Below are positions 1 to 64,000 of a stretch of DNA of 64,000 bases, one piece after another (position 1 is the stretch's first letter; the number at the start of each line of letters is the position of its first letter). Source of the stretch: an uncultured Planctomycetaceae bacterium (lineage in GTDB: Bacteria; Planctomycetota; Planctomycetia; Isosphaerales; Isosphaeraceae); contig CAWIAD010000002.1 of assembly GCA_963833985.1 (NCBI GenBank), positions 3,936,001-4,000,000 on the forward strand. The letters are read 5' to 3'. The translations under genes and the position numbers were made by a program. The notes below the pieces were generated by a model, which saw only the letters and a list, made by a program, of their open reading frames with translations, had not been told where the DNA came from and did no database searches.

Positions 1-665
1 GCGTTCAGGGCGCACTCTCGCCCCTGGGCGTGGAGGTGGGGGTTGCCGACGTGAACCGTGTCATGGGCATCCCCAAGCCCGAGGCCCTGCGCATCCTGAT
101 CGAGCAGTCGCCGGGGCACGATGCGCTGCTGGACCGGCTCGACGCCATCCATCGTGATTTCGTCGCCCGGTCCATCGCGTTTTACCGGGTCGACCCGTCG
201 GTTCGCGAGGTTCCCGGCGCGGCAGAGACGTTTCGAGCGCTCAAGGCGGCCAACATCAAGGTGGCCCTCAATACCGGCTTCGATCGATCGATCACCCGGA
301 CGATCCTCGACCGCCTGGGCTGGTCGGCAAGCCCGCTGGTGGACGCGACGATCTCCAGCGACGAGGTGGAACGCGGCCGTCCCTACCCTGACATGATCTT
401 GAGCCTGATGCAGCAGCTCGGGATCGGCGATCCGGGCAAGGTCGCCAAGGTGGGGGATACACCCGCCGATCTCATGGAAGGCCAGAACGCCGGCTGCGGC
501 CTGGTGATCGGGGTGACGGCGGGCACTCACACCCGCGAGCAGCTTGAGCCACATCCCCACAGCCACCTGATCGGCTCCGTCCGGGAGCTGCCCGAGCTGC
601 TTGGGCTTCGCGCGCTCGGGGTCGCATCCAGCGACTCCGCACTCCGCACACCCGCTGCGCCATAA
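1..665 (+). CDS. HAD-superfamily phosphonatase-like hydrolase (PhnX-like), 5' end outside the window
   Basis: Frame is open from the window start; HAD motifs LNTGF, GRPYPDMI and KVGDT..D; MGIPK cap motif. Confidence 0.8.
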   Translation, partial: VQGALSPLGVEVGVADVNRVMGIPKPEALRILIEQSPGHDALLDRLDAIHRDFVARSIAFYRVDPSVREVPGAAETFRALKAANIKVALNTGFDRSITRTILDRLGWSASPLVDATISSDEVERGRPYPDMILSLMQQLGIGDPGKVAKVGDTPADLMEGQNAGCGLVIGVTAGTHTREQLEPHPHSHLIGSVRELPELLGLRALGVASSDSALRTPAAP

Positions 666-717
666 CACCTGGCGGGGGCCAGGATGCGGTGGCAAGGCGT
701 ACCGTGCCAGTCACGGG

Positions 718-1802
718 TCATGGCAGTTTATGCGCACGCGTCTCATCGATGAGCTGGCCCAGCCAGCTCATGTAGGGCGTACCTCCGGTGCCACGGGGGT
801 CGCGTTCGTGTGCGGCGATGTAGCGGATGGCGAATTGCAGGTGCGTCTCGCGGAAGGCGGCGAGCGCCTCCAGCGCATCGTTGAACGGATCCTTGCTGAC
901 CATCGCTCGAATATCGGGCATGGCCTCGATCTCCTCGAGCACGGCCCGGTGTTCGGAGGGCATGAACCGTCGCATGTCGGCAAGGTGGTCCAGCAGCATC
1001 GACGGACGGTGCGGAACCTTCAAGAAAGCGACGATGGCCGGGATGACGCTGCTCTGCGCGCCGTCTCGCCCCGGAAGTTGAGCGGCGAGGCGTTCACACC
1101 CTCGTAGACCACTCCCTCGAAGAAGCGGATGTAGGGCCGAAACGTCTTGTAATAGAGCGCGGGGTCCATTTTTTCGGGGATCCGCCGGAGCGTCTCAACC
1201 TGGGCCCAGAGGGTGTGCGCCAGCTTCGCAACGGCGGCGTCGAGCGCTGCGTGGTCCTGGTCGGCCAGTGCATCGTGCGCCTGGCCAATCGCATCGAGGG
1301 TCGCCCCGGCCAGGGCCTCGATCTCGACGTGCACCAGGATGAACCAGTGCTCGTCATAAAGGTGCACGAAGTTCTGGACCGTGTCGATATTCCTCAGGGC
1401 GATCGGCCCCGCTGGATCGAACCGCTTCCAGTTGAAGAGGGCATAGCCATCGTAACTGAGGATGGGCGGCCGCCCCAGTCGATTGCAAACGTCGCAGAGC
1501 GGAATGGCCAGGTTGCGCGGCAGCACGGTGGCGGGATCTTGCCCCACCTGGTTCACATACCCCGAGGCCAGGAAACCAAGACGCACGTAATAGAGTCGCA
1601 GCAGCTCGATGGAGATTCCTGCGGCCGGCAGCGCGGGGATTTCCAGGGCCCGCGCACGCGGCCGGAAACTTTTATCGTGCAGCAGGCTTGGAAGGTCCCG
1701 ACCGATCGCGTCGAGCGGTGCGAAGGGCGAGCCCGCGGGGAACTCGGTCGCAGGGTCGGGCTCGGGAAGCAACCCGCGGCGAGTGAACTGCTTGCTGAGC
1801 AT
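718..1802 (-). CDS. Indoleamine 2,3-dioxygenase-like heme protein (IDO/PrnB family), frameshift near 1061
   Basis: RPPILSYDGYALFNW and DEHWFILVHVEIE; restoring one G joins FRGET-GAQSS and continues to MP.EHR, FR..H...A..YI and GTGGT in ORF 718..1023. Confidence 0.85.
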
Positions 1803-1993
1803 GACGCCGATCCTTGATCTTTCTAAACCTTTCGTCTCTTCACTTCATTTTACGACGAATCCTACAGTTCGGGGTCGATCTGCATCGCCCTGGATCCGCC
1901 GGTCCATGAGGACATGCGGAGCCGCGTCGCTTCGTCATGCATGCGAGATCGCTTGTGAAGCTTGAGCCGGGCTCACCGTGTGAGGGTGGTGAG

Positions 1994-3304
1994 ATGACAA
2001 CTCCAATGCCGGAATCGGTTGCGCGGCATGCCCCCAGCGCGGTCGGCCGACGAGGCCGCCCCCGGCCGCGCTGGCTCTTTCCCACTCTCACCTTACTGCT
2101 CTTCGCTCTCTTCCAGGAGTGTCTCTTCCGGCTGCTGTTTCCCCTGCCAGAAGTCGCGGGCTTCAACCGGATCTCGTACCAGATGAGCGCGCAGGGGCAC
2201 CCGCAACTGAAAAGGATGATGGATCGGGGCCTGGTCTACGATCGCCTGCTCCTGGATAGCTGGCCGGATGGTTTTTCCGAGATCCACAATCTCAACGTTT
2301 ACGGATTTCGGGGGCCCGATTTTGCCATGGCGCCCGCTTCCGGCCGGCGGCGGATCTTGCTCATCGGCGATAGCGTGACCGAGGGCATTGGTGCGGCGGA
2401 CTCGGCCACCATCCCCGCGCAGCTCCAGCGGCTGCTCGATCATGAAGGTGTGCCCGCGGAAGTGATCAATCTCGGGGTGACCGCGGCCACCTTGAACCAT
2501 ATCCTGCTCCTGTCGCGCGATGCGATTCCCCTGCTCAAGCCGCAGGACGTGGTGATCGTGCTCTACGCCAACGATTTGCCCGCTCAGAATTACCTGGACA
2601 TGTACGATCGCCCGGGCGGAGTCTTCACGCCCTCTGCGTTCACCTTCTGGATGCCCAGGGTCGCGGCCCTGATCGTGCGATACATCCATGATCAGCCCAT
2701 CTGCGTCCGCTGGGTGCATCGACCGATTCGCTTCTTCCCCGCCGTTCCCGATAGTGCCAACCCCTGGACACAGGTCCCCGAGAGGCCGGACCGGCTGCTT
2801 CCCGCTCTTTATGATGCGATGCGGGAGGGAACACTCAATCCCTGGGTCCACGCCCAGACTCACGATATTCCCATCCAGCTCGCGCATGACTTTCAGGAGG
2901 GCGGATCACCCGTTCGTTACATCAAGCGAATCCAGGCGATTTGCAATGTGACGGGTGCGCGCTTGACCCTCGCTTACGTCCCCTTCTGCGGTGTGATCAG
3001 CTGTCGCTATACACACCCGTTGATCGAGGAGGGGATGGACCCGGCAACCGCCGAGGCGCTCGCCACCGATGCCATCTACCAGCGGCAAAACCAGCTATTG
3101 AGTGAGCTTTGCCAGAAGCTGGAACTGCCGCTGGCCGACGCGACGGCCGATGTGAAACAGGCAGAGGAGGAGGGAATGCCTCAGTACTGGGAATATGACA
3201 CGCATCCCCGCCCGGCCGGCTACGCCACGATCGCCAGGCGCATCTTCCAGACGCTTCGTGCCGACAGCCGGCTCATGCCGCGCGCATCAGCCACCACACC
3301 ATGA
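1994..3304 (+). CDS. SGNH/GDSL hydrolase-family protein with N-terminal membrane anchor
   Basis: LIGDSVTEG (block I), INLG, YANDL and C-terminal DTHP; start uncertain (1937 or 1994). Confidence 0.8.
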   Translation: MTTPMPESVARHAPSAVGRRGRPRPRWLFPTLTLLLFALFQECLFRLLFPLPEVAGFNRISYQMSAQGHPQLKRMMDRGLVYDRLLLDSWPDGFSEIHNLNVYGFRGPDFAMAPASGRRRILLIGDSVTEGIGAADSATIPAQLQRLLDHEGVPAEVINLGVTAATLNHILLLSRDAIPLLKPQDVVIVLYANDLPAQNYLDMYDRPGGVFTPSAFTFWMPRVAALIVRYIHDQPICVRWVHRPIRFFPAVPDSANPWTQVPERPDRLLPALYDAMREGTLNPWVHAQTHDIPIQLAHDFQEGGSPVRYIKRIQAICNVTGARLTLAYVPFCGVISCRYTHPLIEEGMDPATAEALATDAIYQRQNQLLSELCQKLELPLADATADVKQAEEEGMPQYWEYDTHPRPAGYATIARRIFQTLRADSRLMPRASATTP

Positions 3305-3596
3305 CGCCCACGAGGGCCACCAGCACGCCTGCGAAGTACCAGGCGGCCCACACCAGAACGTACGACTGAGCGATCAGCCGCGCCCGGGTTCGAGCGTCGA
3401 AGCGCTGGTCCCGGCCCAGCGCGAGCGACAGCTTCCACATCTCGCGGCAGGCATACCAGGGCGCCAGTCCGCAGCCGACGACTCCGCCGGCAAGAATGGC
3501 GAAGATGATTCCCCAGCGAACCCGCAGGACACCAAGAATCAGCCCGATCACGAAGATGAGGCTCATCAGCTCACGGATCGTGCAACGCCAGCGCAT
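3273..3596 (-). CDS. Small hypothetical membrane protein
   Basis: Three hydrophobic segments; co-oriented with upstream genes. Confidence 0.6.
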   Translation of the reverse strand: MRWRCTIRELMSLIFVIGLILGVLRVRWGIIFAILAGGVVGCGLAPWYACREMWKLSLALGRDQRFDARTRARLIAQSYVLVWAAWYFAGVLVALVGVMVWWLMRAA

Positions 3597-3611
3597 CTGG
3601 GGAGCGCTCGC

Positions 3612-4250
3612 TCACTTCTTGCCGACCAGTTCCAGAAAAGTGGGCCCCAGAAAGATCCAGTTCGTGGGTGTATCGGAGATGGGGCCGTTGATGCCGAAGA
3701 TGGCGATCTGATAGACCTTCCCAGGCCGAGCGTCATGGAGCTCGACGCGATTGGGGACGTTGAAGCCCGCAACGACCGGTCCGCCGCTGTCGCCCGGCTT
3801 GCGCGGTAGTTTGCCATCGACCCAGACCTCGCCGTAGTCGTCCACCGTCGTCTGGAAGAAGACCGATTTGCCGTTCACCTCGGGTGGCATCGTGAGCTTG
3901 ATGCGGTACCAGCAGAAGCAGATCTGGCCATTGCCGCGGGCGTTCCTGATCGTCTCGGCCTGGATGGTTTCCCACCCGGAATCATCAAATTCCGGTCCCT
4001 TCGCCTTGGGCTCGTAACTGTAAGTCCTGTTGGTCGCGCCATCCTTGCCCTTGCCGTCAACCTCGACAATCTTGACGTCGTGGTAGCGCCATTGCCCCTT
4101 GACCGCGGCCACGCCTGCCGACGTGCGCAGGTCGATCTTCGCGGTCTGCGCACGGCCGGCCGGGGTGCTCGCCTGGAACATGGTCAGACAGATCACCGAC
4201 AAGAATAACGGACGCATCGGAACGCTCCATCGCGAGGAAACAAGTTGCAT
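3612..4250 (-). CDS. Secreted beta-sandwich protein resembling the GH2/beta-galactosidase jelly-roll sugar-binding domain
   Basis: Signal-like N-terminus; FDDSGWE, WYRIK and VDDYGEVWVDG motifs. Confidence 0.65.
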   Translation of the reverse strand: MQLVSSRWSVPMRPLFLSVICLTMFQASTPAGRAQTAKIDLRTSAGVAAVKGQWRYHDVKIVEVDGKGKDGATNRTYSYEPKAKGPEFDDSGWETIQAETIRNARGNGQICFCWYRIKLTMPPEVNGKSVFFQTTVDDYGEVWVDGKLPRKPGDSGGPVVAGFNVPNRVELHDARPGKVYQIAIFGINGPISDTPTNWIFLGPTFLELVGKK

Positions 4251-4279
4251 TCAAGAGGAACCGTGTTCGTCCCGTCCGC

Positions 4280-5506
4280 TCAATGGATGGCAGGTTCCGG
4301 CTGCCGCCGGGCGGTCCGCGGCGGAGCAGGGGGGATGGTCAGTGCAGGGGCTGAAAGGTCGGGCTGATGCCGGAGCAGCGCGGGGAAGTCGAAGGCGTGG
4401 TACGGCTGTTCGGCGGCGGGCTGGCCGTCTTTCGTGGCGTTGGCGACCCAGAGCTTGCCGGTGGTCGTCTCGAAGAGGACCGCGTGCAGGTTTGACTTCA
4501 TGGCCACCGGCCGGTCCATCAGGTGCCGTGCCATCTCGGCGTCAATCGCGCCGTGTTTCTCCTTGATGCGCCGCACCAGCTCGGTATAGCGGTCGCCCGC
4601 GGAGAGCACCACCGCGTCTTTCACGGCTTCCGGCAGCTTGGGGTGGCTCTCGCCCATGGGGACCACACTAAAGACGTTCCACGAGGCTTCCATGCCAACT
4701 CCCTTGCCGGTCTTGCCATCAGCGACCACAAAGTAGTACTCGCAGGTGCGGGGGTGGTCATGGAAGATCGCGATCGCCCTGGTCAGTGAGTCAGCCTCCT
4801 CGAGCACCATGCGCATCAGGAAGGCCATCGGCACGCCGTCCCAGTGACCCAGGCCCTGGCCGCCCATCTCGCCGATCGAGATCTTTTCAAGGTTCATGCC
4901 GGTCACCGAGCCGACAAAGCCGGCGTAGCTGACATTCACGAACGGAATTCTCCCCTCCGGTTCCGCGACGGTGAGCACGGCATGTTCCTGGAGCCGCCAG
5001 TCACAACCGTAGTCGAGAATCCGTCCGTGGTAGAGCTTGCCGTCCTTCGTGGCCGAGCCGGACAGGGCGAAGCCCGAACAATGAAAGAGCTCGGGAATGA
5101 AATTCGCGACGACGACGTCCTGAACTTCCAGGCCCGCGCCGTCGGCAATGCCCTTCATCTCGTCGAAGAATCGTTCGGGGACGTATTTCCGCTGCTGGGC
5201 CACAATTCCAGCGATCACCCGCTTGGGGTCAAGTAGCTTCAGGCCGCCCAGCTCCACCTTCATGTCCTTGCTCTTGACGTCAAAGAGGAAGTGCACGTTC
5301 TCGCGGATGTCGTTGCGCAGCAAGGCCCCCTGCTGGTAGCCCATCTGGTAGGGAGTGCCTTTCAGGTGGAGCACACGATATCCATTGACTTCTTCCAGGA
5401 ACCCCGCGCCGCACCGCGCAACGGTTTTGGACTCTGCACGCAACGTCGTGGCGGCGAGGACCACCGCCAGGGTCAGGACCACGAACCGGAGCAACCTTGG
5501 AGTCAT
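4280..5506 (-). CDS. C45-family peptidase/acyltransferase (Ntn hydrolase), secreted
   Basis: Signal peptide; LKGTPYQMGYQQG; nucleophile region H-CSGF...HGRILDY; VTGMN. Confidence 0.85.
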   Translation of the reverse strand: MTPRLLRFVVLTLAVVLAATTLRAESKTVARCGAGFLEEVNGYRVLHLKGTPYQMGYQQGALLRNDIRENVHFLFDVKSKDMKVELGGLKLLDPKRVIAGIVAQQRKYVPERFFDEMKGIADGAGLEVQDVVVANFIPELFHCSGFALSGSATKDGKLYHGRILDYGCDWRLQEHAVLTVAEPEGRIPFVNVSYAGFVGSVTGMNLEKISIGEMGGQGLGHWDGVPMAFLMRMVLEEADSLTRAIAIFHDHPRTCEYYFVVADGKTGKGVGMEASWNVFSVVPMGESHPKLPEAVKDAVVLSAGDRYTELVRRIKEKHGAIDAEMARHLMDRPVAMKSNLHAVLFETTTGKLWVANATKDGQPAAEQPYHAFDFPALLRHQPDLSAPALTIPPAPPRTARRQPEPAIH

Positions 5507-5635
5507 GCGGGGCCTTCCTTCGCTGGCTGAATCGGCCTGGGACCTGGGATCAGGAGTTGCGAGTCGGACGAACTCGTTGTAATCCAAAACGAGCGCTTTT
5601 CCAACAGGCGACTCCCGCTCGACTTTTCCAGCAGA

Positions 5636-7198
5636 CTACTCCCATTCGATCGTTCCCGGAGGCTTGCTGGTGATGTCGTAGACAACCCGGTTCACCCCCT
5701 TGACCGAGTTGATGATCCGGGTGGAAGTGCGTGCCAGCAGGTCGTGCGGCAGCCGGGACCAGTCGGCCGTCATGAAATCCTCGGTGTCGACGGAGCGGAT
5801 GGCGATGACGTTTTCGTAGGTGCGGGCGTCGCCCATCACGCCGACCGACTGGACGGGCAGGAGCACGACGAACGCCTGGGCCACCTGGCGGTCGAGACGG
5901 GCGTTCTTCAGCTCCTCCAGGAAGATCGCGTCGGCCTGCCGCAGCACCTCCAGCCGCGCCGGGGTGACCTCGCCCAGGCAGCGCACCGCCAGTCCGGGCC
6001 CCGGGAAGGGATGCCGCCAGACCAGGGAATCGGGAAGGCCGAGCTCCAGTCCGAGCCGCCGAACCTCGTCCTTGAACAGGTCGCGCAAGGGCTCGATGAG
6101 CTCGAAGCCCAGTTCCTCGGGCAGGCCGCCGACATTGTGGTGGATCTTGATTGTGGCCGCGGGGCCGTCGGGCTCACCACCGCTCTCAATCACGTCCGGA
6201 TAGAGCGTGCCCTGAGCCAGGAAGTGAGCGCCTGGGATCGAGCGGGCCTCCTGGCGGAAGACCTCGACGAACGCGTGGCCGATCCGCAGCCGCTTCTCCT
6301 GGGGCTCGGTGATGCCCTCGAGCACGGTGAGGAACCGGTCGGCCGCGTCCACAACGCGCAGCTCGGCATTGCTGCGCGAGCCGAACGCCTCGGCCACGGC
6401 GATCCGCTCCCCGGCGCGGAGCAGACCGGTGTCCACGAACACGCAGATCACTCGGGGACCGAGTGCCCGGGCAAGGAGCGCCGCACAGACGGCCGAATCC
6501 ACCCCGCCGGAGAGTCCGCAGACCACGCGGTCCGAGGCGCCGACCCGGTGCGTGATCTGCTCGATCGACCGGTCAATGAACGCCCCCATGGTCCAGTTCT
6601 TGGGGTTCTGGCACACGCGATCCAGGAAATTGCCCAGAATCAGGCTGCCATAGGGCGTGTGTGAGACCTCGGGATGGAACTGGAGTCCATAAAAAGGCAA
6701 CGATCGATGCTTGACCGCGGCAACCCGGCAGGTGGCCGTCACGGCGAGGGGTACGAAATCTGGCCCGGCGTCCTGCACCTGGTCACCATGGCTCATCCAG
6801 ACGGTCGTGTCGTGCGGCACACCCTGAAACAGGGACCCGTCCGGGTCGAGCACCTGGCAGTCGGCGCGGCCGAACTCGCGGGCGGGAGCCGCTCGAACTG
6901 CGCCTCCCAGTGCCTCGGCCCCCAGCTGCATTCCGTAGCAGATGCCCAGCACGGGAATGCCCATGCGAAAGAGCGCGGGATCGCAATGGGGCGCACCCGG
7001 CTCGTACACGCTCTTCGGGCCCCCGGAGAGGATCAACGCCAGCGGATTCAGCTCGCGCACTCGCTCCGGCGTGATGTCGTGCCGCACGATCCGCGCAAAG
7101 GCATGATGCTCGCGGACACGCCGCGCGATGAGCTGGACGTACTGTGCACCGAAATCGAGGACCAGGACGGGCCGCGCCGCGGGGTCGATATGCTCCAT
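5636..7198 (-). CDS. guaA: GMP synthase (glutamine-hydrolysing)
   Basis: [33 protein letters not shown] and C-terminal KPPGTIEWE. Confidence 0.97.
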
Positions 7199-7295
7199 GA
7201 CTTGTGCATTCTTCAGGAGGCAAGGCCGATCGATGGTGCTGCACAGCCAGCAACCATCAAACCGTTAGTGTAACAGACGAACATGACGACGAGAA

Positions 7296-7341
7296 CCCGA
7301 ACAACCCAGGGAGCCAGGGACAGGGACCAGGGACCAGGGAC
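7296..7341 (+). repeat. Short tandem CCAGGGA/CAGGGAC heptamer-like repeats in the guaA-yfhO intergenic region
   Basis: ccagggagccagggacagggaccagggaccagggac read directly. Confidence 0.55.
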
Positions 7342-7557
7342 TTTCAAGGACTGGTGCAGGAGCCCCAGGTCGTCTCCGCCCGGTATTCGGTGCCCTCCGC
7401 TGTCGCCGCCTTCCCCACTGGACGTATTCGCGGAAAGAAGCTCAAGAACCTTCGGAACTCGCTGCCTTTCGCCCTGTCCATTCTCGACGGCCCCGCCTAT
7501 CCTATCGCGCCGGGCCAGCACCCATTCGAGAGCGCAAGATGGCCGGCAAGGAGGCCA

Positions 7558-10044
7558 GTGACGTTGAGACCGACACGAGAAACACTGGGCTTCGCTCTGG
7601 CCCTCGCTGTCTGCCTCGTTCTCTTCCTGCACGACACACTGGTTGGCGGCAAGATCCTCAGTCCGGCCGACGTGCTGCTCGTCGAGGCGAGCTTCCGACC
7701 CGCGGGAACCACGGACTACGAGCCGCTGAACCGGCTGCTCATGGATCCCGTGCTCCAGTTCCAGCCCTGGCTGGAGTTCAACCGCGCCATGGTGCGCCAG
7801 GGGCGGCTGCCGCTCTGGAACCCGTACGCGGGCTGCGGGACGCCTCACCTGGCCAACGGCCAGAGCGCAGTGTTCGATCCATTCCACCTGATCGCCTACC
7901 TGGGCACGGTACCGCAGGCCCTGGCCTGGATGGCCGCGGGAAGGCTCTGGGCCGCCGGGCTGGGGATGTTCCTCCTGGCACGAGCCTGGGGATGCGGATT
8001 CTGGGGTCGCTGGTTCGCCGGATTGGTTTATCCGTTCTGCGGCTTCCTCATCCTCTGGCTGCTTTACCCGGTGACGCCCGTCGCGATCTGGCTTCCCTGG
8101 ATCTTGCTGGCCAGCGACCGCGTCCTGAAGCGGCCAGGTCCTCGGAATGCCGGGTTGCTCGCTCTCGTCGTGGCTCTGGTGATCGCCGGGGGCCATATCC
8201 AGACGAGCGCCCACGTCCTGCTGGCCGCCGGGTTGCTGGCGATCTGGCGGATGACGCGACGCTTGCCCGGTACGGGACCCGCGCCTGTTCCGCCGGTGCG
8301 GCATTCCGCCCCCGGCGACCCGCTGTCTCCAGGCCTGCACACGGCAGAAGAGACGGTGGTGGTGCCGAATTCCGGGCGATTCGAGAGCCGCAGCGGGTTG
8401 CTCGCGTGGACCGCCGGCATCGCGTTGGGCGTGCTGCTGGCCGCCGTGCAGGTCTTGCCGCTGGCTGGTTACCTGGCCCGAAGCTCGGTCTGGAGCGACC
8501 GCCAGCGTGAGACCGCAGCCTGGTATACGCTGGCGCGACCGCGTCTGGCGGACGCCCTGTGCACGGCGCTGCCTTATCTTTACGGCAGTCAGCGCAGGGG
8601 GCACCCCAACCTCGCCAGGGGGCTGGGGGTGCACAACCTGAATGAGTCCGCCGGCGGTTATGCGGGGCTGGCCACGCTGATCTGGCTGGCCCCGCTGGCG
8701 CTCGGCCGGCGGAGCAGCAGGCCGGAGGTTGGCCTCCTGGCCGCCATGGGAATCATCGGCGCCATGGCTGCATTTCGCGTCTTTCCCGTGGACAACCTGT
8801 TTCGCGCATTGCCGGTACTGAGCGTCACCGATAACCGGCGGTTCACGCTCTGGGTCGCGTTCAGCCTCTGCCTGCTGGGCGGGTTCGGCATGGACGCGCT
8901 GGCGTGCGGCAGCCGGCTGCCTCGGCGCTGGGTGCTCGTGTGGCTCGCCTGCGCAGCGATTCTGGCAGCGGCTGCGGTGGCCGTGCCGCGGCTTGAGCCC
9001 GTGCTCCGCCGCCAGGCCAGACGGCACTACCGCGAGACGGCCAGGCTTGTGCCGCAGGCCGACGCGAGCCTACTGGCAGCGCGGGGCGAGCGTCAGGTCC
9101 GCGCGGCGCTCGACTTTCTGCCGCGATACTACGGAATGGCCGCATTCGAGCTGGTGCTGCTGGTGATCCTGGCTCAGCGCGTTGTCCGCCCGGGCTCTCG
9201 TCGAGCGGGCCTCGTCCCCGCCGTCCTGACCGGCGTCACGCTGCTCGAGCTGGGCGGCTTCGGGATGGGATTGAACCCGGGAGTTCCCCTTTCGGTTCAC
9301 GATATCGAGCCTCCCACGCTGCCTCAGCTGCGCCGCGCGCTGAAGCCCGGAGCCCGGCTGCTGGGCATTGGCGAGGAGCTGCCGCCGAACGTCCTGATGC
9401 GGTTCGGCCTTGCGGATCCTCGCAACTATGATTCGGTGGAGCTGACAGACAGCCTGGGCTTCTTCGCGCCGCTCTATGATCCCGGGACCGGGGCCCTGTC
9501 GAGCCGCGCCCAGATCACCTGGGACGGAGTGTTGCGCGCCCGCGACCGCCTGGAAGCCGCCTGCGTCCAGGCGGTGATCGGTTCCTCGCGGCCCCCCGAT
9601 TCCTTTCCGCGAATGGAGCGCATGGGCAATGTCTGGATCGCCTGGCTTGACCCTCGTCCGCGTGTGAGTTTCTCGGTCCCAGGTTCAGATTTCAGCGCCA
9701 GGCAGCAGCCTGGCGAGATCGTCGTGCGGACGCACGGTCCCACCGCCGGCCCGCTGGTGATCCGAGAAACGTGGGACCCGGGGTGGAACGCACGGATCGA
9801 CGGCGGCACGGTTTTCATCGATAAACATGAAGACTCATTCATGTCTATTTATGTGCCTGCGGGCGATCATCAAGTCGAGCTGCGGTACCGGCCCGCCGCG
9901 GTGGTTCTGGGGCTCTGGGGATCCGCTCTGGGCACGCTGGCGATGATACTCGCCTTGACAGAAAGGCTCTGTTTCAGGATTCCTGGAATAACCAGGACAG
10001 GGCTTGGACGGATCCACGCCTTGACGTTAGAATCGAGCCAGTGA
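7558..10044 (+). CDS. YfhO-family multi-pass membrane protein (putative GT-C glycosyltransferase)
   Basis: PLWNPYAGCGTP..AN.QSAVFDP, many TM helices, C-terminal WDPGW.A.IDG...VPAG.H.V.L.Y; GTG start after AGGAGG at 7549. Confidence 0.85.
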   Translation: MTLRPTRETLGFALALAVCLVLFLHDTLVGGKILSPADVLLVEASFRPAGTTDYEPLNRLLMDPVLQFQPWLEFNRAMVRQGRLPLWNPYAGCGTPHLANGQSAVFDPFHLIAYLGTVPQALAWMAAGRLWAAGLGMFLLARAWGCGFWGRWFAGLVYPFCGFLILWLLYPVTPVAIWLPWILLASDRVLKRPGPRNAGLLALVVALVIAGGHIQTSAHVLLAAGLLAIWRMTRRLPGTGPAPVPPVRHSAPGDPLSPGLHTAEETVVVPNSGRFESRSGLLAWTAGIALGVLLAAVQVLPLAGYLARSSVWSDRQRETAAWYTLARPRLADALCTALPYLYGSQRRGHPNLARGLGVHNLNESAGGYAGLATLIWLAPLALGRRSSRPEVGLLAAMGIIGAMAAFRVFPVDNLFRALPVLSVTDNRRFTLWVAFSLCLLGGFGMDALACGSRLPRRWVLVWLACAAILAAAAVAVPRLEPVLRRQARRHYRETARLVPQADASLLAARGERQVRAALDFLPRYYGMAAFELVLLVILAQRVVRPGSRRAGLVPAVLTGVTLLELGGFGMGLNPGVPLSVHDIEPPTLPQLRRALKPGARLLGIGEELPPNVLMRFGLADPRNYDSVELTDSLGFFAPLYDPGTGALSSRAQITWDGVLRARDRLEAACVQAVIGSSRPPDSFPRMERMGNVWIAWLDPRPRVSFSVPGSDFSARQQPGEIVVRTHGPTAGPLVIRETWDPGWNARIDGGTVFIDKHEDSFMSIYVPAGDHQVELRYRPAAVVLGLWGSALGTLAMILALTERLCFRIPGITRTGLGRIHALTLESSQ

Positions 10045-10095
10045 ACTTGAGCGGACACTTGGGACCGGCTCATCAATCTGAGGGATGAAACGCTG

Positions 10096-10404
10096 ATGGT
10101 CCACTTCACGTGCGATCTCTGCGGCAAGGACTTGACCACGTGCCCCGATGGTCGGTTCGTGGTCAAGATTGAAGCATATCCCGGTTTTGACCCGACCGAG
10201 ATCAAGGAAGACGACCTTGCGGATGACCCGATGGAAGCCGTCTCGCAGATTCTCCAGCGCGATGAGGCGTTGAGCGCCGATGAGCTCGCAACCACGCTGC
10301 ACAAAGGGTTCCGGTTCGACCTCTGCCCGGCATGCCATCGCAAGTTTCTCAGCGATCCGCTGGGCAAGGAAGCCGTCAGGCTCTTCGACTTCAGCAAGAA
10401 CTGA
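10096..10404 (+). CDS. Small hypothetical protein with two CxxC pairs (putative Zn-binding)
   Basis: CDLC near the N-terminus, CPAC near the C-terminus. Confidence 0.7.
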   Translation: MVHFTCDLCGKDLTTCPDGRFVVKIEAYPGFDPTEIKEDDLADDPMEAVSQILQRDEALSADELATTLHKGFRFDLCPACHRKFLSDPLGKEAVRLFDFSKN

Positions 10405-10442
10405 GCCGAGCAGTCCCGAGGCGCCGCTTTTGCCGAGGGTAG

Positions 10443-11744
10443 TCAGCGTGTGGTGAGCAGGATCAGATTGGTGATCATCGACACGGCCAGAATCATGGCC
10501 ATGGCGGCGATGATCTGGTTGCGGCTGTTGACGATCCCGGCCAGCTCGATCATCTGGCCTTCGTCCGCAAAGCTTGCGGCCGCCATGTCCTCATCGATAT
10601 CGCCCTGCGCCAGGGCCTCGAGGCTTTCCGGCTTCTGAGCGGCGATCATCGGGCTCTCGCCCTGGATCAGGCACTTGAGGTCGAGAATCAGGTCGTCTGG
10701 GGTGGAGTATCGGTGTTCGCGGTTCTTGGCCAGCATCGTCTCGACGACCATGCCCAGGCCGCTGGAGAGCCGGGTATTGAGATGGTCCGGCGGGACGAGC
10801 TGAACACGCGGGTCGACATGCTTGCGCATCACGTCGGAGGGGTTGTCGCCGCCGTAGGGTACGCGGCCGGTGACCATGTGGTAAAACGTTGCGCCCAGGC
10901 TGTAGAGGTCGGCCCGGATGTCGATATCGGTCTGCCCCCGTACTTGCTCGGGGCTGATGTAGTACGGTGTCCCGATCGCCATGCCAGCCTCGGCCAGCCC
11001 CCATTTCTCATCGTCGGTCAACCGTGCCAGTCCAAGGTCGGCCAGCTTCACCCCGCCGTCCTTGGTGATGATGACATTCTCCGGCTTGATGTCACGATGG
11101 ATCAAACCGCGGTGAGCCGCGTGCTTCAGCGCCTCGGCCACCGCAAGGACGATGCGGATCGCTTCCTTCTCCTCGAAGATTTTGTGCTGATCGATATAGT
11201 CCTTGATCGTCAGCCCCTCGACGTACTCCATCACGAAGAAGAACCGCCCGCCCGCCTCCCCCGCATCAATCGCGTTGACCACGTTGTTGTGCGAGAGCTT
11301 GGCGGCGATCTTGGCTTCACGCTCGAAACGCTTGATGAATTCCTTGTTCTGCGCCAGCGAATCAAGCAGGACCTTCACGGCCACGAGCCGATCCACGCTG
11401 AGCTGCCGCGCCTTGTACACGGCACCCATCGAGCCGCGGCCAAGGCGCTCCAGGATCTGGTATCCTGGGATCTCCAGCTTCCGCGCCACGTCACCCTTTT
11501 CCTGGAGCAACCGGACCATCTGGCTCCGTGTCAGCACCTTGGCATCAACCATGACCTCGAGCAAACTCGGTGAAGGTTGTTTGTCCCTGGCGATGAGCTT
11601 GGAACGGTGGCTCTTGCAAGCCTCGATCTCGCTTTCGGTCGCCAGTCCGCGGCGCAGGATCGATTTTTCCAGGTTGCTCTCGTCGAGCGTCGAGAGCGCC
11701 TTCTGATCCTTTCCTGCCGGGTTGCCTTCGACCGAAGTGGCCAT
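10443..11744 (-). CDS. Serine/threonine protein kinase with C-terminal TM helix
   Basis: GRGSMG, VAVK, HRDIKPEN, DLGLA, GTPYYISPEQ. Confidence 0.93.
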   Translation of the reverse strand: MATSVEGNPAGKDQKALSTLDESNLEKSILRRGLATESEIEACKSHRSKLIARDKQPSPSLLEVMVDAKVLTRSQMVRLLQEKGDVARKLEIPGYQILERLGRGSMGAVYKARQLSVDRLVAVKVLLDSLAQNKEFIKRFEREAKIAAKLSHNNVVNAIDAGEAGGRFFFVMEYVEGLTIKDYIDQHKIFEEKEAIRIVLAVAEALKHAAHRGLIHRDIKPENVIITKDGGVKLADLGLARLTDDEKWGLAEAGMAIGTPYYISPEQVRGQTDIDIRADLYSLGATFYHMVTGRVPYGGDNPSDVMRKHVDPRVQLVPPDHLNTRLSSGLGMVVETMLAKNREHRYSTPDDLILDLKCLIQGESPMIAAQKPESLEALAQGDIDEDMAAASFADEGQMIELAGIVNSRNQIIAAMAMILAVSMITNLILLTTR

Positions 11745-12175
11745 ACCGCCGTCTCCACCCTTTATTACACCCCCCGGCTCGGGGGTCGAGCTGGCTTCCC
11801 GGGAGGACAATCAACGGTGATTGATCTATTTGAACCGGAACAGGAAGTGTGGATCGACCGCGCAAGACCGAAGCGCCGCCGGAAGTAAGTATGGAACGAC
11901 TGGGAACGTTGTCAACGGGTTTCTCTCCGCGCTCCGCGACTCTTCGGCGACTGCCGCGGCCTCACCAGGGTCGCGTCGCCAGGGGCGAACGATCCGTAGC
12001 CTCCGCCTTCACCTGTGATCCAGCTCCCCTCAATAATAGTATAGTGTTTCTCGTTAAACATCCTCTACGATCACAACCGGCCGGCAGTGACGCGCCCACC
12101 GCGCGGAAGCCCGGATCTCCGGTGGCCGCTGGATGTCCTTCCCTGGAGCTCTCAGACCATTGGACGGAGGCGACG

Positions 12176-13283
12176 TTGCTCACGATCGGTGTCATTCCGG
12201 GCGACGGTGTCGGGCCCGAAGTCATGTCGGAAAGTCTTGCAGTCTTTGATGATGTGGCGCGGCGATCAGGCCTGGAATATGCTCTCAGAAGGTTCGACCT
12301 GGGTGGTGAAGCGTACCTGGCCACCGGCAAGGTCCTGCCCCGGCAAGCCGTCGAGGATTTGCGCGCCTGCGACGTCATCTTGCTGGGCGCCGTCGGTCAC
12401 CCCGGAGTTCCCCCGGGAATTCTTCGAGCAGGGGATCTTGCTCCGCCTGCGGTTCGATTTCCAGCAGTACATCAACCTGCGCCCGGTACGCCTTTATCCG
12501 GGCGTCGAGTCGCCGGTTCGAGGTAAGCTGCCGGACGACGTTGATATGGTGGTGGTCCGCGAGAACAATGAAGACCTGTACGTGGGCGCCGGGGGCTTCA
12601 CCCGGAAGGGGACGGCCGAGGAAGTCGCCATCCAGACCTCGATCAACACTCGGGCCGGGGTGGAACGGGCGATTCGCTTCGCCTTCGAACAGGCCAGGCG
12701 CCGGGCCGGCCAGGGTCCCTTCAGGGGGCTCTCCCGCACCGAGGTGGACGGCGGCAAGACTCGCCAGGTGACCCTCGTCGCCAAGACCAACGTCCTGACC
12801 TACGCGCATGACCTCTGGATGCGTGCCTTCACGGAAATTTCGCGTGACTATTCCGACATCAAGTGCGACTATCAGCACGTGGACGCCTGCTGCATGCGGA
12901 TGGTCGTCAATCCCGAGCGTTTCGACGTGATCGTCACCACCAACATGTTCGGCGACATCATCACCGACCTGGGAGCCGTGCTCCAGGGCGGCATGGGACT
13001 GGCCGCCTCCGGCAATCTCAACCCGGAACGTTCGGCTCCCAGCATGTTCGAACCAGTGCATGGCTCCGCACCGGACATTGCCGGCAAAGGCATTGCCAAT
13101 CCGCTGGCCGCCATCCTCTCGGCGGCGATGATGCTTGACCATGTGGGCCAGGCTGAGGCGGCCGAGCGCATTCGCTGCGCCGTGGCGCGCGTCCTCAGCC
13201 AGCCGGCACCCCGAACACCCGACCTGGGTGGAACAGCGACCACGGCGGACGTGGGACGAGCCGTCCGGGAGGCGCTGAATTAA
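12176..13283 (+). CDS. leuB: 3-isopropylmalate dehydrogenase, frameshift near 12422
   Basis: IPGDGVGPEV in one frame; INLRP, VVRENNE, NMFGDIITD and FEPVHGSAPDIAGKG in the next; TTG start after GGAGG. Confidence 0.9.
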
Positions 13284-13301
13284 TCGAGGAGAACCCTGCC
13301 C

Positions 13302-13934
13302 ATGACCGGCGGCGATGGATGTCCCCTCCAGGGCAGCGTTCTCGTACTCAACAAGTTCTATACTGCCGTTCAAATCATCTCGGTTCGCCGGGCCTTCGGC
13401 CTGCTCTTCAAGGAACTCGCCGAGGTGGTCGCGATCGATGACGCCCAGTACATGGGGTTCAACCTCGGCTCGTGGCGCGAGGTCTCCCGGACGCGGGCCC
13501 TGTACACGGACCCGGATGACGAGTACGTCCGCTCGGTGCACTTCGAGATCCGGGTTCCCCGGATCATTCGCCTGCTCGCCTACGATCGGGTTCCGCGGCA
13601 GAAGGTCAAGTTCAACCGCCGCAATATCTTCGCCCGCGACGGCAACCGCTGCCAGTATTGCGGCCGCAAGTTCCCCACCAGCGAACTGAGCCTGGACCAC
13701 GTCGTCCCGCGCAGTCAGGGAGGACGGGCCACGTGGGAGAACATCGTCTGCGCCTGCGTGAAGTGCAACGTCAGGAAGGGAGGCCGGACCCCGCGCCAGG
13801 CGTCGATGCAGCTCTATCGCGAGCCGGTCCAGCCCCGCACCAGCCCGACTCTTCGGCTCAAACTCTCGCAACGTAAGTATGTAAGCTGGAAAGTCTTTCT
13901 TGACAATGCTTACTGGTCGGTGGAGCTGGAATGA
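13302..13934 (+). CDS. HNH endonuclease (McrA-like)
   Basis: RRNIFARDGNRCQYCG, LDHVVPRSQGG, WENIVCACVKCNVRKG. Confidence 0.9.
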   Translation: MTGGDGCPLQGSVLVLNKFYTAVQIISVRRAFGLLFKELAEVVAIDDAQYMGFNLGSWREVSRTRALYTDPDDEYVRSVHFEIRVPRIIRLLAYDRVPRQKVKFNRRNIFARDGNRCQYCGRKFPTSELSLDHVVPRSQGGRATWENIVCACVKCNVRKGGRTPRQASMQLYREPVQPRTSPTLRLKLSQRKYVSWKVFLDNAYWSVELE

Positions 13935-14139
13935 ACCTGGGACCGCGGCAAGGCGGAAGCACCCTGCCAGGCTGCCGCGCTGGTCGCAGGTGTACGCCCG
14001 CAACATGAGTGGAGGAATTCAACCCCGATTCGTTGGCAACCGTGCGCGCAATCGTGTATCCTGAACAGAGGGTCGTCGTTACAAGCAGGAACGGAGTCAC
14101 AAGCGGTGTGCTCCTGGTGGCTGGGCCGAGGAACCAACG

Positions 14140-15081
14140 ATGCAGCGTCATCCGATCCAGTCTCGATCCAAGGCGGGCTTCACCCTCATCGAACTGCTCG
14201 TGGTCATTGCCATCATCGGCGTCCTCGTGGCACTTCTGCTTCCCGCGGTTCAGTCGGCTCGTGAAGCCGGCAATCGTGCCCGCTGTCAGAACAATCTCAA
14301 GCAGCTTGGCCTGGCGGCCCAGCAATACCACGATAGCTTTAATGCTTTTCCGGCAGGCTGGTATTGCCAGGCGCCGGTCTACGACTCCAACGGCAACCTG
14401 ACCACCGACGTCAATTGCGCAACCCCTTCGACTCCCTATCAGAATTACATGTGGGGCCTGCTTCCCAGCCTCTTCGGCAAGCTCGAGCAAACCAACCTGT
14501 ACAACGAGCTGAACACGCTCCTGCCGCCCACGAACATGGAGAATTCCACGGCGATCCGCCGCACCGTGGATGTGCTGGTCTGTCCGTCGAACCGGCGTCC
14601 CGAGACCGTGACCCAGACCGGCTCGACGCAGAGGATTGGCCCCGCGGATTACCGGGGCAACATGGCCGCTGGCATGATCCTTCCCGACCCCAACAGCAAT
14701 TGCCCCACCCAGAACCCGGCAAATATCTACTGCTGCGTCTACGACAATGGCATGACCTACCAGAACTCGAGCGTCAGCATGGCCGACATCCAGGACGGCA
14801 CAACCAATACAATCCTGCTCGGCGAGACGCTCTCGGGCAACTGGTCGATGGCCACAAGCTGCTGCGTCCGCACCAACCTGGACCGCACGCTCAACAGGCC
14901 GATCGTCATCAACGGCGTGAACTACTACACCTACTGGATGAGCAAGCATCCCGGGCAGGCGAACTTCGTGAACTGCGACGGCAGCATCCGGCTGGTGAAC
15001 CAGACGATCAACAAGCTGGTCCTGACCAAGCTCATGACCCGGAGCGGCGGCGAGGCGATCTCTGCCGATGAGACCCGCTAA
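14140..15081 (+). CDS. DUF1559 (SBP_bac_10) protein with prepilin-type N-terminal methylation motif
   Basis: [39 protein letters not shown]9-DG motif [12 protein letters not shown]. Confidence 0.93.
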
Positions 15082-15569
15082 CGGCCCGGCCCTCCTGAAT
15101 TCCCCCCGCACCCAAGGGCTTGAATCCGCCCCGGACAAGCAGGCTTGGCACTTTTTGCCGAGCCCCGGGCCGTTCATCAACAGACCATCGCAACTCTTCT
15201 GATGGCGTGGTCAGATGGACTCAGCAGCGCGGTCAAGTCTGACCGTTTTGGCCGAATCGCTGCCGCCCGAGGATCAGGTCCGGTGGACCTCGTCGCGAGG
15301 GCATCGGTTCGAGCTCGGGGCCTGCCTGAGAAGGGTATCTCTCTGCCTCGCCATCGAAGGGGCGCGGAACGGTGCTCGCGTCGGAATTGCATCATTTGAG
15401 ATTCTTTCCCTGGAGTTGTGGAACTGACGGAGGACGCACCGGAGCGGGTTGCCCCCCACGGCCAAACACGCCATGGAGCGGAATGGTCAGGTCCTCGGCT
15501 TCCCCAGGTACCGTCAAGACTCTCACCAGTCGCACGCAGAGATCCCTGTTGGCTACCTCTTCTGTATGT

Positions 15570-15673
15570 CATAATACGCTAATGATTGGCCCGCCGGGTA
15601 TGAGCCAGGCCCTACTGGCCGAGCGGCTTCAGACACCTGCCTGCCCCCGCTCACACCGGCCGGAAGCATTGAA
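15570..15673 (+). pseudogene. comM: Decayed internal fragment of comM/YifB Mg-chelatase-like ATPase
   Basis: Reads HNTLMIGPPGMSQALLAERLQT, then in a shifted frame LPPLTPAGSIE; resembles the ComM Walker-A region (HNxLMxGPPGSGKTxLAxRLPTILPPLT..E..E) but lacks GKT. Confidence 0.65.
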
Positions 15674-15691
15674 CGCTCGGGAGGCAACGTC

Positions 15692-17014
15692 ATGCCAACC
15701 ACGCCGAACGGCGGCGCCCATGTCGAGGCCGCTGCCAAGAACCCAAATCTGCCGATTTTGCACAAGGTGGGCGACCTGATCGCGCCCAAGGCGCCCACAG
15801 ACATCGCCTCGACGGGGCTGGAAGCAAGCGTCCTGACTGGCCTCCTGGTGAAGTGGGGTCTGATGGAGACCCGGTTCACCACGGAAGAGGTCGCCCAGAA
15901 ACTGCACCTGTCCGTGCCTCTGGCTCGTCAGGTACTGGAGAAGACCTGCTTCGAGGGGAGCGTGGAGCAGCTTTACCAGACCGGTGAGGGCACCTACCGC
16001 TACCGGATCACGGAAGATGGCCGCCAGCACGCGGCGCGGTTGCTGGAGGTTTGCGGTTACATTGGCCCTGCGCCGGTGAGCCTGGCGGCTTATACATCAT
16101 TGTTGCGCTGGCAGTTCGCGAACACGCCGCCGGTTCACCCCGAGCGTGTGGCTGCCGCCCTCTCTGGCCTGGTCCTCTCGCCGAGAGCGATGGAGCTCGT
16201 CGGCCTCGCCGCCTCCTCCGGGCGTAGCCTCTTCCTCTTCGGACCACCCGGAAACGGCAAGACCAGCATCGGGCGGAAGGTCCAGGCTGCGCTGTCAGGA
16301 GATTACTGGATCCCCCACGCCGTCAGCGTGGGCAACGACGTGATTCACCTGTACGACGAGCAGAGTCATCAGCGGGTCGACACTGGCGACCATCCCGCGG
16401 GGATCGACCAACGGTGGGTTCGTATTCGTCGTCCCCTGGTTGTGGTCGGCGGCGAGCTGACGATTGAGAGCCTCGATTTGATCTACAGCCCCGCGTTGCG
16501 CCAGTACGAGGCGCCTCCGCATCTCAAGGCCAACGGCGGCGTGTTCCTGGTCGACGACTTTGGCCGCGAGCGCGTCTCACCCGACCAGTTGCTCAATCGT
16601 TTCATCACGCCGATGGAGCACCAGATCGATTATTTCACGCTGCGTACGGGCCAGAAGATTCAACTGCCACTCCGTCACATTCTCATCATCTGCACCAATC
16701 TCAGTCCGGACGTGGTCACGGACCCGGCCTTCCTTCGTCGCCTGGGGTATCGCGTCTATCTGGGGTCGCCCACCCCGGAACAGTTCAGCCAGATTCTCCA
16801 GCAGTATGCGCAGCGCCGGGGAGCCGCCGTCGCCCCCGAGCTGATCGCGCATCTGCTCGAGCGTTACCGTGCGCAGAACCGTGAGATGCGTTCGTGTGAG
16901 CCGCGCGACCTGATCGAGCGCGCCCGCGATATCTGCCGCTTTCGCGGTACGTCCTTCGAGCTGACTCGGGAGGTGCTCGACCTGGCCTGGATTGGTTACT
17001 TCGGCGATCAGTGA
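15692..17014 (+). CDS. AAA+ family P-loop ATPase with N-terminal winged-helix-like region
   Basis: Walker A GPPGNGKT, Walker B FLVDD, arginine-finger-like DPAFLRRLGY. Confidence 0.85.
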   Translation: MPTTPNGGAHVEAAAKNPNLPILHKVGDLIAPKAPTDIASTGLEASVLTGLLVKWGLMETRFTTEEVAQKLHLSVPLARQVLEKTCFEGSVEQLYQTGEGTYRYRITEDGRQHAARLLEVCGYIGPAPVSLAAYTSLLRWQFANTPPVHPERVAAALSGLVLSPRAMELVGLAASSGRSLFLFGPPGNGKTSIGRKVQAALSGDYWIPHAVSVGNDVIHLYDEQSHQRVDTGDHPAGIDQRWVRIRRPLVVVGGELTIESLDLIYSPALRQYEAPPHLKANGGVFLVDDFGRERVSPDQLLNRFITPMEHQIDYFTLRTGQKIQLPLRHILIICTNLSPDVVTDPAFLRRLGYRVYLGSPTPEQFSQILQQYAQRRGAAVAPELIAHLLERYRAQNREMRSCEPRDLIERARDICRFRGTSFELTREVLDLAWIGYFGDQ

Positions 17015-17056
17015 CCGCTCAGAAGAGACGAGTCGCTCCTTATCCGCCAAATCTCA

Positions 17057-17392
17057 TCAGAGGAACCTCACCTGACCGGCCAAGTCTGGAGGGTCAAGCC
17101 GTTCCCAGACAAGAACCAGGCCGCGGACAATGTCACCGATGCTTCGCTTTCGCTGCTGGCAGTAAACGACGCCTGAGTGCTCGACTCCAGAGGCAGCAAG
17201 CCGCAAAAGATCCTCGTCGTAGCTGAAGATTACCCGACCTTGGGCGAGACAAAACCGAAGCTGGTCCTCATCAGTGGCCCCGAGAAGACCCACCTCGGGC
17301 GTGGTCGTCACATCGATGCCGCGACGGCGAAGGCCGGCGGCGATGGCATGAGAGCAGTTCTCATCAAGATGAAATGGAATCGTCCGCGGCAT
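17057..17392 (-). CDS. DUF5615 PIN-like toxin (VapC45-like)
   Basis: FHLDEN...LRRRGIDV, GATDEDQL, RVIFSYDED, HSGV; overlaps the upstream DUF433 gene. Confidence 0.85.
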   Translation of the reverse strand: MPRTIPFHLDENCSHAIAAGLRRRGIDVTTTPEVGLLGATDEDQLRFCLAQGRVIFSYDEDLLRLAASGVEHSGVVYCQQRKRSIGDIVRGLVLVWERLDPPDLAGQVRFL

Positions 17393-17747
17393 TGGGCTTC
17401 CGTGCCTTGAGCTCATCGAAGATTGACGGAGCGTTGTTCCGGAGTTTCTCGGCAAACTCCTCGCCGTCTCGAATCTCCCGGTCTATCCCGTCCCGGTGGT
17501 CGAAGTAGTAGGCCAGGGCCGCGTGAACGTCAGAGAGGGTGATGGTCGGATACTCGGAAACGATTTCATCCGGGCTCATCCCCATCCGCTCATACCATAT
17601 GGCGACGTCCGCGACCGTGATACGGTGACCAGCGATGCGCGGCTTTCCCCCGCGGACCCCTGGGGTCATCACGATGCGGTCTGTAAGGCTTACACTTTCC
17701 ATAGAGGAAGAAGCCGTTATGCTCCCAGGTTGGCTCGTCGGTTCCAT
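17364..17747 (-). CDS. DUF433 antitoxin-like protein
   Basis: TPGVRGGKPRIAGHRITV...GMSPDEIVSEYP.ITLSDVHAALAYY; start uncertain (17756, 17747 or later). Confidence 0.88.
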   Translation of the reverse strand: MEPTSQPGSITASSSMESVSLTDRIVMTPGVRGGKPRIAGHRITVADVAIWYERMGMSPDEIVSEYPTITLSDVHAALAYYFDHRDGIDREIRDGEEFAEKLRNNAPSIFDELKARKPNAADDSISS

Positions 17748-17821
17748 GTGTTTCATCCTATCACAAATCTCGCCTCCCCGAGGAAATCGACAGTCCTGAA
17801 AGCGGCCAGGACTTTGGAACT

Positions 17822-17915
17822 CACATAAGAAAAAAGGACCACATAAGAAAAAAGGTTCTTCTAAGAGAAAAAAGGACACATGAGAGGACAAGAATGAGGA
17901 CAAAAAGGAGGACAA
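17822..17915 (+). repeat. Purine-rich tract 1: two identical 16-bp CACATAAGAAAAAAGG copies, then short A/G-rich units ending in GGAC
   Basis: Copies at 17822-17837 and 17840-17855; units aaaaaaggac, gagaggac, atgaggac, aggaggac; preceded by hairpin AGTCCTG/CAGGACT at 17792-17813. Confidence 0.8.
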
Positions 17916-18114
17916 AGCTGGCGGAATTTTGGCGGAAGAGAGGCACGCCAAGAGCGAGTCGTTATGATTCTAACCGGATGAGCCACGGAGCGCGCGTGCA
18001 TGGCGGTGTAAGCAACTCCACACCCCGTGATCGACCCATAAAGGAGGTCGGAGCATCAGCAAGTCAGGAGCGGCTCTCCAAGCGGAGGCCGTGAGTGCAG
18101 GGAGAAAGGAGACC

Positions 18115-18591
18115 ATGAGGATTGTCGAGCGGAAGGTGTCCGCAGGGGATCGCGAGATCTTCGACCTCGATGAGTTCCTCTCGCGGCCATTGTATGCCCA
18201 CCTGGCGCACGATTCGAGACACGGGCCGAGGAATTCACCGGTCTGGTTCCACTGGGATGGCCGGGCGCTCTGGATCATCGGCGGCACGTCCTTTCCCGCG
18301 AACCTGAGTCGGGAGCCCCGCTGCGCCATCGGCATCGTGGACTGGGACCCGGCAACGGGACTGAGTCAACACGTCGGGCTCCGGGGCCGAGCGGAGGTGC
18401 TCGCGTTCGACCCCGCGGTCGCTCGAACAATCTTCAGGAAGTACTTTGGCCCCGATGAGGATCGGTGGGACCCGCGGTTCCGCGAGGACATCGCTGGCGA
18501 GACGGGCGTGCCGTTGATCCGGTTCATTCCCGAGACGGTTGTCATGCGCGACCAATCCTACGAACCCCCGGGTCAGATTGCGTCGGTCTGA
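18115..18591 (+). CDS. Pyridoxamine 5'-phosphate oxidase-like (PNPOx, split beta-barrel) protein
   Basis: FLSRPLYAHLA, PRNSPVWFHWDG, NL.REPRCA, LRGRAEV; AAGGAG RBS. Confidence 0.8.
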   Translation: MRIVERKVSAGDREIFDLDEFLSRPLYAHLAHDSRHGPRNSPVWFHWDGRALWIIGGTSFPANLSREPRCAIGIVDWDPATGLSQHVGLRGRAEVLAFDPAVARTIFRKYFGPDEDRWDPRFREDIAGETGVPLIRFIPETVVMRDQSYEPPGQIASV

Positions 18592-18656
18592 GGGGGCTCG
18601 ACCGGCGCGGCGTCGGCTGTCGAGGCGCAACTCGGGCGCGACCAGATCCCGCCAGC

Positions 18657-18763
18657 AGGACAACGGAGAGGAAGGGACTCAACGAGAGGAAAGGAGAGAG
18701 GAAAGAGAGGAAAGAGAGAGAAACAAAGAGAAAAGGACCGGACAAGAGAGAAAGGGACAGGCA
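18657..18763 (+). repeat. Purine-rich tract 2 (GAGAGGAAA-type units punctuated by GGAC) ending at GGGACAGGCA, upstream of the transposase
   Basis: About 100 nt almost entirely A/G on the + strand, read directly. Confidence 0.8.
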
Positions 18764-18771
18764 ACGCAGCC

Positions 18772-18800
18772 TTGACCGGGTTAGTGGGATTGGGTAGCCT
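18772..18800 (+). promoter_or_regulatory. Putative sigma70-type promoter of the transposase (second copy at 19329-19357)
   Basis: TTGACC-N17-TAGCCT, then GGAGG and ATG at 18828. Confidence 0.55.
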
Positions 18801-18827
18801 GTGCGGATCTTACTGGGAGGTCCGTGC

Positions 18828-19388
18828 ATGACGATTGCCCGTGCGCATCTGGTGGATCCATCGGTTACTCGCTGGTATCACTGCATCACGCGGTGCGTGC
18901 GGCGGGCGTTTCTGCTGGGGGAGGGCGGGATCGACCGTAAAGAATGGATCGAACGGCGGTTGCGGGAACTTGCGGAGATCTTCTCGGTGGCCGTGGGAGG
19001 GTTCGCCATCCTCGATAACCATCTGCATCTGCTGGTGCGGCTCGACCCCGATGTGGCGGCGGGGTGGGCGGATGAGGACATCGTGCGGCGCTGGGGGCGG
19101 CTTTTTCCGCCCCGCGACAAGGCTCGAAAGGCACTGCCGGTCTCGGAGGCTTGGGTCAAGGAACGGCTGAAAGACGTGAAGTGGGTGGCCACCGCACGCC
19201 AGCGGTTACAGAGCCTGAGCTGGTTCATGAAGTGCCTGAAGGAGCCGCTGTCACGGATGGCCAACCGCGAGGACGACACGCGCGGGGCGTTCTTCGAGGC
19301 AAGAGAGAAAGGGACAGGCAACGCAGCCTTGACCGGGTTAGTGGGATTGGGTAGCCTGTGCGGATCTTACTGGGAGGTCCGTGCATGA
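18828..19388 (+). pseudogene. Truncated first copy of the RAYT/IS200-like HUH transposase
   Basis: Identical to the full copy up to GAFFE, then an unrelated tail; keeps HUH motif NHLHL but lacks AYIDLNP; its TGA overlaps the ATG of the next copy. Confidence 0.85.
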
Positions 19389-20431
19389 CGATTGCCCGTG
19401 CGCATCTGGTGGATCCATCGGTTACTCGCTGGTATCACTGCATCACGCGGTGCGTGCGGCGGGCGTTTCTGCTGGGGGAGGGCGGGATCGACCGTAAAGA
19501 ATGGATCGAACGGCGGTTGCGGGAACTTGCGGAGATCTTCTCGGTGGCCGTGGGCGGGTTCGCCATCCTCGATAACCATCTGCATCTGCTGGTGCGGCTC
19601 GACCCCGATGTGGCGGCGGGGTGGGCGGATGAGGACATCGTGCGGCGCTGGGGGCGGCTTTTTCCGCCCCGCGACAAGGCTCGAAAGGCACTGCCGGTCT
19701 CGGAGGCTTGGGTCAAGGAACGGCTGAAAGACGTGAAGTGGGTGGCCACCGCACGCCAGCGGTTACAGAGCCTGAGCTGGTTCATGAAGTGCCTGAAGGA
19801 GCCGCTGTCACGGATGGCCAACCGCGAGGACGACACGCGCGGGGCGTTCTTCGAGGGGCGGTTCAAAAGCGTGGCGATCCTCGATGAGGAATCACTGCTG
19901 GCGACGTGTGCCTACATCGATCTGAACCCGGTGGCGGCGGGCATCGCTGAGGTGCCCGAGGCGAGCGCCCACACGTCGATCAAGGAACGCGTCGAGCATG
20001 TCCGGGACCAGGGTCGAGCCGAGGACCTGAAGGCCGCCGAGGCCGGCAGCGTGGCGGGGTCGCAGGCGGCGGAGGGGCTGGAAGAGGGTCTGTGGCTGTG
20101 CCCGATCGAGGACCGACGGGGGCTTGACTCGGACTCCGGTCTCGGTCGCGAAGGGATGGTCGAGGGGTTCTCGCTGGGCAGCTATCTGCTGCTGGTAGAG
20201 TACACCGGGCGGCTGTTTCGCGAGGGGAAGGCGGCGATCTCGGCGGAACTGGCGGGGATCCTGGAACGGCTGGGGAGCAATGCCGAGAGCTGGCAAGCGC
20301 GGCTGCTGAAGCTGGCCGGCGGTCGGCTGCTGGGGCGGTTCTTCGCGGCGAGTCGAGAGCGGCTGCGGGAGATTGCGGGGCGGCTGGGGCGGCATCATCT
20401 GGCGAACCTGGGCGGGTGCGAGGTGAGGTGA
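19385..20431 (+). mobile_element. REP-associated tyrosine transposase (RAYT)/Y1 HUH transposase, full length (348 aa)
   Basis: YHCITRCVRRAFLLG, HUH motif DNHLHLLV, GAFFEGRFKS, catalytic-Tyr motif AYIDLNPV. Confidence 0.9.
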
Positions 20432-20496
20432 TGAGCGTGATGCGGCGCGGTGCTGGTCGGGCTCACGCCCGAGGTTGGGGGCTGCGCCCGTGAAAA

Positions 20497-20705
20497 CCAC
20501 GTGCTCACGCACGTGGCCATGCGCCTCGGACGCCAGGGCGCAAACGCACGTGGCCACCCGCCCTGAACTCAGACGCTGGCGCACGTGGCCACCCGCCCTG
20601 GAATCCGCGGCGCTGGTGGACGTGGCCACCCGCCCCGGACTCCAGTGCGCTGGGGCACCTGGCCACGCGCTCTGTCCTGGCGGCTGCGCACGTGGCCACC
20701 CGCCT
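20497..20705 (+). repeat. Hairpin plus array of six ~18-bp palindromic repeats (consensus GCACGTGGCCACCCGCCC), period 33-37 nt
   Basis: Repeats start at 20509, 20546, 20581, 20618, 20655, 20688; perfect hairpin CCACGTGC-TCAC-GCACGTGG at 20497-20516. Confidence 0.85.
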
Positions 20706-21134
20706 GTGTAGGTGGGAGGAGATCGAGCCGCGGGGGGACGCAAGATCGCGGGCGTTTCGACCGTACACTGAATATGACGGCAGAGCATGCCATTGCATGC
20801 CGGGTATGCATCGGCACGCAAGGAGAACGTGCCCTACAGTTCTTTGCCAATGCGGCAGATGGTTCGGACCAGCGCACAGGCCGGCGGCGCGCTGGCCCCA
20901 CTCTCTTGCAGATCGGGTGAGGCGGTTTGCCGGATCGCCAGCGCGAAGACCGACGGAACCAAGCGAAAGTGGCAGGCCGGAACTGGCGCACCTAGCGAGG
21001 TGAAACAGCGAGGCCGGTCGGTACTTTCAGGATCGCGGGAGCCACCAAGCCCATCCTGGAACGAGGTGAGGCTTTCTGAGACCGATTCTGTTTCAACGGA
21101 TCAGCGCGCGTCCCTCAGTTTACGCCCCCAGTAA

Positions 21135-21221
21135 TGCCGAAGACAGGAGTTGAACCTGCACGGGGTAGTTAACCCCACTAGGACCTGAACCTAGCGCGTC
21201 TGCCAATTCCGCCACTTCGGC
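21135..21221 (-). tRNA. tRNA-Leu (anticodon CAG), 87 nt, CCA not encoded
   Basis: GCCGAAG/CTTCGGC acceptor stem, D-loop GGAATTGGCAGAC, anticodon arm CTAGG-TTCAGGT-CCTAG, long variable arm, GGTTCAACTCC T-arm. Confidence 0.96.
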
Positions 21222-21319
21222 TTGATGTCTTTACTATGAAGCCCGGGATGAGGGCAGTCAAGGGGGATGACGCGCGCCGCGGAAGGCCGGGAGCCGCGAA
21301 GCAGGGAGAAGCGGAAATG

Positions 21320-23228
21320 TCAGCGCGGGAGCTCCAGTACTTCCAGGTGCGAGGGCCTGGCGTGCGAATGATAGACCCGCTGGGTTGCCTTTTGAAAGTC
21401 GGACTCCTTGGCGGTGGCGATGTCGACGAATGTCTGCGGGTTCCGGTCCACCAGGGGGAACCAGGTGCTCTGGATCTGAATCATGATCGAGTGGCCGGTG
21501 CGGAACGTGTGAGCGATGTCGTTGAGCCGGAAGTTCACGGGCGTGGGCTGGTTGGCAACGAAGGGCTCAGAGGCCGAGAGGCTGTTGCGAAACCGCCCGC
21601 GCATCACGTCCCCGCGCACGAGCTGCTGGTAGCCGCCCAGGGGAATCGGGTTGCCGCCGACTCCGTTGCCCGGGAAGTCGGGAGGGTAAACGTCGATGAG
21701 CTTGACGATCCAGTCGGAGTCCGTTCCCGAGGTGGCCACGAAGAGACGCGCGTCGATCGCTCCGACCAGGGTCGTGTCTGCCTCCAGAGGGCCGGTCTGG
21801 TACACCAGGACGTCGGGCCGGCGCGGCGAACCGCTGGTCCTGGATCATGTAGTCGCCGTTCATGCGATGCGTGATCTGATCGATATATTCTACCGGGTGT
21901 GCGGGGTCGCTCGTGTACTCGTCGAATTCGGGTGCGGAAGATTCGCCGGGCGGCTCGTCCGTGATGCGCCCTGAGACGTTCAAATAGAGCAAGCGCTTGC
22001 GGGCCTTGCGGGGCGGCCAGGTGTCGAACTCGCGCCACTGGTTGGTTCCCGTCTCGAAGACGCGGGCCTCGGAGAAGCTGGGCGCGCCCTTGCCCTTGAG
22101 GAAGTACTGGAAGAAGGGGAACTCGATCTCGTCGCGGAAGTGGGCCGAGGTGCTGGAGTGAAAGGGAATCGGGCCGAGGGAGGCGCCGTCGCCGCGGGAC
22201 CAGCCGCCGTGCAGCCACGGGCCCATCACCAGCAGGTTGGTCGTGCCCGGGCTGGCGGCCTCGACATTCTTGTAGACCTCCAGGGCCCCATACAGGTTCT
22301 CGGCGTCGAACCAGCCGCCTACGGTCAGGACGGCCGGGCGGATGTTCTTCAAGTGGGGGCGCAGGTTGCGGGCGGTCCAGAAGTCGTCATATTTCGCGTG
22401 CCTCATCATCTCGTTCCAGAAGGGCACGTCGTTCTTGAAATACCTCGTGTTGGCGTTCGCCAGCGGCCCTAATTGCAAATAGAAGCGATAGCCGTCGGGC
22501 GTGCCGTAGTCGAAGCGTTCGACCACTTCCTTCGCGGTCGGCTGCTTGCGCGGGTGGCCGTGGAAGGCGAGAAAGTCGAAGGCGTGCGGCAGGAACAGGG
22601 CACCGTTGTGGTGCCAGTCATCGCCGGCGAACCAGTCGGCGATGGGAGCCTGGGGGGACACCGCCTTGAGCGCAGGATGGGCGTCGATCATGCCGGCCGC
22701 GACGTAGAAGCCGGGGTACGAGATTCCCCACATCCCCACCTTGCCGTTGTGGTTGGGCACGTTCTTGATCAGCCAGTCGATGGTGTCGAAGGTATCGGTG
22801 CTCTCGTCGATATCGCTCGGACCGTTCTTGATGTCCTTGTGCGGGCGCATGTCGACGAACTCGCCCTCCGACATCCACTCCCCGCGCACGTCCTGGTAGG
22901 CCACGATATAGCCCTCACCTCCGAAGAGCGGCGACGGGCCCAGGTCGGACTTGTAGGCGTCCGCTCCATAGGGCTGCACGCTGTAGGGCGTCCGGCAGAG
23001 CAAGATCGGATAGGTCTGCGTCCGGTCCTTGGGGAGATAAACAGCCGTGAACAGTTTCACGCCGTCGCGCATCGGGATGCGGAACTCGTACTTCGTGTAG
23101 TTCGCCTTCACCAGCTCGATGCCTTGAGCCGATAGCCATGCGGGCCAGGCTGCCAGAGCCAGCCAGACGGGCCATGCGGAGACCACCGGCAGGGCCGGAA
23201 CAGGATTGAGACCGGACAGAAGACGCAT
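21320..23228 (-). CDS. CocE/NonD-family hydrolase (alpha-amino acid ester hydrolase/glutaryl-7-ACA acylase-like), frameshift near 21820
   Basis: IPMRDGVKL, RTPY, YQDVRG, nucleophile GISYPG, GGWFDAE, GPWLHG; C-terminal domain continues in ORF 21320..21805. Confidence 0.9.
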
Positions 23229-23535
23229 GGGCTCGATACTCCGGGTAAGCGCATCGGGATCGGTGATGCCAGGGCGACCGGCAAGCCGTTGGCCCCTGTT
23301 TCCTGATTTCAGCGGTCCAGAGTACGGTAAAGGCGGCTTCGAATCGGCGCCCCAGTGCGGGCCGGCGGCGCGGGTTCCAGGCGGCTGGTCGCGGGACACA
23401 TCCTGACGAATTCGGGCCGTCCCGCTGAGTATCAGCTTGCTGGCTCGAACTATCCGCCATGATCCGCGGCTCGATACACTGGTTCAACCCGAGATCGAGA
23501 GGAAATGCATCCCAACGGCCCATGGAGAGGCGACC

Positions 23536-25029
23536 ATGATCCTATCCCAAGCAGCCCTTCATCGACTCATCGAGGAGCAGATGCAGGGGTATCGCTTCAT
23601 TGTCGTGGCGAATCGAGAGCCTTTTGTCCATCAGTACGAGGGAAAGGGCATCAAAGTGCTGCGTCCGGCCAGCGGGATGGCCTCGGCCCTTCACCCCGTT
23701 CTGCTTGCGTGCGATGGGACATGGGTGAGCCACGGCAGTGGCGACGCCGACCGCGTGGTGGTTGATGAACACGACCGCATCCGGGTGCCGCCGGAGGACC
23801 CGCACTACACTTTACGGCGTGTCTGGCTCACTCCGGAGCAGGAAGAGGGATACTACTACGGCCTGGCCAATGGCGGACTCTGGCCGCTTTGCCACATCAC
23901 GTACACGCGGCCGCGCTTCAACCCCCGGGACTGGGAGACCTATCGCGAAGTCAACCGTCTCTTCGCGGATGCCGTGCTCGAGGAAGTTGGAACGGATCCC
24001 GCGTTCGTCTTCATCCAGGACTTCCACTTCTGTCTTTTGCCGCGGATGCTGAAGAATGCCCATCCCGGCCTGATCGTGGCGCAGTTCTGGCACATCCCCT
24101 GGCCCAATCGAGAGGTGTTCCGCACTTTCCCCTGGGGACAAGAACTGCTTGATGGATTGCTGGGCAACGATATGCTGGGTTTTCACGTGCATTATCATTG
24201 TCAGAACTTTCTGGACACCGTCGATCGTGGAATCGAGGCGAGGGTTGACCCCGACCGCTACGAGATCCACCGTGGCGGCCACAGTACCCTGGTGCGCCCG
24301 TTCCCGATTAGCATTGACTTCGAGGCCCACGATCAGAAAGCCAGAAGCCCGCAGGTCGAGGCCGCCATGGACCGCTGGCGTCACGATCTCAGGCTCCGGG
24401 ACGAACCAATCGGGGTGGGCATCGAGCGCCTGGACTACACCAAGGGGATCCCCGATCGTCTCCTCGGATTCGACTATCTGCTTGAGACCCATCCCGAGTA
24501 CCGAGGCCGAACGCGGTTCATCCAGGTGGCCGTGCCGACTCGAACACATGTGCCCGCGTACCAGCAGATTGACCGCGAGGTCGATGAAACGGTCCGGGCC
24601 ATCAATGATCGATGGCGCACCGAAGGCTGGGAGCCAATCACGTACATCAGGCGACATCAGGGGCCCGCGGAGATGATGGCCCTGCACCGCCTGGCCCGCT
24701 TCTGCGTGGTCAGCTCACTTCACGACGGCATGAACCTCGTGGCCAAGGAGTACATTGCCAGTCGCCATGATGAGGATGGAGTCCTGATCCTGAGCCGGTT
24801 CACCGGCTCGGCGCGCGAGCTGGATGATGCGATCCTGGTCAATCCTTTCTCGGTCGGAGAGATCGCGGAGTCGATGCACGCGGCGCTCACCATGTCCGAG
24901 GAGGAGCGGCGCCGGCGAATGCAAAGAATGCGGGCTCACGTACAGAAGAAGAACGTCTACCGCTGGGCCTTCCGGATCCTCTCCAGTCTGCTCAAGTTTG
25001 ATTTCCCTGAGGGAGCCGACGGCGAGTGA
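23536..25029 (+). CDS. otsA: Trehalose-6-phosphate synthase (GT20)
   Basis: [38 protein letters not shown]. Confidence 0.92.
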
Positions 25030-25084
25030 CCGTCTCATGGCCTCTCTCCGGGTGATCTGTCCGCACGTGATCCGAGGGTTGATC

Positions 25085-26377
25085 TCAGAGGCCCAATCCC
25101 AGCCGGTGGCGATGGTAGTTCAGCCTGTCGGCCGGGGACATCGTCGCGAAGTCTGGCCGGCCGTTGGACGGAGGCGCCTGGCCGCGGGCGTGGGGCACGG
25201 CGATGGACTCGGTAACCCTGGTCGCCGGCGCCGGGCAAGCGCAGGAGGCTCCGGAACCCTGGCATGAGCACGCGTGATGCGATTTCGTAAGAGGCAAGGT
25301 TCGAGGCTGCTCCCGAGGCGGTTCCGGCGCAGGGACAACCACGGAAGGGCCGCCGGCGTAGCTCATCGCTTGCTCACTGATCCTCAGGTCGTCCTCGAGC
25401 GGGCGTTGCGGCCTGACGCCCAGCTTACCCAGGACGGCGTGATAGGCCTTCACCGCATCCACAGGGCCAATATGTCCGTCGACGATGAGCCGCAGGAACT
25501 GGACGAAGGCGAGCTGATTCTCGGCGTGGTTGATCTTGCGGCCGAAGAGAGCCACCCGCGCGCCATATTTCTGGGCGTCGGCCAGGAGCTGGAAGGCGTC
25601 GCGCGTGGTGCCTGAGGAACCGCCGAGGATGCCGACGATGAGCTGCGGGTCGAAGCGCACCAGCTCCTCCATGGCCTTGGGCCCGTGATAGGCGATCTTC
25701 AGGAAGATGGGCCGGCCGGCCGGCGAGACTCCGGCCAGCATGCGCGTGATCATGTCATTGATGTAATGGGGCAGGAGATCGGGCGCGACCGCGGAGGGAA
25801 CGTTCGGGTCGAAGACCTCCAGGAAGTATCGAAAGCCCTTGCGCTCGGCCTCCCGGCGGAAGGAATGGAAGTGCTCGAGCGTCTCCTTGTCGCGCTCCAG
25901 GTCGTTGTTGAAGGTGACGCTGTACAGACCGAGATTCGCTCCCTGGGTGCGCTCCTCGGGTGCGCAGTCGAGGTGGCCGCACTGGATATGGTCGATGCTG
26001 GCGGTGCGGAACGGCCGCGAGGCTTCGGCCGCGTAGCTCGAGCCGCGCGCGAGGTGGATGTCGGTGGTGTCATTGGCGCGCACGGCGGGCGTCACGGGCG
26101 AGCGGTCGAAGAGCCGTTCGTGCAGCGTCAAGGCATGGTTCGAGCTGGCGGACATGAGCATGATGTCGACCAGGCCCTGGCGTGTGATCAGCCGCATCTG
26201 ATCGCGGTATTCCTCGAGCGTCTTGAACCGGACCTCGCCGGCGTGCATCTCCGGAGACTTGCCCGGAGCGCCCAGCCCGAGCGCCATGTCGGCGTCCTTG
26301 GCATCGGCCAGGATGAACTCGCGGCAGCCGGGATCGGCATGAATCGCGGCCAGCTTGAGGTCGAGGGACTTGATCAT
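25085..26377 (-). CDS. Hypothetical class I aldolase-like TIM-barrel protein; last gene of the BMC operon
   Basis: FLEVF, FLKIAY (candidate Schiff-base Lys), GILGG and GARVALFGRKI resemble DhnA/LacD-type barrels; starts 2 nt after the dehydrogenase stop; GGAGG RBS. Confidence 0.65.
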   Translation of the reverse strand: MIKSLDLKLAAIHADPGCREFILADAKDADMALGLGAPGKSPEMHAGEVRFKTLEEYRDQMRLITRQGLVDIMLMSASSNHALTLHERLFDRSPVTPAVRANDTTDIHLARGSSYAAEASRPFRTASIDHIQCGHLDCAPEERTQGANLGLYSVTFNNDLERDKETLEHFHSFRREAERKGFRYFLEVFDPNVPSAVAPDLLPHYINDMITRMLAGVSPAGRPIFLKIAYHGPKAMEELVRFDPQLIVGILGGSSGTTRDAFQLLADAQKYGARVALFGRKINHAENQLAFVQFLRLIVDGHIGPVDAVKAYHAVLGKLGVRPQRPLEDDLRISEQAMSYAGGPSVVVPAPEPPREQPRTLPLTKSHHACSCQGSGASCACPAPATRVTESIAVPHARGQAPPSNGRPDFATMSPADRLNYHRHRLGLGL

Positions 26378-26378
26378 C

Positions 26379-27488
26379 TCAGCGGCCTCCGCGTTGATTG
26401 CCATGCCCCTGGCCAGAGATGGTGACGCGCGACCCACCCCCTCCAGCCTGGCCATTGCCACCGGCACCCATGGTCACGCGCACCGGGCGGACGCTGGAAC
26501 CGGAGCTCTCCTGCGAACCTTTCACCGACGCGATCGCAGACTTGCCGGCGGCCCTGGGATTGTTCTTTTGAACCTGAGCGATCGTCTCGCGGAGGACCTG
26601 TGCCGAATGCTGGAGAGCCGAGGTTTCCTTGGGCCAGAGTGCGATTTCGAGCTGGGCCTCGACGCCCCGCCGGCCGACGACGGTGGGGACCGACAGGCAA
26701 ACGTCGCGAATGCCATAGGTGCCGTCAACCAGCGAAGAGACCGGGAGGACGCGTTTCGAGTCGAGCGCGACGGCGTGGACGACCTCACGGATTGACAGCC
26801 CGACGGCGAACCCCGCGCCGGTCTTGAGCTTGATCACCTCCGCACCGCTCCCCCTGGTGCGGGCGAACAGGGCGTCCGCCGTGGCACTCGTCCAGCCCGG
26901 GAACTTCTCGAGCGGCAGCCCCGCCGCTTGAGCGGCCGACCAGAGGGGCACCATGCTATCGCCGTGCTCGCCGAGGATGAGCGCGGTCACCTGGGTGGCA
27001 GGCAGCTTGAGCTCCTCGGCGATCAGGCTGCGGAACCGGGCGGTGTCGAGCACGGTCCCCAGGCCAATGACCTGGTGTGATGGCAGTCCAAGCTGGGTCG
27101 TGGCCAGGTAGGTCAGGACGTCGACCGGGTTCGACACCACCAGGATGATCGCGTCTTTCCTCAGCCCGGCAGACTTCACCTTGTCAAGGATATCGAGGAA
27201 CAGGGCGACGTTGCGGTTGATGAGGTCAAGCCGGCTCTCGTCGGGCTTGCGGCGCAGACCGGCCGTGATCATGACCAGGTCGCTCTCGGGGATGGCCTCG
27301 TAGCCCGTGGCGCGAATGCGCTGATCGGCCACCAGCGAGCTGCCGTGCAGCAGGTCGAGCGCCTGGCCCTTGCACTGATCGGCGTTCAGGTCGATGAGGT
27401 CAATAGCGCTGACCACGCCACCGCATTGCAGCGCGAACCCGGCGCACGAGCCGACCAGGCCGCCGCCGCCGATGATGCTGATCTTCAC
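26379..27488 (-). CDS. Lactate/malate dehydrogenase-family protein (PV BMC)
   Basis: IIGGGGLVG, ITAG.RRKPDESRLDL, VSNPVD, GTVLDTAR, GEHGDS; GTG start after AGGAG. Confidence 0.92.
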   Translation of the reverse strand: MKISIIGGGGLVGSCAGFALQCGGVVSAIDLIDLNADQCKGQALDLLHGSSLVADQRIRATGYEAIPESDLVMITAGLRRKPDESRLDLINRNVALFLDILDKVKSAGLRKDAIILVVSNPVDVLTYLATTQLGLPSHQVIGLGTVLDTARFRSLIAEELKLPATQVTALILGEHGDSMVPLWSAAQAAGLPLEKFPGWTSATADALFARTRGSGAEVIKLKTGAGFAVGLSIREVVHAVALDSKRVLPVSSLVDGTYGIRDVCLSVPTVVGRRGVEAQLEIALWPKETSALQHSAQVLRETIAQVQKNNPRAAGKSAIASVKGSQESSGSSVRPVRVTMGAGGNGQAGGGGSRVTISGQGHGNQRGGR

Positions 27489-27531
27489 CGTCGATCTCCT
27501 CTCTTTCACCTACAGTGAAAACGAATCAGGT

Positions 27532-28482
27532 TCATCGGACCGCCCCATTGAGGGCGTTCATGACCTGGTCCGTGATGGTCTTGACGAGGGCGTCGATGTC
27601 GGGGCCGCCGGCGTGACCGTTAGACGAGGGCTGGCTCGCGGTCGCTGGCGCTGACTGTGAAGGCACCTGGCAGGCGACCCCAGCGCCGGCGGGCTGGCCG
27701 TTTTCCATGAGCTTCGGATGGATGAAGACCCTGGGCTCGGGGCTGAATTCGCCATAGCCCTGACGAAAAAGGCTGTTGCCGCAGAGGTCGCAGTTCTCCA
27801 GCCCGCGCGTCAGCCGCGGATCGGGGATGCCCAGGTTGGGCTTGAGCTTGATCAACTCGGCCGCCTTTTCATCGTTGTAGTAATTCACCTTGCCCAGTTG
27901 CTTCGCCAGGAGCAAGATCCGGCAGTAAGCGTCGATGATCTCGGTCTTGAAGTAAGCATCTTCCAGGTCGGTGCCGTAGGTCACCGTGCCGTGGTTGGCC
28001 AGCAGGATGGTCTCGGTGTCCTTGACGAAAGGGAGGACGGTCTCGGCGAACTTCTGGCCGCCGGGCGTCTCGTAGGGCGAGATCGCCACCTCGCCCAGGA
28101 AGACCTCGATCTCGGGCAGGACGCACTTGGGGATTGGCTCCTGGGCCACGGCGAAGGCCGTCGCGTGCGGGGGATGGCAGTGCACGACGGAGCGAATATC
28201 CGCGCGTGCTTTCATGATGGTCAGATGAAGCAGGATCTCGCTGGAGCGCTTGCGTTTGCCGGAGACCTGCTTGCCGTCGAGGTCGACGATGCACAGATCG
28301 TCTGGCTTCATGAATCCCTTGGACACGCGTGTCGGCGTACAGAGCACGCGGTCGTCGGAGAGCTTGTAGCTGATGTTGCCGTCATTGGCCGCGGCGAACC
28401 CCTTGGCATAGATGCGCCGGCCGATCTCGCACATCATCTCGCGTTGCTTCCATTCGTTTGCGCCATTGCCGTTGCTGATCAT
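27532..28482 (-). CDS. Class II aldolase (FucA/RhaD-like; PV BMC signature enzyme, PvmN-like) with C-terminal encapsulation peptide
   Basis: DGNIS, SSEILLH, HCHPPHATA, LLANHG; C-terminal DIDALVKTITDQVMNAL. Confidence 0.92.
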   Translation of the reverse strand: MISNGNGANEWKQREMMCEIGRRIYAKGFAAANDGNISYKLSDDRVLCTPTRVSKGFMKPDDLCIVDLDGKQVSGKRKRSSEILLHLTIMKARADIRSVVHCHPPHATAFAVAQEPIPKCVLPEIEVFLGEVAISPYETPGGQKFAETVLPFVKDTETILLANHGTVTYGTDLEDAYFKTEIIDAYCRILLLAKQLGKVNYYNDEKAAELIKLKPNLGIPDPRLTRGLENCDLCGNSLFRQGYGEFSPEPRVFIHPKLMENGQPAGAGVACQVPSQSAPATASQPSSNGHAGGPDIDALVKTITDQVMNALNGAVR

Positions 28483-28508
28483 CTTTGAATCCTCACCTTG
28501 GTTCCGGG

Positions 28509-28811
28509 TTACCGGGGATGGTCCGTGTCTTGCCAGAAGGAAAGCTGGTCGATCAAACAGGCGCTGTAGGCATCGACCGGGGTCAACGTCTTGCCGAATG
28601 GGTTCGCCGCCTCGCGGCCTTCACTCACCGCGATCAGGGCGCCAGGGCCCGCGCCGAGGTTGTCGTAGACGATGATCTCCTCGCTGCGTGCGAGAGAGCC
28701 CTCTGTGAGAGCCTCCCGCGGCAGCGGGAGCGCCACCAGGAACCGGCCGCCTCGCAGGCTGGGATGGAAGCGTGAAAGCGTGACGCGGCCAATCACCTCG
28801 GCAATCCTCAT
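28509..28811 (-). CDS. BMC-P (EutN/CcmL) vertex shell protein
   Basis: MRIAEVIGRVTLS...YDNLGAGPG...SEGREAA...PVDA. Confidence 0.88.
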   Translation of the reverse strand: MRIAEVIGRVTLSRFHPSLRGGRFLVALPLPREALTEGSLARSEEIIVYDNLGAGPGALIAVSEGREAANPFGKTLTPVDAYSACLIDQLSFWQDTDHPR

Positions 28812-29560
28812 GGCTCAGGCTCCATGGCCAGATGGTCGGGGATCCGGGGCGGTCCGCAGGCTCGAAAGGTGCTGGCCAGTTGCCTCAGCCAGGAGATGGA
28901 CTTGCCGGCCGGGTCCAGCACCAGCAGGTTCATGCCGAACGACCCGGCCGCGCGCGAGACGTCCGCGGGCTCGGTGGCCGAAGCGGCCCGGATGCCGGCC
29001 AATCGGCATGCCCTCCAGACCGCAAGCGCCGTCTCCGAGGTGACGTACATGACCCCGCGACCTTTCCCCGTCAGCAGCCAGCTTCCTACAGATACCAGCG
29101 AAGACTCGATCTCGATCCAGGCCCGAGCGTCGTCGAGCAACGACCGCCGCAGCGCTTGCACTGTCCCGAGGATTTCCGCATCGCCGGCCATGGCGAAGGC
29201 CCACTCGCCAAGAGCCTGCAGCGACAGGTCTGCGGTTCCCCTGCGTACCATGATGCCGCGCTGCTTGAGCCAGTCGCGCGCCATCGGCGTGATGACGGCA
29301 GCCGGCACAAGCTGAATGCTCCGTGTTCCCGGTGGCAGCGCCTCGGCATGCCGGAGCGAAAAGAGCCGGTCGAGAACGACATGGCGGCCGGCATCTGGCC
29401 GCGATGCCGTGTCGCCTCTCTGCTCCAGCAGAACCTCTCGCACCGCCCAGGCAACCTGCCGCACCGGGTCCCGGGCGGCTGCCGCGTGTTCTCCCACGCT
29501 CAGCCACGGAGTGTCGGCTGCGGGAACGGAACCAGGTGCACGAACGGCGGCTTGTCCCAT
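28808..29560 (-). CDS. PV BMC hypothetical protein with degenerate RpiB-like C-terminal domain
   Basis: AVITP.ARDWLKQRGI motif, AC...GIRAA and GMNLLVLD; lies between two BMC-P genes. Confidence 0.7.
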   Translation of the reverse strand: MGQAAVRAPGSVPAADTPWLSVGEHAAAARDPVRQVAWAVREVLLEQRGDTASRPDAGRHVVLDRLFSLRHAEALPPGTRSIQLVPAAVITPMARDWLKQRGIMVRRGTADLSLQALGEWAFAMAGDAEILGTVQALRRSLLDDARAWIEIESSLVSVGSWLLTGKGRGVMYVTSETALAVWRACRLAGIRAASATEPADVSRAAGSFGMNLLVLDPAGKSISWLRQLASTFRACGPPRIPDHLAMEPEP

Positions 29561-29583
29561 CGAGCGAAGACCCACGTTTCGGT

Positions 29584-29852
29584 TCAGATTTCCCGTGCCT
29601 GACGATCGGGCAGCCCGAGGACGCTCCACCGGCCTGGTGTGGTCGGGCCGAGCAGTTCCTGGAGCGCGCGGCCATCGTTGGTGCAGACCACCCGGTCGCC
29701 CGCGCCGGCGCCAGACGGTCGAAGACCAGGACCGGTTCGCCGTCGGGCCGGCCAGCGGCGGTCTCGAGCTGCACCACGAGCAAGCGTTCCCCCTGAAAGG
29801 TGGGATGCTTGATGGTCGACGTCGCGGTACCAATCACGCGGCCAAGTTGCAT
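29584..29852 (-). CDS. BMC-P (EutN/CcmL) vertex shell protein, with frameshifts near 29710 and 29647
   Basis: MQLGRVIGTATSTIKHP..., then GDRVVCTNDG and PGRWSVLGLPD in shifted frames. Confidence 0.82.
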
Positions 29853-29900
29853 GTCAAAACCTCTGCAATCGCCGGTAGCAAGGCGTCGATGCCAGCCATT

Positions 29901-31326
29901 TCATAGAAACCTCAACCCATCGACGATGGCGGACCGGCGCTGGCGGCAGAAGGTGAGCGGCGTGGTCACGCCCTCACCGGTCGGGCCGGCGATGGAGAAC
30001 GAGGGAACGCCCTCTCCCCCGGCACCCAGGCCCGCGATGCAGGGGCCGTTGACCACGAAGATCGTGCAGTCCATGGCCTTTCCCATCCGCGCCATGACGG
30101 TCGTGTCGCGCGAGTGCAGGATCGCGGTATGACCGAAGTCGTGTTCGCTCTCCTTCGCCAGGGCGATTGCCCGGTCGACGTTCGACACGCGCACGAACGG
30201 CACGAACGGCATCATCTGCTCTTCCTGGACGAACGGATGTTCGAAGCCGGTCTCGCCGAAGAGCAGGTCAATGCCCGCGGGAAGCTTCACCCCGGCGGCC
30301 TCGGCCAGGAATGACGGGTCCTTGCCGATGAAGTCCTTGTTCACGTGCGCCTTGCCGTCGTTGCCGCTGGTGAACGCCGCTTTCGTCAGAGCTTCGATCT
30401 GGCTGGCGGAGAGCCGGTAGCCATGGTGGCGCGTCATCGCCTCGGTGAGCGAGTCGAACACCTCGGCCACGGCGAAGACCTGCTTCTCGCCGATGCAAAG
30501 CAGGTTGTTATCGAAGGACCCGCCCACAACGATGGACTTCGCCGCGTTCTCCAGGCAGGCCGTGCCGTCGACGACGACTGGCGGATTTCCAGGCCCGGCG
30601 ACGATCGCCCTGCGCTTGCTGGCCAGTGCCGCGCGTGCCACGGCCGGACCGCCCGTCACTACCAGCAGGCTGATGGCGGGATGGTCGAAAAGCTGCGCGG
30701 CGGTCTTGAGCGTGGGCGGGTCGATGATCGTCAGCAGGTTCTCCAGGCCGGTCTCCTGCTGGATTGCCTGGTTGAACCGGCGCACCCCCAGGGCGGCGAT
30801 ATTGCCCCCCGAGGGATGGGCGTTGAAGACAACCGTATTGCCGGCGGCCAGCATGTTGATGGCGTTGGCGGCGAGCGTCGGCAAGCTGTGGGTCACCGGC
30901 GTGATGGCGCCGATGACGCCGAAGGGGGCGTAGTCGGTGAGCGTGAGACCGTGGTCGCCGCTGGCGATGTCGGTTCGCAGGTAGTCGACGCCCGGGATCA
31001 GCGGGATCGTCTCCTTGAGCTTGGCGATCTTGTGATCGAGCCGGCCGATCTTCGTTTCCTCGAGCTCCGCCCGTCCGAGCTCGTCGGCCTGCTCCACGCA
31101 GAGCCGGCGGATGCACTCGACGGCCTTCTTGCGTTCGGAGAGCCCGCGGTGCCGGAATTGCTCGAAGGCCGCGCCGGCGGCCGCCACGGCGCCGTCCACC
31201 GTCGGGAAGACGCCCATGCTCCCCGTGCTGCGCGGGCGTCTTGCCATTGGCGGGCAGCGCTCCGTTGCCCATCTGGGAGAGGACCTGTTGAACGACGTTG
31301 CGGATCAAATCTTCAGTCATTTGCAT
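29901..31326 (-). CDS. CoA-acylating aldehyde dehydrogenase (EutE/PduP-like, PvmJ-like) with N-terminal encapsulation peptide, frameshift near 31222
   Basis: N-terminal MTEDLIRNVVQQVLSQM; PFGVIGAITPVT, TGGP, GPGNPP, FDNNLLCIGEK, GPTGEG. Confidence 0.92.
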
Positions 31327-31402
31327 GGCAAGCACCGTTGCGGATGGGGCCCTGTCGGGCTCGGGGTCTCGAGGCCTGCAATTCGCCGCTCTTGTGTGGG
31401 GT

Positions 31403-31720
31403 TCAAGAAAGATCGCGCGTGCTGAAGACAACCTTGCCGCCGACGTCCACGGTATCAACCAGGCCAATGACCACGGCGTCGATGGGGAGCTTCTCGGTTT
31501 CCGGGGTGAGCCGGGCGCTCGAGCCCTGGCAGATGAGGACCATCTCACCCAGCCCGGCTCCGAGCGTGTCGACGACCACGAAGGTCCGTCCTGTGGGGAC
31601 GAGCCGGTCCGCTCCCTCGTCGCCGACCTTGTAGGGTTCGACGGTCAGGAGCTTGTGTCCGGTCATCGAGGCGACCTTCTGGGTCGCCACCACGCTGCCA
31701 GTCACGCGCGCCAGGAACAT
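31403..31720 (-). CDS. BMC-P (EutN/CcmL) vertex shell protein
   Basis: MFLARVTGSVVATQK...VDTLGAG.GE.V..QGSSAR...PIDA.VIG.VD. Confidence 0.93.
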   Translation of the reverse strand: MFLARVTGSVVATQKVASMTGHKLLTVEPYKVGDEGADRLVPTGRTFVVVDTLGAGLGEMVLICQGSSARLTPETEKLPIDAVVIGLVDTVDVGGKVVFSTRDLS

Positions 31721-31798
31721 GGTGAGACATGTCCTCCGTTTACAACGACCAGGGACCGTCCCGCGAAGGTCCGTCTGAACATCAGGATGGTGTGGCCA

Positions 31799-33002
31799 TT
31801 ACTCCATTGAAGTCCTGCCCGATTCGAGCAGCGCTCGGGACTGCCGCGCCACCACGAGCTCCTCGTTGGTGGGGACGGTCCAGACCTGGACCCGCGAGCC
31901 GGCGGCAGACACCACCCGCTCGGCGGGGCCACTGGCATTGAGCGCAGGGTCCAGCGCGATGCCGAACCAATCGAGCGCGCGGCAGACCCCTGCGCAAATG
32001 CGCGCCGAGTTCTCGCCGATGCCGCCGGTGAAGGCGATCACATCGGCACCGTCCAGTTCGACGAGGAAGGCTCCCAGATAGTGACGGATCGAGCCGATGA
32101 AGATCTCGATGGCCAGCTCCGCGCACGCGTCGCCGGCTGCCTCGGCCGCCTCGATATCGCGGAGGTCGCGTGCGGAGCAGAGGCCTTCGAGTCCCGATCG
32201 GTTCGCCAGGATATCAAGAATCTCTTCCAGGCTCTTGCCGGTCTCGCGGAGCAGAACGGGCAGGGCAAAGACGTCGAAGTCGCCGACCCGGTTGTTGTGA
32301 GGCAGGCCGGACTGCGGGCTCATGCCCAGGCTGCACGCCACCGAGCGGCCGTTGCGAATGGCCGCCAGCGACGAGCTCCCACCCAGGTGGCAGGAGATGA
32401 TCCGGATCTCGGTGCGGCCTACGAGTTCGGGCACGCGCCAGGAGATGTAACGATGGCTGGCCCCGTGGAAACCCCAGCGGCGGATGCCCAGCTCCGTCGC
32501 CCAGGCTTCGGGGATGGCATAGCGCTGGTTGGATTCCGGGATTGTGCGGTGAAAGCCGGTCTCGAACGCGGCCACCAGTGGCAGCTCCGGAAACCGCTCG
32601 CGGAGCATCCGCATGGCCTTCGTGTAGGGCGGATTGTGCGCGGGTGCGACGTCGGCGAAGGCCTCCATCGCCGCCAGCACGTGGTCGTCAACTCGATGGA
32701 CGCCGGTCAGGTTGCGGGCGTGGACGGCCTTGAAGCCGATGGCCGCCACGTCGCTGGGGCTCGCCAGCACGCCGATCTCGGGATCGGTGAGCTGGTCGAG
32801 ACAGAGTTGCACTGCGTCGCCGTGGTCGCCGATGGGCCGGTCGAGCGAGCGCTCGCCGCGCACCGACTTGACGACGATGCGGGCCATCGGGCCGCCAATC
32901 CGCTCGATGGCCCCGCGCCAGCACCGGCTCGGCCGGGTCTCCCAGGTCGAAGAGCCGGTACTTGAAGCTGGTGGATCCCAGGTTGGCGACGAGCATCTTC
33001 AC
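31799..33002 (-). CDS. ackA: Acetate/propionate kinase, frameshift near 32910
   Basis: NLGSTSFK, APAHNP, FETGFH, GFHGASH, CHLGGSSS, FTGGIGEN, TNEE. Confidence 0.9.
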
Positions 33003-33286
33003 CGCGACGATCCTCCCAGGAAGACCTGGACGACGGCCGGGTCGGGGCGAGGGATGACGTGGGCGGCCCGCAACTCGCCGATGCGTGCCGCGGCCTCGGC
33101 GCCGGCTTCCACGGCGGCTCGAACACTGCTGACGTCGCCACGGACCATGACGCTGACGACACCGCCGTCGAGCTTCATGACCGAGCTCGCCAGCTCGACG
33201 GTGGCCGCCTTGAGCATGGCGTCGACCGCACCGATCAGGCCGATGAGTCCCATGGTCTCGATCAGGCCCAGCGCGTTACCGTTCAT
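32999..33286 (-). CDS. BMC-H shell protein (EutM/PduA-like)
   Basis: ALGLIET.G...DAMLKAA...[14 protein letters not shown]...HVIPRP. Confidence 0.93.
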   Translation of the reverse strand: MNGNALGLIETMGLIGLIGAVDAMLKAATVELASSVMKLDGGVVSVMVRGDVSSVRAAVEAGAEAAARIGELRAAHVIPRPDPAVVQVFLGGSSR

Positions 33287-33304
33287 GCGTGTTGCTCCCT
33301 TCGA

Positions 33305-33628
33305 TCAGCCCAGGAAGGTTGCCAGAACGGCCGCATCGGGACGGGGAATGACGTGGGCGCTGACAAGCTCGCCCACGCGGCTGGCCGCTTCGGCGCCGGC
33401 CTCGACCGCGGCGCGGACGCTGCCGACGTCGCCTCGTACCAGCGTGGTCACGAAGCCGCCACCAACCTGAACCCGTCCGCCCAGGTGCACATTGGCGGCC
33501 TTGAGCATCGCGTCGGTGGCCTCGATCATGCCCACCAGGCCCTTGGTCTCGATCAGTCCCAGCGCCTCGCCGGCGGTGCCGTTACGCAAGGAGTTCGTTC
33601 GCGAAACCGGTTTTTCAAGCGTCGCCAT
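33305..33628 (-). CDS. BMC-H shell protein (EutM/PduA-like)
   Basis: [10 protein letters not shown]...DAMLKAANV...[14 protein letters not shown]...HVIPRP. Confidence 0.93.
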
Positions 33629-33632
33629 CGTC

Positions 33633-33977
33633 TCAGGCTCCGTCGTTCTTGGGGGTCTTGGAGGAAGAGGAAACCGCCTGGGCTGTCGCGGACCTGGTGA
33701 AGGCAAGCACGCCGGCCAGGTCTTCGTGCGGACGGGGGATGACCTGCACGCTCACCACCTCGCCGATGCGGCTGGCCGCGGCCGCGCCGGCGTCCACAGC
33801 CGCCTTCACCGCGGCGACGTCGCCGGCCACGAACGCCGTCACCAGGCCGCTGCCAATCTTGTCCCAGCCAACCAGCTCCACGTTGGCCGCCTTGAGCATC
33901 GCGTCGCTGGCTTCCACGAGCGCGACAAAGCCCTTCGTCTCGATCATTCCCAGTGCTTCAATTGCTGCTGAGGCCAC
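33633..33977 (-). CDS. BMC-H shell protein (EutM/PduA-like) with C-terminal extension
   Basis: [10 protein letters not shown]...DAMLKAANV...[17 protein letters not shown]...VIPRPH. Confidence 0.93.
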
Positions 33978-34067
33978 GAGAGGCCCTCCTTCCGCGGGTT
34001 GAGGTCAATGGTCGTTGGTTCCGAGCATCGTCATGGTCACAATCCAGAATCTAGAATCAGAATCTGC

Positions 34068-34766
34068 TCATGCTTTCATCAAGGTTACGTTCGTCGCATG
34101 GGCGAGGTCGCAGGCGTTGGCCTCGTCGGTGTCGATGTGCACCTCCAGCTTCCAGTCGGGATGGGTTCGCACTAATAGCCCCTCAAGCGTGGAAGGGCAG
34201 GGGCTGTCCACCCGCATGTTCAGGCGGTCCAGGTGCTTGACGCCGTAGTGCGCGGCGTCCTTCGGCCCCATGTGGACATGCCGCTCGGCCCGGATCACCC
34301 CCTGCGGCAGCACCAGCGAGCCCTTCGGCCCGATGAGCAGGCAGCCGGGCGTCCCCTCGATGTCTCCGGAGAGACGTACCGGTGCGTCGATTCCCACGCT
34401 GATGGCGTCGGTGAAGGCCAGCTCCACCTGGCTGAACTTGCGGCAAGGGCCAAGGATCCGCACGCCTGGAATCATCCGCTGGCGGGTGCCGACCACGGCC
34501 ACGGTCTCGTTGGCCGCGAAATCGGTGTCCTGGTAGAGCCGGCGCATCGCGGTCAGCTCGTAGCCAGGGCCGAAGAGCGTGTCCACATCGGCCTGGGTGA
34601 GATGGCAATGCCGGGCCGAGATATTGACCACCAGCTTTGGCTGGCTGGCCTGGTGCCGTGCGCGGCTCTGGCCGTCGCCGTTGGACGACACCCCTGCGCC
34701 AATCTGATTGACAAGGATGGATCGGACCAGCGACTCGACGTGGTCACGGGTTGCCAGTGCGCTCAT
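34068..34766 (-). CDS. pduL: PduL-type phosphate acyltransferase with N-terminal encapsulation peptide
   Basis: SARHCHL, VRILGP.R, SQVEL..TD, R.SGD..GTPG, AERHVHM, HIDTDEANA. Confidence 0.93.
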   Translation of the reverse strand: MSALATRDHVESLVRSILVNQIGAGVSSNGDGQSRARHQASQPKLVVNISARHCHLTQADVDTLFGPGYELTAMRRLYQDTDFAANETVAVVGTRQRMIPGVRILGPCRKFSQVELAFTDAISVGIDAPVRLSGDIEGTPGCLLIGPKGSLVLPQGVIRAERHVHMGPKDAAHYGVKHLDRLNMRVDSPCPSTLEGLLVRTHPDWKLEVHIDTDEANACDLAHATNVTLMKA

Positions 34767-35599
34767 TCCTGGGTCCTCATGGTCGCGGTGCGTGGGGGCT
34801 CGGAGACGGAGTCGCCGTTCGAGTGCTCCGGCACGAGCAGAGGGGCGACATGGACCTGAAGGCCCACGGCCTCAAGCATGCCTCGGTCTTCAGCGCCGAG
34901 GCCGGGATCGGTCACCAGGCGCTGAACCTCATTCAAGGCGCAGAGCCGGGCCAGTGCCAGCCGGCCAAACTTCGTGGAGTCGGCGACGATGACCACTTCC
35001 TGTCCGCAGGCCATCATCTGGCGTTCGGTCTCAACCAGCAGCAGGTTCGAGTTGTAGACGCCGTCGGCCATGATGCCGCCGGCGCCAAGGATCGCCTTGC
35101 GCACCCGGATGCCCTGCATCGTCACGATGGCCAGGGGCCCGAGCGCCACGCCCGTGCGGGGATAGATGTAGCCGCCAATCAAGATCAGGTCCGTCTGCTG
35201 GCTCGAGGCCAGAAGCTGAGCAATCGGCAAACTGTTGGTGACCACCTGAAGCCGGCGTCCCGCCAGCGCACGGGCGACCTCCAGGGTCGTTGTGCCGCCG
35301 TCCAGCAAGACGGTGTCGCCGTCCTCGAGCAGCGCGGCCATCGCCCGGCCGATGGCCTGCTTTTGCAGCAGTGCCGTCTCCGCCCGGTCCTCGAGCGCCG
35401 GCATCGCGCGGACCTCGCCCGAGTAAACCGCCCCGCCATGCGTCCGCTTCACCGAACCGGCCAGGTCGAGGGCCTCCAGATCACGCCGGACCGTGCTCTC
35501 GGAAACGCGCAGCGTCCGCACCAGCTCGTCCAGGGTCGCAAAGCCCTGCCTGCTGACCAGCTCCAGAAGGCGTTGACGGCGCGTCTCAACGAGCATCAT
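34763..35599 (-). CDS. DeoR/GlpR-family transcriptional regulator heading the BMC operon
   Basis: VSESTVRRDL..L, RTHGGA, LDGGTT, VVTNS, ADSTKFG. Confidence 0.93.
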   Translation of the reverse strand: MMLVETRRQRLLELVSRQGFATLDELVRTLRVSESTVRRDLEALDLAGSVKRTHGGAVYSGEVRAMPALEDRAETALLQKQAIGRAMAALLEDGDTVLLDGGTTTLEVARALAGRRLQVVTNSLPIAQLLASSQQTDLILIGGYIYPRTGVALGPLAIVTMQGIRVRKAILGAGGIMADGVYNSNLLLVETERQMMACGQEVVIVADSTKFGRLALARLCALNEVQRLVTDPGLGAEDRGMLEAVGLQVHVAPLLVPEHSNGDSVSEPPRTATMRTQE

Positions 35600-35786
35600 C
35601 GGCTCATTCTTGGAAGATAACGGTCCTGGTTGCTCATTCCAGTTTCCACTATACGCCAGAAGCTGTCAACACTGTGAGAATTTTTGAAGGACTATGCGTG
35701 AAGATGACCGATTGGCGCCGATTTGCCTGAAACAGGAGATGGCTGGTACGATGAGCTGGTCCTTTTGCTTTGCCTGGAGTGTGAGG

Positions 35787-36653
35787 ATGCCAGAGCTTCC
35801 CGAGGTGGAAACGATGGTCCGGGGCCTACGGCCGGCCCTGGTCGGCCGGCTGATCGAGCGCATCGAGGTCCACGATCCCTACCTGATCCAGGGTTGCGGC
35901 GCCATCGAGTTCGAGAACCGCGGCCGGATGGTGCAGGTCGCCGAAGTCATCCGCCGCGGCAAGTGGGTTGGAATCACCCTCGCTGATTCCCGGGGGATGA
36001 TCGTCATCCAGCCGCGGATGACTGGAGGGTTTTGGCTCGTCGCCCCCCCCAGAGATGAGCATATTCGCCTCACATTCCGGTTGGCGAATCCGGATGCGTC
36101 GGTCTGGTATTGCGACACGCGGAGGCTGGGCAAGATTCACTGGTTCGACGGGCTCGAGCCGGCCGAGCTGGCGTTCGCCAGATCTCACGGGCCCGATGCG
36201 CTCGCGATCACGCTGGAGGAGCTCACGGCCCGGCTGCGGCGCACCCTGCGCGGCATCAAGCCGGCGCTCATGGACCAGAAGTTGCTTGCGGGGATTGGCA
36301 ATATCTACGCGGACGAGATCCTCTTCGCCGCGAGAATCCATCCTCAGCGCACGGCGAGCGGGCTGAGCCGCGCCGAGCTGGTCCGGCTGCATGCGGCGAT
36401 CGGCGAGACGCTCAGGACCGCGATCGTTGCGGAAGGCTCAAGCTTCGATGCTGGCTATCGGACCGTGCTCGGGCTGGAGGGCGGATTCCTCGCCCAGAAT
36501 GCCACCTACGGACGGGAGCAGAAACCCTGCCGCGCGTGCGGCCGCCCGATCGCGAGGATGAGGATGCCCGGGCTCATCGGCCGGTCCACCTACTACTGTC
36601 CGCGCTGTCAACCCTTGCGGCGCGGCAGGGCGAAGAAGACATCCGGCGGATGA
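35787..36653 (+). CDS. mutM: Formamidopyrimidine-DNA glycosylase
   Basis: N-terminal MPELPEVET, RRGK, GIGNIYADE, Zn finger CRAC...CPRCQ. Confidence 0.95.
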   Translation: MPELPEVETMVRGLRPALVGRLIERIEVHDPYLIQGCGAIEFENRGRMVQVAEVIRRGKWVGITLADSRGMIVIQPRMTGGFWLVAPPRDEHIRLTFRLANPDASVWYCDTRRLGKIHWFDGLEPAELAFARSHGPDALAITLEELTARLRRTLRGIKPALMDQKLLAGIGNIYADEILFAARIHPQRTASGLSRAELVRLHAAIGETLRTAIVAEGSSFDAGYRTVLGLEGGFLAQNATYGREQKPCRACGRPIARMRMPGLIGRSTYYCPRCQPLRRGRAKKTSGG

Positions 36654-36723
36654 ACCTCGCTGTGGCCGGGCATTCATCGTCCCGGGCGATGGCTCGGTCA
36701 GGGTCCGCGTTCTTCGCTCTGCC

Positions 36724-36936
36724 TCAGCGCGCTGGTCCACGCGACTTGTCGGCGTCGACAAGCCGGCGGACATGGTGCTCGGCCTTGAGCCAGTGATCCA
36801 TGTCGCGTCCCTGAGGCCGGCCTTCCTTCTCCCAGATATAATACGCGGCCGTTGCGATGTCTCGCTGTATCCCGTTCCACCGGGAGGGCTGTGCCGCGGG
36901 CTCGGTATTCCCAGCAGGCTTCTGATCCTTGCTCAT
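36724..36936 (-). CDS. DUF2934-family small protein
   Basis: IATAAYYIWEKEGRPQGRDMDHWLKAE. Confidence 0.85.
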   Translation of the reverse strand: MSKDQKPAGNTEPAAQPSRWNGIQRDIATAAYYIWEKEGRPQGRDMDHWLKAEHHVRRLVDADKSRGPAR

Positions 36937-37355
36937 TGCGGAACTCCCCGTGTTCAGACGTTGGATGACTCATGATGCATGGGCTGGCGTGCCGTTTTCA
37001 GCGCGCCCGTGATCGGGACCAGGTGGACCTGCGACGTGGCAGGCCCGCCATAGCTCGCCAGGCCCAGTCCCAACAAAAAAAGCCACCCACCCGTTACCCC
37101 TGGGTGCGTGGCCCTCTCGGCCTTCGTTCCGACCCACCGCCCATGAGTGGATCTGCCTGAATCGTACGGGTCCCGGCGGACGTGGTCAATCGGCACGGTT
37201 GCTGACTGCGTCTCGGGCCAGAGAATTCCGGGGTCCTGGGGAGAGTCGCGACGGCACTTGATTTGCAGATTCCTTGATGCGGCAGCCGCGCATCAGCGTT
37301 CCAAGGCTGTGCTGGCATACGGATGATCGCAAGCGTTTACCCACGGAGTCGCATC

Positions 37356-37889
37356 ATGGCAAACATCAAAGACCCCGAGAAGAAAGTGGATGTACCACCC
37401 CGCGGCAGTCGGAATCCTGATCCCATCACCGACGCGCCAGGATCGCACCCCGTGGAGACCGGGATCGGAGCCGCACTCGGCGGCGCTGCCACCGGCGCAG
37501 CGGTTGGCACGGTGGCCGGTCCGGTCGGCACGGCCATCGGCGCGGCCGCCGGGGCGGTTGCCGGCGGCTACGCGGGCAAGGGAGTGGGGGAACTCATTGA
37601 TCCAACCACCGAGGACAACTGGCTGCGCGAGAACTTCTCGTCCCGCCCCTATGCCAAGGAAGGGCGGACCTTCGAGACCTACCGGCCCGCCTATCGCTAC
37701 GGCGCAGAGGCCGAGTCGAAGCACCAGGGCCGCAACTTCGAGGACCTCGAGACTGACCTGGAACGGGACTGGCCCCAGAGCACGGAGCGGGGTTCGATGA
37801 ACTGGCGCGACGCTCGCGAGGCCGTGCGGGACGCATACCACCGCAGTTGCGAGATCCGCAAGAACCGCACCTCTGCCCAGCCACGGTAA
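37356..37889 (+). CDS. Hypothetical glycine-zipper protein
   Basis: HPVETGIGAALGGAATGAAVG..GPVG..., then YRPAYRYG and W..AREAVRDAY. Confidence 0.75.
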   Translation: MANIKDPEKKVDVPPRGSRNPDPITDAPGSHPVETGIGAALGGAATGAAVGTVAGPVGTAIGAAAGAVAGGYAGKGVGELIDPTTEDNWLRENFSSRPYAKEGRTFETYRPAYRYGAEAESKHQGRNFEDLETDLERDWPQSTERGSMNWRDAREAVRDAYHRSCEIRKNRTSAQPR

Positions 37890-37975
37890 AGGCCGTGTCG
37901 CCGATGGGAACCGAAGGCCGCGACGCGCACCGCCTGGTGGCTCACCGCCGCGTCGCGGCGTTCCCCGGTCTTTCA

Positions 37976-40567
37976 TCACTTCCCGGCACGCGCATCGCTC
38001 CTGGTGAGCTGGTGGACGACCGGCTTCGTTCCACCCTTCTTGAGCGCGGCGTCCCTGATCGCCAGGTCTTTGTGCTCGGCTTCCGTGGGCGCCGCGTTCT
38101 TGAGCGCGGTGTTCTCGGCTGGCGTCTTCTGCTCGTGATTCGCGGGGGGCTGGCAGGGCTGGCTGGGGTCGGAACGGGCAGGGCGCATGCGGATCAGGAG
38201 ATGATTGGACACCCCGTTGGGTGTGGCGACGCTGATATCCAGGAGCGGAACGCCGTCCGCGCCCGGTGAGGGGCGGGAGTCCCTGGAGATAGTCACCTCC
38301 AGGATATTGCGGCTCACCAGCACCTGGCTCGCGCTCTTGCCGCCGGCAATCACGTGCGTGTCATGCACGCTGAAGTTCTTGCCCTCGATGAGGATGGTCG
38401 ATTCCTCGCCTTCCTCCGGTGGTGGCCCGTGCCAGGCCAGCAGCGCGGGGCGAAGCTGACCGCCCTGCGAGCAGAAGATGCGCGAGTCATTGTTGTTGTC
38501 CGCGTACGGCACCTGCACGACAAGCCGCTGGGTGGGCATCAAGCTCTTGAGCTGATTGAGCCGTTCCAGGGCGATCTGGTATTCCTCGGGGCGATACTGG
38601 CCCTCGATCCTGGCCCGTGTCAGAGCGCTCTCGGCCGCGACGAGCTTGCGCGACAGCGTCGAGGCTTTTTCCAGGTCCGACTTCTGACCGTCGCCGACCT
38701 CGCTGGTGCGGAACCAGTTGGCCACGGTGATGAACTCGATCTTGGGGACAAAGTTCGGCATCACGATCAGCGCCGTGCATTCTCGTTGACCGGGCTCGAT
38801 GCTCTGCTCCTTGCCAGTCGGATCGGGGAACCGCCCGTTCAAAAGCAGAGCGACGTCGGTGAGCAGGCGGCCGTCGCGCAGCCGGGTCTGGATGCGGGGA
38901 TAGAAGATCCAGCCGAAGGAGCGTTCACCGGCTCCGAATCCCACCATGGTCGGGTTCAGGCGGATGGCGTTCTCGTCTTCGACCCGGCCGCGTTCAGAAG
39001 CCAGGGCGACCGAGGCCAGACCACTGATCGCACGGAGCGGCCCGACGGGCGATGCCGCACCCAGCTCAAGGGCAGACTGGGTGCGCCGGCCGAAACCGTC
39101 AGCCACGTTCTGCTGTGCGATCACCGGCTCGATCGCGTAGACGCGGAGCGGCCATTTCGCGTCGACATAGCGCTCGAACAAGAGCATCGCCCCCTGGGAG
39201 GGCTCTGTCTCGAAGAAGCTGACCCTCCTGAGGTCCGCCAGCTTCAGGGTCGGGTCCTGGTCGGCCATGTCCTGCTTGAGACGCCGGTTCACGGCTGCGG
39301 CCTGAACCTTCAGCGCATAGCCCAGAAAGGCTGAGGTACGCCGGCGATGGGCGCCTGTGGTATCGGCCTCGGTCTGAAGCGAAGTTCCGCCGGCCCTCAG
39401 AACCTGCTTGTCCTGGTTGCCGGACGCCTGCAAGCGGGCGAGCTTGGTGTAATCGCGGCGCGTGACCATGTCGCCGATCTCCTCGAGCGGATCGTAGGTG
39501 GCAACGCGCTGGCCCTGCCGCTCGGGTGTGGCCGCCTCCTCCAGCAAATGGTACGAGACTTCAAGCTCGCCGCGCAGCCAGTCAGCGATCCGCGTGTTGC
39601 GGTGGTGCGGTTCGTCGGCCAGATCCTTCGCCAGGAGCCGTTCGGCCTCAGCCCGTAACAGGCTTGTGCTTTGTGTTCCGTAGAAAACCTCGGTATCCGC
39701 ATAGGAGATCAAGGAGAACGAGCCTGCAAGTGCTCCGTTGGACGGCTCACCTCCCGGCTTCGCGGCCTCGCCGATGGCCTGCGTGAGGTTATTGACGGTC
39801 TCGTTGATGACCGCGCTGCGCAGGGTATTTCGCAAGGTGTCCCTGGTCATGAGGGACTTCGCCGAGACCGTGATGATTGCGCCCTTGCCGCGCCGGCTCT
39901 TGGGACCGGGAGAGAGCGTTACCGGAATCCGCACCAGGTAGAGTCCGTAACCCGGCCGGTCGGTGAGATCATCGCCCGCGTTGATTCTCCGTAACTGGTT
40001 GAGGTGGTTCAAATAATTCGAGTGCTCGTCGAGCACGACGGTGGGTTCCAGGGCCACGGCCATGCGGTCAGGCGGGAGCGCGGCCACCGTCGCGGCCACG
40101 GCGGGCGTCGGTGCCGGTTTGGCGGCGGAGCCGGGGGCCGTGGCGGGTCCCGACGAGGCGGTGCCACCCGGCTCCGGCACGCTCAGCGATGTTCCCAGGA
40201 TCAAGCGCCGGGTCTCGCTCTCGCTGCGGCGGATCGATGCATTGACATCGCTCTTGTAGCCCGTCTTGAGCCATTCGGAGAGCTGGGCCTCGTATTCCGA
40301 CCGGAACTTCGCAAGCCGATCCTGGCCCCAGACATCGGGCGACTTCACCCCGATGGTTCCGTTCGACGTGAGCATCCGGTCAAGGTCGTCGATCATCTGC
40401 TCGGCGTCCGGAAACCGAACCTCGTCCGCGAGCGGGCGCGTGTTGCCCGCGTGCTTGCCGTCGTGGATGTTCTGTGTTCCCACGCAGGCCATTCCGCCAG
40501 GCAAGATCGCAAGCAGCAACAGCAATCTCAAGGTCGTGTACGAGAGCACCTGTCCACGGGTTATCAT
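37976..40567 (-). CDS. Large hypothetical secreted/lipoprotein-like protein
   Basis: Long ORF; hydrophobic N-terminus followed by Cys; C-terminal Ig/IPT-like segment (I.GKNFS...VATPNGVSN). Confidence 0.7.
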   Translation of the reverse strand: MITRGQVLSYTTLRLLLLLAILPGGMACVGTQNIHDGKHAGNTRPLADEVRFPDAEQMIDDLDRMLTSNGTIGVKSPDVWGQDRLAKFRSEYEAQLSEWLKTGYKSDVNASIRRSESETRRLILGTSLSVPEPGGTASSGPATAPGSAAKPAPTPAVAATVAALPPDRMAVALEPTVVLDEHSNYLNHLNQLRRINAGDDLTDRPGYGLYLVRIPVTLSPGPKSRRGKGAIITVSAKSLMTRDTLRNTLRSAVINETVNNLTQAIGEAAKPGGEPSNGALAGSFSLISYADTEVFYGTQSTSLLRAEAERLLAKDLADEPHHRNTRIADWLRGELEVSYHLLEEAATPERQGQRVATYDPLEEIGDMVTRRDYTKLARLQASGNQDKQVLRAGGTSLQTEADTTGAHRRRTSAFLGYALKVQAAAVNRRLKQDMADQDPTLKLADLRRVSFFETEPSQGAMLLFERYVDAKWPLRVYAIEPVIAQQNVADGFGRRTQSALELGAASPVGPLRAISGLASVALASERGRVEDENAIRLNPTMVGFGAGERSFGWIFYPRIQTRLRDGRLLTDVALLLNGRFPDPTGKEQSIEPGQRECTALIVMPNFVPKIEFITVANWFRTSEVGDGQKSDLEKASTLSRKLVAAESALTRARIEGQYRPEEYQIALERLNQLKSLMPTQRLVVQVPYADNNNDSRIFCSQGGQLRPALLAWHGPPPEEGEESTILIEGKNFSVHDTHVIAGGKSASQVLVSRNILEVTISRDSRPSPGADGVPLLDISVATPNGVSNHLLIRMRPARSDPSQPCQPPANHEQKTPAENTALKNAAPTEAEHKDLAIRDAALKKGGTKPVVHQLTRSDARAGK

Positions 40568-40922
40568 GGGAGCCTCGGGTGCGGGCCGGTCCGCGCACAT
40601 CGGCGGACATCGAGAAGTGAGATCGGATCGGGTTTGCCGGTCAGTCCAGCAAATCCGCGGTGAGGTGCGCGGATTGTAAAAATGACCTCAAGATTGGAAG
40701 GCACAAGCGGCGACGACGCACCCACCGGCGCGCACCGCACGGGCCTCCACCTCCACTTTCAACACGGTCTGGCCGTGCGCGCGATTTCGAGTAGGGTGAA
40801 GCTTCCTTTTTCAGAGCGACGGCGGAGCCGGGCGGATTCCGGGCAGAGGATGCTCGCTGGCATCGCGACACCGGTGCCGCGGGCTTCGGCGGAGCCGGGA
40901 GCCAGGTCGAGGACCACGATCG

Positions 40923-42845
40923 GTGTCCTATCGCAGCTTCAAGCACCTGCTCGGCGAGACCAGCCTGGAGCGCAAGTGCCGCTTCATCTTCGGGCTGGGG
41001 ATCTTTCTGCTGGTCACGTTCAGCTTTCTACTCTACGGCGTCAAGACAGAGAGCCTGGTGAAGAAGCAGACCACCCAGACGGCGCGCATGCTCGTCAACC
41101 CGACGCTCATGAACATCCACTACAAGCAGCTCGGGAACGACCGGTTCGAGTCCATCATCGATGTTCTCTGGGGCGGTCTCAGGCCGCTCGACGATCTGCC
41201 CGACTTCGAGCCCCGGATCCTCAACCCGTATACGCGCCAGGGACTCCAAGAAGCAGCCCCAGGACGAGTTCGAGAAGTCTGCCCTGGCGCGCTTCGTGGA
41301 AGCGGCCGCGGCCTCCGACGATGATGCGCTGCGGCGTGCGGGCAAGCCCCAGGACCGGCCCTACTATTTCGCGGACGGCACGCCGATGTGGTTGGAGGGG
41401 ATCAACAAGGCCAGGAAGGAATATCAGTATATTCAGGCCGTGACATTCAAGTCGTCCTGTCTCATGGACTGTCATAGCAAGGAACGAGAGAGCACGAGAC
41501 CGCGGGGAGCCAGGATGATGAGACCGAGCACCTGGACAACCACCTGATGCGCCCTGCCGGCGACGGCCAGCACTGGGTCCCCACGAAGGCGGGCGACCTG
41601 GCCGGCGCGGTGGTGGTCCACGTTCCGATGGAAGCCACCGATAAGGCCATCATCACCAACCGGGCAATGCTCATCACCGCGGCGCTGGTGACGGCGATCC
41701 TGGCGATGATTTGCTCGGCCATGATCGTCCGCTATGTCATCGTCAAGCCCGTGAAGCACTTGCGTGACGTCTCCGATGCCATCGCGGCGGGCCGGCTGAA
41801 CATCCGCAGCCAGATCCAGACCGGCGACGAGTTCGAGGACCTCTCGCACGCCTTCAACCGGATGCTGCATAACCTGGTCGCCATGCAGCAGGAGCTGCGC
41901 GACGTCAACGGCGACCTCGACCGCAAGGTGGACGAGCTGGCTCAGGCGAACATGGCGCTCTACGAGATGAACCGGATCAAGAGCGATTTCCTGGCGACGA
42001 TGAGCCACGAGCTGCGCACGCCCCTGAACTCGATCATCGGCTTCTCCGAGGTCCTCTCCGGCAGCGATGCGCTGGGAGAGCGGCAGCGGCGCTACGCCAG
42101 CAACATCCAGACGTCCGGCAAGATGCTTCTGGGCATGATCAACGACATCCTCGACCTGGCCAAGATTGAGAGTGGCAAGATGGAGGTCCGGGTCGAGGAC
42201 TTCTCGATCCGCGATGTATGCGAGGGCGTGGCCAACCTGACGCGGCCCATGGCCGACCGCAAGAACATCGCCCTGGAGTGCCGGCTGGACGAGGCGATCC
42301 CCCTCTTGCGGCAAGATCCCGGCAAGGTCCGCCAGATCCTTTACAACCTGCTTTCCAACGCGATCAAGTTCACTCCCGAGGGGGGGCGTGTGACCCTGCG
42401 TGCCCGCGCCGAAGGGCGCAACGTGGTGCTCGAGGTGGAAGACACCGGCATCGGCATCGCCGAGGAGGATCGCGAGACCGTCTTCGAGAAGTTCCGTCAG
42501 GCCAAGGTGCCCGGCCAGGAAGACAACGTGCTCACGCGCGAGCACCAGGGGACCGGGTTGGGGCTATCGATCGTGCGCGAGCTCACCCGGCTCCTGGGCG
42601 GCGAGATCCATTTGAAGAGCGAGCTTGGACAGGGGAGCACGTTCACCATCCGGCTCCCTCTCCAGCTACCCGGCAATCGCAAGTTTGATGTGGCTCTCTC
42701 CGACGAGGCGATCGACCTCTCCAAGGCACGCCGCGTTGAGACTCCGACACCAACCCCGCACCTGCTGATCGGCCGGCGCCAGCCCGCTGCAAATGGGCCG
42801 CCGGGGCATACCCGCGGCCGGGAGCGCAACCCCTCGGCACCCTGA
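40923..42845 (+). CDS. HAMP-domain sensor histidine kinase, frameshifts near 41240 and 41510
   Basis: N-terminal TM; HAMP GDEFEDLS.AFNRM; H-box SHELRTPLN; NLLSNAIKFT, DTGIGI, GTGLGL. Confidence 0.88.
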
Positions 42846-42990
42846 ACCGCATGCGATGCGCCTTCGGCATGGCCGCCAAACCTTGACCCGGCCCGCCACC
42901 CTGACATCCTGAGCTCTAGCCTCTGAGAATGGCCTTCAACCATCGATCACACCCGGACCAGCATCGTGGCTCTCTCTCCTGGTTGACGGA

Positions 42991-44857
42991 ATGAAATCCT
43001 CGACAACCCCACCCTCGCACTCGCGGCGTCACAGGCAACTTCTGCTGGCATTACTCCTGTGCGGCTGCACCCTGCTCGTGGCGCTCGGAGTGGTGCTGGC
43101 ACTCTGGTTGGAGAGTCCCGTGCGAACTCTCCCTTATGGCCAGTTTCGCAAGCTGGTGGAACAGGATGAGGTCGTATCGGCCCGTCTTGGCCCCTCGGTC
43201 ATCGAGGGCCGGCTGCGCACGGTCGAGCCGGAGACCGGAAAACTGGCTCGCTTCCGCGTCTCACGCGTGGGGATGGAACACGACGAGGACCTGATCCGGC
43301 TGCTCGATCTGCATGTTCCCGGCGGCAATTACGATGCCGAGTCGGGCCCCTCGGCACTCCAGACGGTGGTCTTTCCCGGTGCCCTGTTCGTACTCATGCT
43401 GCTGGCATTTTCCTGGGTCTTCTCGCGCTCCGGCGGGATGGGCTCGGCGATGGCCTTTGCCAGAACGAAGGCGCGGGTGTACACCGGCAGTTCGCACCGG
43501 GTCACCTTCAACGACGTTGCCGGCCACGACGAGGTCGTCACCGAGCTGCGCGAGGTCGTCGAGTTCTTGCAGACTCCCGGGAAGTACGGCTCGCTGGGAG
43601 GTCGGGTTCCCAAGGGGGTGCTCTTGATCGGTGCTCCCGGGACGGGCAAGACGCTCCTGGCCCGCGCAGTGGCCGGTGAGGCGGGGGTGCCGTTTTTCTC
43701 ACTCTCCGGCTCCGATTTCGTTGAGCTGTTCGTCGGCGTGGGTGCGTCGCGGGTCCGCAACCTGTTCGCCAAAGCCGCCACCAAGGCCCCCTGCCTGATC
43801 TTCATCGACGAGCTCGACGCGATCGGCAAGGCACGCGGCCCCGGCGGCCCCGGCGGCCACGACGAGCGCGACCAGACGCTCAACCAGTTGCTGGTGGAGA
43901 TGGACGGCTTCGACGCGAACCGGGGTATTATCTTGCTGGCCGCGACCAACCGCCCCGAAACGCTCGACCAGGCTCTGGTGCGTCCTGGCCGCTTTGACCG
44001 GCAAGTGGTCGTGGACCGCCCCGACCTGATCGGCCGGGAACAGATCCTCAAGGTCCACGCACGCGCTGTCCCGCTCGAAGAGACAATCAGCCTGCGCCAG
44101 GTCGCGGCGATCACGCCGGGCTTCGTGGGGGCGGACCTGGCCAACCTTGTCAACGAGGCCGCCTTGCTGGCAGCGCGGCGCGGCAAGACGACCGTCGGCC
44201 TCCCCGAATTCGAGGAAGGCATCGAGCGGTTGATCGCCGGTCCCGAGAAACGGCAACGGCTGCTGCGTTCGGGGGAGAAGGAGCGGATCGCGTTCCACGA
44301 GGCGGGCCACGCCCTGGTGGCGCAAGCTGCCCGACACCGATCCTGTCCACAAGGTCTCGATCATCGGCCGCGGCAGTGGAGCACTGGGCTACACGCTCTA
44401 TCGCCCCGAGGAGGACCGCTTGCTCCATACGCGCACATCGCTGGAAAACGCGGTGAGCACCCTGCTGGGCGGAACTCTGGCCGAGGAGCTGGCGCTGGGA
44501 GAGGCTTCTGATGGCTGTTCCAACGACCTCAGCCGCGCCACCCAGATCGCCCGGCGCATGGTCGTCGAGTTTGGAATGTCCAGCGTCCTCGGCCGGCTCA
44601 ATTACCTCAGGGACAACCAGACCGGTCCAGGCGCCCAGGAACAAAGGTGGAGTGAGCAGACGGCCCGAGAAATTGATCTCGAAGTCCGCAGGATTGTGGA
44701 TCAAGCCCAGGAGCGCGCCCACAAGATCCTGCTGGACCACCGTTTCGCACTGGACCGGATCGCGGCCCGCCTGGTGGACCAGGAAACCATCGATGGTGCG
44801 GATCTCGACGAACTGCTCGAATCCGCGGATGGCAAGCCTCGTAACACGGTGCAGTGA
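42991..44857 (+). CDS. ftsH: ATP-dependent zinc metalloprotease FtsH, frameshift near 44325
   Basis: Two TMs, [37 protein letters not shown]; protease tail in ORF 44420..44857. Confidence 0.92.
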
Positions 44858-44996
44858 CCCGACGATTGCCCTGAGGATTCCGGAATCCCCGCCCGGCGCG
44901 TTTCGCCACCGATCCTGCTTCGATAGACTCGGTCGAAAGTTGGCGATCGGCGTACCGACCTGATCGAGTTCGAGTCACCCGTTCGGAGCGCAGCGC

Positions 44997-45983
44997 ATGA
45001 CATGGCAAGGGGATGGCCCGCCGATCCTCGGCGTGGACCTGGGTGGCACCAAGATCCTGGCCGGTGTGGTGAGCGCCGACAACCGGATCCTGGGGCGCGG
45101 CAAGCGGAATACGCCGGCCCGAGAGGGAGGGCCGGCGATCCTGGAGGCGATGATCGAGTGCGCCGGCGAGGCCCTCGCCTCCGCAGGCATCTCTCGCGAC
45201 CAGCTTGCGGCGGGCGGAATCGGCTCGCCTGGCCCTCTGGACGTCAAGGCGGGCGTCATTCTCTTCAGTGCCAACCTGAACGTGAAGAACTATCCGATCG
45301 GTCCGGAGCTCGCCGCGTACCTGGACCGGCCGGTGCTGGTGCAGAACGATGTGCGGGTGGCGGGATACGCCGAGTTTCGCCTGGGGGCTGGGCGCGGCTA
45401 TCGCGACATGATCGCGGCGTTCGTGGGCACCGGCATTGGCGGCTGCATCATCATGGGCGGCCAGATCGTGGCGGGTTCCACCGGCAATGCCGGAGAGATC
45501 GGCCACACCATCGTCAAGGCCGGCGGGCCGCGGTGCGGCTGCGGTGCCGAGGGCTGCATGGAGGCCCTGGCCAGCAAGACCGCCATCCAGAGACGCGTGA
45601 ACAAGGCCATTCAAAAGGGCATTCCGACCGTGCTCCGGGAGAAGATGGCCCGCAAGAACGGGCGGCTGAAAAGTGGGGACCTCGCCGAGGCGGTCGCCGC
45701 CTGCGACGCGGTGGCCTTGAAGGCGGTGGAGCGTGCCGCCCACTACCTGGGCCTGGGCCTGGGTGGGCTTGTCAACGTTCTCGGCCCCGAGGTCGTCATC
45801 ATCGGCGGCGGCGTGCCGGGTGCGCTGGGCGACCCCTGGGTCGAGCTGGCACGGACCTCCGCTCGAACCCAGATCCTCACCGACCCCGAAGGCCACATCA
45901 AGATCCTCCGTGCCGCGCTAGGCGACGACGCCGGTGTCCTGGGTTCCGCCTTGATGGCGCGCGAACAGTTCATTCACGGCTGA
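44997..45983 (+). CDS. ROK-family sugar kinase (glucokinase-like)
   Basis: GVDLGGTK, NDV, GTGIGG, GEIGH, CGCGAEGCME. Confidence 0.92.
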   Translation: MTWQGDGPPILGVDLGGTKILAGVVSADNRILGRGKRNTPAREGGPAILEAMIECAGEALASAGISRDQLAAGGIGSPGPLDVKAGVILFSANLNVKNYPIGPELAAYLDRPVLVQNDVRVAGYAEFRLGAGRGYRDMIAAFVGTGIGGCIIMGGQIVAGSTGNAGEIGHTIVKAGGPRCGCGAEGCMEALASKTAIQRRVNKAIQKGIPTVLREKMARKNGRLKSGDLAEAVAACDAVALKAVERAAHYLGLGLGGLVNVLGPEVVIIGGGVPGALGDPWVELARTSARTQILTDPEGHIKILRAALGDDAGVLGSALMAREQFIHG

Positions 45984-46208
45984 CCGCTCCGACGACGAAC
46001 GCCCGTCGGACAGCACCGGGTTCCCTGCCTTTCCCCTCGATCCATCCAGTACGCTGGATACTTTACAAAGGCGCCCGAAAAAGCCAAGATCGGCCTGTTC
46101 ATGGTTCCTGCGTCCGGGTGCTTGACGCGGGAGACGTTGGGCGCGGCGGAGCTGACCGGAAATCACCCTGGCGCAACGGCAGACCAGGTCTGACAGGGGG
46201 CCGCGTTC

Positions 46209-47813
46209 ATGGCCAGGCTTTTCGGCTCCCAGCGGCTGGTACTTCAAGCAATCCGGGATGCTCAGGGCGAGAAGACGGACTACGTCGACTATGTGAAAAT
46301 CTCGGCGTCGACCCGGATCCCTCTGCTGGATGTCCGGGACTGGCTGGAGACATTGGATCACGAGGGTCTGGTGGACCTGGCCCCGACCGCCGATGGAATT
46401 CGCGCATCCTTGACGGCCAAGGGTCGGCTCGCACTCGGGCCGCGGGTGGCCGGAAGAGATCCGGCCCGGGAAGGCGTTTCTCATCCGCACGTCACGGCAA
46501 GCCCCACACCGCGCGATGCGGCTGCCACCGGCAGTTCACCCGGGCAGATCGAGAGAGTTCCGGGCGCGGCCGGAGACGACGGCGAGTTGAAGCCGCTGGA
46601 CCTGAGTTTGCCCGTGACCGTCCGCTTGAGGAGGTACCGGGCGCGGATGGAGGGCAAGATGGCGAACCTCGCCATCCATCCTCAGGGTACGGCATTTGCT
46701 TTCAGCGTGGACCAGAACCTGTTCGTCGAAGCCCTGGATGATCTGGCGCAGGTGTTTGTGGGAAAGCATCCGGAGCGGGCCGGAGCCGACGAATCCTCCA
46801 ACCGGGTGGAACTGTGCGAGCAGAACCAGAACTCAGCTCATTTTAACCGGATCAGCGCGGTGACGTTCTCTCCGTGCGGCCAGTACCTGGTCTCCGCGGA
46901 CCACTTCGGACGGATCAGGATCTGGTCGCTGGCGACCTGCGATCTGGTGCACGAACTGGATGATCATGACTCGGGCGTGACCGCCCTGGAGTTCTGCCCG
47001 CGCTGGAATCTGCTGGCGTCCGGCTCCTACGACGAGCGAGTTCTGCTCTGGCGATGGGAGAACATCGAGAGCGCCGCACCCGCGATCTTCCGCGAGTTCC
47101 AGGCACCCTCGTCATCCAGACCGCCGCCGAGGTCAATCCACTCCAGACAGTGCATCGTCGCCATGGCTTTCTCTCCCCTGGGAAACCATCTTGCCTGGGG
47201 CGACACCAGCGGCAACGTCGTGGTCCGCGATATCCGGGGGAGCACGGTCGTCTATCACAAGAAACTGCACCGGCAGCGCGTGCAGGCGCTGGCGTTCTGG
47301 CCGTCGAATCCCCTGGTCCTCGCGTCAGCCAGCGACGACAAGAGCGTGCGCCTGGTTCATATCGGATTACCCCAGCGCAATGCGCGGAGCGAGTTCATCC
47401 TCGGGAAAGACCTGAGCCCGCTTGATCAGAGGTATCCTCGAACTCATGAGAAGGCACTCAACTCCATCGCCTTTTCGCGCAACGGCGATGTCCTGGTCTC
47501 ATCAGGGCGTGACGGGCTGGTGAAGGTCTGGGCCATGGTGGACCCAGATCGCCCGGAACTGTTCCGATGGTCCACGAGGCGCGACGGGCGGCCCGACTGG
47601 CAGCAGGTGGACAGAAGGTTGCTGCACTCGTTCCCCAGCGAGAGCGGTTGCGACGTGGACCGCGTGGCGTTCTTTCCGCACGGGTATGAGTTCGCGACCG
47701 ACGCGCCGGATAGCGACATCAGCGTCTGGGAGATGTGTAACGACAAGGGGCTGCTGACCCATGTCACCGTGACAGTGGCTCCGAACCCGCCGCCATCGCC
47801 AGGCGTCCTGTGA
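46209..47813 (+). CDS. WD40-repeat protein with N-terminal winged-helix-like domain
   Basis: Repeats such as H...ISAVTFSP.G..LVS.D..G.IRIW, LASGSYD..VLLW and LVSSGRDG.VKVW. Confidence 0.85.
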   Translation: MARLFGSQRLVLQAIRDAQGEKTDYVDYVKISASTRIPLLDVRDWLETLDHEGLVDLAPTADGIRASLTAKGRLALGPRVAGRDPAREGVSHPHVTASPTPRDAAATGSSPGQIERVPGAAGDDGELKPLDLSLPVTVRLRRYRARMEGKMANLAIHPQGTAFAFSVDQNLFVEALDDLAQVFVGKHPERAGADESSNRVELCEQNQNSAHFNRISAVTFSPCGQYLVSADHFGRIRIWSLATCDLVHELDDHDSGVTALEFCPRWNLLASGSYDERVLLWRWENIESAAPAIFREFQAPSSSRPPPRSIHSRQCIVAMAFSPLGNHLAWGDTSGNVVVRDIRGSTVVYHKKLHRQRVQALAFWPSNPLVLASASDDKSVRLVHIGLPQRNARSEFILGKDLSPLDQRYPRTHEKALNSIAFSRNGDVLVSSGRDGLVKVWAMVDPDRPELFRWSTRRDGRPDWQQVDRRLLHSFPSESGCDVDRVAFFPHGYEFATDAPDSDISVWEMCNDKGLLTHVTVTVAPNPPPSPGVL

Positions 47814-47917
47814 GAGGCGGACGCAACGCAAGCGGGCGAGATGCCTCGCCCCTGAGCACACCGGTACGGGGTATGCTCGGCTCAACTCCCGCGGAACCTT
47901 GTCATGAGGTGCAAATC

Positions 47918-48217
47918 ATGAAAAGACGATTCCGGAGAAGGCAGAACGCCGTGCTTGCCCGTCTGAGCCTGCACATCGAGATCTGTCTTGATGATTTGCA
48001 TCCCCGGCCCTTGCGCACGAGGTCGGCCCGATATGCCGCGGCCCTGGGCGAGATGCTGGGGCTCATCACGCGTCCCCCCTGCTGCTCGTGGTGCCGCCGC
48101 CGGCGCAGGCTCCAGCGGCATCACTGGGACTACGCCGAGCCACTGAACGTGACCTTCCTGTGCGCGGAGTGCCACGCGCTGGCCGACCAGATGGTTGAAC
48201 AGTCGCAGAGTGCCTGA
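47918..48217 (+). CDS. Small HNH-like Zn-finger protein
   Basis: CSWC...QRHHWDY..PLNV.FLCAECH. Confidence 0.6.
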   Translation: MKRRFRRRQNAVLARLSLHIEICLDDLHPRPLRTRSARYAAALGEMLGLITRPPCCSWCRRRRRLQRHHWDYAEPLNVTFLCAECHALADQMVEQSQSA

Positions 48218-48219
48218 AC

Positions 48220-50283
48220 TCATGGTGCCGCGGCCGTGCCATCCAGCGGCCTGCGGTCCGCCGGCTGCTCGGCCGCCATCTGGTCGGGAGGACCGATCAG
48301 GGGCAGCCGCACCTGGAAAGTCGTTCCCTGGCCGGAGTTGCTGGACCAGGTCAGCGATCCTCCCGCGAGGTTCACGATCCGTGCGGCTCGGGGCAGCCCC
48401 AGTCCGAGTCCCCGGCCGGCTTGCCTGCCGCAGTAGAAAGGATCGAACAGATGCGCACCTTCTGCCGCGGTCATGCCCTTGCCGCTATCGCAGAACCACC
48501 AGCGCAGTTGATTGTCTTCCACGCGTGAGCGCACCAGGAGCCGTCCTCCAGGGGCTGTGGCCTGGATGGCGTTGCGCACCAGGGTCTCGGCGAGATGCCC
48601 GAGCGCATCGGGGTCTGCCCAGGCTGGCGAATCGGCCGGCTCCAGCTCGCTCTCGAGTCGGACTCCGCGTGCCTCGCACTCCTGCTTGACGCTTGCCAGG
48701 CAAGCGCGCAGCACATCGGCAGGACGGCAGGCGCGGGGCCGCAGAGCCGCCGGACGAGCCACGAACATCAGGTCGCGCAAGATCCGGTGCGTCCGCTGAG
48801 CCTGGTTGAGGATGATCCGCAGCGAGCGGCTGTCCTCGGCGTTCTGAGACCGGCCAAGCAAGAGCTGGGCCCGACCCACGATCACGGCGAGTGGGTTGTT
48901 CAGCTCATGTCCGGCGCCGGCGGCGAACTCCGCCAGGGCCTGAAGCCTTGCCTCCCGGGTTTCGCTCTCCTGGTCCAGGTGCTGCTGCCGTACGGCCGCG
49001 ACGATCGTTTGCAGTCTCGTTTCCACCGATGCACGGCCGGCCAGGAGCGATGCCCAGGCCTCCCAGGCAGCCAGTAGACGCGAGTTTTCCAGGCGACTGA
49101 GCAACCCGGGCTGGCGCTCGTCGCACCAGAGCTGGATTTCCGCGCCCGCCGGGCCCACGGAGTTCCACGGCAGCACCAGCGATGGCGGCCGGCCATCGTA
49201 CTGCTCCGACTTTTGCTCGGCCGCAACCGTGGCGTGATCCGGAGGCACCGGGGTGGCCTGGTCCTTCCACACGATCCGAGCGGCGGTCACTTCGGGCTCG
49301 GAACACCAGATCATGCCGACCCGGTCCATCCAGGATCCCAGAGGCTCGGTCGGCCGTGCGTCGGCCATGGCCTGGAAGAGCCGCTCCTGGCTGGCACAGC
49401 GGGCATGGACCTCCGCCAGGCGGACCATGAGGCGGGCGTTCTGCCGGGTCATCTTCTCCTCGTGGACCGTGGCGTCGGCCGCGGCGAAGAGCGACCCACA
49501 GCGTGACTGGACCTCCGCCACGACGATTCGCAGCCGGGGATCGCCGGGCATCGCCTCCTGGTCGGCACGGGGAAAGAGGGCCCAGGGCGTCTGTTCCGCC
49601 CAGAGGAACGCCTGCTGGATGAGCGCCAGGGGCCCGGTCTCGGCGGCCCCATGATTCAGCACTGCGGATGAGGGGGCATGCAGCCAGGCCGCGTCCACGA
49701 CGAGCGGGTCGCATCTCCAGCCTTCGGCGAGCCGGCGGCCAAGGTCACAGAGATCCGTCCCGAACTGCGCCCGTTCGCGCTCTTGACGCACGCGCGGATC
49801 GGTCTCGCCGAGCCACCCGACGATCCATTCCGGATCAATGGCCGCGATGGCCCAGCGGGCCAGTCCGTGTAACAGTGCGGCGCGTTCGAGCCGGTCGGGA
49901 TGGGGCGCGCCCGTCTCGCGAGCCAGTGAGCGCGCGGCCACGCTCACCGCGACCGAGTGCCTCCAGAGCCTTTGAAAGACCTCGGCGCGCGGGCCGCCAA
50001 GGTTTCCCGCGGACCACCACGGCAGCTCTGCGATGAGCTGGAGCGGTTGAACTGCTCGACCGCCGATCTGTTCGGCGAGGATCCAGCCGGGATCCACGTC
50101 GAGCTCGGCACGGATGCGCGTCCAGTCAGCGCCCGGAGAACCCGCATCGAGATCGGCCTGGGATGCCGCATTCATCACCAGCCGGGCGGTCTGGGGGCGA
50201 ACCGGTAGATGCTCAAGCCGTTCCACGCGGCTGCGCAGTCTGGCGGAATCAGCTTTCCGTCCTGGATGGGCCGGCACAGTCAT
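48220..50283 (-). CDS. HDOD-domain histidine kinase
   Basis: LWRHSVAV..AAR.LA and ALLH.L (HDOD); AGHELNNPL, NAIQA, DSGKGM, GLGLGL. Confidence 0.85.
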   Translation of the reverse strand: MTVPAHPGRKADSARLRSRVERLEHLPVRPQTARLVMNAASQADLDAGSPGADWTRIRAELDVDPGWILAEQIGGRAVQPLQLIAELPWWSAGNLGGPRAEVFQRLWRHSVAVSVAARSLARETGAPHPDRLERAALLHGLARWAIAAIDPEWIVGWLGETDPRVRQERERAQFGTDLCDLGRRLAEGWRCDPLVVDAAWLHAPSSAVLNHGAAETGPLALIQQAFLWAEQTPWALFPRADQEAMPGDPRLRIVVAEVQSRCGSLFAAADATVHEEKMTRQNARLMVRLAEVHARCASQERLFQAMADARPTEPLGSWMDRVGMIWCSEPEVTAARIVWKDQATPVPPDHATVAAEQKSEQYDGRPPSLVLPWNSVGPAGAEIQLWCDERQPGLLSRLENSRLLAAWEAWASLLAGRASVETRLQTIVAAVRQQHLDQESETREARLQALAEFAAGAGHELNNPLAVIVGRAQLLLGRSQNAEDSRSLRIILNQAQRTHRILRDLMFVARPAALRPRACRPADVLRACLASVKQECEARGVRLESELEPADSPAWADPDALGHLAETLVRNAIQATAPGGRLLVRSRVEDNQLRWWFCDSGKGMTAAEGAHLFDPFYCGRQAGRGLGLGLPRAARIVNLAGGSLTWSSNSGQGTTFQVRLPLIGPPDQMAAEQPADRRPLDGTAAAP

Positions 50284-50405
50284 CGGGCTCCTTCCCGATC
50301 CGCCATTGCATGGATGCCCAGGAAGTTCGAATCAAGACCGATCTTGGAACGATCGGGTCGTTGCAAGCCGGCATGCCGCGGTTTGGAACGGGGCCGGTTC
50401 GAGCT

Positions 50406-50987
50406 TCAGCTCAGGGCGCTGGTCTCCATATCCAAGAGTCGGCAAATCCGCTTCATCAGTTCATCGATATCGAGCGGCTTGTGCAAGAAATCATCGGCGC
50501 CGGACTGGCGCAGCTCCGCGATCCTGTCCTCTTCCACCATTCCCGAAATGCAGATGATCTTGATGTCGGACATCGTCGGGTCGCGGCGAATCAGTTCGCA
50601 GACCGCCTGGCCGTTGATGTCCGGCAGCATCACGTCAAGGATGATCAGATCGGGATGATACTCCTTGGCAAGCATCCCGGCACCGAAACCGTTGTTGACG
50701 GTTTTTTGCTCGAATCGCGCATCGGTGGCCAGGACCTCCGAGATCAGGTCGACCACGGCCTGGTCGTCATCCACGATCAGAATCCTCCGGCGTCCGCTCT
50801 CCAGCGCGTCCGTGGGGATTCCATTCTCTTTCATGAACCGGAAAAGCGCCTCCCGAGGAATGCGCCGGAACCGCGAGCCCGGAACCCGGAAGCCCTTGAG
50901 CTGGCCGGAGTCGAAACAGCGGATGATGGTTTGCTGGCTGACCTTGCAAATCTTTGCTGCCTCGCCAGTGGTGTAAACGGTTTTCAT
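50406..50987 (-). CDS. Response regulator with N-terminal excisionase/MerR-like HTH
   Basis: YTTGEAAKICKVSQQTIIRCFDSG...FRRIP; receiver IVDDD, LDVMLPD, FLHKP. Confidence 0.92.
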   Translation of the reverse strand: MKTVYTTGEAAKICKVSQQTIIRCFDSGQLKGFRVPGSRFRRIPREALFRFMKENGIPTDALESGRRRILIVDDDQAVVDLISEVLATDARFEQKTVNNGFGAGMLAKEYHPDLIILDVMLPDINGQAVCELIRRDPTMSDIKIICISGMVEEDRIAELRQSGADDFLHKPLDIDELMKRICRLLDMETSALS

Positions 50988-51228
50988 GGTCTTGTGGGTC
51001 CCGATTCGCAAGATCAAGGACGTGGTCGCCCGCCCCGTCGGGCCTTGCCGGCTGGCGCGAAACGACAACAGGTCTTGATCTGCCTCCATGCAACACTCCC
51101 TTGTCAAGAAACTCGACATCTCCGGGTCGGGCGACGTTGCCACGTCGAACCGCCGCATCTCCTCGGTATCGCACAAGCCGTAAAATCTGCGAAGCCTGTA
51201 GATATTGCCGAGCTTGCCAATCCAGCCA

Positions 51229-51256
51229 ATTGTAAAATAGCACTCGGAATTGTCAA
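51229..51256 (-). promoter_or_regulatory. Putative sigma70 promoter for the response regulator-HDOD kinase operon
   Basis: Minus-strand TTGACA-N16-TACAAT in an AT-richer intergenic stretch. Confidence 0.6.
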
Positions 51257-51593
51257 TCCGGATGGAAAACGCCAATCATTCTTCCTAGCTTCCTCAAGCT
51301 CGCCAGGCAGAGCCGTGCTGACAGTGATCTTCAGTCCAATCTTATTTTACCAGGGGGATATGGACAAAAAACAAGGCACCTGGCAAGAAACTTCCAGTTG
51401 CCCTGGGAAGGTATCGTTTGCCTGACAAGCAGAGGGGACGACGATCGAGTCGCTAGGCGTGGCCGACGGCCTCGGATCGAGAACGTAAGGGTTCTCCGGG
51501 ATCTGTGCAAGAGGGGCTGGGCGACGACGGGGAAACGAAGGGCATGATCTGGGTGCCGGGAACGCGTCCGGAGATACCACGAGCCGCGCGATC

Positions 51594-53453
51594 CTAGTCC
51601 TCCGGCACCTCCTGTCTTTCGTCCACGGCCGAAGTTCCACGCTTGAGCTGGATGAGCAGGGTGGCCAGATCGGCCGGGCTGATGCCGCTGATCCGACCTG
51701 CCTGCCCCAATGAACGGGGCCGGATGCGCTCGAACTTCTCGCGTGCCTCCGCCCGCAGCTGCGGAATGGTCCGGTAATCGAGATCCTCGGGAATCGACTT
51801 GTTCTCGAGCCGTCGGAAACGCTCGATCTGCTCGATTTGCCTGCCGATGTAGCCGTCGTACTTGGCCTCGATGACAAGCTGGGAGCTCACATCCGGGGAG
51901 GAGCCGTTGCTGCCGAGCGACGGGTCGAGTTCCACCATCTGGTCCCAGGTCGAACCCGGCTTTCGCAGCCACTCGTAGAGCGAGCTGCCGCGCACCCGGG
52001 TTGTTCTGAGCTGGTCGCGGAGACGGCCGATCGCCTCGCTCCGCGCCTGGAATCGCTCCCATCGCAGGTCATCCACGAGGCCGACGTCGCGGCCGATCGC
52101 GGTGAGCCGCATGTCCGCATTGTCGTGCCGCAGAAGCAGCCGATACTCGGCGCGGCTGGTGAACATACGGTATGGTTCGTCGACGCCCCGCGTGACCAGG
52201 TCATCAATGAGCACGCCAAGGTAGGCCTGGGACCGGTCGATGACCAGCGGGGCCTGATCGCGCACCGCCAGTGCGGCATTGACCCCGGCAATGAGCCCCT
52301 GCGCTGCGGCCTCCTCGTAGCCTGTGGTGCCGTTGAGCTGTCCGGCGAAGTAGAGTCCCGGCACGCGCTTGGTCTCGAGCGTCGCATGGAGCTGTTCGGG
52401 CGGCGCATAATCGTACTCGACAGCATAACCGTAGCGCATGATCTCGGCGTGCTCCAGCCCGCTGATGCGCGCGATGATCGCTTCCTGCACGTCGCGCGGC
52501 AGGCTTGTGGAAATGCCGTTGCAGTAGTATTCCAGCGTGTTCCGCCCCTCCGGCTCCAGGAAGATCTGGTGTGCGGCGCGATCGGCAAAGCGGACGACCT
52601 TGTCCTCGATCGACGGGCAGTAGCGCGGTCCCGTCGATTCGATCTGCCCCGAGTACATCGGCGCCCGGTGCAGATTCACGCGGATGATGTCGTGGACTTC
52701 CGGGGTTGTGTACGTGATGTGGCAATCCATCTGGCTCTGGCGGATCTGCTCGGTCAGGAACGAGAACGGCACGGGCTCGGCATCCCCGGGCTGGGGTTCC
52801 AGGCGCTCGAAATCAATGGTGCGCCCGTTCAGACGGGGGGGCGTCCCTGTCTTGAACCGGCGGAGCTCGAAGCCGAGTTCGAGCAGGCTCCGCGAGAGCC
52901 CGGCCGCGGCCGCATCGCCGCCTCGTCCGCCGGGCGTCTTCACCTCGCCGGTGTGCATGAGCGCCTGGAGAAAGGTGCCGGTCGTGAGCACCGTGGCGCG
53001 TGCCGTGTAGACCACGCCTCCCCGGCAGTCCACTCCTGAAACCCGACCCTGGCTGAAGGCGATGGACTCAACCGTCTCCTGCCGGAGCGTGAGGTTGGCC
53101 TGGCGCTCGACGGTCAGCTTGGCCAAAAACTGATAGGCCTTCTTGTCGCATTGCGCCCGCGGGCTGTGCATGGCCGGCCCCTTGCCACGGTTGAGCAGCC
53201 GGAACTGGATGGCCGTCGCGTCGGTCAAGAGCCCCATCGCACCGCCAAGGGCATCGATCTCGCGCACGATCTGCCCCTTCGCAACTCCGCCGATGGCCGG
53301 GTTACAGCTCATCTGGCCCACCGTGTCGCAGTTCATGGTCAGCAGCGCCGTGCGCAGGCCCATCCGCGCGCTCGCCAGCGCTGCCTCCAGGCCGGCATGC
53401 CCGGCGCCCACCACGACCACGTCAAACTGGTAAGGGGATTGCGTGCGCATCAT
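51594..53453 (-). CDS. mnmG: tRNA U34 carboxymethylaminomethyl modification enzyme MnmG (GidA)
   Basis: [64 protein letters not shown]. Confidence 0.97.
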
Positions 53454-53778
53454 GAAGTCCGGATCTGCGGAAGCCTGTTCCGACGTCTCAGCTTCTGGCC
53501 GTACCTCATCTTAGGGCTCGCTCTCCACATCGAACAGGGTGACCGCGTGGAGGGGGAGCGAATCCCGAGGGTCCAGGCTCGCTCTCCGAGCGGAATCACG
53601 CATCCGGCGGCACGACTCGCTGACCGAATCCTGCCGGACCGAACCGGCCCGTTGCGGTGGCTTTCAACCCGATCCGACTGCTTGCACCTGCCTGCGCTCT
53701 CAGGCTATGGTGGACATCTCGCGTGGTGGATCGTGATCAGCACCCAGGTGCATCATCCATTCCAGGGGAACCGCAGCC

Positions 53779-54309
53779 ATGGCAGAGACACGCAAGGGCG
53801 AAGTGACTTTCAAGGGGAACCCCATCGAACTGGTCGGGCCCAAGCTGAAGCCCGGTGACCCCGCGCCGGATTTCACCTGCGTGGGAGCGGGGCTCGCTGT
53901 AGTCAAGCTGGCCGATACCGCGGGCAAGGCTCGGCTCTTCAACGTGGTTCCCTCGCTCGACACGCCCGTCTGCAACAAGCAGACCAAACGCTTCGCCGAG
54001 GAGCTCAAGAGCCTGGGTGACAAGGTCGCCGCGTACACCGTGAGCCTTGATCTGCCGTTCGCCCAGGCCCGCTTCTGCACTGATGCACATATCGAGAACA
54101 TGAACAATCTTTCGGACGTGCACAATCAGAGCTTCGGCCAGCACTACGGGGTTCTGATCCAGGGCTTGCCCATTCCGCTGCTGGCGCGGGCCGTGTTCGT
54201 GGTTGACCCGTCGAACAAGATCACCTACGCCGAGATCGTCCCCGAGATCGGGCAAGAGCCCGATTACGAACCTGCGCTCAGTGCGCTCAAATCCGCCGCC
54301 GGCGCATAG
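53779..54309 (+). CDS. tpx: Thiol peroxidase (Tpx-type peroxiredoxin)
   Basis: VPSLDTPVC, SLDLPFAQARFC, LARAVFV, EPDY. Confidence 0.95.
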   Translation: MAETRKGEVTFKGNPIELVGPKLKPGDPAPDFTCVGAGLAVVKLADTAGKARLFNVVPSLDTPVCNKQTKRFAEELKSLGDKVAAYTVSLDLPFAQARFCTDAHIENMNNLSDVHNQSFGQHYGVLIQGLPIPLLARAVFVVDPSNKITYAEIVPEIGQEPDYEPALSALKSAAGA

Positions 54310-54317
54310 CGCAAGCG

Positions 54318-54593
54318 TCAGCGGCCACCCGAAAACCAGCCATCGGTCAGCATGGCCAGAACCCCGCTCGCCAGCATGAGCACGAACTCGATGCCCAGGA
54401 TGAGCGGGCCCTGGCGATCGAGCCAGGCGGCGAGCCGGCGCGAGCCCTCACCCTGGTGCGCGGGGCCTTGCCCGAGCACGTTCGGGGCCATCAGGTACGC
54501 CAGCACGGTCACCACGAACAATGTGCTGACGATCATCACCCCGATGTAGAACGGGTTCGAGAAGGCGGAGTTCTTGCGCCGGGTCGCTGGCAT
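54318..54593 (-). CDS. Small hypothetical two-TM membrane protein
   Basis: NPFY followed by two hydrophobic helices; directly after ndk. Confidence 0.65.
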   Translation of the reverse strand: MPATRRKNSAFSNPFYIGVMIVSTLFVVTVLAYLMAPNVLGQGPAHQGEGSRRLAAWLDRQGPLILGIEFVLMLASGVLAMLTDGWFSGGR

Positions 54594-54597
54594 CGGT

Positions 54598-55053
54598 TCA
54601 GGCCCCGGCGAATACCCACTGGTCGCCTGCAAGGCTGTAGTCGACGACCTCCTCGGGTCGAAACCAGAGTGCAATCTCGCGCTGGGCCGATTCGGGGCTG
54701 TCGCTGCCGTGGACCAGGTTGTTCTGCTTGCTGATCGAGAAATCGCCGCGGATCGTCCCCGGCGCGGCAGCCACGCCATTGGTCGCGCCCAGCATCGACC
54801 GCACGACGCCGATCGCCTCGTTCCCCTCGAGCACGCCCACGACCACCGGGCCGCCGGTGATGAACGTGATCAAACCCTCGAAGAACGGTTTGCCAAGGTG
54901 TTCGGCGTAGTGCTTCTCGCCCAGGCTGCGGTCCACCTGCATGAGCTTCAGCGCGGCAATGCGCAGGCCCTTGCTCTCAAGGCGTGCCAGGATCGAGCCA
55001 ACCAACCGGCGCTGGACGCAGTCCGGCTTGAAAATGATCAGAGTACGTTGCAT
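54598..55053 (-). CDS. ndk: Nucleoside diphosphate kinase
   Basis: RTLIIFKPD, HYAEH.GKPFF, PGTIRGDF, NLVHGSDS. Confidence 0.96.
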   Translation of the reverse strand: MQRTLIIFKPDCVQRRLVGSILARLESKGLRIAALKLMQVDRSLGEKHYAEHLGKPFFEGLITFITGGPVVVGVLEGNEAIGVVRSMLGATNGVAAAPGTIRGDFSISKQNNLVHGSDSPESAQREIALWFRPEEVVDYSLAGDQWVFAGA

Positions 55054-55161
55054 GCGACTGAACCCATATATGCTGAAGGAAAAAGGCGGCACGGAGGGGA
55101 GTGAAATCTCGTGGCCCTGGTCGGCAAGCTGTGACTCCGGCTCTTCCGCGACCGCGCCAGT

Positions 55162-55658
55162 TTAGTCGTCGGCCGGCGGCGTTTGCAACGCTGCGGAAAT
55201 GGTCTCAGCCGGCGGGACGAGCGTCCAGGCAAGCTCGTGGAACGAGTCGGAACCGAGCCGCCAGATGCGCACGACGGGGGGGCTGGAGAGCAGCGAGACG
55301 ATGATCCGGGGCATGTCTCCCCAGTGGTTCTGTTCCAGGTCAGTCCGGCTGGGGACGGCCTCCCAGCGTGGGTGGGAATGATAGATCGCGAGCGTTTCCC
55401 ATTGCCGCTGGCGCAGCCAGACATGGGCCTGGATGTGCTCCTGAGGGTCGGCCAGGTAGCGCTGCTCACTGGCGGCGATGTTGCGCAGGGGATGGATGCT
55501 GCCCACCCGAGGCGCCACGCCCCCCAGGATGCCGCAACACTCCAGGGCGCCTCGCGCCGGCAATGCGCAATCATGGCTTCCAGCAGGTCGGCGGGGATCT
55601 CCAGCGGCGTGAGCGCTGCGCCGCCGGCTCCGGGCTGTGCGGTCGCTGGCGTGCTCAT
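55162..55658 (-). CDS. Mov34/MPN/JAB metalloprotease (M67 family, Mec-like), frameshift near 55545
   Basis: P.ECCGIL and JAMM motif YHSHP...PS..D; one C missing in a C run; start overlaps the cysK stop. Confidence 0.85.
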
Positions 55659-56635
55659 TCGGGAAAAAGCGGCGTGGAAAGGTAGCGCTCACCGAGATCC
55701 GGCAGCACGACGACCACCAGCTTCTCCGCGTTTTCCGCCCTCCGGGAGACCACCAGCGCGCCCACGACAGCCGCGCCGCAGGAAATGCCGCAGAGCATGC
55801 CCTCCTCGCGGGCAAGGCGGCGAGTCATCTCGAAGGCCTCGTCGTCGCGCACGGCCACCACCTCGTCGATGATGTCCGTGTTGAGCACGTCGGGAATGAA
55901 CCCGGCGCCGATTCCCTGAATCTTGTGCTGGCCGGGACGGAGCGGCTCATGGTTGCGCAACTGGCTGATCACGGGCGAATTCAGCGGTTCGACGGCGACC
56001 ACCTTGAGCGACGGCTTGCGGGCTTTGAGCACCTCGCCGCACCCGGTGATCGTGCCGCCGGTGCCGACGGTGGCGACCAGGATATCCACCTTGCCATCGG
56101 TATCGCGCCAGATCTCCTCGGCCGTCGTTCTGCGATGGATCTCGGGGTTGGCCGGGTTCTTGAACTGCTGAGGCATGAAGGAGTTGGGCGTGTTCTTGAC
56201 GAGCTCCTCCGCCTTCCGCACGGCACCCGGCATGCCCTCGGCGGCGGGCGTGAGCACGATTTCCGCGCCGAACGCCTTGATGAGGCGCCGGCGTTCGAGG
56301 CTCATGCTTTCGGGCATGGTCACCACCAGGTGATAACCACGCGCCGCACAGGTGAAGGCCAGACCGATGCCGGTGTTGCCGCTGGTCGGCTCGATGATCA
56401 CCGAGCCCTTGCGAATCAGGCCCGCGGCCTCGGCCGCGTCGATCATCGCCACGCCGATGCGGTCCTTCACCGACCAGAGCGGATTGAAGTTCTCGAGCTT
56501 GCCGACCACCTCGGCATGGCTGCCCGAAGTGACCCTGCGTAGCCGGATCAGGGGCGTGTTGCCGATGGTCTGGGTGATATCATCATAGATTCGCCCGCGC
56601 TGCCTCGCTTCTGCTCCGCGATTCTCCATCGGCAA
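55655..56635 (-). CDS. cysK: Cysteine synthase A
   Basis: [47 protein letters not shown]. Confidence 0.95.
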
Positions 56636-56935
56636 TAGCTCCCGAGCGGATCCGACGCCACGGAGAGCAGCACGCGTTCCCCGCCATCAGGCACCGCCCT
56701 GAACCGGAGAGGATCCCTACCATGGTCAGCGCAATGGCCGTGGGCCATGAACCGCGGGTCGAATCCGACACATACCCTATCACAGTAGCGGAGAATGCGA
56801 TGGGGAACAAGCAGAAACGGCCGGGTTGCAGTTGTGGTTGTGGTTGCGGAGGGGAGTCCGCCGGGCAGAGGTCCGGGTGCAAGGACCAAGGAGCCAGGGA
56901 GCGGTCCGGGGAACGGACGAGCCAGGGCGTCCGGA

Positions 56936-57253
56936 TCAAACCGTTTCGGCCGAGTCGTCGAGCTTGGTGTAACCGAGGTCGCGCAGCACTTCGAGAACCT
57001 CGCTCCAGGTGGGGAACATCCGTCCGCTCTTGTGCTTGTATTCGTTCATCGCGAGCATGAACTCGAGCTCCGCCTGGGAGTAGTCGCGTTCGCAGGTGGT
57101 GGGGTCGACGAAGCGGCGTCTGCCGCTGATCTGCCGCGCCTTCGCCGCGCGAGTGGCCTGTTCGCTGGCCTTCCGATTGGCCCATTCCGGGCATGGCGTC
57201 GCGGCAGTCTTGGCCCTGGTCGCGACTTCGGTCTGTCCTGCTGCCTGATACAT
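56936..57253 (-). CDS. Small conserved hypothetical protein (planctomycete-type)
   Basis: [41 protein letters not shown]; start uncertain. Confidence 0.75.
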
Positions 57254-57774
57254 CCTTCCAGCTCCTCTTTGCGCCCGTTCTGGAGCCCGACCGGCCCCGC
57301 CTGGCTTGCCCTTGGAGAGAATCTCATCCTGCGGCCTCAAGCCAACCCGACTGCGGTATTCGCCGAAGCGGTACCAGGGTCGTCGAGTCAGTGCTCTTGA
57401 ACGGCCTCCGTAGAGCAACGTAACTCCCGCCGGTGACACCGTGCGTGTCACACACAATTTAATTTGGCGAGATTTTTCGCCGGTCGATCGGACGATGCCC
57501 GCGACGCCAGCGACTGCCTCGCCCCGGCACCGCGGATTCCTCCGCTGTTGCAAATCGGAAACGAAAGCAGAGGGGGCTGCCGGCGGGCCCTGAAGCGCCA
57601 GGACGCAATCGGGAGACATTTCCCGTTGCGCAAGGAAAACGCTTGCTTGCGAGGTGGTTTCCCCGGCGCTCGATTCGGTAAGATATCCGTGGCGCATTGA
57701 CTCAGCATGCGCCAGGGCTTCCACCACGACCTTTCCGCATTTCCCAGCTACGCGCCGGACAGGATGTTGTCGCC

Positions 57775-59305
57775 ATGCCCCAGACTGATCTGGAATCGTT
57801 GACCGACCAGTTGACTCTGATCGGGCTCATCTCACGCGAGCAGTACCGCGAAGCCCGGGCCGAGGCCGAAGACGGCTCCGCGGAAGCCCTCGTCCGGGCT
57901 CTCATGCGCAAGGGCTGGTTGACGAGCTGGCAAGTGGAGCGGCTGAAGAAGGGCGACACGTCCAGCTTTTTCTTCGGCAACTACCGCGCCCTGTTCCACC
58001 TGGCCGAGGGGACATTCGCCCGAGTTTACCGCGGACAACACAGCGAGACGGGATCCTCGGCGGCCATCAAGGTGCTCAGGCAGCGGTTCGCCACAATGCC
58101 CGACGCCGTGCTGCGGTTTCACAAGGAAGCCGAGGCCGGCATGCGGCTGCGGCACCCCAACATCGTACGCCTGGAGGACCAGGGCCAGCAGGACAGCCGC
58201 CATTATATGATCATGGAGTATGTCGAAGGGATGAACCTGCGCGAGTTTCTCAGGCTGCGGGTGCGGCTCAAGGACAGGGAGTCCCTGCCGCTCCTGCTCG
58301 GGCTGGCGCACGGTCTCCAGTACTCGCACGAACAGGGCGTGACGCACCGCGACCTGAAGGCCACCAATATCTTGATCTCCAACGCGGGCGAGGCCAAGCT
58401 GGTCGACTTCGGGCTGGCCACCATCGAGGGAGACGAGTCGCGGCAGCACGGCATGCTCAGCCAGCGCACCGTGGACTACTCGGCGCTCGGAGCGCACCTG
58501 CGGCAGCCCCAAGGGGGACCCGCGGTCGGACATCTACTTCCTCGGCTGCGTGTTCTATCACATGCTCACCGGCCAGATCGCGCTGGAAGACTCCGAGAGC
58601 AAGGACCCGCTCAAGAAGATGCTGAAACGGTCCTTCGGCGTCATCAAGCCCATCAGCGAGCATCGCTACGCCCCCGAGGAGTCCCTGGCCGCGATTGTGG
58701 AACGGATGATGAAGATTGATCTCAAGGCACGCTACCAGAGCATGCGCCAGGTGGTGGAAGAGCTTGAGGAGTATGAAGGCAAGATCAACCCGGCTGTGGC
58801 TGAGGCGCGGGCCTTCGCCCGCAAGTACACGGGCCCGCAGGAAGAAGAAGAGCCGGCCGTCGATGAGCTGCTCACAGAGCAGCGCGCTGAAGTTTTCGAC
58901 CCTCAAGCGCTTGAAGTCAAGACGCTTGGTTCCCGCAACGTGCTCTGCGTCGAGGCTCAAACCGAGATCCAGGATGCGCTCCGCAAGAACCTCTCGCGGA
59001 TGGGCTACCGGGTGCTTCTGGTGACCGATGCCGAACGCGCAGCCGAGCACTACCGGGAATCGCCCCCCGACGCGGTGATCTTCGATGCCGACGGCCTCGG
59101 TTCCGACACGATCTCGGCGCTGGTTGACATGCAAGAGAAGGCCGAGGAAGACGGCCGCACGCTGCTGGCCCTGGTGCTGCTCGGACCGCGCCAGACCGCG
59201 CTCAAGGAGCAGTTGCCCACCGCGGGCAAGCTCGTCGTGCTTGTCAAGCCGATCAAGCTGAAGCAGGTTCAGGACGCGATCAGCGAGCTCTTGCCCTTGA
59301 CCTGA
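57775..59305 (+). CDS. Ser/Thr kinase-like protein with C-terminal receiver-like domain, frameshift near 58488
   Basis: [16 protein letters not shown]; shifted frame [11 protein letters not shown]-terminal VLCVE..., PDAVIFD, LVKP. Confidence 0.85.
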
Positions 59306-59342
59306 ACGCGGCCAACGCCCGCTCCCATCGAGGTAGCCTTGC

Positions 59343-60320
59343 GTGAAGCTCCGTGGCGTGCTGCTCGCCTTGCTTGCCGTGTCCACCGGTCTGCTGGCTC
59401 CGGGTTCGCCAGCCGCCGAGCCGCTGGACGTTTCCCCCGAGGGACGGGCGCTGGCGTATCTGGCTTGCGAAGTTCCGCGCTGGGCGCGCGAGAACCACTG
59501 TCATTCGTGCCACAACAACGGCGATGCCGCACGCGCCCTGTACGCGGGCATCCAGGCGGGTTACGCCGTGCCCGGGTCGGCCCTGACCGACACCAATCTC
59601 TGGCTGGCCGATCCCCGGCGCTGGGAGGAAGAGGGCGGCAAAGGCCCCTTCTCGGACAGACGGCTGGCGCGCCTTCAATTCACCAGCACGCTCGCGGCCG
59701 CCCGCTCGACGGGTCAGGTGAGCGATCCCATGAGCCTGATCCGTGCGGCCGATCGCCTTGCTGGCGAACAGGCCGCCGATGGCTCGTGGCCGCTGGAAGG
59801 TGTGGAGGGACCCGCGTCAGCGCCGACGCTCGGGGACTTCCTGGCCGGTTACCTGGCGCGCGCGAGTCTGAAGCTTGCCGACCCGATCCGGTTTCGGCGG
59901 CCCATCGAACAATCCACCCGCTGGCTGACCGCGCACCCGACCCGTTCCGTGATGGAGGTTTCCGTGTCCCTGCTCGTTGCGGCGGATGCAGACTCGAAAC
60001 TGTCAGAGGAGGTCCGATCTCGGGCCCTGGACCGCCTGCGTACCGCCCAGACCGTAGACGGCGGATGGGGCCCCTTCGCCTCCTCGCCCCCGGAGAATTT
60101 TGACACCTCGCTGGCGCTTCTGGCGCTGGACCAGGCCCGCCGGCCGCTTGCGACGCGCGTCATGATCGCCCGCGCCCGCGCATTCCTGATCGCTCGCCAG
60201 CAGCCCGACGGAAGCTGGTCCGAAACCACCCGTCCACCCGGTGCCGTCAGCTACGCGCAACGCGTCTCCACGACGGCCTGGGCCACGCTTGGACTTCTGG
60301 CCACCAGGTCAGGCGGGTGA
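59343..60320 (+). CDS. Secreted prenyltransferase/squalene-cyclase-repeat protein
   Basis: Signal peptide; QW-type repeats EQAADGSW, AQTVDGGW, RQQPDGSW; CHSCH near the N-terminus. Confidence 0.75.
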   Translation: MKLRGVLLALLAVSTGLLAPGSPAAEPLDVSPEGRALAYLACEVPRWARENHCHSCHNNGDAARALYAGIQAGYAVPGSALTDTNLWLADPRRWEEEGGKGPFSDRRLARLQFTSTLAAARSTGQVSDPMSLIRAADRLAGEQAADGSWPLEGVEGPASAPTLGDFLAGYLARASLKLADPIRFRRPIEQSTRWLTAHPTRSVMEVSVSLLVAADADSKLSEEVRSRALDRLRTAQTVDGGWGPFASSPPENFDTSLALLALDQARRPLATRVMIARARAFLIARQQPDGSWSETTRPPGAVSYAQRVSTTAWATLGLLATRSGG

Positions 60321-60575
60321 CTGACTCATCGATCGCGGCGAGCCATGCTGCCTGCCCGCCGGGGAGCGGGGGTGCCCCGCATGCAGAGTCGGGCCGCAGG
60401 CCGGTTCAGGGAGCGTGCGCGGGAAACGGAAACAGCGGGGGCTCGCCGGGACCTGCGGGTGGCCAACGGCCGGAACAGATGGCTAGGATGGGAGGTTCCA
60501 GACGCCTTCGTCCCTGAAACCGGCAATCGATCCCTCTGCGAGACCCGCGAGGCAAGCCACCAGGAGTTCCACACC

Positions 60576-61490
60576 ATGCCCCGACCCACCCGGCGCGACG
60601 TCTTGAAACGGGGACTGGGAGCAGCCGTGGCAGGCTGGAGTTCGTTCTCGTTTTCGCGTTCGGCCTCTGCCATCCCTCCCATCGGCCGTACGCGGCCCAG
60701 CCACCTGAAGCTGAGCCTCGCCGCGTACTCGTATCGCGACTACCTGACGTCGAAACCGCCCCGCATGGACCTGTTCGACTACGTGAACCTGGCTGCCGAC
60801 ATGGGCCTCGACGCCGTCGAGCCGACGTCCTACTACTTCCCACCAAACGTCACAACCGAGTACCTGCACAAGCTCAAGCAACATGCGTTCGTGCTGGGTC
60901 TGGATATCTCGGGCACGGCGATCGGCAACAACTTCTGCCTGCCCCCCGGCGCGAAGCGTGACGAGCAGCTCGAGAACACCAGGCGCTGGATTGACCGCGC
61001 CGCCGAGCTTGATGCACCCGTCATCCGCATCTTCGCCGGTAATGTTCCAGGTGGAGCGACCGAGGAGCAAGCGGCCGCCTGGGCCGTCGAGGGCATCCAG
61101 GCCTCGCTCCCGCACGCGGCCGAAAAGGGTGTGACGCTGGCACTGGAGAACCATGGCGGCATCACGGCGACACCCCGGCAGATCCTGAAGCTGGTCAGGG
61201 CCGTGGAGGGACCCAATTTTGGCGTGAACCTCGACACCGGCAACTTCCGGGGCGAAGACCCCTACGCCGAAATCGCGGAGCTGGCACCATACGCCGTCAA
61301 CGTCCAGGTGAAGACCGAGGTGCTCCGCAAGGGAAGCCGGACCAAGGAAGAGGCCGACCTGGGACGGCTCATCGGCATCCTCCGCGAGGCGCGCTATTCG
61401 GGTTATGTCGTGCTCGAGTACGAGGCCGCCGAAGATCCGCTCGCCGCGATTCCCCGGCACATCAAGAAACTGCGCGAGCTGATCAGCTAG
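60576..61490 (+). CDS. Sugar-phosphate isomerase/epimerase (xylose-isomerase-like TIM barrel) with Tat signal
   Basis: TRRDVLK twin-arginine signal; LALENHGG, NLDTGNF, VLEYE. Confidence 0.88.
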   Translation: MPRPTRRDVLKRGLGAAVAGWSSFSFSRSASAIPPIGRTRPSHLKLSLAAYSYRDYLTSKPPRMDLFDYVNLAADMGLDAVEPTSYYFPPNVTTEYLHKLKQHAFVLGLDISGTAIGNNFCLPPGAKRDEQLENTRRWIDRAAELDAPVIRIFAGNVPGGATEEQAAAWAVEGIQASLPHAAEKGVTLALENHGGITATPRQILKLVRAVEGPNFGVNLDTGNFRGEDPYAEIAELAPYAVNVQVKTEVLRKGSRTKEEADLGRLIGILREARYSGYVVLEYEAAEDPLAAIPRHIKKLRELIS

Positions 61491-61690
61491 AGTCTAGTCT
61501 AGCGACCCTCAGGTTCCATCCCGGCAACAGTTTCGGGCGGGCGGGACGCACCCACGCTCGCAGCCTTGATTCGTTCCCCCGGGTCTGATCGAATAGATGC
61601 ACCCGCTGCCGGTGAATCGTCTGCCGGGGAGAAGCCAGGAAAACGCCGCTCGAGTTCCGCCCTCTTTTTGCATTCGACGGAGCATCGCTG

Positions 61691-62839
61691 ATGATCGTGG
61701 GGGTCCCCAGGGAGATCAAGGCCGACGAATACCGGGTTGCGCTGTTGCCGGTTGGTGCCGAGGAATTGACCAGCGCGGGACACCAGGTGCTCTTCGAGGC
61801 GGGGGCAGGGCAGGGGAGCGGCATTGTCGACGCCGAGTATCTCGCGGCCGGCGCGACAGTTGTCCAGAGCGCGGCGGAGATCTGGGCCGCGGCGGATATC
61901 GTCATCAAGGTGAAGGAACCGCAGGCCTCGGAGTGGCCCCACCTGCGTCCCGAGCAGGTGGTCTTTACCTATTTTCACTTCGCGGCCGACGAGGCGCTCA
62001 CGCGGGCCATCATCGGCAGCGGGATCACGGCGATCGCCTACGAAACCCTCAGGGACGCGCGGGGCAACCTGCCCCTGCTCACGCCGATGAGCGAGGTTGC
62101 CGGCCGCATGAGCATCCAGGAGGGGGCTCGGTTCCTGGAACGTCCGCAGGAGGGCCGGGGGATCCTGCTGGCCGGGGTTCCGGGCGTGGCTCCCGCCGAG
62201 GTCGCCATCCTGGGCGGTGGCGTGGTCGGTTCGAATGCGGCCAAGGTCGCTGCCGGCCTCGGCGCCAACGTTCGCATCCTCGACGTGAACCTGGACCGGC
62301 TGCGCTACCTCGACGACATCATGCCGCCCAACGTGACCACGCTCTACTCCGACCGGCATACGATCCGTGAGTCCATCGAACGCGCCGACCTGGTGATTGG
62401 CGCCGTGCTCATCACGGGTGCCCGGGCGCCTCGCCTGGTGCGACGCCAGGACCTGGCCACCATGAAGACCGGCTCGGTCATCGTCGATGTGGCCATCGAC
62501 CAGGGTGGGTGCATCGAGACCAGCCGGCCGACGACTCATCTTCATCCGACTTACGTCGTTGATGGCGTGGTGCATTACTGCGTGACCAACATGCCCGGCG
62601 CCGTGGGGCGAACCAGTACCTATGCACTGTGCAACGTGACACTTCCCTACGTGCTGCAACTTGTGAAAAATGGATGGAAGGCTCTCACGGCAACCGATCC
62701 CGGCGTGGCGGCGGGCGTGAACATCGACCGGGGCCGCGTGACCAATCATGCGGTTGCCGCGACGTTCGGCATGCACTATAGCCCGCTCGAAACGTCTTCT
62801 TACACGACAGCCTCCAGCGCGGCGCCATCCCTGATCTGA
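61691..62839 (+). CDS. ald: Alanine dehydrogenase
   Basis: GVPREIK..E.RVAL, KVKEP, PLLTPMSEVAGR, GGGVVG, DVAIDQGGC, NMPGAV. Confidence 0.96.
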   Translation: MIVGVPREIKADEYRVALLPVGAEELTSAGHQVLFEAGAGQGSGIVDAEYLAAGATVVQSAAEIWAAADIVIKVKEPQASEWPHLRPEQVVFTYFHFAADEALTRAIIGSGITAIAYETLRDARGNLPLLTPMSEVAGRMSIQEGARFLERPQEGRGILLAGVPGVAPAEVAILGGGVVGSNAAKVAAGLGANVRILDVNLDRLRYLDDIMPPNVTTLYSDRHTIRESIERADLVIGAVLITGARAPRLVRRQDLATMKTGSVIVDVAIDQGGCIETSRPTTHLHPTYVVDGVVHYCVTNMPGAVGRTSTYALCNVTLPYVLQLVKNGWKALTATDPGVAAGVNIDRGRVTNHAVAATFGMHYSPLETSSYTTASSAAPSLI

Positions 62840-62902
62840 ACTACCCGAAGGCGGCCTCGGCACCGGGGCCTCCTTCCCGTCCTACCCACGGAGTGACTTC
62901 TC

Positions 62903-63253
62903 ATGGCTCACGACGAAGAAGACGAGATGGAAGAGCACACTCACGGCGAGGAGCAAGATCATGACCATGATCATGATCACGTCCATGACCACGAGGTCGA
63001 GGAAGCGCTGGAAGAGGCGCTGGAGCTTGACACCCAGAGCCAGATCTTCCTGGAGATGAGGCGCCAGAATATCGACCTGCTGCGGATCGCGACGGAAGTG
63101 GCTGGCTATGCGGGGGAACATGGCCCCATGAAGCAGGGCGACCTCCGTGCGGCGCTGGGCAACATCTGGCACGTCTTTTCGGAATTCTACACATGGGTTG
63201 ACCCCGAAGAAGACGAGGACGACGAGGAGGAGGAAGGCGAGGACGAGGAGTGA
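62903..63253 (+). CDS. Small acidic, His-rich hypothetical protein
   Basis: HDHDHDHVHDH tract, D/E-rich termini; GGAG RBS. Confidence 0.7.
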   Translation: MAHDEEDEMEEHTHGEEQDHDHDHDHVHDHEVEEALEEALELDTQSQIFLEMRRQNIDLLRIATEVAGYAGEHGPMKQGDLRAALGNIWHVFSEFYTWVDPEEDEDDEEEEGEDEE

Positions 63254-63312
63254 GACCGCGGCACGGCAACCGAAGCACGGTCACGCCGATTTGAGGGAGG
63301 TTCGATCGGGGC

Positions 63313-64000
63313 ATGTCCGAAGGTGAGATGACCGAAACGTTCCAGACGGTGGCGTGGTATGGCGACGCGGCACGGGGGTGCCTGCGCCTCATCGACCAGA
63401 CCCGCTTACCGATGGAATTCCTGGAGCTTGACTGCCACGATGTGCCGGCGGTGTGGGAGGCGATCAAGCTCCTGCGGGTGCGCGGCGCCCCGGCGATTGG
63501 CGTCGCGGCCGCGTACGGGGCGGTCATCGGTGCGCAGGTCCCAGGGGTGGAGCGACGCGGCCGCGGTACGCAAGGCGCTGGGCGAGGCGACCGCCTACCT
63601 CCGGACCAGCCGTCCCACGGCCGTGAATCTCTTCTGGGCACTGGACCGGATGGAGGGCGCGGCAGCCGACGGCTCCGGCAGCGGCAGCGGTAGCGGCTTG
63701 GCCCTGCTGGAGGTGCTGCTCAAGGAAGCGCACGGCATCGCCGAGGAGGACCGCGCCATGTGCCGCGCGATCGGCCGCCATGGCGCGGAGCTGGTGACTC
63801 CGGGCGAGGGGATCCTCACCCACTGCAACGCCGGCGGCCTGGCCACGTCGGATTACGGAACGGCGCTGGCGGTGATCTTCTCGGCCCACGAGCAGGGCAA
63901 GCCGATTCGTGTCTTCGCCGACGAGACGCGCCCGCTCTTGCAAGGTGCCCGGCTGACCGCGTGGGAGCTGAAGCGGCGCGGCGTCCCCGTCACCTTGATC
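63313..64000 (+). CDS. mtnA: Methylthioribose-1-phosphate isomerase, frameshift near 63545, runs off the window end
   Basis: [21 protein letters not shown]; shifted frame [37 protein letters not shown]. Confidence 0.92.

Follow-up and report, generated by a model that had tools for sequence, protein, structure and literature searches.

The locus and its genomic setting

The element described here lies in a window of 64,000 nucleotides (the whole stretch of DNA that was analyzed), where an accessory gene pair adjoins it on one side and a tRNA gene lies on the other. The features that the analysis relies on are as follows.

17057..17741, (-): gene pair encoding DUF433 (Pfam PF04255, E 9e-21) and DUF5615/PIN-like (PF18480, E 1e-13) proteins
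17822..17917, (+): tract 1, defined by sequence and composition, single copy in the genome
18115..18591, (+): PPOX-class gene, 158 aa (PF01243 and TIGR03618, below cut-off)
18662..18754, (+): tract 2, read as a stack of short partial left-tip copies; its last 12 nt (18743-18754) are the leader
18755..18768, (+): outer left end box GGACAGGCAACGCA, the core of the terminal inverted repeat (TIR), which lies 73 nt upstream of the ATG
18743..19299, (+): the longest of the stutter units, at 557 bp, with leader, box, promoter-like region and the first 157 codons
19300..19325, (+): for the intact element, inner leader at 19300-19311 and left box at 19312-19325
19385..20431, (+): intact gene for a 348-aa HUH enzyme assigned to TnpA-Y1 subclass 2.3 (Pfam Y1_Tnp, conserved motifs)
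20453..20525, (+): REP-like double hairpin, a separate genome-wide family
20510..20704, (+): degenerate 37-nt tandem array with six cores, which trails the REP-like unit genome-wide
20705..20975, (+): further repeat mosaic, common to some sister copies, with a ragged right boundary
21135..21221, (-): tRNA-Leu, with the accessory stretch at its 3' side

The DUF433 and DUF5615/PIN-like pair, whose homologues are scattered across the genus, is a toxin-antitoxin-like accessory module that adjoins the element but lies outside it. At the other side, a search for an inverted box at the right boundary of the repeat mosaic found none. The tRNA gene was the sole match in an Rfam scan, and a promoter scan returned nothing at threshold. 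By eye only, a TTGACC-N17-TAGCCT arrangement can be seen just inside the box.

Orthologues of the neighboring ATPase gene in three genomes (G001, G002 and G010) have other neighbors, and therefore a pre-insertion allele was not found there. None of 33 two-ended loci had both flanks on one subject sequence, but only two of them gave matches on both sides at all. The lack of a clean empty site counts against the explanation that we favor below.

The transposase and its relatives

The 348-aa protein matches Pfam Y1_Tnp at 24.7 bits, and carries NHLH at residues 64-67 and Y177 within YIDLNP (177-182). Across an alignment of 33 sequences, H67 and Y177 are invariant and H65 is nearly so. We assign the protein to TnpA-Y1 subclass 2.3 of the HUH enzymes because its motifs, its length and the 110 residues that separate H67 from Y177 match the description by Quentin et al. 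(2018; PMC6006769). The accessible text of that article gives the subclass motifs as NHYH and YVDLNP, which are conserved here as NHLH and YIDLNP, together with a median length of 325 residues and a median HuH-Y distance of 110. Further subclass traits reported there that recur here include the HuH-to-W insertion, the long C-terminal tail, the TS motif after the core, the presence of several diverged copies per genome and the occurrence of relatives in Alteromonadales. Unlike the subclass as that text presents it, the window family is expanded in Planctomycetes.

Named relatives belong mostly to Isosphaeraceae and other Planctomycetes, gene matches were found in 16 of 31 related genomes, and identity to Alteromonadales and Vibrionales proteins is 33-38%. 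The earlier note had supposed the enzyme to be sessile. This view has to be abandoned because the genome holds 13 near-full copies of the gene (the other 12 at 87-98% amino acid identity), together with one further, frameshifted copy and many fragments.

The AlphaFold model has a mean pLDDT of 59.5, with a poor C-terminal half, and its top Foldseek matches (IS200, IS608, ISDra2 and TnpA-REP) are weak, all at E > 0.02. A PDB sequence search with the alignment as query gave no match, and the protein scores 39 bits against NF047646, for which the cut-off is 80.

A linear end box and terminal inverted repeats

The end box of the family reads GGACA-N-GCA-NN-GCA. It was sought at 90 left ends, comprising 14 from this genome and 76 of the 79 related loci that were fetched (L091, L092 and L110, with short flanks, were excluded). 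In 82 of these, the pattern GG[AG]CA[TGC]GC is present 66-198 nt before the start codon. Thus, the expectation that flanks of homologues would share a conserved GGGACAGGCA end was borne out. Downstream of the gene, a relaxed form of the box occurs in inverted orientation within 700 nt of the stop codon in 46 of the 78 loci with enough downstream DNA (about 12 expected), and the strict GGACA box in 37 of the 78 by manual count (about 4 expected). Because the box stands at the left ends and recurs, inverted, at the right in about half of the relatives, the family appears to be TIR-bounded. Asymmetric flanks, which had been put forward as characteristic of this module, are therefore not supported as a trait of the family.

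The consensus of 114 ends is A-GGACA-N-GCA-NN-G(C/T)(A/G), in which the first positions were fixed by the search, and position -1 is A in 85% of these ends. A strict right box is found in only 1 of the 14 copies in this genome, and the window copy lacks a right TIR. Most pairs of copies in the genome have sequence in common that begins at the left box and stops raggedly on the right, between +1022 and +2850. No consistent hairpin was detected at the 114 ends, where the mean z is -0.17 and eight fall below -2. This scarcity of hairpins counts against the explanation that we favor below, since the access of a single-strand enzyme to its site is then unaccounted for.

Nested copies of the element tip

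Tract 1 (17822-17917) is 77% purine and 53% A, with GGAC at 17836, 17874, 17886, 17898 and 17910, and tract 2 (measured over 18662-18759) is 90% purine and 51% A. The A content of the window is 17.5%, and only 78 A-rich purine tracts of this kind, including these two, occur in the 10.16-Mb genome. As had been described from the sequence, the tracts bracket one gene, here the PPOX-class gene, and a tandem duplication starts within tract 2 at 18743. Its two 557-bp units (18743-19299 and 19300-19856) differ by one mismatch, start 12 nt before GGACA and meet at a join with no microhomology. The open reading frame of the unit begins with the ATG at 18828, lacks Y177 and ends at a stop codon at 19388 that overlaps the ATG of the intact gene.

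Purine tracts and 557-bp duplication alike are best read as nested copies of the tip of the element, the duplication being a stutter event of greater length. Tract 1 consists of nested leader-plus-GGAC(A) units that point right, are broken about 5 nt into the box and are joined to unrelated DNA. It has no other copy in the genome and contains no complete box, and it is likely an orphan stutter scar of an earlier end. Prefixes joined to unrelated DNA or to mid-gene sequence are also found at G000:C2:1453087, 3201056 and 5692263, and the genome repeatedly shows such orphans, miniature end pairs set tail to tail and fusions of a prefix to the middle of the gene. Such joins of box prefixes to unrelated or mid-gene DNA are not accounted for by nicking, extension and rejoining alone. 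Furthermore, two subclass 2.1-type genes in this genome have stacks of their own, with different ends.

At least one exact, GGAC-anchored unit is present in 29 of the 82 boxed loci (about 35%), compared with 24 of 2000 control GGACA sites (about 1%). The other 53 boxed loci have no anchored unit, which counts against our preferred explanation. Among 78 left-end units, the outer edge falls 8-12 nt outside the box in 53, at 3-5 nt in 16, at 0-2 nt in three and at 13-17 nt in six, and never beyond 17 nt. The base at which units start varies, and therefore position rather than sequence sets the start. The inner edge, by comparison, lies after 4 to 243 nt of exact match, and after 545 nt in the window unit. 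Right ends present the mirror image, with units in 20 of 46 loci and 26 of 40 units starting at 8-12 nt. Many clean units are only 14-20 nt long. Leaders are common to sister copies, and several are themselves built from pieces of the tip.

Joins could be evaluated in 39 clean duplications, where microhomology is 0 nt in 17, 1 nt in 11 and 2-9 nt in 11. The last group exceeds the null expectation (16% at 2 nt or more), which counts against the preferred explanation, and the longest ambiguities belong to A-rich or nested units.

Distant relatives and change in place

The same arrangement extends to distant hosts. In complete gammaproteobacterial replicons, twelve loci (about 35% identity) were compared. 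A left GACA-NN-CA box stands in ten of them and a right box in seven (one of them probably a chance match, inside a gene), and boxes or units are repeated in nine. Across the whole analysis, the loci counted are non-independent, with several per genome, which also counts against the preferred explanation. In P. shioyasakiensis, two strains have the element at one and the same icd-tnp site, after icd, with six left boxes in one strain and two in the other, and the six-box strain has a 121-bp duplication that starts 14 nt before GACA. Therefore, the stacks change in place. The difference between the strains could be a loss in one rather than a gain in the other. Overall, the geometry of the arrays looks like the repeated cutting and joining at the element's own tip that the earlier note had envisaged, including events that follow insertion.

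The hairpin and array on the right

Six CACGTGGCCA-like cores (at 20510, 20547, 20582, 20619, 20656 and 20689) come after the double hairpin at 20453-20525, and the region folds at z = -2.7. The hairpin and the six cores stand as first described, but the DNA between cores is a degenerate 37-nt tandem repeat with 73% matches rather than unique spacer. Genome-wide, 44 of 60 short spacings are 37 nt. The motif GTGGCCACCCGCC is a local variant, since it occurs only four times in the genome and all four occurrences match cores of this array. A CRISPR-like reading of the array was ruled out, the "spacers" being alike.

The genome has 111 copies of the REP-like unit, which form 59 clusters: 24 of these are no more than 1.5 kb from any part of the transposase gene, and the other 35 are farther away. 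No match to it was found in the 79 related loci. The 5' tag, as scored in 94 copies, is GCAG in 27, GCTG in 23 and GTAG in three, and around another Y1 gene, a short one at G000:C2:1859629-1860388, lie eleven GTAG-tagged starts. With the related loci lacking the unit and the GTAG-tagged copies flanking another Y1 gene, the proposal that the right array is a product of the 348-aa enzyme is not upheld. We infer from sequence that the hairpin unit is the REP of that other Y1 enzyme, and the REP-like family likely entered the lineage of the window element once and now travels with it. REPtrons and classical RAYTs need cognate GTAG-tagged REP hairpins on both sides, whereas the window element has a REP-like unit on one side only. 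Like the earlier note, we place its HUH Y1 enzyme apart from the classical RAYTs and their REP flanks.

A probable nick-extend-rejoin mechanism and its alternatives

The window probably carries one copy of a multi-copy subclass 2.3 HUH (Y1) element with GGACA-N-GCA-NN-GCA ends, whose tracts and 557-bp duplication would be copies of the tip made via a nick about 10 nt outside the box, inward copying by the host and rejoining. This scheme is preferred because a fixed outer start, a variable inner end and blunt joins fit it. The geometry, the conservation and the change in place are read directly from the loci, and from them we infer all of the chemistry.

The enzyme would bind the box and nick the leader-to-box strand 8-12 nt outside it, or less often 3-5 nt outside. 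The 5' end of the element would then be held as a phosphotyrosine, a polarity assumed by analogy with IS608 and TnpA-REP, for which it has been described (PMC3333891). A host polymerase would extend the 3'-OH of the flank into the element for 5 to several hundred nt, displacing the bound strand, and the new 3'-OH would attack the phosphotyrosine, so that the resulting tandem copy would start at a fixed point and end at a variable one. A stack would grow as the rounds recur, and we propose that the A/G tracts arise because rounds of short offset would renew the leader with sequence from the purine-rich tip. If the 5' end were passed in the same way to a 3'-OH far away, the whole element or a part of variable length would be moved.

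The main rival explanation, which we consider unlikely, is that the enzyme only nicks a fixed site, that forks break at the protein-bound nick, and that the duplications, deletions and orphan ends are the work of host repair through template switching and end joining. Such repair would account for the fixed start, the prefix-to-unrelated joins, the internal deletions, the tail-to-tail mini ends and the excess of longer ambiguities, and it explains the orphan joins better than the nick-extend-rejoin scheme does. However, 28 of the 39 joins show no more than 1 nt of microhomology, and in the loci read the units are direct prefixes facing the element.

It is quite unlikely that single-strand pieces or circles of variable length are instead excised from the end and re-inserted beside it, in the manner of IS608 with relaxed second cuts. 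This route would fit the long units, the scattered prefixes and the one-ended copies whose right ends are ragged, and TnpA-REP has been reported to cut at many sites (PMC3333891). Against it, many of the clean units are probably too short for circles, and the ends have neither a consistent hairpin nor a fixed cut dinucleotide.

A very unlikely reading, which the earlier note had raised, is that the tracts are integron-like capture sites between which the enzyme inserts cassettes such as the PPOX (pyridoxamine 5'-phosphate oxidase-like) gene. That gene is foreign to the class, being found at 1e-20 in 1 of 151 Planctomycetia genomes, namely this one; it is a horizontally shared accessory gene and a candidate cargo. 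Elsewhere in the genome, boxes alternate with small accessory genes, and a second full box stands upstream in 12 of 70 loci (seven co-oriented and six inverted, with 0.012 expected per strand). Some of these boxes, however, are long stutter units, and the other 58 loci have none. Among 58 loci with PPOX relatives (22 of 80 loci, with weak matches, were left out), the transposase was found in none and the box in two, and tract 1 is without a complete box. The attC motif of integrons has the form RYYYAAC...GTTRRRY, and no such pattern is present in 17900-18760. Integrons employ the tyrosine recombinase IntI and attC-bounded cassettes, neither of which is found here, where the enzyme is of the HUH type. 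The integron-like part of the proposal is thus unsupported, and cassette capture by the window element is at most possible.

It is exceedingly unlikely that the units arose by slippage during replication of low-complexity DNA or by misassembly where repeats border other sequence. Although the tracts are low in complexity and many related loci are metagenome-assembled, unit starts are fixed relative to the box, joins are blunt, units reach 557 bp, control sites stay at 1% with boxed ends at 35%, and assembly error in particular is unlikely because the pattern is seen in complete isolate replicons, as it is in contigs whose names point to short-read assemblers (L103, L118 and L122).

Relation to known systems

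The protein class and the existence of TIR-flanked Y1 genes are already in print. For subclass 2.3, the accessible text of Quentin et al. (2018; PMC6006769) reports no REP-like flanks and gives no TIRs, stutter or mechanism. The same text assigns the 26 examples of TIRYT to subclasses 2.1, 2.2 and 2.5, with none in 2.3. TIRtrons, or TIRYTs (Di Nocera et al. 2013; PMC3733652), resemble the window family in having a tyrosine transposase gene between inverted ends and small families of solo or paired ends, and their motif GGGGWSAS agrees with the window box AGGGACAG at seven of eight positions. The TIR core of the window family is about 14 nt, and nested end copies go unmentioned for TIRtrons in the accessible part of that article. 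Also unlike a TIRtron, the window copy is without a right TIR.

The proposed chemistry has its closest counterpart in the model of BIME amplification by TnpA-REP of E. coli (Ton-Hoang et al. 2012; PMC3333891), which comprises a nick, extension and attack on Tyr-5'P. As proposed here, that model has a 5'-phosphotyrosine, a 3'-OH primer extended by the host and the addition of a tandem unit. In contrast, TnpA-REP depends on a hairpin with a GTAG tag and cleaves at C|T, whereas the ends of the window family lack a consistent hairpin and units start at a given distance from a linear box. IS200/IS605 elements are described as having subterminal hairpins and no terminal inverted repeats (PMC3333891), unlike the window family with its TIRs and its ends without a consistent hairpin. 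Their members IS608 and ISDra2 have the Y1 HUH fold in common with the window protein, as the weak Foldseek matches suggest. However, IS200/IS605 enzymes are short TnpA proteins with a Y---Q motif, and the 348-aa window protein, with its Y---NP-type motif, falls outside that group.

One-ended transposition by IS91 and Helitrons also joins one fixed end to variable other ends. Their enzymes belong to other HUH families and use one origin, not two mirror ends.

A search of the accessible literature found no description of subclass 2.3 TIRs or of nested end copies. Likewise, nothing on such flanks was found in the accessible text of Bertels et al. (2017; PMC5581495).

Implications

A broader proposal is offered tentatively, as possible rather than probable. 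Subclass 2.3 (and 2.1) Y1 enzymes could represent a third mode of HUH transposition, which would use no hairpin or guide tetranucleotide and would instead read a linear 14-nt box and cut about one helical turn outside it. Replicative transfer of the 5' end would proceed from either end, on opposite strands. Aborted rounds would leave stutter stacks, and one-ended rounds would copy any length of DNA and would stitch accessory genes, the PPOX gene among them, into the space between earlier scars.

The 2018 catalogue entry for subclass 2.3 names, in the accessible text, no identifiable flanking structures and no mechanism (PMC6006769). The scars provide a substrate (the box), a predicted nick strand and position, and a predicted product, and these predictions make the movement of a TIR-bounded HUH element testable by one oligonucleotide assay. 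They would, in addition, document in living cells the nicking, extension and rejoining that have been proposed for BIME amplification. If the enzyme does generate fixed-start tandem copies or one-ended pieces of any length, it would give Planctomycetes and marine Gammaproteobacteria a route by which genes are duplicated and shuffled.

Copies and fragments of the transposase

Identity between the copies of the transposase gene in the source genome and the window copy switches between 82% and 100% across 110-nt blocks. Because identity jumps in this block-by-block manner, the sequence comparison suggests that the copies have recombined with one another. Fragmentary forms are present on contig C2 (the box is the end signal of the element):

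C2:510432, 2788190, 3032841, 3035175, 5023786 and 5031528: mini elements of ~55 nt, each a tail-to-tail pair of end prefixes
C2:3032700-3041100, 5692200-5696400 and 495600-511500: clusters of boxes and scrambled transposase pieces alternating with small accessory genes

Purine stacks lie outside most of the six mini elements, two of which are located within or between split transposase pieces. The accessory genes of the clusters are PIN and antitoxin-like, together with IS.

Other Y1 families and purine-rich repeats

Stutter stacks, which are nested partial copies of an element tip, also accompany other Y1 families of this genome:

C2:3098500-3099900 and 2426800-2428200: subclass 2.1-type Y1 genes of 240 aa, whose ends are inverted copies of GTGTCAGTTCATTTTTC
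C2:551451 and 2519139: a second family of subclass 2.3-like type (41% identity), whose end differs (GATAAGGGGCCACCCAC)

The stacks reach great length on both sides of the 2.1-type genes, and stutter is likewise seen at the GATAAGGGGCCACCCAC-ended family. A further purine-rich repeat family, AACCACAGAGAGCACAGAG, forms inverted pairs and tandem arrays at C1:459956-461279, C1:2579500-2580084 and C2:36698-37926, and lacks GGACA boxes.

The PPOX gene and its neighbors

The 70 nt upstream of the PPOX gene (window 18044-18114) are common to two metagenome PPOX relatives (L187 and L188; 81%), which indicates that the leader came along within the acquired piece. Elsewhere, the PPOX gene may be an integron cassette, because a relative in locus L190 is preceded, upstream of position 1501, by a palindrome that looks attC-like by eye. 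The truncated upstream ORF terminates within ATGA at 19385-19388 of the window, its stop codon sharing bases with the start codon of the intact transposase gene, and thus translation of the two could be coupled. Two further window genes were recorded:

13302-13934: HNH endonuclease gene (PF14279), adjoining an isopropylmalate dehydrogenase-like gene identified by eye
21320-23399, minus strand: CocE/NonD-like hydrolase gene, identified by eye

The hydrolase gene is broken across two frames near 21830, which is a frameshift or sequencing error.

REP-associated genes and the hairpin family

C1:1082000-1083200: RAYT-like gene flanked by REP-like palindromes with GGGACAGGCA
C1:529600-530900 and C2:1566200-1567400: classical REPtrons, with GTAGGGTGGGTC as REPs

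The GGGACAGGCA motif has 41 matches genome-wide, part of which are the palindromes at the RAYT-like gene. Elsewhere on this contig, C1:3373500-3376800 is strongly AT-rich, compared to a genome GC of 65%, and carries protein-like sequence full of stops, possibly reflecting contamination or another genetic code.

A short Y1 gene at C2:1859290-1860560 carries the motifs NHVH, W-A and Y---Q (Pfam score 92.5 bits). On its flanks, GTAG-tagged starts of the hairpin family with 111 copies are arranged in tandem, and this gene is the probable owner of that REP family.
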